From Macrostomum lignano (Eukaryota), in the NCBI GenBank assembly GCA_002269645.1, contig NIVC01002790.1, positions 76,217 through 140,216 of the forward strand: a stretch of DNA of 64,000 nt, given 5' to 3'. Made by a program: the position numbers and the translations under genes. The notes beneath the pieces were generated by a model, which saw only the letters and a program-made list of their open reading frames with translations, did not search any database and was not told the origin of the DNA. Each line of letters begins with the position of its first letter. The first letter of the stretch is position 1. Positions 1 to 64,000 of the stretch are shown here, one piece after another.

Positions 1-1123
1 CAGGTAAAAGGGACACAGACAAGCAGGTAAAAGGGACACAGGCACACAGGTAAAAGGGACACAGACAAGCAGGTAAAAGGGACACAGGCACACAGGTAAA
101 AGGGACACAGACAAGCAGGTAAAAGGGACACAGACACGCAGGTAAAAGGGACAGGCACACAGGTAAAAGGGACACAGACAAGCAGGTAAAAGGGACACAG
201 GCACACAGGTAAAAGGGACACAGACAAGCAGGTAAAAGGGACACAGACACGCAGGTAAAAGGGACACAGACACGCAGGTAAAAGGGACACAGACACGCAG
301 GTAAAAGGGACACAGGCACACAGGTAAAAGGGACACAGACAAGCAGGTAAAAGGGACACAGACACGCAGGTAAAAGGGACACAGGCACACAGGTAAAAGG
401 GACACAGACAAGCAGGTAAAAGGGACACAGGCACACAGGTAAAAGGGACACAGACAAGCAGGTAAAAGGGACACAGGCACACAGGTAAAAGGGACACAGA
501 CAAGCAGGTAAAAGGGATACAGACACGCAGGTAAAAGGGACAGGCACACAGGTAAAAGGGACACAGACAAGCAGGTAAAAGGGACACAGGCACACAGGTA
601 AAAGGGACACAGACAAGCAGGTAAAAGGGACACAGACACGCAGGTAAAAGGGACACAGACACGCAGGTAAAAGGGACACAGACACGCAGGTAAAAGGGAC
701 ACAGGCACACAGGTAAAAGGGACACAGACACGCAGGTAAAAGGGACACAGGCACACAGGTAAAAGGGACACAGACAAGCAGGTAAAAGGGACACAGACAC
801 GCAGGTAAAAGGGACAGGCACACAGGTAAAAGGGACACAGACAAGCAGGTAAAAGGGACACAGGCACACAGGTAAAAGGGACACAGACAAGCAGGTAAAA
901 GGGACACAGACACGCAGGTAAAAGGGACACAGACACGCAGGTAAAAGGGACACAGACACGCAGGTAAAAGGGACACAGACACGCAGGTAAAAGGGACACA
1001 GGCACACAGGTAAAAGGGACACAGGCACACAGGTAAAAGGGACAGGCACACAGGTAAAAGGGACAGGCACACAGGTAAAAGGGACACAGACACACAGGTA
1101 AAAGGGACACAGGCACACAGGTA
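1..1123. repeat. 23-bp minisatellite (CAGGTAAAAGGGACACAGACAAG / ...GGCACA variants), truncated by window start
   Basis: About 49 tandem units read directly, with occasional 21-bp variants. Confidence 0.97.
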
Positions 1124-1504
1124 AATTAAGTTACCTGCAGAAAATATGGCATATTGCGTGATGGATTTTATAAAAGCCCATGGACTCAGGGCACTCAGGG
1201 CTACAGGGCAAATGTCAATCAAGCCTTGGTTCGTGACTAACGGACAACTGACACGTGTGGCCTAGGATTATAGGGTCAGAATTAAACAGAAAAGTGATTT
1301 TTCAATCTGACTTGTCAAAGATAATTCAAAGGCTGAGCGGAGTCCGCGCTCTTCGAATTTTATTTTTACGGCTTCTGCTAAAAGCATCAACTGGAGAAGA
1401 AAATTAAAGCCGTTGCTGCCTTTTCCTCCCAGGACTTGGGATCTGCATAACTCACTGCACAGTTGCCTCACTGCCCTATCTCTTAATAACTCCTCCTACA
1501 CGTC

Positions 1505-2765
1505 TCTACTTCTCCTGTGTGCCTCTCCCCTCCTGTCTGCCTCTCTCCTTACCTGTCTGCCTCTCTCCTTCTCTTTTGTGCCTCTCTCCTTCTCCTGTCT
1601 GCCTCTCTCCTTCTCCTGTCTGCCTCTCTCCTCCTGTCTGCCTCTCTCCTCCTGTCTGCCTCTCCCCTCCTGTCTGCCTCTCTCCTTACCTGTCTGCCTC
1701 TCTCCTTCTCTTTTGTGCCTCTCTCCTTCTCCTGTCTGCCTCTCTCCTTCTCCTGTGTGCCTCTCTCCTTCTCCTGTCTGCCTCTCTCCTCCTGTCTGCC
1801 TCTCTCCTCCTGTCTGCCTCTCTCCTCCCGTCTGCCTCTCTCCTCCCGTCTGCCTCTCTCCTTCTCTTTTGTGCCTCTCTCCTTCTCCTGTGTGCCTCTC
1901 TCCTTCTCCTGTCTGCCTCTCTCCTTCTCCTGTGTGCCTCTCTCCTTCTCCTGTCTGCCTCTCTCCTCCTGTCTGCCTCTCTCCTCCCGTCTGCCTCTCT
2001 CCTCCTGTGTGCCTCTCTCCTTCTCCTGTGTGCCTCTCTCCTTCTCCTGTCTGCCTCTCTCCTCCTGTCTGCCTCTCTCCTCCCGTCTGCCTCTCTCCTT
2101 CTCCTGTGTGCATCTCTCCTTCTCCTGTCTGCCTCTCTCCTCCTGTCTGCCTCTCTCCTCCCGTCTGCCTCTCTCCTCCCGTCTGCCTCTCTCCTTCTCC
2201 TGTGTGCCTCTCTCCTTCTCCTGTGTGCCTCTCTCCTCCTGTCTGCCTCTCTCCTCCCGTCTGCCTCTCTCCTCCCGTCTGCCTCTCTCCTCCCGTCTGC
2301 CTCTCTCCTTCTCCTGTGTGCCTCTCTCCTTCTCCTGTGTGCCTCTCTCCTCCTGTCTGCCTCTCTCCTCCCGTCTGCCTCTCTCCTCCCGTCTGCCTCT
2401 CTCCTCCCGTCTGCCTCTCTCCTTCTCCTGTGTGCCTCTCTCCTTCTCCTGTGTGCCTCTCTCCTCCTGTCTGCCTCTCTCCTCCCGTCTGCCTCTCTCC
2501 TCCCGTCTGCCTCTCTCCTTCTCCTGTGTGCATCTCTCCTCCTGTCTGCCTCTCTCCTTCTCCTGTGTGCCTCTCTCCTCCCGTCTGCCTCTCTCCTTCT
2601 CCTGTGTGCCTCTCTCCTTCTCCCGTCTGCCTCTCCCTTACCTGTCTGCCTCTCTCCTCCTGTCTGCCTCTCTCCTCCTGTCTGCCTCTCTCCTTACCTG
2701 TCTGCCTCTCTCCTTCTCTTTTCTGCCTCTCCTTCTCCTGTGTGCCTCTCTCCTCCTGTCTGTCT
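1505..2765. repeat. CT-rich minisatellite of 18/21-bp units (TGCCTCTCTCCTCCTGTC / TGCCTCTCTCCTTCTCCTGTG)
   Basis: Tandem units seen directly. They generate the low-complexity ORFs 1413-3200, 1496-2533, 1517-3040 and 1519-2922. Confidence 0.96.
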
Positions 2766-3424
2766 CCCTCCTATTTTTCTCTATTCCTCCCTTCCTCTTT
2801 CTACTTTTCATGCCTACTCTCCCCATCTACTTTCCCTTCTTTATCTCTATATACCTTCTTCCCTCTGTCCTGTCCTCGCTTCTCTGCCTCCACCTTCTTC
2901 CCTTTCTGCCTTTCTTCTCTAGTCGTCTCTCTTCTTCTGAAATGTCAGCCTTTCGCCTGTCCCAGCGTGAGTGTCCGATTGGCCAATCTGACAGGATTAA
3001 TTTCTGTTCTAAATATGCGCCTCTTGATCAAATCAGTTGAGCCGATCAATGGCATCAGCAAATGGCTGAAGATTACGTTCAAGGCTTCAAAGCACGACAT
3101 GGTATTAAGTGACTGCTTCTGCCAATCAGGAATTGCAAAACGTTTTTTGAAAGTGTCAAGAAATCTTAAGGCGTCGTTTAAATCCCAGTTAGCTAAATAA
3201 GGAATGCAAAATTGAGAAGCTACACTCAATGAAATGTGAAAACCTCCTGTAGCTAATCAATAGGGGAAAGGGGTAGTGGAGTAGCGGGTGGATAATGCGT
3301 CCGTTTTTAACAAACATGGAGTCGCCTCAGCACTGAGCTCACACCTACGCTTCTAAGCGTTGAGTATGAGTTTAATGTGAGAGTACGAGTACAGAAGGGG
3401 AGTAGAAGTAGAAGGCAAGCAGGA

Positions 3425-4056
3425 GAAAGGCAAGTAGAAGAGAGGCAGATGGGAGAAGGAGAGAGGCAGATGGAAGAAGGAGAGAGGCAGATGGGAGAAG
3501 GAGAGAGGCATGGGAGAAGGAGAGAGGCAGATGGGAGAAGGAGAGAGGCAGGTGGGAGAAGGAGAGAGGCAGATGGGAGAAGGAGAGAGGCAGATGGGAG
3601 AAGGAGAGAGGCAGATGGGAGAAGTAGAGAGGCAGATGGTAGAAGGAGAGAGGCAGATGGGAGAAGGAGAGAGGCAGATAGGAGGAGAGAGGAAGATGGG
3701 AGAATTAGAGAGGCAGATGGGAGAAGGAGAGATGCAGATGGGAGAAGGAGAGATGCAGATCGGAGAAGTAGAGAGGCAGATGGGAGAAGGAGAGATGCAG
3801 ATGGGAGAAGGAGAGAGGCAGATGGGAGAAGGAGAGAGGCAGATGGGAGAATTAGAGAGGCAGATGGGAGAAGGAGAGAAGCAGATGGGAGAAGGAGAGA
3901 TGCAGATCGGAGAAGTAGAGAGGCAGATGGGAGAAGGAGAGATGCAGATGGGAGAAGGAGAGAGGCAGATGGGAGAAGGAGAGAGGCAGATGGGAGAAGG
4001 AGAGAGGCAGATGGGAGAAGGAGAGAGGCAGATGGGAGAAGGAGAGAGGCAGATGA
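3425..4056. repeat. 21-bp GA-rich minisatellite (GATGGGAGAAGGAGAGAGGCA)
   Basis: About 29 units. The reverse complement (TGCCTCTCTCCTTCTCCCATC) is nearly identical to the 21-bp unit of the 1505-2765 array. Confidence 0.96.
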
Positions 4057-4072
4057 GAGAGTAGTCAGGGAG

Positions 4073-4231
<159 letters not shown>

Positions 4232-4809
4232 CATGGAGAATAGACAAACAGAGCGAGAGAAAGAGAGAGAGTAGAGGACAGGTCATGCTACAGTCTCACA
4301 GAATCAAATTAGCCAAATCCGGACGCAAGAGTGCGAAGAGCAGCTCTCGCAAGAGGGAAGGATTATCGATAATGTTACAGTAATCTTAGCGACAAACATT
4401 GCATAGCGGTTTCAGCGTAATCATATATATTTTATTTTTCGCAGTCGCTACGAGTATTTAACAACTGCTTGGCTTGCAGCTTCCTGGCTTCGTCATAATT
4501 GACGTAATTGAATTTATATAGTCTGACTCCAACAAGGATTTGGATCGGCTGGGCCGGCACCGCTGATGGAGCTGGGATGACAATTTCTTAATTAGTAAAA
4601 AACAAGATAATGAAATCAAGGACTTCTAGGGGTTGAGGATGACTTGAAATCAGAGTAGTGTAGCACAAGACCTCTATTTACCATACAAGTACTGGCTGTC
4701 CTTTGAAATCCACACATTAGTTTTACTTCGAAGTACGAGAGGTTAAGAGCGCATAGGTTGTTGCTTTGAAGTCATCTCTCTAACACTTAAGAGATCCCGT
4801 TTAGATCTA

Positions 4810-5875
4810 AAATAGATTTCATTGAAATATCACTGGATTTAATTGAAATCTCAGTAGATTTCATTCCAATCTCACTATACTTCATTCAAGTCTCACTATA
4901 TTTCATTCCAATATCAATAGATTTCACTGAAATCTTACTTGATTTAATTCAAATCTCACTAACTTTCATTCAAATCACACTAAATTTCATTCAAATCACA
5001 CTAGATTTCATTCAAATCTCACAAGATTTCATTCAAATCTCATTAGATTTCATTCAAATCACACTAAATTTCATTCAAATCTCACTAAATTTCATTTAAA
5101 TCTCAGTAGATTTCATTAAAATCTCACTAGATTTCATTAAAATATCACTAGATTTCATTAAATCTCACTAGATTTCATTAAAATATCACTAGATTTCATT
5201 CAATCACACTAAATTTCATTCAAATCTCACTAAATTTCATTTAAATCTCAGTAGATTTCATTAAAATCTCACTAGATTTCATTAAAATATCACTAGATTT
5301 CATTAAATCTCACTAGATTTCATTAAAATATCACTAGATTTCATTAAATCTCACTAGATTTCATTAAAATATCACTAGATTTCATTCAATCACACTAAAT
5401 TTCATTCAAATCTCACTAAATTTCATTTAAATCTCACTAGATTTCATTAAAATCTCACTAGATTTCATTAAAATATCACTAGATTTCATTAAATCTCACT
5501 AGATTTCATTAAAATATCACTAGATTTCATTCAATCACACTAGATTTCATTAAAATATCATTAGATTTCATTAAATCTCAGTAGATTTCATTAAAACTCA
5601 CTAGATTTCACTAAAATATCACTAGATTTTAATAAATCTCACTAGATTTCATTAAAATCTCACTATATTTCATTAAAATCTCAAAAGATTTCATTCAAAT
5701 CTCATTAGATTTCATTAAAATCTCACTAGATTTCACTAAAATATCACTAGATTTCATTAAATCTCACTAGATTTCATTAAAATCTCACTATATTTCATTC
5801 AAATCTCACAAGATTTCATTCAAATCTCATTAGATTTCATTCAAATCTCACTAGATTGCATTGAGATCTCATTAA
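4810..5875. repeat. AT-rich 20-21-bp minisatellite (ACTAGATTTCATTAAAATCTC)
   Basis: About 50 tandem units, decaying at both edges. Confidence 0.95.
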
Positions 5876-7239
5876 ATGTTTTGTATCTATTTTTGATTTG
5901 GTTAAGAATACTAAATATATATATTGAAAATTTAAGTAACTACATTGCAAAATAATTTTCAGTCTTTCGGCAGATCCTGCCTTTATACGAGCGTATAATT
6001 ATCGCTAACGAGATGCAGTTTTAATTAAAGCAATTTGAATGAATACGTTGGATTGCATTGGGTAATTTGGTAGAGTTGAAAGATGGAAGCGGTAAGCAGC
6101 GGGAAAATAGACATCAATAATAATAGAGAGCAGATCCCTTCTCCTCTCTCTCTACCTCTCTCCCTTCTCCACCTCAATCCATTCTCTTAGCATATTCCGG
6201 TAGACAATGTAGAGAGACAGCTAAATAGTAAGTAAAAAAGTTGCTTCGATACAGCAAGAAACCGTCGAGAAAGATGACGACAGTTTAAGTAAGCTGACGA
6301 GGGCAGCCTGAGAGTCGGGAAAAATTAAGGCCACAGAGAGACAGAGATAGAGATTTAGCGACAAGAGATACTGGCAGATTGGGAGATTGAGCAGAACTCC
6401 CAGAGGCTCAATAGGAATTAGATTGTAAACACAGCTAGACTGCAGACTAGAAAATTGCCCTCAAAGGGACTCCGCGGTTGGCCAACTCTCCCCAAGTCTG
6501 GAATTATGCCCTGTTTAATGTGTGTACTCAGGAAGCTGACCAACACGCGCTACAAGCATCAGTCTCCATCACTGCCCAGGACAAAAGGCTCTTACCCCAA
6601 TGCTAGGCGTGCAACAGGAGCCAGAAATCTGGCACAGCTAGCTGCGCATAGGCTCTTAGCTTAGCTTTCTCCCCTCCCCCACAGTCTGGGAATAAATCGG
6701 GGCGGGGCTGGAGGTCGGCTGTAAACACTGACTGGATTACCGCGCAGATTCCCCTTTTGTCGCGACCGCGTTCCACGAATGCCAGATGCCCGGCATGCAA
6801 GCAGCCTGTCCCTTCTCCTCTAACCCTTATTTTTTGTGGGTTTAGTTTAGCTTTAGGCGATGGCAAGTCCAGAGAGAGCGAGCCGGGGGGGGGGGGTGAA
6901 GGTCGAGTGTAGGGATCAGCGAGGGGAAGTGTTTGAGACGGCAGAGTGTGGCCAGGCAGTCTCTGTCCCGCCATATAGCGCCTCTCGGCAGCCAATCGCA
7001 CATAATAAACAATTCCAATTGATTGAACATCCGAGCACATCAAGTAGCGATATTGACTCTTTATAACAAGCTATATATAATATGAGCAGTGACTGAGACA
7101 GCTAGGCTTAAGCGAGGTTATGTTTACTTTATAGCTAATTATAGGTAATAGTGCAACTAAAAGAAAAAAGGTTCAAATGGCCTTGGGAACGGGTTAACCC
7201 CTCTTAATAACACCACGAGAGACCCCATATGCTACCCGG

Positions 7240-7725
7240 ATATTTTTTTACACGGATATCTACTACCCAGATGTCTGCCATCCGGATGTTTGCTACCCAG
7301 GTGTCTGCTATCCGGATGTTTGCTATCCGGATGTTAGCTAACCAGATGTTTGCCACCCAGATGTTTGCTACCCGGATATTTGCTACCCAGCTGTCTGCTA
7401 TCCGGATGTTTGCTATCCGGATGTTAGCTAACCAGATGTTTTCCACCCAGATGTTTGCTACCCGGATATTTGCTACCCAGATGTCTGCTATCCGGATGTT
7501 TGCTATCCGGATGTTAGCTAACCAGATGTTTTCCACCCAGATGTTTGCTACCCGGATATTTGCTACCCAGATGTCTGCTATCCGGATGCTTGCTACCCAG
7601 ATGTTTGCTACCCAGCTTTTTTGCTACCAGATGTTTGCGACTCAGGTGTTTGCTACCCGGATGTTTGCTACTAGATGTTTGCGACCCAGGTGTTTGCTAT
7701 CCGGATGCTTGCAACCCGGATGCTT
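7240..7725. repeat. 15-bp minisatellite (TGCTACCCAGATGTT) organised as a 90-bp higher-order repeat
   Basis: Blocks 7291-7380, 7381-7470 and 7471-7560 are near-identical 6-monomer units. Confidence 0.93.
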
Positions 7726-10192
7726 GTGGCTAGTAAGCTACCGTCTACCAAACATCATAAGCCCTAACACACGTACACGTATCACCTTTGAGCTTGAGTA
7801 AGCATAGCATCGTGACTCTTTAATCCCTGAGTTCGATTCCGCGACTGGACACACAAATTTGGTATTCGTGTACAGAGATTGACCTATAGGCCTAGTGTGC
7901 GGGCACTTTTTTATGCGTATACTTCGGTCCAACTAAAACAGCTTAAACTAAATGTCCAACGAGCTCACTACGAGTACATTGCCCTGAACTGACCCGCGGG
8001 TACTATACAAATTAAAGAAAGTATTGTATTAAATCATATTTAAGCTACAGAATTGATGACCGACACTACGCGTGAACAAATTGGATGATTTTCTTTTCAT
8101 TCATTCAATAACTCCGCATATGCTTGTAGATTTAAGCAATCTTGCTCTAGCATTCATTACTGCGCAGCACTGAGAAAGAAATCGAACGAGATTACAAGGA
8201 GAAACGGGTGAGCGGGAGGGAGTGAATCAAGGCAATTCCTATGGTTGTGCACTTCACGGAACCGCTGCAGAGCGTGTGTGTGTGTGGCTTGCGATGTTAA
8301 CTGGCAGGCTCTTTCCCTTGAGAGTGTTGTGAGAGATCGCGCGATGGGATCAGGTCGAGTCGGGATCAGCTAAGAGCGGTGGCCCACCATTGGATTAACA
8401 GAAACTCGCTGCTCCATGTCGGTTCGATAACTTTTGCATTGATTGTCGATTTTTTTCTCATTTTTTGCTACGACAACTCATCAATGCCTTGGAGGGACAA
8501 TAAGTTTTCTCCAAAGTCCAACCTGTGGATTTCCTAAAGTACTGCTCTGCATACCGTATAGGTAAAGCTCTTTTATACTTGAGTATCCAACACTGTACTG
8601 GTCACTCAAACAGTGGAGAGGAAGCTGCGCTAGAAGATTATTTAAAACCAGGGTGTCTTGAATTTAAGCGTCGCTGCGTTGTGTATTGAAGCTGGTGGAC
8701 TGACCACAATCGTCTCGAAGTGGAACAACTTTTGATTGCAGAAGCTCACAAAACCACACGAAAATTATGGAAGTATCTGCAGTGCTGCGGACAAGCAGTC
8801 GTTTTGTCCAAGCTAAGCTCCAATCTATCTATAAATCTTTTCATGGCAAGAGCAGAGCTTTAGTCCACAGTCCCCATGCAGATATTCATTAATTTGCTTG
8901 ACCCAAGCAGCACTAGAGTAGCAATCTAGCTTATATCCATTAACATATAGCCACATTCCGTAAGCCCTAGCCGAATACGCTGACACGCAACTGGATTAAA
9001 AATCGATAAATCGGCGTGACGCAGCAATCCGAGGCTCAGTTTTATCCCTTCACTCTCTATCTTCGTCTCTTTCTCTATCGGCCTGGCACACACACACACA
9101 GTAGTGCACAGCAGTGGCCATAGCTCTGGCACGCTCTCCACCAGAGAGACCGCGTTGCCTAAGTCTTTGGGGGAGGGGGGGGGGTTGGTTTGAAAATCGC
9201 GCAAAAAACGAACCATGCACCAGCCTAAGAGAGGCCGCAACTGCCTGCAGCAGCATGTCAAGGACGAAAACAATTCTTCTATATACTCGTAGCTATATAC
9301 ACATATTTCTATTAGACACCCCTCGCATTCGCCGATGGTTGCAGGGGAGTAGGGCGAAATGTTTTTTTGGCTTAATTCTTCATTTCTGTCTGCCCCAATC
9401 TTCTTTCTAGCTTAACCATAGATTGGCATACAGTACTGGCTGGTGCGGCGCTTCTGGTCTGCGAGGGGGGGGGGCATTTTTAGATAACCGGGGATTTAGA
9501 ATTGGGATTTTTATAAGAGGATTTACGTTTTTTTCTGCCCCCTCCTCCACAGTTAGCTAACGGGAAAAGGGAAAATGCAGCAAGGATAAAAGGAGAAAGA
9601 GAGATAAAAGGCGGTGTGCCGCGCTTTAATGGCACTTCCGTTAGCAATTTTCTTTGTATTCGTATCTAGTTTCTTTTGCCGATTTTTTATAAGCTGCTAC
9701 TCTCTGTTTATTTCTTCACTATAGTCAAATTTTTTGGCATTTTCCATCCAAGTTTTTTTTCCTTTTTATATTTCAATAAAGTCAATTTTGACTTAAAAAG
9801 GATCTTGATAATGATTTTCGCGTAACATGAGCCGAATATGAATACGCGGTTCTCATTCCTCGCGATGTTGACGCGAGCAAAAGAATCGAAAACTATTGTT
9901 GCTGGTTGGTCACTTTCAAAACATAGAAATCGTTTTAGTTTAACTGAAAAAACTATAGGAGCTTTCTAGGAATGATTTCGGAATTATCGACGACGTCACG
10001 ACAGCAGTGTTCTAAAAAAAAGTTAAAGTGGAATTCTAGGAAATTTTTGTCACAATTTCACTATATTGTTAAAACATTCAGCAAGCAATATGCGTCGAAA
10101 TATATTTTTAAAAAGACCACGAATAACTCTTGACGATTTAGCTTGAGTCTCGACCAGCCAACCAAATCCAGCAGCCACCATCACCTCCGCAG

Positions 10193-10542
10193 GAATCTTC
10201 CCGTTGCCATGGTACCTGCTATCCGAGTTCGCGCACGAATGGACCGTAATTCACCTCTGTGACAGTCCAGCCGCCGCTAACCTGCTCAGCCTAATGACCT
10301 CTACTTTGCCGACTATCTTCCACACCGTGTCAATCTGGCTCACCGTGATCCTAGCCATTCAACGCTGGATTTACATCACCTTTCCGATGTCTGTTCAACG
10401 ACTGTGTACAAACAGAATCTCGGTCGCGTCCGTGCTAATTCTCCTAGTCTTAGTGACGGCCTTCATGTGCGCCTGGTTCTACATAGATGGACCCTATCAT
10501 ATTGCTAGTCCGGCCCAAGGAACCGACGGACCGCAACTACTG
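10193..10542 (+). CDS. Class A (rhodopsin-like) neuropeptide GPCR, sex-peptide/MIP-receptor-like; 5' half of an interrupted exon (TM2 end to ECL2)
   Basis: Acceptor CAG at 10190-10192. Translation IFPLPWYLL...TIFHTVSIWLTVILAIQRWIYITFP resembles the SPR-family TM3 motif (T.SIWLT..LA.QRY). The frame continues at 13582 once the transposon is removed. The upstream TM1 exon was not located. Confidence 0.8.
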
Positions 10543-13500
10543 CACAGTGTATTTCTATGGTAAGATTTTTGAAAAAAAATGGCCAATCAAGATTTTTACT
10601 ATCATTAATAGATCACATTTTTCTAGAGAGGAAGCCACAATATTAAAAAAATCTGTCGAGCGGTTGCTGAGTAACTACTGTTTTTCTGTTTTTCATGCTG
10701 TTTCATGCTGTTTTCATTTTTTTGCTTTGATACAGGCTATAATAGGCAAATTGGTATCAAAAACGTTATTCAATGTTTTTCTTTCAACATTAATAAATTA
10801 TATTATTAGTATAAATTTAAAGAATGCTTGTACAATATAAAAACTTTCAGCTTGAAACGTAGTTGTACAATGTCAATATAAATTACACATTAGGAGTGAA
10901 AACAATGTCAAAGTCCACACTGACTACATGTCCTACACATGTCGGCTATTATAATGACGCACAGCCTGAAGCAAACGACTTCCAAAGCTGGGATTTTCTA
11001 CATCCTTGACCTTGAAGTTCGCCCATAGCTGCTGAAAGTCGTGGTGCACTGCTTCAGATGCCTGTTCACTCTAGGGACCAAGTCCTCGCTGTTGCATCAA
11101 ACAGAACTGTGGCACATGATGCAGCACTGTGTGAACTTTCGGTGTCACTGAGATCCCGAGGTCCATGAACGCCACTTGAAAATCAGCGATCGTCTGCTGG
11201 AAATTGGAGGCCAGTTCATTGCCAAAGCAGCTGGACACAACAAGCCTGAAGCAGCGCAGTGCAGCAACGTACGGCAAGCACTGTAGCGGGCACATCGATG
11301 CCAGAGCATCAACATTCTGCAGGAGCACTTTGCAGCTGTTGCCGGTAAAACTGCCTCCGTGAATTGCCTCCCTGGCGACGTGGCAGTGATGCAGCCATTT
11401 GTCACACTCTGGCCACACTGACTGCATACTACAGTAAATGGTATTTACTACTCCAGTTAGCAGGTGCAGTTCGGGCGGTGGTACAATTTCTAGGACCATT
11501 GTTGAGGCTGGGAAATTTTCTAGAAGACAGGGACGTACCACATTTCCAAAATTCTTGGCAGCTGCAAGCTTAGAGCCAGAAGCCTGGAAGTTTGCATGGC
11601 TGTCTTCGAGAAGCTTCAGTGTGCGATCTGTGCCCTTCTGCAATAGCTTATTCTTGTGGGCATCGCACCAGCAGCAGGGATGAGCAGCACTGTGAGCCAT
11701 AAGCCCAAGCAGCATGTTGCACAGCTTCAAGTCGCTAGCGATGGTAAATTTGCCTTGAAGACTGCTCAGTCCAGCTGCCCTCCACAGCAACTCCAGGTTC
11801 TGGTAATTTTCTTGAATGGCTGGTGCGATGGCTACAATAAGAATTCGTTTAACACCGGAGTGCTTTAGCCGACTGCTGCGAGAGTTGCTGCTACAGGCTG
11901 CCTGCGAAGGCTCAGTGGAGTCAACACACCAACTGGAATCAAACACAGACAGGCAGATCTTGAAGAACCCACCACCTCCATCAATGCCAACCTTAATCAT
12001 ACAGGTCGATGGGTTCAGTTGTCTTTCTTGAATAATTCGCTCGAGAAGCTGCTGAATGCGCACACAAATAACAGCTGGACGTGATGTTACTTCTGTCACA
12101 ACTCCTCGCTCCATGTTGACGAAGTCCAACTGTTGTAGTTCAAAAAAGCTGTCGAGCTGGTGGTGAATATCAGACAGCTTTTGTTGGAGGTACGACTCTA
12201 CAGCTGTTTTTGAACCCGACGCTGCTCTAATATGGTGAGCCAGCTTCAGCATAGAGCGCGTGCTGAGGCCCATATCCTGCTGAATGCTCACCATGCTGCT
12301 GACGCTCAGCTGCTGTGGTTGCTTCGGCGTACTCTGAGATGGTGGCTCCACTTCCATGTAAAAGCTTTCTGCATTATGTGCCCTTGTAGCAGGAGTACAG
12401 ACATGTGACTTGCCTCGATTTAGCTGCGAGAGGCACTTCACACAGAGCTTCATGCTGATTGGGCGTCGAGTTTTTGACACAGTGCTGGCAGTGGGCTCGC
12501 AACCAATCCTACTTTGACTGTCAGCGCTTGGCCTTCCTCGTGGTCGCCGATTAACTGCTGCTGGATGTCCAAAGTTTGCGGAGCTTTCTCTGGCAGCCTG
12601 ACACACAATACAGTTGCATCGAGTAGCTGCTCGGCTTCGTGTTTGAGGAGGCTGGGCTCCAATCTTAGAGTGGTCGAAGTTGGGCAGCGAGGACGAAAAG
12701 TTTCCTTTCTCGTACTCTAGCAGCGTTATCCTGCATTTTGTGCACAGAGCACTTGGTAGCCGATCGTCCTGCGTATCGTAGCCATGCATCTTGAACTCTG
12801 AGATGAGTGACTGCATGTGCTCATTTATCCGGCGCATTTCCTTGCCCTTATGCATGCAGATGAGGCAGACGATGAGACGAGCATCTTCGTGCGTTCTGGC
12901 ACTGCTGCTTTTACTCATAATGCCTGACACTGAGCGTGCTTGGTGTCGATTAAGAAAGGTGCTACACAACAAATCTGATATGTAATGAGACGCAGAGATT
13001 GTGCAATGAATATAAAAACTTCTCTAGTTAGATTAAAGTGAAATCAATCGATAAGAGTGACTTATATATATTCATTGATTGCTGAGCAGACGAGTTTTTA
13101 GCTCAGCAAACTTGTGTGCATTGCGCAATGTATAGCACTATTTAATTGAGTAATAGATGAGTGACTGCGTTCTTCAACTCCAAATCATGCACACACAGTC
13201 TCCCCTCAATAGAGAAGTAGTACAGTTAGTACAAAACCCATTTGTTACATTCAATCACACAATTGTACCCTGTATTTTTGGAACATTCATTTTGATTAGC
13301 ATATGAAATGTGTGTAAAAAACAGCCTATTTGTTGGCTAAACAAATGGACCTTAAGCTTATAAGTGATTTTCTGTTTGAACTAGAAAAACAAAAACAAAT
13401 AGCACGAAACAGCATAAAACAGCATTAAAAACAGAAAAACAGTAGTTTCTTAGCAACTGCTCGATGGATTTTTTAAAGTCTTGTAGCATTCTCTCTGGAC

Positions 13501-13577
13501 ATACATGATCTATTGATGATAGTAAAAATCTGGGGTGGCCATTTTTTCAAAAAATGTCACCATAGAAATACACTGTG
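10543..13577 (-). mobile_element. Chapaev-type (CMC superfamily) cut-and-paste DNA transposon, 3,035 bp
   Basis: TIRs: first 19 bp identical (CACAGTGTATTTCTATGGT), then imperfectly similar for about 170 bp (10543-~10712 vs ~13405-13577). 4-bp TSD ACTG at 10539-10542 and 13578-13581. Internal transposase ORF on the - strand. Confidence 0.9.
10933..12918 (-). pseudogene. Chapaev-like DDE transposase (661 aa if read through) with one premature TAG at 11071-11073
   Basis: N-terminal H-X7-C-X2-C...LP..LC..C Chapa/RAG1-N-like zinc domain. Core motifs KVGIDGGGG, ASDLKL...HPCCWC, PELH, TPKVHTVLHH and GLGP*SEQASEAVHHDF. The frame continues past the stop to a TAG at 10933-10935. ATG at 12918. Confidence 0.88.
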
Positions 13578-13581
13578 ACTG

Positions 13582-14271
13582 ATTTCGTGCAATATTCTGT
13601 CTGAGCAGCCAATCTTCATGGTGATAATCTATGCTCGAATCCTTCTGGTAAATCTGGTCCCGTCTATTCTGCTGATCGTGTTCACTTCGCTGCTCATTAA
13701 CGGATTACGAAAGGCAGCCAGACGTCGCAGAAATCTGCTAAGTCCGAAAGCTCGACAGCAGCAGAACCAGCAACACGACAACCACGGCGGCGGTGGTACA
13801 AGACGTCGGGAGGAGCAGAATAATACGACGGCAATGTTGACGCTGGTGGTTGGTATTTTCATGATTGTGGAACTTCCGATGACGGTGGTGATGTCATTGT
13901 ACGCGTTGAGCCTAACATCTCGCGAGTTCATGGGCTACGCGGTGCCAATCATCAACTTCACCATATTGGTCACTTATCCAGTGAACTTCTTCATCTATTC
14001 GATGATGTCAAGCCAGTTTCGGCAAACTTTTTCTTCAATTTTCCACTGCTGCTCTTGGCTTGGACAGCGACGGCAGCAGCAGCAGCAGCAGCAGCAGCGC
14101 CACCCGCAAAACAAACGCAAACTCGAGCAACAACAGGACGCACAACCGCTCTGCCAAAAGCAAGTAGAAGCAGTGGAGCTGAAGGAATCAACTAGAACAG
14201 GATCTACGCCAGCTGTTGAAACTGTGGCTTGCATCGAAGTGCAGACTCGCGATTCGAATGGAGAAGTGTGA
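13582..14271 (+). CDS. GPCR 3' half (ECL2, TM5-TM7, poly-Q C-tail)
   Basis: ISCNILSEQPIFMVIIYARILLVNLVPS...GLRKAARRRRNLL...TAMLTLVVGIFMIVELP...TYPVNFFIYSMMSSQFR, typical of TM5-TM7 in SPR/FMRFamide-receptor-like GPCRs. In frame with 10193-10542. Confidence 0.85.
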   Translation: MSCNILSEQPIFMVIIYARILLVNLVPSILLIVFTSLLINGLRKAARRRRNLLSPKARQQQNQQHDNHGGGGTRRREEQNNTTAMLTLVVGIFMIVELPMTVVMSLYALSLTSREFMGYAVPIINFTILVTYPVNFFIYSMMSSQFRQTFSSIFHCCSWLGQRRQQQQQQQQRHPQNKRKLEQQQDAQPLCQKQVEAVELKESTRTGSTPAVETVACIEVQTRDSNGEV

Positions 14272-17040
14272 CATTCAGGACGGAATCCTCATTGACCAGC
14301 TTTGATCGATACTAAGCCATACAGTTATGACTTTATAAATATATATCTTTCCGTTTTAGATTCCTCTCAGTGTTTAATAGATGAGATATGTTTTTAAAGC
14401 AAAAAACCGAACTAAGAACATCTTTCTAGGTTGAAAAAAGAGAATCCAAGATTAGAGAAACCAAGATATAGCTTATTGTATTAATAGTTTTCTTTTGTCT
14501 TGAATGAGAGTACACATATGTAACGTTTGTAGATTTTTCTTGGTGATTGTCTAATTCAAATTCTAGATACTAGTTTTCACAGCTATGCATGTCGCTTTTA
14601 TACATTTGATATCCCTGTTGTTTAAGATTCCAAAACTAGCTATAGGCTTTTTAGTCTGAATTCAAACTTTAGTAAAGTTTGTCTAAATGGTCTATATTTG
14701 TGTTTAAAAAGTCTCTATTAAGCTACTGACTAACAACTGTTTGTAATTCACCTAGCCCCCAGTGTCACTTGTTAGCACATGTTATAACAGTTTGAGTAAT
14801 AATTTACTGTACAATATTGTACAAACTGCGTACAAGTGAATAATATGGCTGTGGGGATCAATCGACCCGCTAATATTTATCAGTTTAAATATCATAAATT
14901 AAATAGTCCTAAAATTGCTACTATTGAATTTATCATTCAACCCCGAAACCAGTGGTCAACAACACAAGTGGCAGCTTTAATCCAACTCCAGCCACAACAT
15001 CGATCCACTCTCTCCTCACAAACCTAAGCTGGGGCATTGTGACGTGAATTGCATCGCCCACAGTTGAAACAAGAACCGATGGTGATCTGAGAAGAGTTTG
15101 CCACTGGTTTTGGAGCGGAAACATTAACAGTGTATGCCGATGCCGAGTGTATGCCTGCTAATTTATACTTATAAATGCGCTGCTACCTGTTATTGTCAAC
15201 CTGAAACTAGTTTTTTGCTTATCCATCCCAATATTACTCATATTGCAATTGTTATAAGATCAATGAAAAGATCTAGCTATTTTGTAGCGATATGTATGTA
15301 ATCGCACAGTTTAGATAAAAAACATTTGTGATTACTTTTCACTCTGCACTTCCGCTTCTTACGCTCGTATTAGCTATTAAAGTCAACGAATATTTTATTC
15401 CGATAATACGAGTAGTAATCTGTAATTGTTTCAGATGTTTGTGTTTACACCTGTCGTGTATACTCACGTTTTATTGCATGTCCCTAAACGTCGTATTTAT
15501 GCTTCTTGTTAACTTATCATGTGGTTTATGCAAGAAGTAACTTATAAAGCACCACCACTATGCTATCTACGCGTATTAGAGTAGAAGTAGTTAAGCTTAT
15601 ATTTAATTTTAAGAGAATCTGATCGTAAAATACAAATGTCGAGCAAATGTATACATTAGTAAATGAATTCAGTTATTGATATTATTATGCTGATTTCAGT
15701 TATTCCGTATAAATATAGCATTTTTCAAGCCAATTGAGCCTAGGAGCAAGCAATTTAATCCTTAGTGGGAAAATCGAGCTATTGAAGACTTGCTTTTCAT
15801 CGTCTATGGCCCGAAAGGGGGTCTATGGAGCAAGCAATTTGAGAATTTGGGCGCGCAATCAATCCTTTCATGGGCATATTGTACTCGTGTACCAAAAACG
15901 ATAAAATCATTGGCAAGGTAGGAGCTAGGTTTTCATTTTTTCAGTACAAAAATTCTGACTACATTCCATAGGAGGCATACCCAATGATCATCTTTAGACA
16001 TGATAATGTCTTTCTTATAGCTCCTAGTCTTTCGTTTAGGAAATTTGGATTCTATGTTAGTTTTATATCCTAATCCTACGTACAATCGCACACGTACTGT
16101 GCCTAAAATCATAAAAAGGCACAGCTCAACTCATTATTGGTTTTATGAATCTAATTTATCTTTCTTAGCTCAATGACTGTAGCTCGTATAACAAAATTTG
16201 TCACAGGACATGTACAAAAGATATGAAATTAACATAAGAATCCTAATGTTCTAAATGAAAAGCTCTATGAATATCAATAGAACTATAAGAAAGGCAATGC
16301 ATATCAAAATATGAACATTGGGTCAGTCTGGTATCAAAAGCAACAAGGATTTTTGTACTGAAAACTTCTACTTGAGTAGTCCCTGGTAGATACATGTACA
16401 TGCAATAAAGCAACGTGAACTTGAGTATTAATTTTGTGTAGGCGTTTAAAGACTTGTGAACAGAAAACGAGTCCATAACTAGGCCACTCTACTTAAAAAG
16501 TAGGATGTTCTGCGCTTGCGAAAAATGTGTACTATTCAATTTTCTTCAGTCACAGTTGCGAATTTAGAACTATATGAGTTCGTATTTGTAGGATTTTTAA
16601 TTATTTTACACTACTGACGAGAAATATCTACTGAAAAGCCACGCTAGCCCAACTTAGCAAAACTAACGCTAAAAAGTAGATAGCTATATAGTAAAAAAAT
16701 ATTCGCGCAAAAGTTTGATTACAACTTTCTTCGATGACATAAGCTGCAAGCTAATAGCAGAAACCACCCGTTTTTATTTTGGCCATTCACGACTTAACAA
16801 AATAATATGGATAATGAATAAAATAGACAGTTTGGTACACGACCAATGTATTGAGATGCGTGCAAGTGCAAGTAAATTGATTATGAATGCATTTAATCAT
16901 TACAGTATTGTGCGCGACACAAAATACACAAAGCAGTGAGTGACTTGAGTGAGTCTTAAATGACTTAGCAAGTTAAATTCCTAAAAAAAGAGATGCAACG
17001 TCACACGGAACAAGCGATCACTGCCAGAATTCCCAACTTA

Positions 17041-17936
17041 TGAGGCGTATTAAAAACAAATGTCGGTGACCTCATATCTCAGCTTTGACAGGCCACTTTG
17101 ACTTGATTTTTTTACCACTTTATATAGTAGTATGTTATGAGTATAATGTGTAAAAATCAGCAAAAATCACTGACGCATTTCAACGCAAGGAGCTGTTCAA
17201 GTTTGTTCCCCTTCTATCTATATGCGTTGCATTTGTGTGCGACATGGCCAAAGCAGGTTATGGAATGAAGGAAATCAAGGAGGCTCTGTCCATGCAAAGC
17301 CCACCCAGACGATCAACTGTCGGAGACAGATCTACCGCCTAATTTGACAGGTGAAAGAGGGATCTGACACCGAAGGCCAGCGGAGTTCAACCCGAAGAAG
17401 AAGAAACGCTCGGTGAGACAATCACTCCTGTCCAGACAGCAGTGGATTCGAGTCTTCGTGTAAAAATTGGGGAGGAATACGCAGCCGAATTCAGTCTCTT
17501 TGTCGGCCCTGTCCACTTGATCCTCCACAAAGATCTTGACCTGGCCAAACAGCAACGGTTTTCCATTGGGATAATGTCCGTCGATGGTTAGGTCCGTTCA
17601 GCAGAAACCGTGAGGAGTTTGAGGAGAGATACTTGATCTATGTACTTCCTCATCCACTGTACTTGCCAGATTTGGCTCCCGCATGCTTCTAGCTCTTTCG
17701 TAAAGTAAAACAAGAGTTATCGGTCATCCAGCTTGCTGACAACTCAGTAAGGAACGTGTTGTGAGAGGTCTCCCAGCAGAAGCCTTTGCCCTGGCCTTCA
17801 GGAATTGGATAGATCCCTGCGAAAAGTGCATCGAACTCGTGGGAGACTATATTGAAAACTGTGTAAAATAGAATTGCGTAGCTGCTTAGGGAGCTGAGAT
17901 ATGAGGTCACTGACATTCGCTTTTGAATACACCTCG
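17041..17936 (+). mobile_element. Degenerate, internally deleted mariner-type element
   Basis: Imperfect TIRs of about 45 bp ((T/C)GAGG.GTATT.AAAA..AATGTC.GTGACCTCATATCTCAGCT) flanked by TA at 17039-40 and 17937-38. Remnant C-terminal peptides VLPHPLYLPDLAPACF* (cf. PHPPYSPDLAP.DF) and KCIELVGDYIEN. Confidence 0.82.
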
Positions 17937-18302
17937 TATCTTATCCACGTATTAATAACTGGTTTAATTCACAATTGAGCATTGGAAAAGTAATAATTCA
18001 AATTATAGCTAAAAGATTAATTTTTACAACAATTTGTAATAACTAAATGCGCGTGCAACATTTCATATGTTAAAATAGCAGAGCAAAAATGCTAGTTTTA
18101 CTGACGATAAAAGCTGCCAACTACAGAGTACATAGCCCTGACTCTGAGCTGAAGACATTAAAGTTTACGCAATTACCAAATGCGCGAACAGGATAGAAAA
18201 AAAGTGTAAACAAATTACGAGTAATAAGAGAAATGCATAGAATACGCAAATTTAAACACGGACGCGTGCACTAAAGATAGATACAAAAAGGTCTTCTTAG
18301 AC

Positions 18303-18427
18303 CAGGGGTCGGCAAACTCCAGCCAGAGGTCCGTGAAACTTAACAAAAATAGCTAAGGTCCTTTCTCATATCTTTTCTCTATTCCATCTCTGGCCCTTGA
18401 TGTAAAAAGATACGTTTTCGACCCCTG
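18303..18427. mobile_element. Possible short hAT-like MITE
   Basis: Ends CAGGGGTCGGCAAAC / GTTTTCGACCCCTG form an imperfect TIR of hAT style. The flanking 8-mers do not match convincingly. Confidence 0.4.
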
Positions 18428-18477
18428 TCTGCAGTGTCTTGTACACGAGTTAAAAATATTTATCTTAAATAAGACAT

Positions 18478-19290
18478 TTATTCATAGAGATCCTCCTGTA
18501 GTGAATCCTGACCAGGCTCCTCTACATCAGCGTGCACCTTGGAGTGATCCTTGAGGTGGCCAGATTGGCTGAACTTCTTGCCGCAAACTTTGCACTCGTA
18601 AGGTCTCTCACCTGTATGCATCCTGGCGTGCTTGTTCAGGTTAGTCGACTCGCTGAACGCTTTGCCGCACACCTTGCATTGGTAGGGTTTTTCACCCGTG
18701 TGAGTTCTATTGTGCTTCGCTAGGTTGGAGCCTTCGTTGAACTTTTTGCCGCACACTTTGCACTCGAATGGCTTTTCGCCAGTGTGCAATCGAGAATGAC
18801 TTTTCAGCATGTAAGGTAATGCGAAATTCATGCCGCACACTTCGCATTGGTGAGGTTTTTCACCTGTGTGCGTTTTTAAATGAGTAGACAAGCTACTAGA
18901 CTTTGAGAATCTCTTGCCGCACACTCGACACTGGTATGGTTTTTCACCAGTGTGCACTCTGGTGTGCTCAGCCAAACCTGAGTAATGACTGAAACTCTTC
19001 TCGCAAAATTTGCACGAGTAGGGCTTTTCACCAGTGTGAGTTCTCATGTGAACTTTTAGATACTGTGACAGACGAAAGGCTTTGTCACACACCTTGCAGT
19101 GAAATGGTTTCTCATCTGTGTGAACATGCAGATGAGACTTAACATTGAACGCGGTTTTGAATCTCATTCCACAAACATTGCACTGAAATGGCCTTTTGTC
19201 ACTGTGACTGATTAGATGTTCAGTTAAACGATACTTTTTAAGATAAATCTTGCCACACTGATCACACTGGTGAATCTTTTTGACTCGCAT
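18478..19290 (-). CDS. C2H2 (Kruppel-type) zinc-finger protein, 270 aa, nine tandem fingers
   Basis: Nine CxxC...HxxxH fingers with TGEKP(Y/F) linkers. In-frame TGA two codons upstream of the ATG. Probable acceptor TTTATTCCAG near 19315, implying a non-coding upstream exon. Confidence 0.95.
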   Translation of the reverse strand: MRVKKIHQCDQCGKIYLKKYRLTEHLISHSDKRPFQCNVCGMRFKTAFNVKSHLHVHTDEKPFHCKVCDKAFRLSQYLKVHMRTHTGEKPYSCKFCEKSFSHYSGLAEHTRVHTGEKPYQCRVCGKRFSKSSSLSTHLKTHTGEKPHQCEVCGMNFALPYMLKSHSRLHTGEKPFECKVCGKKFNEGSNLAKHNRTHTGEKPYQCKVCGKAFSESTNLNKHARMHTGERPYECKVCGKKFSQSGHLKDHSKVHADVEEPGQDSLQEDLYE

Positions 19291-21365
19291 TATTCAATGA
19301 TGAGACGGTCTGTCTGGAATAAAGGCAATGTAGCTAAACTATATCATTTGTATATAGATAATTGCAATGTCTGGGTGTAAATATATAGTTTACTTTACAA
19401 AAATGAAGGTAGTATAGCAGAGTATTGTGAAGCCTAGTATAGCAGAACGAATACAGTCTATCTATGAGTATATGACTGACAGGGAGTCTAACACAAATTA
19501 TTTAGTCAGCAGACAAATAGGCAAATATGTTGAATGATGATTAGGCCAGTAACTTTATGCTAGGCTCATGCTTGGGTGAAAACCAATAAATTTACAAATT
19601 AAAGTATGTAAGACACTCTTTGGTGTGTATACTTATAAGCTATGCTCCTTTCCTTCATGTTTTCACTAGTAAATCATGTAACTTAATGAAGTGTTGACTT
19701 CTCATAAGACTATGCCTTTAAATTTAAATTCATAGATCTAAAACTGTTGGCCAACTTAACCAATTCAGCTAGTATATTGTGCTTTTACAAGTTAAAAAAT
19801 AATGACTTTCTGAAATTTTACTTTGTTTTAATCACATAACTAAGTGATTTAACATGGTCAGTATAATTTAAAGTTTGGTACATATATAGTTGGATTAATT
19901 TAATTATTTATATTAAACACATTAGTGCAATAGACTAGTACACTCCTAAATATTTATATAAAATATCCAACTTCAAACAATCAAAAAGGAACAAACAAAA
20001 AAGGACAAAGAATCTAATAGCACAGTCTAGGAGCCAATGGTTGCTAGAATTGTACCATCTACTGAAAAGTTACAACAAAGTTAATTAAAGAACAATATCA
20101 GACAATCAGTGCACAAAAAATAGAATTTTCCAACATATTGACCATTCTAAACTATGGAATCATATGGATATTAAATATATCATAAACTACATGAACAAAA
20201 TGCTATATTTATATGAAATTTTAAATTCTAAAATATTTATATCTATATTTTTTTATTTAAAAAAATAAAATTTCAAAAAGCATCTAATATTCTATTTTAT
20301 CATGTTAGATAACTAATTTTGCTATATAATTCACTTAGGTCCATTGAACAAAAGAGACTGTGGAACTAGTACCTATGTCTAATTTGTCTATTAGAAGAAA
20401 AAACATTAGACATTAATCTATTATTTGGCCTAGAAGCCAATGTCTATAGATTCTTATTAATTAATATTATTCTAATAATAGAGACTTCAAAAAGATTTAA
20501 GTTTAAGTTTTTTTGCATTTTTTCTATTTGATTTGATAAATATCATTTGCCAAATAAAACAACATGTTTATATTTTTACTTGTCAACACTTGCCAATACT
20601 TTTACTTTTAAAATTTGGTCAAGTATTAAAAAGTTACAAAAATTTTTATATTTTAAAAGTGTTAAGCCAAGTGCACTTGGTGCACATGTTATGCCTATCT
20701 GGTATAGCACAGCATACCAAAGAGGCTAAGGGGTAGATATATATTAATGAACATGTATCATTGAATAGCAATCATTGCAATTATATAATCTATAATGGCC
20801 ACCAAATTGGTCAGCCGGATCGGCCAACTTGGCTGACTATTGCGCATGTATGATCCCTCATCTCTCCTCTTTCTTATCTTTCTTTCTCCCCTCTCTATAT
20901 TCTTATTTCTCCTTTCGTCTCTCTACTCTTCTCTCATCTTATCTTTCCTCTCTAATATTTTTTCTTTTCTACTCTTTTCACTCTCCTCTTATGTCTTCTT
21001 TATCTTCTCTTTTTTATTTACTTTCTCTTTTCTTTTCTTTTTTTCTCTCCTCTTTCCTCTTCCCTAGGGGATAGCCACCTAGGGTACACGCTAAAAAGAA
21101 CTCAAACAACTCAGTTCAAGAGCATTCAACAGGCTAGACACCACAATATATAGATTAGATATATATTGCAACTATATATATATATAGCTCTTTGATTAGC
21201 TATTAAAAAAACACAAGTAGGCCTAATCTGCATATCATACAAGTAGCTAATAAGGCATTTAACCTTAAAAATGGCCATAGTTACTCTTGCCATCTACCCA
21301 AAAGTATGTTTATTTTCCTTAGCTTTTTTATAGGTAAGTCATATTTTTGATCGCAAACTAACCTG

Positions 21366-21622
21366 ATTGCAGCGCATGGGCATTTTGGCGGACGGCGTCC
21401 GGCGCGGATCTAATACGGCGCGGCGCGGCGTGTACGGCGCGCGGCGATTAGTACGGCGCGGCGCGGTACTAATTAGATGCCGAGGCATTTAGGCTTGATA
21501 AGACAGTCATAGTTACTCCTGCCGTTTACCCAAAACTTTAGGGTTTCTTTCACAGGTAAGTCATTTCACAGCGTGGCGCAGGTTGTGTAGGCGTCTGGCA
21601 TACTTAAGCCATGCGCTGCAAT
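21366..21622. mobile_element. MITE-like inverted-repeat element with GC-rich internal repeats
   Basis: Perfect 14-bp inverted repeat ATTGCAGCGCATGG (21366-21379 / 21609-21622). Three internal TACGGCGCG-based repeats. Shares a core with 21253-21342 and 32623-32716. Confidence 0.55.
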
Positions 21623-24600
21623 AGGGCAAACTAAGTTGCATGGCCAGCATAATTTCAAAGGTTGCACTGTATACTTGAAATTTACCCTGGCCTAGTAAAG
21701 AGAAAAGACCAAAAGGCCAAAGGAAAATAGAAGGCATAGCTTTAAATTTTGACTAAAATGTGCTCAGTTGGTGTTTCTATTATAAGCTAGGCCTACTTAT
21801 TCAGGTGTTTGCCAAAAGCTAAGGCCAAGGGGAAAAAGACAACCTTCTTTTCCATGGCTTTAGATGTGTCTCTAGCAAACTTGCTACTACTAAAAGTAGG
21901 CCTAAAGAATGTTAAAAATTTGTTTAAATATTCAATAGTAGTAATAGTATTATACTAGCAATAGTTTTGCTTATAATAGGCCTATCTTTTGTGTGGGACT
22001 ATGTATGTAGTACTCAGTAGCCCCCTACCCTTTCTGCTTTAAAAAATTACAGCCCTCCCCTAATTTTCTATGTTTGAATTCCCCATCTTCACTTCAGTAG
22101 GCCTAGGCAATACAATACTATCCTATAGCTATACAAAAAACCTTGGAATGGGTTGCAAGACTAAGACTTAATGTCTAGACTTAGAGTCTGATTTAATTTG
22201 AAGAATCAGACTATGAAGTTATTGATTTATGGCCTTGCAGTGCACTCGTGTGCGAGGCTGTCCGGTGAGGCTGTCCGGCTGGCGGTGGTGCACGTCGTCG
22301 TATAACAGTGGGGGCAGAGAAAAGAAAAAGGTTCGTTGTTTAATCGACCGGGTTTCAGTTCCAGTTCTCAAGTCGTACTTTAAAATCCCGCCGTAACGGA
22401 ATATGTTACAACACAAATTAAAACAAATGTTTACTGCTTTAAGATAAAATTGACATTTATGTTTTTAAAAATGAATAAAAGACTATATTATTCAAACGTT
22501 TTCTTATTTTATTTATATTTTTAGGTAGAAACAAGTACTAAAATAGAGGCGAATATTCAAAAAACCACGGTTCGATCTCGGAACTTGTGTCAGCTCGATC
22601 TATCTCATTATCGTTGTATGTGATAACGTGACGATAACGATATGAAGTAAAAACTCTTTTAAATATGATAAAAATAAAAAATTAATATGTAGAATAGAAT
22701 GAATAAACAAATAAACTAGTAGACATTTTTAAAAAATGTTTTGTTCTTTTTACACTTGATAAAGACAGTAGTTAACTACAATTAAGTTAACTACAATTAC
22801 TTTGAACTCAAAAATAATGTGGTAAATGAATAAATTAACTAATAGCAATTCAAATAATAATTTTAATTGACGCCAAAAAATTCGTAAAAGTTTAAGTTCT
22901 TTATAAAACATGGGTTTTGAATATTACATGTGAAATAAAAGTATTGAGATAAAAACATAAGATAGGATACATGTAATTTATAAGATTATGATGTTACTTC
23001 TCCAGAAGGATACATGTAATTGTCGTAAAAATTCTATCAATAACTTAATACAGTCAATACGTAAATTAATCCAATAGTACACCTTGAATGATTAATTGTA
23101 ATTTCTCTGCAGACCTTACAAATCTAATTGATCAAATATTAAACATGTAAATATGTTGCACAATTAGATGTAATTCTTAGCTTGCATGTGATCAGGGGCG
23201 TGAGCGCGTCGCTATGGATTTTATGGTGGGGGACAAAGTCAAGAATTCTAAGTGACAAAATTCCTACATTATTTTTTATATCGGTGTTTGTAACACTCAA
23301 TTTTTTTTGCCACACAGACACGATCCTTTTGTTCGCTTTTTCATAGCTTTCACTCAGGCCAGCTGGGGGGACATATGCACAGTTGTCCCGATGTTGGCCC
23401 CTGTCCCGCGTGGTGACGCGGGCCCTTACATGTGATTAATGCATTTAAAGGTACAATTTCGTAATGATGAGGACGTCCTCAAATGAGGCTAAGAAATCAA
23501 ATGAGGCTCCTTGGCAATCATTCATTTTATTACAAGTAATACAAGTAAATGCGCGAAATAGATATTTGTTGTTAAATGGTGGTCGGGTAGCCTAGGGGCT
23601 CCCGTGCGGATCAGCCCAAGGGAGCTGGGCTCTCTGCTGCTAGAGAACAGGGGCATCTACCAGGGGCATATAGCCCGAGCGGCCCAGATTGGGACCCCAG
23701 GAACAAGGCCTGGTAGAAATACCTTATTAGGGGCTACTAGCCCAAACCTATGGACTAAGACACCGCCAACCCATAGTGGAATCAGGGACGGTGCTACTAT
23801 ACGACCGAGTCCACCCAAGCCACCCCCCCCCCAACGACAAAGCCCGAGTGTGCGCGCGATAAATAGATATGGTACACGAAATTAACGAATTCGACGATCG
23901 TCAGATTAACCTAACAGAGAAATATTCAAACTCAATGTTATAAATCAAAATGCTAAATATTATTTTTTGCATATTAGTAGTGCAAACAAGTGAATTAACA
24001 ATGTGAACCAAGCATAATAAGAGTCTTGCGCTCAGCTTTGAGGGTATCTTTATAATTTTTCTTTTCACAACTGTATACATATATGCATGTACATGTAGGT
24101 GTTGAAGAGAGATCGTTTTCTTGATTCACCCATGCTTTCCCGTACCATGCAGTTCAATAACTTTTTACGAGTAAGCGGCGTGCAGGTTATTATACTCATT
24201 TTCAGTCCCGCGACTCCCAGTCCTGATACATGTCATGTTCAAGCACCCTCCTAAAGCCCATTTATTTAAAGCGTACATCTACATGTATTTTCTGCAAAAA
24301 AATGTTAGTATCTTCAGAGAGTCTCCTGTGTTGGTATTTTCGTTTTTCTGGCTCTCGTGTGTGACCGTAAATACAGTCAGTCGTTTACTGCGAGTTCTCA
24401 ACTTATTTCATTGTACAATAATACCGCGAGATACACAGGTAGACATTTGTGTAATTGACTTAAATGACAGCCTGGACTTATCCCCATGCAAAGAATATAA
24501 TACGCTACTACGTACATGTACGCTACTGCATGCAAGATACCTTGATACGCGCTTGAATTTTTAATACGTAATCTTTGTATGCCTGAAAATAGGAACATGA

Positions 24601-25979
24601 AGACTTAAAAAAAGGGGGCTGCATCTTGGAGAAAATTCACTTTGCCCCAATTGCAATTTTTTAGTCCCCACTAAAGAGAGACAGCCACCCTCTAGTGGTT
24701 GCGTCACTGCCTTATAAATCTTAGCCCCTCAAAATATCAACTCTGCATGATACGCTTAGTTTGATGCTCACAGCAAATTCTCAGGCTAATGTGTTCCACG
24801 TTTTCTAAAATTATTAAAATTTTAGGTAGGCATTAATACAATTTAACTGAGTTTTTTACGCCTTGTTATGCACAATTTGAAGTTTAGAGAGCTGCTGGTT
24901 TTCATTTTTCAATCATAACGACGAACAAAATCAAAATCGACAACGCTTTACGCATAAGTTGTCAGAAAACAACAAAACAAAAACTATATTTGGTAGGCTA
25001 AACACAGTAAACAAATAGATAGCAATAGCTTCTGCAAATCAGATTTTTGGATTAATTAGTTACGTACGCTGTCACAATGCTCCACTGCTCTAAAAAGTAG
25101 TATACTAAGCACGTGTAAAACGTAACATGGCAAAAAATTCCCCTTTATTTTTGATAGATATGTGCCGGAACAAAAACATTTACATACAAGCTACTACTCG
25201 TATAAGTAGAAAAGTTCGCAAACAAAAACATGTATTAAAGCTGGATAATTTGTTCTTAAAGAAAGAAAGAAATAAATAGATACATGTTGCAGCATTCCAA
25301 TTGCTTGGTTTTAACGGACACAAAAAGCAAAATGCGCACAGTTAAGAAGTTGAAATTGCATTGCATTAACAATTGAGCGATCAGAGAGCGAGCTGACTGA
25401 TCAGGCCTTCAATCAATTGATCGCATTGAAGGAAAAATGGAGTATGTAGTAGTATGTCAGGCAACTGGACTAAAACTTTTATACGGGCACAGAAAAATCT
25501 GTACACAAGTTTGCAGAAAAGTGTGTTGGTTTAACCATGATAAAATAGTAAAACTATTTGCCAACAGAGAAGTGCACACAGACGCCAAAAAAACCTGTTA
25601 CATAATAGAGTTAGATAAAATGTTTAATGTCATAAAAGACATGAAATAGAATAGAATAAGAAATACAAATGATAAACTAAACAATTTTTACAAGTAAACA
25701 GCAATGATTTTTTATTGAATTGCATCTTCATGAAATTTTTATTTCGCACTGTGACAAGCCCGTATCAGCAGAGAGAATAAAGGATAGGAAAAAACACCGG
25801 AAAGACTGCAGTTCTGCGCATGAGAAAGATCAGGGCACACGAACGGTGCCCAATTCAAGTATTTGACACTGCAAATAGCAACAATATTAACTGTGCATTG
25901 ACTACTGTAAGTAACACGATGTAATCTGCTATCGTAGCAAAATTTCACGAGTTTTCTGAAAACATTAACTCGCTTACGG

Positions 25980-27030
25980 CGATTCTCAAAGAGAGATTGG
26001 AGGGCGATTCTCAGAGGGATTAGAGGGCTATTCTCAAAGAGAGATTGGAGGGCGATTCTCAGAGAGATTGGAGGGCGATTCTCAAAGAGAGATTGGAGGG
26101 CGATTCTCAAAGAGAGATTGGAGGGCGATTCTCAAAGAGAGATTGGAGGGCGATTCTCAAAGTGGGATTGGAGGGCGATTCTCAAAGAGAGATTGGAGGG
26201 CGATTCTCAAAGTGGGATTGGAGGGCGATTCTCAAAGAGAGATTGGAGGGCGATTCTCAAAGAGAGATTGGAGGGCGATTCTCAAAGAGAGATTGGAGGG
26301 CGATTCTCAAAGAGATTGGAGGGCGATTCTCAAAGTGGGATTGGAGGGCGATTCTCAGAGAGATTGGAGGGCGATTCTCAGAGAGATTGGAGGCCGATTC
26401 TCAGAGGGATTGGAGGGCGATTCTCAAAGAGGGATTGGAGGGCGATTCTCAAAGAGAGATTGGAGGGCGATTCTCAGAGGGATTAGAGGGCTATTCTCAA
26501 AGAGAGATTGGAGGGCGATTCTCAGAGAGATTGGAGGGCGATTCTCAGAGGGATTAGAGGGCGATTCTCAGAGAGATTGGAGGGCGATTCTCAGAGGGAT
26601 TAGAGGGCGATTCTCAAAGAGAGATTGGAGGGCGATTCTCAGAGGGATTGGAGGGCGATTCTCAAAGAGAGATTGGAGGGCGATTCTCAAAGAGGGATTG
26701 GAGGGCGATTCTCAGAGGGATTGGACGGCGATTCTCAAAGAGAGATTGGAGGGCGATTCTCAAAGAGAGATTGGAGGGCGATTCTCAAAGAGAGATTGGA
26801 GGGCGATTCTCAGAGAGATTGGAGGGCGATTCTCAAAGAGAGATTGGAGGGCGATTTTCAAAGAGGGATTGGAGGGCGATTCTCAAAGTGGGATTGGAGG
26901 GCGATTCTCAAAGAGGGATTGGAGGGCGATTCTCAGAGAGATTGGAGGGCGATTCTCAAAGAGGGATTGGAGGGCGATTCTCAAAGAGGGATTGGAGGGC
27001 GATTCTCAAAGAGGGATTGGAGGGCGATTA
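25980..27030. repeat. 25-bp (with 23-bp variants) minisatellite GATTGGAGGGCGATTCTCAAAGAGA
   Basis: About 43 units. Source of the repetitive ORFs at 26045-27106. Confidence 0.96.
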
Positions 27031-27063
27031 TCTTATTATCAAAGTTCTCTCTGTCTCTATTTT

Positions 27064-27308
27064 TCACTTTCTATTAGGCAGAGTTGACGCCATAGCTCGA
27101 CCCTGACCTCTGCTGCTGGCTTGTTGCAGAAGCGGCTGCTGCTGCTGTTGCTGATACCTGACATCTATCATCATTGGCCTGTGCTGTTGAAGATTCGGTT
27201 GATACTGCGGACTATTATAGTGCAGCTGATGATGCGGCTGAGGCTGCTGGAGATCCTGAGCTGCCGAGCTGTTGCCTCGATGATGCGCTTTCGATAGTCG
27301 AGCGGATG
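27064..27308 (-). CDS. Putative alternative terminal exon of CK1 (Gln/His-rich tail, isoform about 403 aa)
   Basis: Acceptor TTCATTATCCAG at 27309-27320. 245 nt = 2 + 81 codons, matching the phase-1 donor at 29616. Reads (A)SARLSKAHHRGNSSAAQDLQQPQPHHQ...QQQQQQPLLQQ...TLPNRK*. Confidence 0.6.
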
Positions 27309-27749
27309 CTGGATAATGAAGTTTTTGAGTGATTGCATTATAAATCGATTATATTATATGATTTATAGAAATAGACTACATTTAGAAACAGTAAAAAAGT
27401 TTACTAGGAAATAATTATTCAATCGGTTGTCTTTCACTCAGCTCTAGTCAGAGCAATATTAAATACAATATATTATTATTATTGCTAATAACACACTGTT
27501 CTCACATGTCGCATTATTTTCTATTCACAGGCGGAGGGATTTAAAAAACTTATTTTAAAAATCAAACATATTGTCCCGAACAGCAAACAATTGATTTGTT
27601 ATTGTTTAAAGTGCAACTATAATCGATTTACTGCCACGGCTAACTCTGTTATTGACTGCAGCTTATTTGCAATAACTGCCCTGTTTGTGCTACGACTGGA
27701 GATTGTGGATCAACAATGAGTATCTTAACGGTCTGGTTGGCAGATCTGG

Positions 27750-28190
27750 AGTCTGGTATTTGGGACCTGGGATTTGTGATCTGGTATTTGGGACTTGGGA
27801 TTTGTGATCTGGTATTTGGGACCTGGGATTTGTGATCTGGTATTTGGGACCTGGGATTTGTGATCTGGTATTTGGGACCTGGGATTTGTGATCTGGGATT
27901 TGGGATCTGGCATTTAGGATCTAGCATTTGGGATCTGGCATTTGGGATCTAGCATTTGGGATCTGGCATTTGGGATCTAGCATTTGGGATCTGGCATTTG
28001 GGATCTGGGATCTGGCATTTGGGATCTGGGATTTATGATCTGAGATTTGGGATCTGGGATTTGGGATCTGGGATTTGGGATCTGGGATTTGGGATTTGGG
28101 ATTCGAAATTTGGGATTTGAAATTTGGGATTTGGAATATGGGATTCAGGATTAGGATCTGGGATTTGAGATTTGAAATCTGGGATTTTGA
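27750..28190. repeat. 28-bp minisatellite (TCTGGTATTTGGGACCTGGGATTTGTGA) grading into 7/14-bp TGGGATC/TGGCATT repeats
   Basis: Tandem units seen directly. Confidence 0.9.
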
Positions 28191-28425
28191 TCTGTAAATT
28201 AGGCGAACAAAAGTTTCAGATCAATAAATATTACTGACTTGTTGACGCACCATTAGCAAGCTCAATTTTTGGAATTAAAAAAACACAGGATACATACATA
28301 CGGAGATATTGCAACGAGCAATAATAATAGAAAATCACACTGTTCAAGTGTTTGATATTAAAACGGCCAATATATGCCAAGAAAGACGGGCGAACTGCTG
28401 GATGTCTATAGGATTTTTAAAACTG

Positions 28426-31400
28426 TCACGAGATTGGCGTTCCACCGAAGCCGCCAGCCATGTACATGCCGGGAGGCGGGATCGAGTCTGGCGCCAGCGC
28501 GCCTGACAGCGGAGGCGGCGGCGCGGCGCTGGCGCGCAATTGGCGCCGGACTTCGTAGTCGAGATAGTTCTGACCATACTGTTGCTGCTGCTGCAGCGGC
28601 AGCGGCGGCAAAGGTCGATAAACATTCCTTACTCCGCCGGCGTTGGAGTAAAAATTAGCAGTAGCAGCAGCAGCGGCAGAGGGACCGGCTAAAGAGTGGC
28701 GGTGGGCAGCTTGCTGCTGCTGCTGCTGGGGAGAGAAGCCTATTGAAGATCGCAGATGGAAATCTTTTGGTAACTTTCAAATTTAACTACATGTACTGTT
28801 TTCGCTACTGGAAGTAGGCGATTGACGAAACTAACTTTTATTTAAATATGCATTTTATCAGTCATTAATTGATTTGAATAGAATTAAGCAGTTAAACGAA
28901 AAGTAGTCGCATTGTTTTATTTCAACAAATCTTTTAAGTCGGGTTAAATTCAATACAATACGCTCGCAGTTTTAAGTACGTCACCACTTCCTTGAGTCAT
29001 AACCCTTCAGTGGGTCACCCCATTACCCCATGAGTCATGACCCTTCAGTGGGTCACCCCATTACCCCATGAGTCATGACCCTTCAGTGGGTCACCCGCTA
29101 CCTCATGAGTCATGGGTTTCTGTGGGTCGCCCGCTACCCTATGAGTCATGGCCCTTTAGTAGGTCACCCCATGAGTCATGGCCCTTTAGTAGGTCACCCC
29201 ATGAGTCATGGCCCTTTAGTAGGTCACCCCATGAGTCATGGCCCTTTAGTAGGTCACCCCATGAGTCATGGCCCTTTAGTGGGTCACCGCATTAGTCATG
29301 GCCCTTTAGTAGGTCACCCCATGAGTCATGGCCCTTTAGTGGGTCACCGCATTAGTCATGGTCTTTCAGTGCGTCACCCCACCAACCCAATGAGTCATGA
29401 CCCTTCAGTGGGTCACCCCACTACCCTATGACCCTTCAGTGGGTCACCCCACTACCCCTATGAGTCATGGCTCTTCAGTGGATCACTGCGAGACCCAACC
29501 AAAATGTTGTTAAAACAAATCCTCAAGTAGACATAAGATTACAAAGTTTAGTAATTTAGTAAGATAAAAGTAAGATAAACAAACTGAGCAGACTCATTTA
29601 ATAATTCTGACTTACCTCCTACAGCCTGAGCAGAGTTGGCTGTTGCACCTGGAGCACCGGATCCTTGGCCTCCGATGGCCGCCGCCGCAGGCTGTCCGAA
29701 CTTGAGCATATTCCAATCGAACACGTAATCGTAAGTGAATCCCTCTCGATGGAACAGATTCCTAAACAGCTGTCTAGAGTAGCTATAATCCGGCTTATCT
29801 TCGAATCGCAGAGATCGACAATAATTCAAATAGGTGGCAAACTCTGCTTGATAATTCTGGCACAGAGTTTCAACTGGGGTTTGCATCTTTTTCTCGCTAA
29901 TCCGCTCGTACTTTTGACGCTTTGTAGCGGCTTTCAGACCCTGCCAGGGTAGGATACCGCGCAGGAAGTACATGAACACGTAGCCTAGGGACTCCATGTC
30001 GTCTCGGCGGGCTTGCTCTGCGAATGGGGTGAGATTTCGGAGGAGACTGTTGGATTATGGTAGGTGAGACTCTGGGTGAGACTGTTGGATTATGGTAGGT
30101 GAGACCTCGGGGGAGACTGTTGGATTATGGTAGGTGAGACTCTGGGTGAGACTGTTGGATTATGGTAGGTGAGACCTCGGAGGAGACTGTTGGATTATGG
30201 TAGGTGAGACTCTGGGTGAGACTGTTGGATTATGGTAGGTGAGACTCTGGGTGAGACTGTTGGATTATGGTAGGTGAGATTCCGGGTGAGATGTTGGATG
30301 ATGGTGGGTGAGATTCCGGGTGAGAGACCACTAGATTTTGGAGTGAGATATTAGGTGAGAGACCACTAGATTCTGGGGTGAGAGACTAGATTCTGAAGTG
30401 AGATTACGGGTGAGACTACTAGATTTTGGAATGAGATTACGGGTGAGACTACTAGATTTTGGAGTGAAATCAATCGGACACACTCACCAATGCCAAGATG
30501 GGTGTTAACGCTAGCATATCTGGCAGTTCCAGTGAGGTTCTTATTCTCCCTGTATGGAATGTGCTGGTGAGTCCTGGCGTCTCTGTACTTCTTGGCCAAA
30601 CCAAAGTCGATGATGTACACCAGATTGCCTTTCTTACCGAGGCCCATGAGGAAGTTGTCCGGCTTAACGTCTCTGCGAGTGACAAAATAAGTAAATTGTC
30701 TGATTTTTATATTCTCGATATCAGCTACACATGGTACCTAGGAATTTGAACTCAAGAAAAAGTTAAAACGAAATCCATTCCTAAGGGTGCTTGGAATTCA
30801 TTTCTAAACTGTGGTGTCTCAAAGGAGATTTTGATACCGAACTGAGTGGGATTCTAATCCCAAGATTCCCTATGATTCTTATCCTAAACTGGGATTCTGA
30901 TCCTAAACTGGGATTCTGATCTCGAACTGGGATTCTGATCTCGAACTGGGATTCTGATCTCGAACTGGGATTCTGGTCTCAAATTGGGATTCTGATCTCG
31001 AACTGGGATTCTGGTCTCAAACTGGGATTCTGGTCTCAAACTGGGATTCTGATCCTAGACCTAACCTGGGATTCTTATCCTAAACTGGGATTCTGATCCT
31101 AAACTGAGATTCTGATCCTAAACTGGGATTCTGATCTTAACCTGGGATTCTGATCCTAACCTGGGATTCTGATCTTAACCTGGGATTCTGATCCCAAACT
31201 GTGATTCTGATCCCAAACTGTGATTCCGATCCTAACCTGGGATTCTGATCCCAAACTGGGATTCTGATCCTAACCTGGGATTCTGATCCTAACCTGGGAT
31301 TCTGATCCCAAACTGTGATTCTGATCCCAAACTGTGATTCTGATCCTAACCTGGGATTCTGATCCCAAATTAAGAAACTTCAACAAACATAAACAGAATA

Positions 31401-31817
31401 TCAATAATGAAAATCATGACTAAGCAGAATTTCTCACCTGTGAATGAAGTTCTTGCTGTGAATAAATTCAATTCGATTCAACAACTGATCGGCCAACAAC
31501 AGTACAGTCTTCAGTTTAAATTTTCTACCACAAAAGTTAAACAAATCTTCCAGACTGGGGCCCAGCAGCTCAAGCACCATCACATTGTAGTCACCTTCTG
31601 TGCCGCACCATTTCACAACGGGCACGCCAACTCCGCCTTGCATGAGCTTGTAGATTTTGCTCTCAATGTGCAACTGAGGATGCTTAGTGCGCACGCACTC
31701 CAGCTTAATAGCAACCTCCTCCCCATTAGTAATATCAGTGCCCAAGTAGATGTCGCCAAATGAGCCGCTGCCAATCTTTCTACCCAGCCGGTATCTGTTG
31801 CCAACGCGTAGTTCCAT
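28426..31817 (-). CDS. CSNK1D/E: Casein kinase 1 delta/epsilon (doubletime-like), about 426 aa; exons 31817-31438, 30672-30488, 30017-29616, 28739-28426
   Basis: [26 protein letters not shown]...[12 protein letters not shown]...[12 protein letters not shown]...LTGTARYAS...[13 protein letters not shown]...FEDKPDYSY...[10 protein letters not shown]. All introns are GT-AG with consistent phases (2,1,1). Low-complexity Q/A/P tail. Confidence 0.95.
28995..29480. repeat. 30-bp minisatellite (CCCCATGAGTCATGGCCCTTTAGTAGGTCA) in CK1 intron 3
   Basis: Tandem units with longer variants at the edges. Confidence 0.92.
30035..30460. repeat. 35-bp minisatellite (GAGACTGTTGGATTATGGTAGGTGAGACTCTGGGT) filling CK1 intron 2
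   Basis: Tandem units, diverging towards 30460. Confidence 0.9.
30885..31370. repeat. 19-bp minisatellite (TGGGATTCTGATCCTAAAC) in CK1 intron 1
   Basis: About 25 tandem units. Confidence 0.93.
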
Positions 31818-32539
31818 ATATTAATTATGATTTAGCAGAGATTGACAAAGGTCGAATAGATGCAAACCTTCTAGGTTAGCTACTTGTGTACCTTATTAGT
31901 AGCAATTAGGGAGTTTTTCTACGAAAATATTCTTGTATCAACAAAATTTTAGTTGACTTTTTTGTCTGAAATGAAAAATCATTTAAATTAGGTTTTAGGC
32001 AATGTAATTTAAATGTAAGCTTTAAGTATCTTTTTGTACAAATTGCATTTTAGCCCTTTTTGCATTATTAGCTAATGAAAAAATATGAATACTGAGCCTG
32101 CATTAAATTTCCATCAAAAAAGGCTAGAGCCAATAGTCATCAAAGAGGAGATCAAGTCTGTATATTCTACATCTTCCTTCAGGATAACCCCACAATTGAT
32201 AGCTGGCTATTGGCACTAAATAGGAGAAAAATTGATAGTTGTTAAGCTCCTTGATAAGGATTGATAAATCTAATGGCCACAATTGCATACACTGTGGAAT
32301 ATCTCATCTAGGTCAATGAATAAGAGAGATCTTGCATTAAATCCTAGGGTACAATAATATTAATGCCTAATGAATATCCCAAATGCTTTATAAGATCACA
32401 AGCAGAACTAGCTTAGCTCTTGCTAGCTCTATAATCAGATTTAAGAAACAAATCATAACTATAGCTAAGTGCTAGATCACTATTTGACCTTGAGTCTACA
32501 CAAGACTCCATAGAGTAGCAATGCCTTAGAGAAGCCCCC

Positions 32540-32836
32540 CATACATGCGCAACCTCCAAAATTCGGTCGGCCATGCAACTTAGTCTTAACAAAAATGCGA
32601 CGTAGTTTTTGGCCAAAAATGCGACTTACATGTAAAAAAACCCTAAAGCAAAATTAACGCTACTTTGGGTAAACGGCAAGAGTAATTATGACTGTCTTAT
32701 AAATCAAAATGCCTCGTCAGCTACTTAGTAGTACTACTTTAGTATTTTTTTGGGTGGGCATTTTTGCGACTTCTTTGATTGGCCGCCAAAATGCTCGGCC
32801 AGATTGGCTGACTTGGCCGACTGTTGCGCATGTATG
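32540..32836. mobile_element. MITE-like inverted-repeat element upstream of CK1
   Basis: Perfect 14-bp inverted repeat CATACATGCGCAAC (32540-32553 / 32823-32836). A solo relative of the right end lies at about 20827-20853. No TSD established. Confidence 0.5.
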
Positions 32837-33067
32837 AGGCCCCCTCCTACAAGTTCAAGCAGTCTGAGTCAACTGGCAAGATCTTGGGCTATTTCTTCTA
32901 GGACTATCAAGGGATCTTGATTTGGCAAATATTTACCCATAGGACATACCATTATAAATGTTTAATAGGCCAACTTTGTTAGGCAATTGTCTAGAAAAGG
33001 TGGGGGAAGCTAGCAAGCCTTGCTCTTTGCTACTCTACAACAATACCCCAACTTATAATGCCTAGGT

Positions 33068-33394
33068 TACAATGAATGCTATTAGCATTAATAATAATAT
33101 ATAATTGATTACACCTGTCCAATAGGCAGATGTGCAACCAACAGCTCAGTTGCAGCTGTTGCGCGGCACACCTGAAAGCTACATATGGCTGTTCAGTCCA
33201 AGGACTAGGGGGTCACCACACACACCCTCAATTACCCCAGCTAATGCTGGCACCCATTTTACAGCTGGGTGAACTAAAGCAATGCAGAGTTAAGTGTCTT
33301 GCTCAAGGACACAAATTGTTCCAGTGGGATCGGGAATCAAACCTCCAACCTTCAAGTTGTGAGTCTGACACTCTAACCACTAGGCTACAACCCC
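33068..33394 (-). mobile_element. tRNA-derived CORE-type SINE, copy 1
   Basis: A box TAGCCTAGTGG, B box GGTTTGATTCCC, central GTGTCCTTGAGCAAGACACTTAAC...CTGTAAAATGGG, (ATT)-type tail. Homologous to 48607-48927. Confidence 0.88.
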
Positions 33395-35090
33395 CTATTA
33401 CTATTGCAAGGTTCAAAATCTTTTTCCCCCTCCTATGTAGCCTCTTTATTAGACCTAGATCTTTCCAATTTTCATAAGTTAAAAAAATTAAAAAAATAAT
33501 AGACCAACCTTTGTTGATTACTTTTTTATATTTGGAACATTTTGAAATGTTAAATCTGATATTAACATTTGAAATATAAAATAAAAATGCTTAATTGAAA
33601 AAATATAGATATAGTACTAACTAGATATAAAAGCTTTAGACTTGCAATAATATAGTCATAGTTATTCTTACTATTACTCTAAAATTGTTAATTTTGCTAT
33701 TATCTTTGTTGTTAACTTTCTTAGGTAAATTTTTTTTTCATCAAAAAGTGAATTTCATGGCTAGGCCTAATATAAATCAAGTCAATTGCACATGTATGAG
33801 TTTATGCACATGATATATATGTTTTATTTAGGAATATTTCAATAATCTAGAATAGACTAGGGTATAAACTAGATTAGACATAAACTAGACCTAAACTAGA
33901 TTAAAAACTAGATTAGATTAGAATTAGATTAGACTAGATTTCAAATCCAATTGAATTTGACTTAAAATTTTAACTAGAAAAACCTTGGAAAAAACCTTAT
34001 GTATAGAAAACCTCTTATAAAAAACCTCATTATGGAAAAATCCTAGCAAGGAAATCTTAGTAAGAAAATATGATTAGGAAAACCTTGCTATAGCTTATAG
34101 CATATAGGAAAAACTTATGCAAGAAAACTTCATGGCAGAAAAGTTTGTGCGAGCAAAGCTTAATAGGAAAACTTTATATAGGAAATTCTAATATACATAC
34201 ATTTTTAATAAATATAAAAAATATTTTTATAGATATAGAAAGCTAGGTTTTTGTATGTATAATATATAGCCTATATCCTATGGCACCTTGAATTTTGAAA
34301 TCTAGGCCCCCCTATGCTAAAATTAAAAAGTGGATACAGTTCAAGTGTAGTCTTATAACCAATTTTTCTAATTCATTTTAAGCCTTAGACCTATTTGCAT
34401 TTGATTTAAAAATCTAGCAATATTATTTGGCAGTCATGGCTAATGACTAGACCTATGTTAATATCAAGTAATGTATAGCAGTATAGGGGCCTAGTAGGCC
34501 TACAAATAACTTTTGTGATGAAAAAAATTGAATTGGAAGTGGGGTGGGTCAAATATAAAAAACAATGTAATTGTAGGTCTGGCTAGGCACAGTATTAAAT
34601 GTAAAATTTGCATGTTGCAAACTGTGCTACACTAGGCCCTAACTATACTGTCCTGTAAGTCTGTAACCTGTTGTAAAATTTGGGCAGTCTGGCAGTAGCA
34701 GCCAGTGAGTCGGAGTCTGTCTGACTGCATCTGGCAGTCAGACTGTATAGCATGCATAGTCTCAACATTGCAGCTTTCTTTATTTCATCGAAAAATCGAA
34801 ACTTCACAATGCACTAAAATACCGTTGGAAGAGATAGAGGATAGAGCCTCTGTAAGGTTCGGATAGGCCCCTCCTCTAGGCCTATACTAATCACTGTGTT
34901 ATTGTTGTGACTTAAAGATGTAAATCGATGACTTTGTTCGCTGATGAACAAAAAGCCTTTCTTACATACTGTGTTATTTTTACTCTAATTTTAAAAAGTA
35001 ATTATACAGAAATGACAACAAATTCTACAATTTTTTTAAGGAAAATGTAGTTGGTTGTTTTCATAACAGTTTTTATTTGTTTTACATCAT

Positions 35091-35104
35091 GTTTTCATAG
35101 CAAC
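35091..35104 (+). promoter_or_regulatory. RFX X-box motif GTTTTCATAGCAAC upstream of CFAP52
   Basis: Matches the GTHNYY-AT-RRNAAC consensus, about 110 bp upstream of the ATG of a ciliary gene. Confidence 0.7.
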
Positions 35105-35215
35105 AGTATTGATGGTGGCTTCAAAAAAGAACGTGAATGTATATTTTTTCCACTATCCGCCTGTCGCCTGATTTTATATACATGCTAAAAAATACAAAAT
35201 AGTTGTCGAATAGAA

Positions 35216-41808
<6,593 letters not shown>

Positions 41809-42815
41809 GACTTGAAATTCCATGCAGGAGAGAGAGAGACAAAGTTAAAGGGAATGATAAAAAAATGATTGTTTTGAAACTTTTTTAGCATTGTCGTGTT
41901 TTGAATATACTGTATAATTTTTAGTTTATAACATCAGAAGTTAGTGACCTAATATTATTGAGTGCTTTATATTCACTTTGATTGAGATCTGTAGTAATAG
42001 CAAGCAAAAATCAAGACCGCTTAAAATGTTTGTTACGTCAATAAACGTCAATTAATCTTTTAAAGATAGAAAACGACTGCTTTATTTTGATTTTTAAACT
42101 TCCTTTGATCTTTGAAAAGACAGTTATGGACCAATATACAATACAATGTGCATGGTGTCTAATGTAATTGCCGATTATGTTTGCTTACATTCTGTGAATT
42201 AAACATTTAAGTGTTCACAAATATAACAAACGTTAATAACTATTATATTCTTGTGTCATTATTTAACAGGTCTATAGATTACTTACTTATGAGATTATCA
42301 AGAGCAAATTACTGTCCAGTATAGTGGGAATAGTATGGAGGAAAAAAGCATAGACACATGGACTTTCAAGACATTACTAGTTTTCCGGGATACTTCATTC
42401 CGTAATGTTAAATCGTCCGCAAAAAGTCGAATAATTTATCCGCACGTTAAAAAAATTCCCACGAGTCCGAAATGGCCAAAACTGCGTATTGGTCAGCAAT
42501 TACTCGTAAATCTTCTGCTCAGTAAAATGACACTGAGTAGTTTTATTGTTAAAAAAACACAGCAAAACCCTGTGGACGGCTATGCCAAATAGTCTATGCC
42601 CAAAACCGCCACAACGCACATAAAAGTGTAATCATTAAACCGTCTGAACCAGACATCTTCAACGCTCACGACACATTTATAGCGCGCCTACGTGTAAGCT
42701 AAATTTTCGATTTAAGCCCACAAATACGAATACGAAATTACGTCGCGTTGATGGGCTAGAGGCACAATTCAATCAGACTTTTCTGCCTTCAGACGTGCGG
42801 ATTTACCGACTAAAA

Positions 42816-45800
42816 ATGGTAAGTTGTTTTTACTAATAAAGAGTCTTTAATGCTTTAATTAATGGCTGATTGGAGCCAAAGAGTAGAGAACTCTGCAAAA
42901 TATTTAACCTATCAAATGGCACTACCAAGCCGAAAAGTCACAACCTTGTCACAGTCTTAGATTAGCAACCCATACACTGGCCTGCGAGACCAAAGATCTC
43001 CTGCAAGAACAGGACTTGGCCAAAAGTGCCATGTGATGTGAGGGTAGAAATAGAAGTTCCCTTCCTGTTTAAGTGCAGTTGGAACTTTTACAGCACTGCC
43101 TGGTGATGAATTTGAACCCGAAATATCGGATAAAGTTGCTGAATTTTAAGAACCTTACTGCAGAGGATAGAGTAATGACTCAATAAGATGGAGACATAAT
43201 GAAAATTTTAGACAAATTCATCAAGGACACGACACAAGCCAGAACGCAACGGCCCTGAGGGCGTAGTTGACAAATATTTTTATTCGCTAGCTTTATCTAT
43301 TTTTTCTACTATTTTCTAACATGAATTAGTTCACCTCAAATATGTAACAATCAGAATAAATTAATAATGATTTGCATGCACAACCGCGACTGCCACAACA
43401 GGCGATCGGCACTTTGGAGCAGACAAACCAGCTGCTGATGCTGATGCTGCATATGAAACGTTGGAAGTTCATCTGGTTCATCATTGTGTTCCTATCCGCA
43501 ATCTCTAATCACATGCTGTTCCCAATCATCGACGGCTGGATGGGCACCCTTGGCCAAGTTTACACGTCGATTGACACAAAACGATTCGTGGAATCAAATC
43601 TTATACTGGCTGAAACTTATAAGTATGAACGACAGCTGGAAAGCTTAAAAAGCATTCTCGATTCGGAAAATGTTAGGGACAGCGGTTCTTTGATTGAGAC
43701 CTGCTCCAGTCCGAAGGCCTGCAAAGCCAGGATGTTCAGCGTTATGTTTGGCCGTGTGGACACCAGTAAGTTCTCCAACTTTGTCACTTACAATTACAGC
43801 AATCGGCCGCGCGTCGAATGCCAGATGTCGTACGGTGGCGACCTTAATTGTCCCTACCTGGGAAACCTGGCCGTGATGTCCAGCTACCCAAACAAGTGGA
43901 AGAACTATATGTACAAGGAGATCCACTTCTTTAGCCTGACAAGCCGGAAAGAGGGCAAGAAAACTGACTCGGTGCGGGGCAATACGACAAAATGCGCTAA
44001 GCACGAAAACTTTGAGACAGTATTCTCGCGCACCGTTATGATGCAATGCGTCATAATTATTGGCTCAATGTCGTTCTACTTTCTGGTGTCAACGCAGTCG
44101 TGCATCGCTCAACTAAAGCGGGACGGCTTTCTGCAGCTCATGATGCAGAAGGGTTTGTCAGTTTCAGCCTATTGGCTAGTTATAAGCGCAATGACCGCAA
44201 TAGAAATCGTTTCATTCTCAATAATATTCGTCACTTCATTAGCCGTTCAATGTCCGGGCTTTTTCAATCCCGTTCACATGCTGCTAGTGTTTTTGATGTC
44301 TTTGTTCTACATGGTGGCGCTCACCTCCGTTGGCCTACTGCTCACAGTCACATTCGGCAACTACTACTACGTGGGACTGATGACTGTGCTGATTGCTATT
44401 ATCTCGATGGTGCTAGTACTAGTCAACCGAATGGCAATCAGTACTATCGTAGTATTGAAGATCATATTACTATTCATATTTCCTCTGGGTCACTTCGCAG
44501 AATTCGTGCAAGGCATTCTGCTATCCGAGATTCGAATGGAATCAATCAGCATTTACAATATTAGCATTCTGGTTGTCACCCTGCTATCAGCGGTGGTCCT
44601 AGTACTAAGCACGCTGGTGTTGGACTACGTGAGCGGGTCCGGGAACGGGTTCCGTCTACCTGCTCAATTCTTCATCCGAAGAGAGTTTTGGACGGCCCAG
44701 CCAGCTAGTAAAGAGCTCGGACCGGAGAAGGACGATCCACTGTACGGCGAGGAGCCTCCGGAGTACGCAAATATCGAACCAGTTACTGATGGACTGCGAC
44801 CGTTAGTACGAATGAGCCACCTTAGCAAAGCGTTTCAAGCCAGAAAGGCATGCGGCAAGTCGGAGACTTTCTACGCTGTCAAGGATATGTCAGGTGAGGC
44901 GCAGCAATCTTTATTTTGATTGACTCGCGACAAAAAACGTAATCAAGGACGAGCATTTTAACAACTGAAATTTTCTGTATCAAGTAACAAACCAACATAA
45001 AACCTCCACCTGCAGCTATGGTTTATGAGAACCACATCACCGCCATCATTGGTCACAACGGCGCCGGCAAGACTACACTGCTCAATCTGCTGACGGGAGC
45101 CGACACGCCGACTACTGGTCACGCGTCAATCTGCGGCATCGTTGGAACGAATCCGTTAAAACGCCTTCGACTCAGAGGCCATCTAGGCATCTGTCCGCAG
45201 ATCATGAACTTTGCATCGAGCATCACGGTTGAACAGACGTTACAGCTGTTAGTTATCAGTTGCGGCCTGCAATGGAACGAGTGCCAGGAGGAGCTCACCA
45301 GGATGTTAAAAGTGGCCCGGCTAGATAATAAGCGGCACTATCGGACTGGCCGGTTGAGTGCCGGGCAGCAGCGCAAACTAGCCGTCATCATGGCGCTGAT
45401 GGGCAACCCGCGTGTCCTGTTCTTGGACGAGCCAACTAGCGGACTCGATCCGGAGTCGCGTCGACGAATGTGGCGCCTATTGCAAGAGTACAGACACGGC
45501 CGAGCCATACTGATCAGCACGCAGTTCATGGACGAGGCGGACACGTTGGCGGATAGGAAGATTTTCATATCTAGCGGTGCACTACTCTGTGCAGGTTCGT
45601 CCTTGTTTTTAAAGAGCGCATTCGACTGCGGCTTCGTGTTTGAAGTGACGCTGAAGAATGAAAAGCACTCGAAATTAGTTAAAAAGCAAATCCTGGAAGA
45701 GTTCAAAATGGTCAAGGTTAAGAAAAGTTTTGGCGTAAATCTGAACTTTCAACTGCCAGCCAGGGATATCAACTTTTTGCCGGCCCTGGCCCAAGCATTC

Positions 45801-48800
45801 GAAAAACGAATGACGCTTGTCTCAGCGTTTGGGCTGTTGCAGGCCTCTCTCTATGATATTTTTATGAAATTAAAAGATCTCGACCCTGAAGCTGTCCAAG
45901 AGATGTTCAGCGAAGACAAAGAAAACGCCGAAGGATTTGAGGACGAACAGGAAGAGACCTTTTCAGAAGCCAGTACGGATAGAAACACAAAGCTGAGTTG
46001 CATTGTCACCAGAGAGCACGCACCGCTGGCTCCATCGCTGCTGCGCCAGCTAAAGGCAATGATAATTGTCAATGTGATGCGACTGGTAAGAACTCGGATG
46101 CGCCTAGCCTGCCGGGTGATTGTGCCTGCCATACTACTGATAGTGCTGATAATCACAGCCGCAATCGAACGGTCTAACAATAATCATCGCATCCATCTGC
46201 GCAATAACATGACTAATGAAGGCGAAATAATCAAGCACGGCGTCTGCGTCTTTGAAAAGGTAGAAGGCAAGCCGCGTATGCTATGGGAGGTTGATAAGAG
46301 GCGTTGCAGTTGGTTGTACGCTGGTAAGACTGCGCCCATGGAGATAGCTAAAAACTACCTGGCTTTACAGAAGCCGAAAGAAGTTGAGCTGCAAAATTTT
46401 CTGCGAGAGAAATCCAATATTGAGAAAATCCAAAAGGTGTGCAAATCCCGCAAGCCGGATGCGGAACCGTGTCCGATAACTTACACCATAGATTGGGGTG
46501 ACAACACGCCCAATTCCGAGCGAGTTATCTATTATGGGACGTATGATATTTATGAAAATTTTAACTCGTCAAAATCGGCGTCCTTAACGATTGGAACATA
46601 TATGAGGGCCACGTCTTACTTTACAACAGTAGCGCGTTCCGATGAACCTCCTGACGATAAAAAGTTTTTATTTTCTGCTGAGAGCGTCTACGACTTTCGC
46701 ACCACCTTTGTACCGGCATTTGGAGCCTTCTTCCAGATACTGATCATGTCGCTGATACCAGCCACTTTCCTCGACGACATCATTGAAGACAAGGAGACTC
46801 AAGTTCGCTATCAGCTTTCTACAATAGGCATGAGCAACTTCAGCTACTGGCTCACTAACTTTATCATTCATTGGGTTCAGTACGCCACTGTGTACTCTTT
46901 GAGCACACTATTGCTGCTATCCATCGTGCAAACTGGCTATTCTAGTTCATTCTTCATGACTGGCGTATTCTTGCCTATACTGCTGCTAGGCTTGCCAAGC
47001 AATCAGCTCATGACTTACGTGCTTAGCACTATTCTAGACAGGGCCAATCATCTTGTGACCATAATGTATTTATTCACCTCAATATTACTGGCATTTATTG
47101 TGCTACTCGTGCAACTCAACAATGTGGCATCAATAATACTCATTTCTGTTCTGCCGCCATTCGCTCCAATAGCCCTGACTTTCTACGGCGTGAAGACAAT
47201 ATTCTATTCTCTGTCATACTACAATAAAGACAGCATCTCAGACATCACCGAACTAAAGGGCAGCTTGTTTTTCTCGCAGCCACACGTGGTAGCAGCGTTC
47301 ATAGCAATTATCCTTCACTTTGCTGTGCTGCTAACAGCGCTGGCTATCATTGAGAACAAGATAATTCTACTTCAACTGTTGGAGGCTCGGTTGCAGGTAA
47401 GGGTTGTGTGGAGGAAAACCACTTAGTAATGCTTATTGTTGAATCTACAGAATTTTCAAAAATATAGCAGAAGTATAAATTACAACTAATAACAAGTCTA
47501 AATTCTTTCTAATCTGTTAGAACCATTAATCAGCCACATTTAACGATATAAAAATGGAAGATTCCAAAAGTGACATTTGATTTCGCGATAGGCCAGGGCC
47601 TATATAGGCCAGGGACATGTTTCTGAGTTCTTCACTAATGTCAACTGACCTTAACAGCCTCACCTGTGGAGACACAGGAGACAGTTCTAATTATATGTAA
47701 CTATCATTGGACATGCAACCATTTTGTTCGCATAAGAGATTCACTTTATGTTATTTAATTCAGTAGGCCTTCTACTAATCCACCAACAGATTAAATGCAC
47801 CTCTGAACTGCCAGTCGGGACATTCGACAACCTTACTGAGGATCCCGGAGTCAAAGAGGAAACAGAACGAATCGACGCGAATCCAAACAGCGAGATGAAC
47901 CTCCTGGAGGTGAGCCACCTGGCCAAGACTTATCCAAACGGTACCAAAGTGGTTCGCGATATCAGCTTCGCCACCGGACCGGCGGAAATCTTTGGCATTT
48001 TGGGACCAAACGGTGCCGGCAAGACAACGGCACTGAGTACCATTGTTGGTCGGTTAAATGCAACCAGAGGTCGGTGCGAAGTGCGCCGGCAGGACGAATG
48101 GCTGCCGAGCGGACTGGCCACTAGTCGAGGCGCAATCGGCTACTGTCCGCAATCCGATCCCTTGTACGGCTGCATCACGGCGATGGAGCATCTGAAATTC
48201 TACGCCAATATCATCGGCGTGCCAGATAGCAAATTGGATTCTCTCATTGAAGAACTAGCCGACAGTCTGGACCTGAATCTCGACAGAGAGAGTTTAGCCG
48301 AGCATCTGTCTGTCGGCATTCGTCGACGCTTGTCGTTGGCTATCTCGCTACTCAGCGAGCCCTCTGTGCTAGTCATTGACGAAGCCACGACAGGCGTCGA
48401 TCCGGAGGGTAAAAGATTTCTTTGGCAGGCGATTCGGGCTGCGGCGACTCTCACCTGCACGGTGCTTGTCACTACGCACAGCATGGAAGAGGTCGAAGCG
48501 ATCTGCAACCGGGTTACTATCATCAATCGAGGCTTGCTGGTTGGTTTGGGCACCGTGCAACAGCTAAAGAGTTTGTAAGTATTCGCTTCTATCAGTTTTA
48601 GCCTAGGAGATTGTAGCCTAGTGTTCAAGAGTGTCGGACTCACGACTGAAAAGTCGGGGGTTCGATTGTCGACCCACTCTGAACAATTTGTGTCCTTGAG
48701 CAAGACTTAACTCTGCATTGCTTCAGTTCACCCAGCTGTAAAATGGGTGCCAGCATTAGCTGGGGTAATTGAGGGTGTGTGTGGCGACCCCCCAGTCCTT

Positions 48801-50863
48801 GGACTGAACAGCCGTACGCAGCCTTCAGATGCGCCGAGCAATAGCTGCGGCTGAGCTGTCGGTTACACATCTGGCCCAATTTGGGCAGGTGTAATCAATT
48901 ATTATTTCTTATTATATTATTATTATAAGCTTTTAAAAAGACCAGTAAATGATACTTAGTGTTGTCTGGGGAAGAGAAGAAGTCGCTCGCCTTGGAATCG
49001 TTGCGCAAATCGCGCCCATGAAGAAAGTCTGAGCCGCTGTACCGGTACACCCTGTGTGAGCGTACCTACGATATAAGACTATAAGACCAGATCTACGAGG
49101 GGTGCGCAAAAAGTCTTGGCAACTGGCTCATAACTTTTTAAATAAACGTTTAAACGTAACCATTTTTTAATCTCATAAATATGACCATATTTTGCGTTTG
49201 TTCATAAATTTTCAGCTCATTGCATTGATTTTTTCGCTTCCTAGAGCATTTTGATTAACGTACAGTCTCGTTTTCAGCCTTCAAATGGAAAATATCACTG
49301 CTGATCAGTGGAGATTTTATGTTTTCATGCGATCGCAGCTCGGAGAAAACGCCACCAAAATTCATGCCGAGCTAGTCCAAGTTGTAGCAGATCAAGCCCC
49401 TTCGTACCGCACCGTGGCCCGTTGGATTGAGCTGGTCAGTGCTGGTCGACGCTCCATGACCGACAGCCCTCGTTCTGGGAGGCCAATGACATCCGTGACC
49501 GAGCAGAACATTGTTGCTGTGCGACAGCTGGTGGACGAAGATCGCAATATCACTGTTGCACTACTTAGCCAGACAATCGGCATTTCTGATGGCAGTGTCC
49601 GAACCATCTTGCATGACCATCTTGGCCTCCGCAAGGTCACGGCCCGTTGGGTACCTCATGCACTGACAGCAGAGCAGAAGCAGGAGAGGGTTCGATGCAG
49701 CCAAGAATTTCTGCGATGCTTCGGCGAAGGTGGCACTAAACGACTTACTGATGTCGTGACTGGTGATGAGAAGTGGTTCTACTACTTCCAAGTGCCTCAC
49801 AAGAACCAAAACAAGGTTTGGATTGGTTCCGATGAAGACCGTCCAACTGTTCTGCGCCCAGGGTTTCGCTCAAGGAAGCAGATGTTCGTCGTCTTTTTCA
49901 GCATCAACGGGCCAGAGACAGTTGTTATGGTGCCAAATGGACAGAACGTCAATGCCACGTTCTATACTGGCGAGGTTTTGCCTAAAGTCGTGGCTTCAGT
50001 CATGGAAAAGCAGCCAACCCGCCTCCAAAGTGGCAGAATTCACTTGCACCACGACAATGCCTCCAGCCACACTGCGGCCATGACAACGAGCTTTTTGGCC
50101 GATAACAAGCTTAAAGTGATACCGCACCCTCCGTACAGTCCTGATTTGGCACCCTGCGACTTCTGGGCATTCCCGAAGCTGACCGAACGCATGGCTGGAT
50201 GCCATTTTCAGCGGCCCCAAGACCTGGCTCGCCGCATTAATTCAGAGCTGAACACCATGCCAGCTTCAGAGTACCGCGCTGCCTTCGAGGCATGGATCCG
50301 CCGTCACCAGAAATGCATAGAACGTGGCGGAGATTACATTGAAGGACTTTAATAACGTTTTAAGATTTACTAACAATTTATCTGCAATTGGGAACCCAGT
50401 TGCCAAAACTTTTTGCGCACCCCTCGTAAAACACAAAATGCACCTCACTGTCGTGGAAACAACAGCCCCGATCTGCTGCCAAACACGCAGGTACGGCCGG
50501 AGCTACAGCCTAGAAATTCTGCTCAACACCTCCGTAGATGAGGCGGAGGACAGTGTCGAAGCGAAAATGGCCACCCTAATTGAGGCGGTCAGCAAGAAGT
50601 TCAAAGACACTAAAGTCGTTGAAGAGTTCCACGATCGGGTGCACTTAGCCATCCCTGTCGGCAGCGTCAGCCGGTTGTCCGTGGCACTCAGCTGGTTATT
50701 GGAGAATCGCAAGAGTCTGAATATCTACTATTTCTCGCTGCACCAGATGTCCATGGACCAGGTGTTCGAGCGTATGGTCAAGCACCACGACGCCACTATT
50801 CGTCAGCGAACGTCGATCTTTTCCAACGTGTCGCACACGTCCGACAATCAGTCGCTTGTATAG
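42816..50863 (+). CDS. ABCA: Full-size ABCA-family transporter (ABCA5/6/8-like), about 1,677 aa; exons 42816-42818 (ATG only, inferred), 43402-44893, 45016-47396, 47790-48574, 50491-50863
   Basis: Two TMD-ECD-NBD halves. NBD1 GHNGAGKTT / LSAGQ / LDEPTSGLDP / STQFMDEADTLADRK / CAGSSLFLK. NBD2 GPNGAGKTT / LSVGI / IDEATTGVDP / TTHSMEE. Splice phases are consistent (0,1,0,2). The start exon is inferred from ATG|GTAAGT. Confidence 0.9.
48607..48927 (+). mobile_element. tRNA-derived CORE-type SINE, copy 2 (in last ABCA intron)
   Basis: A box TAGCCTAGTG, B box GGTTCGATT, CORE-like GTGTCCTTGAGCAAGAC-TTAAC...CTGTAAAATGGG, ATT-rich tail. Aligns with 33068-33394. Confidence 0.88.
49096..50426 (+). mobile_element. 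Full-length mariner element, 1,331 bp, in last ABCA intron
   Basis: 31-bp TIRs CGAGGGGTGCGCAAAAAGT(C/T)TTGGCAACTGG with one mismatch. TA TSD at 49094-95 and 50427-28. Confidence 0.97.
49285..50352 (+). CDS. Mariner DD34D transposase, 355 aa, intact
   Basis: HTH region, WVPHAL, VTGDEKW, LHHDNA, PHPPYSPDLAPCDF with 34 residues between D2 and D3, C-terminal KCIERGGDYIE. Confidence 0.97.
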   Translation: MENITADQWRFYVFMRSQLGENATKIHAELVQVVADQAPSYRTVARWIELVSAGRRSMTDSPRSGRPMTSVTEQNIVAVRQLVDEDRNITVALLSQTIGISDGSVRTILHDHLGLRKVTARWVPHALTAEQKQERVRCSQEFLRCFGEGGTKRLTDVVTGDEKWFYYFQVPHKNQNKVWIGSDEDRPTVLRPGFRSRKQMFVVFFSINGPETVVMVPNGQNVNATFYTGEVLPKVVASVMEKQPTRLQSGRIHLHHDNASSHTAAMTTSFLADNKLKVIPHPPYSPDLAPCDFWAFPKLTERMAGCHFQRPQDLARRINSELNTMPASEYRAAFEAWIRRHQKCIERGGDYIEGL

Positions 50864-51721
50864 GGCAAAGAAGATCTGCTTTTACAACAAAAATGAAGCA
50901 GTTCAACTCAATAAACATTATTATATACGTTATTTGGACAACATTTTTCATTCAATTTATTCATTCAATACTTTCAAGTGTGTCGAAAATGTCACCCTTT
51001 TAATTTTTTTAAATTGGGAAGTAAAACAAACGCCAAGCTGACGGTTTGACGCAAACTTTTTATTTGATTTTTTATAAATAACGGTGATCCTTGCGATAAA
51101 TTTGACACTAACAGTAATTTTCGATCAGCAGATCAGCAGATCTTATTGGAGCTACTGAACAAAATTTATCAACTATTTGTTGACGACGTTGGTTGCATAC
51201 TACTAACTGCTTCATCCTAAAAGTCGAGGAACACCAGTAGTACTGTTTGGATTTCCCAATTAAAATTTGAGGAAAGTATACAAGAGACAAGTTTATTGGC
51301 GCAATCTGCATTTTGCCACTTAGCAAAATGGCAAATGGTTCGCTGGATCAATGGATTCTATGGAATCAATCTTATAGTCTATGGTAGAGGTTCTGATTCA
51401 TTTACAGTTAAGCTGAGAGAAGCATCGTCTTCAGGATGGTGTTTCAATATTTCTCTGCGAGCTGTGTTGTTCGACGCAAATAAGCATGCTTCTGCTCGAC
51501 ATGAAATCCATATTTTGTTGTATCAGCGGCTGGCTTCGCAAAGATCAGTTATTTCTTCTCTGGCAAAGGCAGACTAGTGGACCAATGGACGGGATTACCG
51601 GTTCCTGCTGGCGTTGGATGCAGCAGCTACGCTTTGGATCCGGAATTGGGACGTCAAAAATTTGCTTAAAGATCTTACAGGCTGAACAGGAGCAACCGTC
51701 TCTGCCTCTGACTGTCTAGGT

Positions 51722-53853
51722 CTGTCCTATGTCCATGTCTATGTCTATTTCTATGTCTATTGCTACGTCTTTGTTTGTCTATGTCTACTTCTAGTCTTTC
51801 TCTATGTCTATGTCTATGTCTGTGTCTATGTCAGTGTCTATGTATGTGTCTGTGTCTATGTCTGTCTATGTTTATGTCTGTGTCTATGTCAGTGTCTATG
51901 TATGTGTCTGTGTCTATGTCTGTCTATGTCTATGTCTATGTCAGTGTCTATGTATGTGTCTGTGTCTATGTCAGTGTCTATGTATGTGTCTATGTCTGTC
52001 TATGTCTATGTCTATGTCAGTGTCTATGTATGTGTCTATGTCTGTCTATGTCTATGTCTATGTCTGTGTCTATGTCAGTGTCTATGTATGTGTCTGTGTC
52101 TATGTCTGTCTATGTCTATGTCAATGTCAGTGTCTATGTATGTGTCTGTGTCTGTGTCTGTCTATGTCTATGTCTGTGTCTGTGTCTGTGTTTATGTCTA
52201 TGTCTGTGTCTGTGTCTGTGTCTGTGTCTGTGTCTATGTCTGTGTCTGTGTCTGTGTCTGTGTCTATGTCTGTGTCTATGTCTGTCTATGTCTATGTCTG
52301 TGTCTATGTCAGTGTCTATGTATGTGTCTGTGTCTATGTCTGTCTATGTCTATGTCAATGTCAGTGTCTATGTATGTGTCTGTGTCTGTGTCTGTCTATG
52401 TCTATGTCTGTGTCTGTGTCTGTGTTTATGTCTATGTCTGTGTCTGTGTCTGTGTCTGTGTCTGTGTCTATGTCTGTGTCTGTGTCTGTGTCTGTGTCTA
52501 TGTCTGTGTCTATGTCTGTCTATGTCTATGTCTGTGTCTATGTCAGTGTCTATGTATGTGTCTGTGTCTGTGTCTGTGTCTGTGTCTGTCTATGTCTATG
52601 TCTATGTCTGTGTCTGTGTCTGTGTCTGTGTCTGTGTCTGTCTATGTCTATGTCTATGTCTATGTCTACGTCTGTGTCTGTGTCTGTGTCTATGTCTATG
52701 TCTGTGTCTGTGTCTGTGTCTGTGTCTGTGTCTGTGTCTATGTCTGTGTCTGTGTCTGTGTCTGTGTCTATGTCTGTGTCTGTGTCTGTGTCTGTGTCTA
52801 TGTCTGTGTCTATGTCTGTCTATGTCTATGTCTGTGTCTATGTCAGTGTCTATGTATGTGTCTGTGTCTGTGTCTGTGTCTGTCTATGTCTATGTCTACG
52901 TCTGTGTCTGTGTCTGTGTCTATGTCAATGTCAGTGTCTATGTATGTGTCTGTGTCTGTGTCTGTCTATGTCTATGTCTATGTCTGTGTCTGTGTCTGTG
53001 TTTATGTCTATGTCTGTGTCTGTGTCTGTGTCTGTGTCTGTGTCTGTGTCTATGTCTGTGTCTGTGTCTGTGTCTGTGTCTATGTCTGTGTCTATGTCTG
53101 TCTATGTCTATGTCTGTGTCTATGTCAGTGTCTATGTATGTGTCTGTGTCTGTGTCTGTGTCTGTGTCTGTCTATGTCTATGTCTATGTCTGTGTCTGTG
53201 TCTGTGTCTGTGTCTGTGTCTGTCTATGTCTATGTCTATGTCTACGTCTGTGTCTGTGTCTGTGTCTATGTCTATGTCTGTGTCTGTGTCTGTGTCTGTG
53301 TCTGTCTATGTCTATGTCTATGTCTACGTCTGTGTCTGTGTCTCTGTCTATGTCTATGTCTGTGTCTGTGTCTGTGTCTGTGTCTGTGTCTGTGTCTGTG
53401 TCTGTGTCTGTGTCTGTGTCTGTCTATGTCTATGTCTATGTCTATGTCTACGTCTGTGTCTGTGTCTGTGTCTGTGTCTATGTCTGTGTCTATGTCTGTG
53501 TCTGTGTCTGTGTCTATGTCTGTGTCTGTGTCTGTGTCTATGTCTATGTCTGTGTCTGTGTCTGTGTCTGTGTCTGTCTATGTCTATGTCTATGTCTACG
53601 TCTGTGTCTGTGTCTGTGTCTATGTCTATGTCTGTGTCTGTGTCTGTGTCTGTGTCTGTGTCTGTGTCTGTGTCTGTGTCTGTGTCTGTCTATGTCTATG
53701 TCTACGTCTGTGTCTGTGTCTATGTCTACGTCTGTGTCTATGACTATGTCAGTGTCTATGTATGTGTCTGTGTCTGTGTCTATGTCTATGTCAGTGTCTA
53801 TGTATGTGTCTGTGTCTGTGTCTATGTCAGTGTCTATGTCTGTGTCTGTGTCT
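51722..53853. repeat. About 2.1 kb of hexamer-based simple satellite (TGTCTG/TGTCTA/TGTCAG)
   Basis: Seen directly. Source of the V/C/S/M/Y-rich ORFs at 51760-53888. Confidence 0.97.
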
Positions 53854-54528
53854 GCATCCAGCAGATAGCTGAGTCTCAACTAGCTTGAGCAAATTCTCAT
53901 TTCGCATGTCAAAAGCTGTACTATCGAGTGTTGAAGATGTCTGTGACATTTCTGCCCGGTAAATCGGGTGGGAATAAATTCGTGCTCGCAGGATCAACCA
54001 CGGAATTTGCAAAAAACTATATTTAGTATTGCTTTTGTCAGCCAGCTTGATAGTTCAGCCAACAAAGTTGAGAATTAACTGAGATATAGTCTTGACCATA
54101 GACATAGATATATAACGAAAATGGCAAGCAAAGTTGATAATTGCTTTTCTTTACTTGCAATGAGCCGATGTTAAAGCCTGATTTCTATTGGAGAGGTTGC
54201 TGCTGGAATCCTTCCTTGTGCTGATGTCTATGGCCGAACTTGGTTCCTTTTCATCAACTAGGCTGACTATGGCCATTAACGGGCACGATTGTCATGTCAT
54301 TGATTGCAAAGCCGGAGAACAGAATACTCTAGTCTGTATAGTCGTAGACCATGAAATAGGGTGCTGGTCTTTGGCAAAGTTAATGCTATAGGCGCATATT
54401 AGATAAATGGACATTTGCAATTTTTTCCCCAAGAGAAATGGAGAATGGGGTACTAAGGAGGCGTTTTCATTGATGGCGCGCATGGCGTAGCCAGTGGTCA
54501 AAAGAGTAGTTCATCTCTTAGCAGAATA

Positions 54529-56746
54529 TGATGTAACCGCCCTTGTCGCCTGTCCGCTCCGTAGAGAGACGAACGCATGGCTAGAGGGGCAATGACCGTA
54601 GGCTGCCTATGACCGGGCAATGACCTGACGGACCTCCAGCACCAGACTGTCCCGCCCACATGATTAGTAGCTTTGGTAGCGCTTCGTGACCAGAGGGCCA
54701 AGGACCCACATGGACCCCACCTGTAGCCAAGGTGCAATAGTTGGTCACTCGGTCATGGTATGACCGAGTGGCTGCCACCACTCTATGTGACCTGGCGCAC
54801 CTGGATCTTTCTACCAGACCTCTCGAGGCTAGAGCCCCGCCTGGATTGGTTACCAGGGGATTTAGGCTAACAGGGGAGACGCATGCAGCCGAGTACAGGG
54901 ACTCTGCTTGGGGCATGATCGGGAACTCTGGGCTCAATCCTGGAGGATTTCTCAGCAGGGGATCCTTTGTGGCTGTGAGCGAGGCTGGCTTGCGACTTTG
55001 ATTACTAAGAGTAGTATGAGGCGAACATGTACTGTCTACAGTTTAGATTGCTCAGGGCGAAGGGACGCGTTAGCATGGGGTTGCAACCTTTCCTACTGCC
55101 ATTCTGTGCCAAGACTCGCTAATCCCTCTACTGCACGCACACGCGGCCCCGCAGCACGCACTCACAGGCGGGCTTTGCACGGGGAGAGGCCATTAGCTTA
55201 CCCAAACTTCCTTATGCTTTGCCACCCCGGGAGAAAGGCTTAGCACGCCATGAGTGAAATGATGGTGAAAGATTGAATAATGATGAAGTTAGTTAATAGC
55301 TAATAATTAGGCCCTTAGGCAAATAAGCAGGCAATTAGGCGGCTTCACTATTGAGTAAAATACAGCAAAAGATACGGTATCACAATTGGCTCTGCTCTCT
55401 AATCAGACAATGGAAAATAGGCAAACCCCGGATAAGCAAAGGCAATTAGAGCACAAATTAGTAGCAGGAACTTACCGGCAGCTGCACAGAGAGAGAGAGA
55501 GGCGGAGTGACCGAGGGCGGCTGTAGGCTGCAGTCAGGCAGACGGTGAAGCGGCGATGCGCTGGAGCGACGAGGCGCTGATGTAGATCAGGCGATGCTGA
55601 TGATGCTGGGCGGTATCAGACCGCTGGCCGATAGGCGAGCTCACTTGGGGAGCTAAGGATAACTTGGCGGTAACAGACCGCGGACCGGCAGGGATTCGTC
55701 TTATAGACGAATGGGTCAGAGCTCAATCTGACAGCAAGTCCAAAGAAGGACGAGGAGAGGAACAGAGATAAACTCAGTTGAGTATTCTCATGCCGAAATC
55801 GCTTCCTTTTATAGACCTCACAGCCGCCTCCTCAAGGTCGTTACCATGGCTCCCTCTCTCTGATTGGCTGCCGGCAGAATGACGTCAGAATGAGTCATGA
55901 TGAGAAGCATGAGACCGGCATAGCAACATGAGAAATCGGGAAATTGCGCAATCCGGAGGTGGGGTGGGGGGATAATTGGCGCCGCGGGTGGTCGCGAAAG
56001 TGTTGCGCAAGCAAACATTGAGAACAATAGGGCTGGGGTCGAGAACAAAGGAATTGGAAATCGGGGATAATTGGGGAAAACTGAGAACAATGGAAAAGTA
56101 AACATTGGAGAAAAGGTGATAATTAGGTGCGAAAACGAGAACAAAAGAAAGAGAAAATCGGAGAAAATGTGATAATTGGTGGGGGTCGAGAGAACAAAAG
56201 AAGCAAAAACGAGAACAATAGAAGCGGAGGTGGGGTGGGTGTCACATGAGAAATTTGGGAAGGAGAACAATAGCGTGAGAAAAGGTTGCGCAAGAGAGGG
56301 GGATGAGTCATCGATGAGTCACCGAGGGGGAGAAGGGGTCACACGACTTGCGTCACCGTTTGGGAGTTTGAGAGGGGATGGGGAGACGGTGAGCACACAA
56401 CGTACTGTAAGTAGACACAGGGAAAGAGGGGACAGCGCAGGAAAAGAGTGCAGAGGGAGACAAAAAAAAGGAGGAGGTAGAGAAAGTACAGGAAGAATAG
56501 GGCGGGAACAGAAGAGATAGGGTAGAGGGGGAGGTACAGAAAGGGGTAGGGGCTCCGGAAAGGCAGGTGTGGCGGCAGGAGAGACGGGACCAAGGCAGCA
56601 GGAGGGGTGCAGCAGAGCGGGAGTCTCCAGGCCCGGTCGGAGACCTGGCCGAGTCTCGACAGCTCTGTGCAGAGGGTGCACGGGATAGGAGGCACTTTCG
56701 AAAAAGTTCCCATGCCCTATCCCGCGACCAGAGCGTGGTTACATCA
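54529..56746 (-). repeat. 3' LTR, 2,218 bp, with 10-bp inverted termini TGATGTAACC...GGTTACATCA
   Basis: TG...CA ends. The first about 480 bp match 63520-64000. The PPT abuts 56746. TATAAAAG on the - strand at 55806-55813. Confidence 0.88.
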
Positions 56747-56763
56747 CACCCCCACTGCCTTTT
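56747..56763 (-). other. Polypurine tract AAAAGGCAGTGGGGGTG
   Basis: Purine-rich run immediately 5' of the 3' LTR on the - strand. Confidence 0.75.
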
Positions 56764-58208
56764 GTGACGGAACTGGTTCCGTCATCATCACTGCCCAACA
56801 TGGAACCACACAGACGGGAGCGGGATCTCAACCGAACGTGAAATCACAGAATTAACAAACCGCGAGCGGGAATGGAAAAAGGCGATAAAATAGAGGGGAT
56901 AGCAATAAATTCACAACACGAGATACATAGGTTGGAGTGCAATACAGAATTTCAACTGTTGCTGTGGCTAAAGTGGGAGGGGGGAAACACAGACAGCGCA
57001 ATAGTAGGGAGAAAAATAGCGAATTGTCAACAATAAATTATCATAATTGGATAGAAGCGCAGCTGGGAAAGAGAGGAAACGGGGAAGGGTGAGGGAAGTG
57101 GGGAAAAAGAAGGGGGGGAAGGGTTGCTAGCACACAGCCAAGGGCAGAGCCTCGGGGAGAATGACGATTACACAGGGGAAAAAAAAAAGACTAATGCAGC
57201 GCAGTAAATTAATAAGCTAATTTCGCCGGGAGTTCAACCGCACGGAGGCCTAGCGTCCTTGAAGGCTCGGACCCCGCTTCAGCCAGTCAGAGGGCTTCGG
57301 GGCGATCGGTTGTAGGCTGGGAGGCGCCGCGCCGTGCGCTGGCCACTGTATAAAAGGCGCCACTGATAACGGGAGCCGGCTGCCTGCAACCTACACGGAG
57401 TCGCAGTTTCCAACCAAGGCACTCAGCGCGATTTTCCAAACTATACAACTACTCGGTAAGTCCCATCACCAACCTGATTTCCTTTCGCCTGTACGTTAAA
57501 CGAAATCTACCCACTCGTCATGCCTTTCATATTAAACTGAGCCAATTTCAGTAATAATATGTCTTTTCTTACGGTACTAAGAGTGAGAGGCCAACACAGA
57601 CTTATTTTTATGAATTTGATTGACGCACAACAAAGACTCGTATATTATTAATAAAAGGTGGCATATTAGAAAAACAAGTTTTTATTAGAAAAATAGTGAA
57701 ATACTATAAAAATAGTGGCACACACAGAAACACACACACACACACAGCCCTCATTCACGTCTCCGAAACCCTCATAAACTTAGTAGCCGAAAGAGTTTGA
57801 AAGAGGAATTAATCATTAATTTGACTGCCACCAGTTTGATGTACTATTATAAAAGAGAAAGGGGAACCTACCACCATCTTGGCGCATTACCAAAGAAAAG
57901 AAAAGGAGGATCAGCCACCATTTTGAGAGAGGTTGCTAGGGAAAACTGCCACCAATTGCCCTTCTACCAGAGGAGAGGAAGACGAAAAACTGCCATCACT
58001 TAGAGGTGTATCATTAAAAGAAGGCGGGGAAGAAGGCTACCACTACTTGATCACCTAGAGCTCAAGAGAAGGAGAGGGAATGAAGAAAGGAAGAAACCCC
58101 CAGGAAGGTCACTACCATCCGCCATAAAGTTAAAATCCCCATCTATCTACATCCTAATACCCGGCTAGTTCCCTACTTCTATTTCATCCCTTAAATTCTC
58201 ATTTTCAG

Positions 58209-58615
58209 GATTCCGGCCGCTAGTAGCCGAGCCCATCCTTGAAGAGGAGTCCGACTACGAAGCGCCCGAAGACAGCCATTCAGAGCCGGACGCCCCCCCT
58301 GATTCTGGGCCGGCTGCGCCATCTGGTGGCATAGGCGCCGCGGTTCCCGGGCCATGCGACCGCCGGGCCGCCAGCGAACCAGCGTCCGGGGCCGGTTGGC
58401 ATCCGGTACCACCGCCGTTGTCAGCCCGAGCGCACGCTCCGCCGCCGGTAGCCGCGGTGACGCCCGTGGCTGCCGCTCCACAGCCCTTGCCAACCCCTGT
58501 GGTGGAGACCGACGGCTCCTGGCATTTGGTCGTGCTGTCGACGGCCCTAATAGCCGGTCTCACAATGCACTGGCTACTGCTCTTGGAGCTATTTCTGCGG
58601 CTTCCCAACTGCTGA
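58209..58615 (+). CDS. Putative antisense accessory exon inside the LTR element: acidic/Pro-Ala-rich region plus C-terminal hydrophobic segment, about 135 aa
   Basis: Pyrimidine-rich acceptor ...ATTCTCATTTTCAG at 58208. Stop-free frame FRPLVAEPILEEESDYEAPEDS...WHLVVLSTALIAGLTMHWLLLLELFLRLPNC*. Upstream TATA (57349) and GTAAGT donor (57456). No unambiguous AUG. Confidence 0.45.
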
Positions 58616-59203
58616 TGCTGGTGGTTCTTAATGCTTACTTACTAATTCTGAACCATCTGTCCCCATAACTTGACTTTAATTACTTACCTGACTTTACATT
58701 GACTAAACCACTGGCCTACTCTAAACTAATTGCTGCCCCATTTGCCTGATAAACTTAATTACATTGAATGCCCCCCCTATTGCCTCATCGAAACCAATTA
58801 AAAGTTTCCCAAAATCGGACTTTCATAAAGTGTGAACAAACACACGAAATCAGACCTAAAGGTGCTAATTTCCTACGGTCCCAGACTTCCATTGTTCCCA
58901 GAAAATCTTAAACAGCGGGGCAGGACCTCCTGTGGAGCAGACCCATAGAAATTTTACTAGTTTCCAAGTTAATATTTACTGATAGGGAATTAACGCATAC
59001 TGTACGGGCCTAATTTTCGAGCTAAAATCTTAGATATTTAAACAACACCAACGAGCACGAGGTCACAACATAAATTCGAGTAATAGAGGGCATACGTAAA
59101 TACGCGAAAAGCGGTCTCCAACGGGGCAACACGAGCAAAATTTCGACACGCGAATCGGGGGGGGGGGAATTAAGCAATCACTGGCTAGCTACCGATCTGT
59201 TAC

Positions 59204-59763
59204 TCAGCGGGGGTCGAATGGGAGACTCACACCTAGCAAGTAAACCTTTTCTGTTCGATAGTCTATGATAGCATGCGTACTGGCTAGAAAAGCACTACCC
59301 AGGAGGGAAACTGCTGCTGAATTGCCAACGACCAGAAAGAGGATTCTCACCTCTTCTAGCCCAATAACTGCTGTGAGGGTGGCCTGGCCTAGCATCTCTA
59401 ATTCATTGCCCGTGTAGGACACGGCCTTCACACATGGGGGCTCCAGGGCCTCCACACTCTGTCCGGTAATTTTAGTAAAGTCTTTGACTGTTAGCAAAGA
59501 CAGCGCACTGCCCCCATCTACCAGGAGGCGGGTGGGAACATTCTCAATTGGCAACTCTACAACAATATCTCTCCCGCGTTGTCCTCCAGCTGGTCTTGGC
59601 TGATAGAAATCGGGTACCTTCTCAAATCTAAACTTCTTGCTGGGCGGACGTGGCAGGTTAAGCTGGGCCCTAGAGAGGGAACGGGGCTGAGTTCGGGCCG
59701 GGCCATTCAGCCCTCCACGGGTTTCCCGAACCCGGGGGCTCTTCAGGCGTGGAAGGAGGAGGC
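59204..59763 (-). CDS. Retroviral-type aspartic protease with atypical active site (LLVDGGSALS), ends in a stop with no RT following
   Basis: LLVDGGSALSLL...VSYTGNELEMLGQATL...FLVV...SLLGSAFL is the retropepsin fold pattern. The frame is open from about 59763, overlapping the gag end in +1. Confidence 0.8.
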
Positions 59764-61150
59764 ATCAGAGCTTGCGCGCGCAGCTGGGCGAGCCTCTCCT
59801 GCCTCTCCCTGGTAGCCTCGTCTAACATATCTCTGCCCCACTCCTCTAAATCTTGCCTATGGCGATCAGGTGGCGCACGAAGCTGCAATTGCTGCTGCTG
59901 CACACCCGGCGCCGGCGGCGTGGGCGCCTCCTGAATTGCAAGCGGCGGGGGCTGGGGTTGGCGCCAGTTCCTACTGCTATTAGAGCCGCCCTGCCCCTGC
60001 CTCCAGTTCCTGTTGGGAGTGGCGGGGCGAGGGGGCCTCATCTGCTGGGGCAGCTGGGCAACAGACTCTGCTGTCGCCTTCATAGTTTCATTGAGCTGCA
60101 CCAGCTGGTTGCGCAGATCTTTTTGCGTTTGCTCTAGCGCGCCCAACCTCTCTTGCATCTCTGATAGGCCGTCACCGTCCTCCTCCGTCTCGTCAGCTTC
60201 CTGGTTCACCATCCTGACCCACTTGCGAGGGGGCCTGGGTGGCTGCTGAGGTTGCAGACGGACTTCGGTGCGGGACTCAGACCTGGGCGGGCCACTACTG
60301 TCCCATTTCCCGGCTAAGTCTGCGGCTTCTAACAGGGCTTGCTGCTGTTCTAACACCTGCTCAATTGTCTGCCAGCGACGGCTCAACAGATCTTGTCTGA
60401 CCTGGCGGGGGAGCTTAGCGTGTTCCAAGTAGGTGTACACGATTTCTTGTTCTCTCTGCTCACCCTGAATCTGCGGAAACATGGCCGTTATCTGAGATCT
60501 TATCATAGCAGCAAAAGCACTATGTGATTGGCCGGGTTTCTGGCTCAGATTCTTCAGCTTATTTCTCTTAGCCAGATCAGTGTTGGCCTCGCCCAACTGC
60601 TCTCCTAATCTAGATACGAACTGCTCAAAGGGCAATTGCCCGTCCAATCCTAAGGCTAAGTTCTGAAATTCACCTGGGAGGTGCGAGATGAGCACCTGCT
60701 TCCTAGCCTGATCTCCTACAGTTCTCTCCGCGTCCAGCTTGTAGATCATTCTCTCTACCCATTGCACAAAACAGTGTTCGCCGGGAGAGAACTTTTCTAC
60801 GTAGATTTTCGGCCTCTGGGCGTCTTGGCCCATGTTTAGCTGGTTAAACGCATTGGCTATAGCGGCAACTAAGTCTCCTAGCTGCGGACTGCCTGAGGAG
60901 GATTCTGGGCTGCGTCCGGGGGAGCAGCGGCGGCTGCTGCGTCACCCTGATTGGGAGCGGGAGCTGCTACTCCTTCATCTGGTTCCTCAACTACTACTGC
61001 TTCTGGAGGCTGAGGGACCTGGTTACCAGCGGCTGCGGCCATTGCGGCTGCGGGGGCGGCAACTGCTGGGGTGTCAGCGGCCGAGGGTGGTTGACCAGGG
61101 GCGTCTGCGCACACAGCTTCTACGACCCTATCTCCACGCGCCCGTGACAT
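59670..61150 (-). CDS. Gag (Ala/Pro-rich N-terminus 61150-60878, frame change, capsid-like domain 60941-59670)
   Basis: Capsid-like LKNLSQKPGQSHSAFAAMIRSQITAMFP motif, coiled-coil and Pro/Gln-rich tail, no CCHC knuckle. ATG at 61150 follows a strong acceptor at 61166-61167. Confidence 0.8.
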
Positions 61151-63498
61151 GTGAATGCCGGATAGCTGGGGGAGTACCCACCACCGGGAAGGAAAAGAAA
61201 AGAAAACCGGGGCAACTACAGGTAAAGACCGAAAAGTTGATCCGAAACACACAAACACACTCACACACACACAAACACAGACAAAACCCACATACTTGCG
61301 GCGTCGAAGAAAACAAATTGAAAAACGGGTGGCTCCACATAATTCCATTTAGGCAGTCCTAACGGCTTCACTCGGCAAAGCACACTGACTCAAACTGCGG
61401 CTACCACTACCAGTTGTCTATGGTACATCCTGACAGGGAAAAATTGGCTATTCAGAGAGACTTGACCTTCATTTTGCGGCCATGCTAGGGAACCCAAATG
61501 CCGACCGTAAACGGACTTACGGCACCTGTACAAATTCTCCCCTAGGGTTGCGCGCCGGACCCCATTTCCTTAAGAAAGCTACTACGAAGAAGCGTTGGCG
61601 CCTGGACCCAAAAACCCAAGTGGCGGAGCAATCCCCATGGAGGTCCTCCCACTTTACTGCCCTTGCACAGCCGGAAAACCGTCGGAGTCCAGTGGGGCTT
61701 CCACCTCAGGACTACCAATCTTGTACACGCAGCTTCACAAAAGGCGGGAATCCAGCTCCCCTACGTCTAGCAGAATCCACAAAAACCAAGACCTCCCCTT
61801 CTGTTCAGAGCGAAGGCGCGCAGCGGGAGTCCAGACTAAACTGTCCCCGAAGTTTTCAGGTTAGGCGGATTACAAGCCTGAAACTCTCGCCCGCTTTCCT
61901 AGGATAAACAGACCTAAGTGAGTATCTTCCTGAAATGCTTGCCCCTCCGATACTCCACCTTTGCTGCAGCTCGAAATAGCATACTTGGGACCTTTATCTG
62001 ATGGCGGAGAAAGTCCTACAGTTGTCAGCCTCTCCACTTTACTGTACTTGAACGCCCGGTTCTACCAGGAGACAGCGGTACCTCCATCTAGGTTATTCCA
62101 AGTTGCCAGAGACGTCAACCCGTCTTATTGACCTTGCGGGGCACTGGGTGGCACTCTATGTACCGGGGCTTTACATTAGGGGACTGCATGCAACCCTGCG
62201 TCTAAGCGCTTAGTGGGCTGCAGTGGCCAGAGGGGAAAAGAGTTGCGCAATAGCGCCTTCCTGGGCCAGGCTGACAAGTCGGGCAGGAGCGCCGTTCTAC
62301 CGGGTCGGGCTGATTGGCACACCCACCTCCCCTATCAGACTGACAGCAGGGGGGAGGAATTACTAAAGGAGGAGAATGCAGCAGGAAACATTACGAGATC
62401 ACTGGGGGCCACCAGACTTCCAGTACACCATTCCAATACTCACTGAACTCCACTATCAATAGGATACTATGGGATCTACTATTTCCAGCCACTGCACCAG
62501 CCCAAATGCAACCAAAGCAGTTACTACCGGGTCTGCAATACAGTGGGGAGAGTCAGCAGACACGTTGGGATCGAATCCCAGCCATGAAGGCACCAGGGGT
62601 TACCGCAGAATTCAGGTCCGGGCTGATCGCAGGTATTCCATAGGAGGTGACACTTTTTTTTTAGCCCGAGATTTTTGAGTCACACTGATACCCTACAGAG
62701 ATACAATCACACCGCTATTCCCATTCCTGCGAGACTTTGGTATCCCCCAATGTTTCCAAGGCCATGACTACTGCTTCCCTTACTATGCATATATAGCGAG
62801 TTCCCCATAGCCCTTGATAGCTGTTCATTCTAATGGACAAACAAAACACGCTCCGGTCTCTACGCATTTCTAGGATTAACTGAGCGATCAGGGAGAGCGA
62901 CTGTTACACTCCCCGAGTAAAAGAAAGAGGTAGGACAAAGGAAAGAAATGCTTCGCTTCCAGCTTCCCTGTGCTTGCGTGATGAGGCTTCCGTACCTGGC
63001 TGGCTGTCCACCTCAACACTCACACAGTTCTGCTGTAGGCTAGGCGAGAGAAAGAAAGGGAGGGGAAATAAAGCATATTACCATGAAATAGAAAGTGAGT
63101 CCGGAAAATTCACTTTCGCAGTTCTTCACACACTCCGTTACCAGGTAGCTATTCTGATTGTAATCAAATCCGCTCGTCTACCACTTCACACTTTCTAGCG
63201 CTGAAACTGATCGGCTAAATTAATTTTAAATTGAATCAGGGGCTTTTGGCGAATGAATGAATTTGGAAATTTCGAATGAATTGAACGAATTCGCAGCCCG
63301 AAAAATTTGAAAAGTTACATTAATATTTTTGGATTTTGTTGCCTCACGCCATGGGAGAAGAGAATGACGATTGGCGATTTTACGATTGGTAGATTTAGAC
63401 ATGGCACTCTTTGCGCTTCGGCCACCATTCTGAGGATGCCACAGGTGCGCTTGTCACATCTAAACCACCAGTCCGAAACTCAGCGCTGTTTGCACCAG

Positions 63499-63516
63499 AT
63501 CCCACCGCTGCCACCA
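63499..63516 (-). other. Primer-binding site TGGTGGCAGCGGTGGGAT, complementary to the 3' end of tRNA-Leu
   Basis: 18 nt, 3 nt from the 5' LTR end. The complement ATCCCACCGCTGCCACCA matches the metazoan tRNA-Leu(AAG/TAG) 3' end as I recall it. Confidence 0.85.
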
Positions 63517-63519
63517 TTT

Positions 63520-64000
63520 TGATGTAACCGCCCTTGTCGCCTGTCCGCTCCGTAGAGAGACGAACGCATGGCTAGAGGGGCAATGACCGTAGGCTGCCTA
63601 TGACGGGCAATGACCTGACGGACCTCCAGCACCAGACTGTCCCGCCCACATGATTAGTAGCTTTGGTAGCGCTTCGTGACCAGAGGGCCAAGGACCCACA
63701 TGGACCCCACCTGTAGCCAAGGTGCAATAGTTGGTCACTCGGTCATGGTATGACCGAGTGGCTGCCACCACTCTATGTGACCTGGCGCACCTGGATCTTT
63801 CTACCAGACCTCTCGAGGCTAGAGCCCCGCCTGGATTGGTTACCAGGGGATTTAGGCTAACAGGGGAGACGCATGCAGCCGAGTACAGGACTCTGCTTGG
63901 GGCATGATCGGGAACTCTGGGCTCAATCCTGTGAGGATTTCTCAGCAGGGGATCCTTTGTGGCTGTGAGCGAGGCTGAGCTTGCGACTTTGATTACTAAG
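63520..64000 (-). repeat. 5' LTR (partial, U5 end)
   Basis: Identical to 54529-55009 except four 1-bp indels. Confidence 0.95.

Follow-up and report, generated by a model that had tools for sequence, protein, structure and literature searches.

The 64,000-nucleotide stretch of Macrostomum lignano DNA analysed here (the window) probably contains the first and last exons of a three-exon, protein-coding gene that lies antisense within a Gag-protease LTR element and has lost its middle exon, with the start codon, so that this copy probably has to rely on other copies for the protein. The element itself appears to be one half of a two-part retrotransposon, each half encoding an enzyme that is missing from the other. 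On balance we lean towards an obligately two-part (segmented) LTR retrotransposon, in which a Gag-RT-RNase H-integrase segment and a Gag-protease segment with two opposite-strand nested accessory genes have common LTRs, are maintained by co-packaging or trans-complementation, and occur as at least two co-diverged pairs, the antisense gene being an accessory factor. Considered by itself, the accessory role of that gene is likely. The features are as follows, in window coordinates unless a locus is named.

54529-56746, minus strand: 3' LTR (2,218 bp), 99% identical to the LTR copy starting at 63520 and to both LTRs of the Pol partner; contigs break at 56746
56747-56756, minus strand: putative polypurine tract adjoining the 3' LTR, read from sequence
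57349-57356, plus strand: TATA box of the putative antisense promoter, in 44 of 58 copies and in the Pol partner L117, and matched in position by a TATA-like motif in family B
57375-57455, plus strand: antisense exon 1, a non-coding leader with its start estimated from the TATA box and a GT donor at 57456 (its context unchanged in 45 of 58 copies)
57456-58208, plus strand: fused remnants of introns 1 and 2, with ~1.95 kb missing between ~57657 and 57735
58209-58615, plus strand: coding part of antisense exon 3, with a phase-1 acceptor, 134 full codons and a stop (junction contig, dN/dS, UniRef models)
58520-58597, plus strand: predicted C-terminal membrane segment of 26 codons, followed by 5 residues (hydropathy 2.02)
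58616-58820, plus strand: AT-rich 3' UTR with a polyadenylation-type hexamer at 58797; end approximate
59204-59764, minus strand: aspartic protease ORF in the -1 frame relative to gag, stopping right after the protease domain and aligning with other gypsy proteases
59670-61150, minus strand: gag, ~480 codons (dN/dS 0.10 between variants)
63499-63516, minus strand: primer-binding site common to families A and B, by sequence comparison
63520-64000, minus strand: 5' LTR, cut by the contig end (LTR comparison) and complete in the partner locus L137
L117:5173-9831, minus strand: Pol partner of family A, Gag-RT-RH-IN by Pfam, with LTRs common to family A
L126:467-4762, plus strand: Pol partner of family B, Gag-RT-RH-IN, with LTRs common to family B

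The element lies on the minus strand of the window and encodes gag and, in the -1 frame, a protease (sequence, ORFs and Pfam). Two LTRs with TG...CA ends, a primer-binding site (for what we take to be tRNA-Leu) and a polypurine tract are those of a Ty3/gypsy element, and the PR-RT-RH-IN order of that group is divided between two elements, with the protease here and RT-RH-IN (in gypsy order) in the partner. Pfam and ORF searches detect no RT, RNase H or integrase in this Gag-protease family (family A) or in its sister, family B. In the window copy the protease ORF matches Pfam gag-asp_proteas at E=0.023, which is below the cut-off, and one frameshift near 60900 splits the gag ORF. A slippery-type heptamer at the gag/protease overlap (59715-59730, minus strand) is consistent with -1 frameshifting, by which the protease would be made. 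An apparent intron, with donor, pyrimidine tract and acceptor read by eye, is located just upstream of the gag AUG (61167-61297, minus strand). A genome search yields at least 40 long DNA matches to the element and more than 50 loci by protein; the copy comparison used throughout comprises 57 fetched loci and the window copy (58 rows).

Several other observations concern the surroundings of the element. Tandem copies with a common LTR are present at L087, L104 and G000:C4958, and L146-L148 and about 50 matches are short dispersed fragments 76-84% identical to 58827-59638 (part of the protease and spacer), the rest of the element being absent. The window also contains a mariner-type transposase ORF of 365 codons (49255-50352, plus strand; Pfam DDE_3, Transposase_1 and HTH), a candidate last exon of an ABCA-like transporter (50321-50863, plus strand; weak match to Pfam R1_ABCA1, E=0.078), and long compound microsatellite arrays at 51686-53888 and 37500-38950, the latter partly inverted.

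The signals of the antisense gene that an earlier note had read from the window alone recur among the copies. The TATA box at 57349, the GT donor at 57456 and the pyrimidine-rich AG acceptor ending at 58208 are in place and conserved, the 135 open codons occupy 58208-58612 with a stop at 58613-58615, and the hexamer at 58797 is present. The exon 3 acceptor is recovered by pattern in 54 of the 58 copies, and as a diverged AG acceptor of the same phase in 3 more. Copies that miss the TATA box or the first donor are mostly those whose fetched stretch ends short of the site; L043 has lost its TATA box. A near-identical exon 1 donor is present in family B and in both Pol partners. Exon 1 contains no AUG and joins exon 3 in frame, as the earlier note had it, and exon 3 encodes an acidic patch, then a Pro/Ala-rich linker, then a hydrophobic C-terminus. 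As in the class of antisense ORFs called aORF-3R, the gene is antisense to gag between the coding region and the 3' LTR, and it is found in most copies and conserved like the other element proteins (exon 3 in 57 copies; exon 2 missing from deletion copies).

The exon lost from the window is found in the longer copies as a 245-nt antisense exon 2, which begins behind a strong acceptor, has its AUG at base 5 and ends in a phase-1 donor. It overlaps the 5' end of a sense ORF (ORF3) on the opposite strand, within the ~1.95 kb missing from the window copy. Each of its ends is located in 33 of the 58 copies, and the donor is GT in 31 of the 33; a GC donor, taken from L046, was rejected as a variant found in 2 of the 33. 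Diverged variants retain three different exon 2 GT donors while the sense ORF residues at these sites change. The junction between exons 2 and 3 is seen when the contigs of four runs (only guessed to be RNA, none recorded as such) are compared with window positions 56700-59300: in one contig of run X9, position 58208 is immediately preceded by 28 foreign letters, which match the end of exon 2 in 24 of 60 loci, and the junction 24-mer has 0 matches in the genome assembly. This support amounts to one contig in one of four runs, with a short side of 29 letters against a bridging rule of 31, and its orientation is taken from the GT-AG ends. The contigs of X1, X5 and X10 do not contain the joint, which is not evidence of absence. 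Six UniRef models (P0001-P0005, P0008) use the same exon 2-exon 3 junction, and P0006 and P0007 use other junctions; the exon 1-exon 2 junction is putative. The junctions proposed in the earlier note (57455>58209 and 58107>58209) are unconfirmed, being absent from the contigs of the four runs, and contigs cannot show absence.

Exons 2 and 3 together encode a product of 215 aa, which is full length in 11 of the 28 copies in which both exons were located. Proteins in the databases with 98% identity to the ORF carry the label Macrostomum lignano, and a homologue search with exon 3 returned only 7 proteins, all from this species; an Atlas search with exon 3 or ORF3 gave no usable match. UniRef lists the antisense protein under host gene models (P0001-P0010) with automatic names, e.g. 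US8A and GPS domain-containing protein. In a subfamily represented by L044, L045 and L048, intron 2 contains ~2.1 kb of extra sequence and exon 3 is 72% identical.

The dN/dS check proposed by the earlier note indicates purifying selection on exon 3. Among the six pairs formed by four variants, dN/dS is 0.20 (p=1.4e-6), 0.33, 0.34, 0.38, 0.42 and 0.57 (p=0.14), with p<0.01 in the other five and the pairs not being independent. The stop and the last residues do not vary, and dN among variants is 0.02-0.05 over the last 39 codons. The overlapping frame from AUG 58354, which the note had also raised, does not hold up: its AUG is absent from 2 of 5 variants, and neither shifted plus-strand frame is under selection. 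Frameshifting indels per kb per copy number 2.0 in exon 3, 1.7 in gag, 1.7 in the protease, 1.5 in ORF3, 7.3 in the intron and 9.6 in the 3' UTR, counted against one reference, so that shared polymorphisms inflate the non-coding rates. The earlier note had named frame disruptions scattered among copies as evidence against a gene. At face value these occur (24 of 57 copies have a frameshifting indel in exon 3), but gag is affected equally (36 of 51). Nearly all are losses of 1-2 bases, many of them in runs, and our reading, offered without proof, is that most of those in exon 3 are long-read or assembly errors.

Family B has the same layout. Its Gag is 43% and its protease 40% identical to those of family A, and its ORF3 homologue 26% identical (E=1e-5, pairwise). 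The antisense gene of family B, whose structure is known from DNA alone, comprises a TATA-like motif, the near-identical first donor, an 89-nt exon 2 with an AUG that overlies the 5' end of ORF3 as in family A, a phase-1 intron, and a 174-codon exon 3. Between two subfamilies this exon 3 has a dN/dS of 0.18 (p=3e-18), with 55, 35 and 102 changes at the three codon positions, most at the third. The splice sites of the cassette were located in 7 of 14 aligned loci, and several loci lack the cassette. A GT at L052:2699 was rejected as the exon 1 donor of family B, being upstream of the TATA-like motif and variable, as was a Pfam EBNA2_Core match to exon 3, which is below cut-off and in low-complexity sequence. 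At L131:5287-7950, a family B ORF3 fragment lies beside tyrosine-recombinase-like ORFs (identified by eye), downstream of another gypsy element.

The ~1.95 kb gap of the window copy is common to 14 of the 58 copies and removes both the AUG exon and the sense ORF3, reducing the element from about 11 kb and four genes to 9 kb. The deletion copies have 7 distinct left flanks and include 2 tandem copies, 2 flanks being unread; the long copies have 15 distinct flanks among the 19 read, a single flank having been covered for most copies. The 7 distinct flanks indicate that the deletion form has itself spread, and hence that the antisense gene and ORF3 are dispensable in cis. From its sequence, the window copy likely makes no full protein. 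ORF3 comprises about 449 codons (L079:1551-2897, minus strand; dN/dS 0.11), with invariant His-x-Gly and Tyr-Ala-Pro motifs. A word search with ORF3 found no homologues, and a full profile search found two credible, unnamed Logan representatives; its Logan relatives are P0011, P0013 and P0014, one full-length relative being 30% identical. A repeat-protein match to the ORF3 profile was rejected. Predicted folds have pLDDT values of 40 and 55; the pLDDT 55 model has a best Z of 7.5, to generic helical bundles, and no Foldseek match at E<=0.001, and ORF3 could be assigned to no known family or clear fold.

It is hardly credible that exon 3 is a chance open frame in GC-rich sequence or the shadow of a sense ORF. 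The region is indeed GC-rich with several overlapping open frames, and the sense frame with common third positions has a dN/dS of 0.29-0.33, similar to that of exon 3, yet it holds 1-4 stops. Conservation, the RNA junction and dN/dS together make the case against chance: the plus-strand GT-AG junction is found in a contig guessed to be RNA and is missing from the DNA assembly, and a second family has the same layout. A gene that is spliced, protein-coding and antisense in a pol-less LTR element, as the earlier note proposed, is thus upheld for the family. Whether a protein is made from the window copy, through a two-exon RNA starting at a CUG or from ATG 58080, is a separate question, and this we regard as very unlikely. 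Both joins are in frame and stop-free, and exon 3 is intact in most deletion copies; however, exon 1 is in frame automatically, both introns having the same phase here, and intactness is expected because the deletion copies are young. The CUG start proposed in the earlier note is superseded by the family AUG in the deleted exon, and of its ATG 58080 alternative the in-frame join to exon 3 stands but the start model does not, the donor at 58108 being GT in only 3 of 58 matches.

The antisense protein is predicted to be tail-anchored, as the earlier note suggested. A Kyte-Doolittle scan of exon 3 (19-residue window) shows a single hydrophobic segment in the last ~30 residues. The N-terminus of the protein is Arg-rich by inspection, with no signal peptide, and exon 3 has no Pfam match at E<=0.1, hence no TRP28 (PF04195). 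The family B product (198 aa) is 21-24% identical in a poor alignment and lacks a membrane segment (hydropathy under 1.0), and for this reason the predicted anchor is not a conserved feature between the families; by inspection this product, too, contains an Arg-rich stretch together with an acidic patch and a helix-like C-terminal end.

The gag search also identified a 1553-codon ORF that begins with the Gag start of family A and contains Pfam RT, RNase H and integrase domains. This partner and the window element are 99% identical in the LTR, 97-98% in the 5' leader, and 98% in the 3' region through antisense exon 1 (to 57577). Each Gag-protease family has its own Pol partner with common LTRs, leader and antisense exon 1. 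By inspection the Gag of the partner ORF leads directly to the linker normally found after the protease. A protease profile (E<=10) detects nothing in 9 of 10 partner-A loci (the tenth unfetched; two covered over their full length) or in 2 of 2 partner-B loci; in other gypsy loci the same profile recovers held-out proteases at 1e-13 to 1e-34. An autonomous Pol partner was therefore rejected. An RT search gives 10 matches at 97-100% and 2 at 73%, then none above 51%, among 150 scored of 4124 candidates; given this gap, no complete element with the same RT is seen among those scored. The five partner flanks that were read are all distinct. Neither the Gag of family A nor that of the partner has a zinc knuckle by inspection.

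Two observations concern the partners themselves. In L117:4860-6100 (plus strand) the antisense promoter and exon 1 point into integrase, over an open antisense frame of 301 codons; in this region one candidate scan found no strong acceptor. In both family-B partners (L138:7413-8998 and L140:13-1112) the Gag start is in a different frame from the remainder of the ORF, the break falling at the same place in each, which may reflect a shared mutation, an error or a programmed shift.

How the two halves relate admits a different reading, which we consider rather unlikely: the antisense gene is real, but the Gag-protease family is a one-way parasite like wheat Sabrina/WHAM, and the Pol family needs no protease of its own or borrows one from an unrelated gypsy element. 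Many complete gypsy families with proteases are present in the genome, and Gag-protease copies far outnumber the partners in a parasite-like manner (about 57 versus 10 loci). On the other hand, both partners lack a protease, each has the LTR, leader and Gag start of its own Gag-protease family, and the pairs co-diverge (A versus B: RT 73%, Gag 43%, protease 40%). An improbable reading concerns the antisense unit, which might matter mainly as an RNA or an act of transcription that tunes ORF3 and genomic RNA through interference or double-stranded RNA, with the protein in a secondary role. The Pol partners retain the promoter and exon 1 without exon 2 or 3, the layout is conserved between families and the protein sequence is not, and antisense regulatory RNA has been discussed for other LTR elements (PMC7264820). 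Codon-level purifying selection and a fixed stop in exon 3 of both families argue against it, as does splicing that takes out most of the ORF3 overlap. An RNA role and the preferred reading, a protein-coding accessory gene in a two-part element, are not mutually exclusive.

In the two-part element, the halves would co-assemble in shared particles, the Gag-protease half would cut the polyprotein of the partner in trans, and the partner would copy and integrate both RNAs. A tentative proposal, whose details may well be wrong, is that the predicted antisense protein acts as a tail-anchored adaptor, its Arg-rich N-terminus binding element RNA or Gag and its C-terminal helix holding the particle at an internal membrane. 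It would work in trans, because copies without the gene still spread, and the absence of a zinc knuckle from either Gag leaves room for an Arg-rich helper. The natural deletion copies thus point to an antisense gene acting in trans, in a species with RNAi and transgenesis. The gene also explains a set of UniRef host 'genes' with automatic names.

The catalogue published for Macrostomum lignano starts from RT (PMC12801592) and as described would miss the Gag-protease half; more generally, if the pairing is obligate, catalogues built on RT would overlook one of the halves and list the other as autonomous. Antisense or non-autonomous elements are not mentioned, by term, in the main text of that study or in one supplement, and its other four supplements, an earlier classification or Repbase may list the Pol partners. 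The parts of PMC13524379 and PMC2410132 consulted contain nothing specific on these elements, and in the mostly open-access literature neither this family nor a protease-less partner was found described. Antisense accessory genes and Gag-protease elements are already known from plants, and what is apparently absent from this literature is a protease-less partner with mutual dependence.

Antisense ORFs between pol and the 3' LTR with their own promoters are described for maize Grande (gene23), rice RIRE2, Retand (TRP28 ORFs) and fungal Boty (PMC7264820, PMC11963269). Like these, the gene described here is antisense to gag, lies in the 3' internal region and is conserved across copies; its own internal promoter is putative. 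It differs from them in having three exons, in being nested over a second sense ORF, in its C-terminal hydrophobic segment, in its restriction to the Pol-less half and in its animal host, thus providing an animal example of antisense accessory ORFs; unlike the Retand proteins, the Macrostomum protein has neither TRP28 (PF04195) nor any other Pfam domain.

HTLV-1 HBZ, a spliced antisense gene with a regulatory role that starts in the 3' LTR, differs from the antisense gene here in that starting point. CERV, from the C. elegans LTR element Cer1, is likewise an accessory gene that is spliced and has a regulatory role, but it is sense and nuclear (PMC10309623). The likeness to small membrane proteins drawn in the earlier note does not extend to topology. 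sORF2/FAST-like proteins of the MDG1 group have a central membrane segment, a short N-terminal ectodomain of 10-50 aa, a polybasic tail and often a myristoylation motif (10.1101/2025.03.14.642691). The antisense protein is, like them, small and accessory, has a single hydrophobic segment and belongs to a gypsy element without env, but it has ~185 residues before a C-terminal segment, a 5-residue tail and no N-terminal glycine (residue 2 is Ser in P0002 and P0008; some sORF2s, by the same account, also lack the motif).

TR-GAG elements are under 4 kb with one Gag ORF (PMC4350172, PMC13570524); the Macrostomum element is like them in having Gag, in lacking RT or integrase and in being still mobile, and unlike them in its greater size and its four genes. 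The wheat elements RLG_Sabrina_SA and RLG_WHAM are semi-autonomous Gag-protease elements described as forming a cooperative complex with the partner RLG_Wilma (PMC9744471). The Macrostomum element is semi-autonomous in the same sense (Gag and protease under selection, no RT or integrase, mobile), and on that description also shares high copy number, co-evolution with a partner, a common primer-binding site and extra short genes. Wilma, as characterised there, is complete and has almost no sequence in common with its dependants, whereas here the partner has no detectable protease and LTRs 99% identical, so that dependence appears mutual. If the pairing is obligate, the genome of an LTR retrotransposon has been split in two at the protease boundary, like those of multipartite viruses, for long enough that two pairs have diverged.
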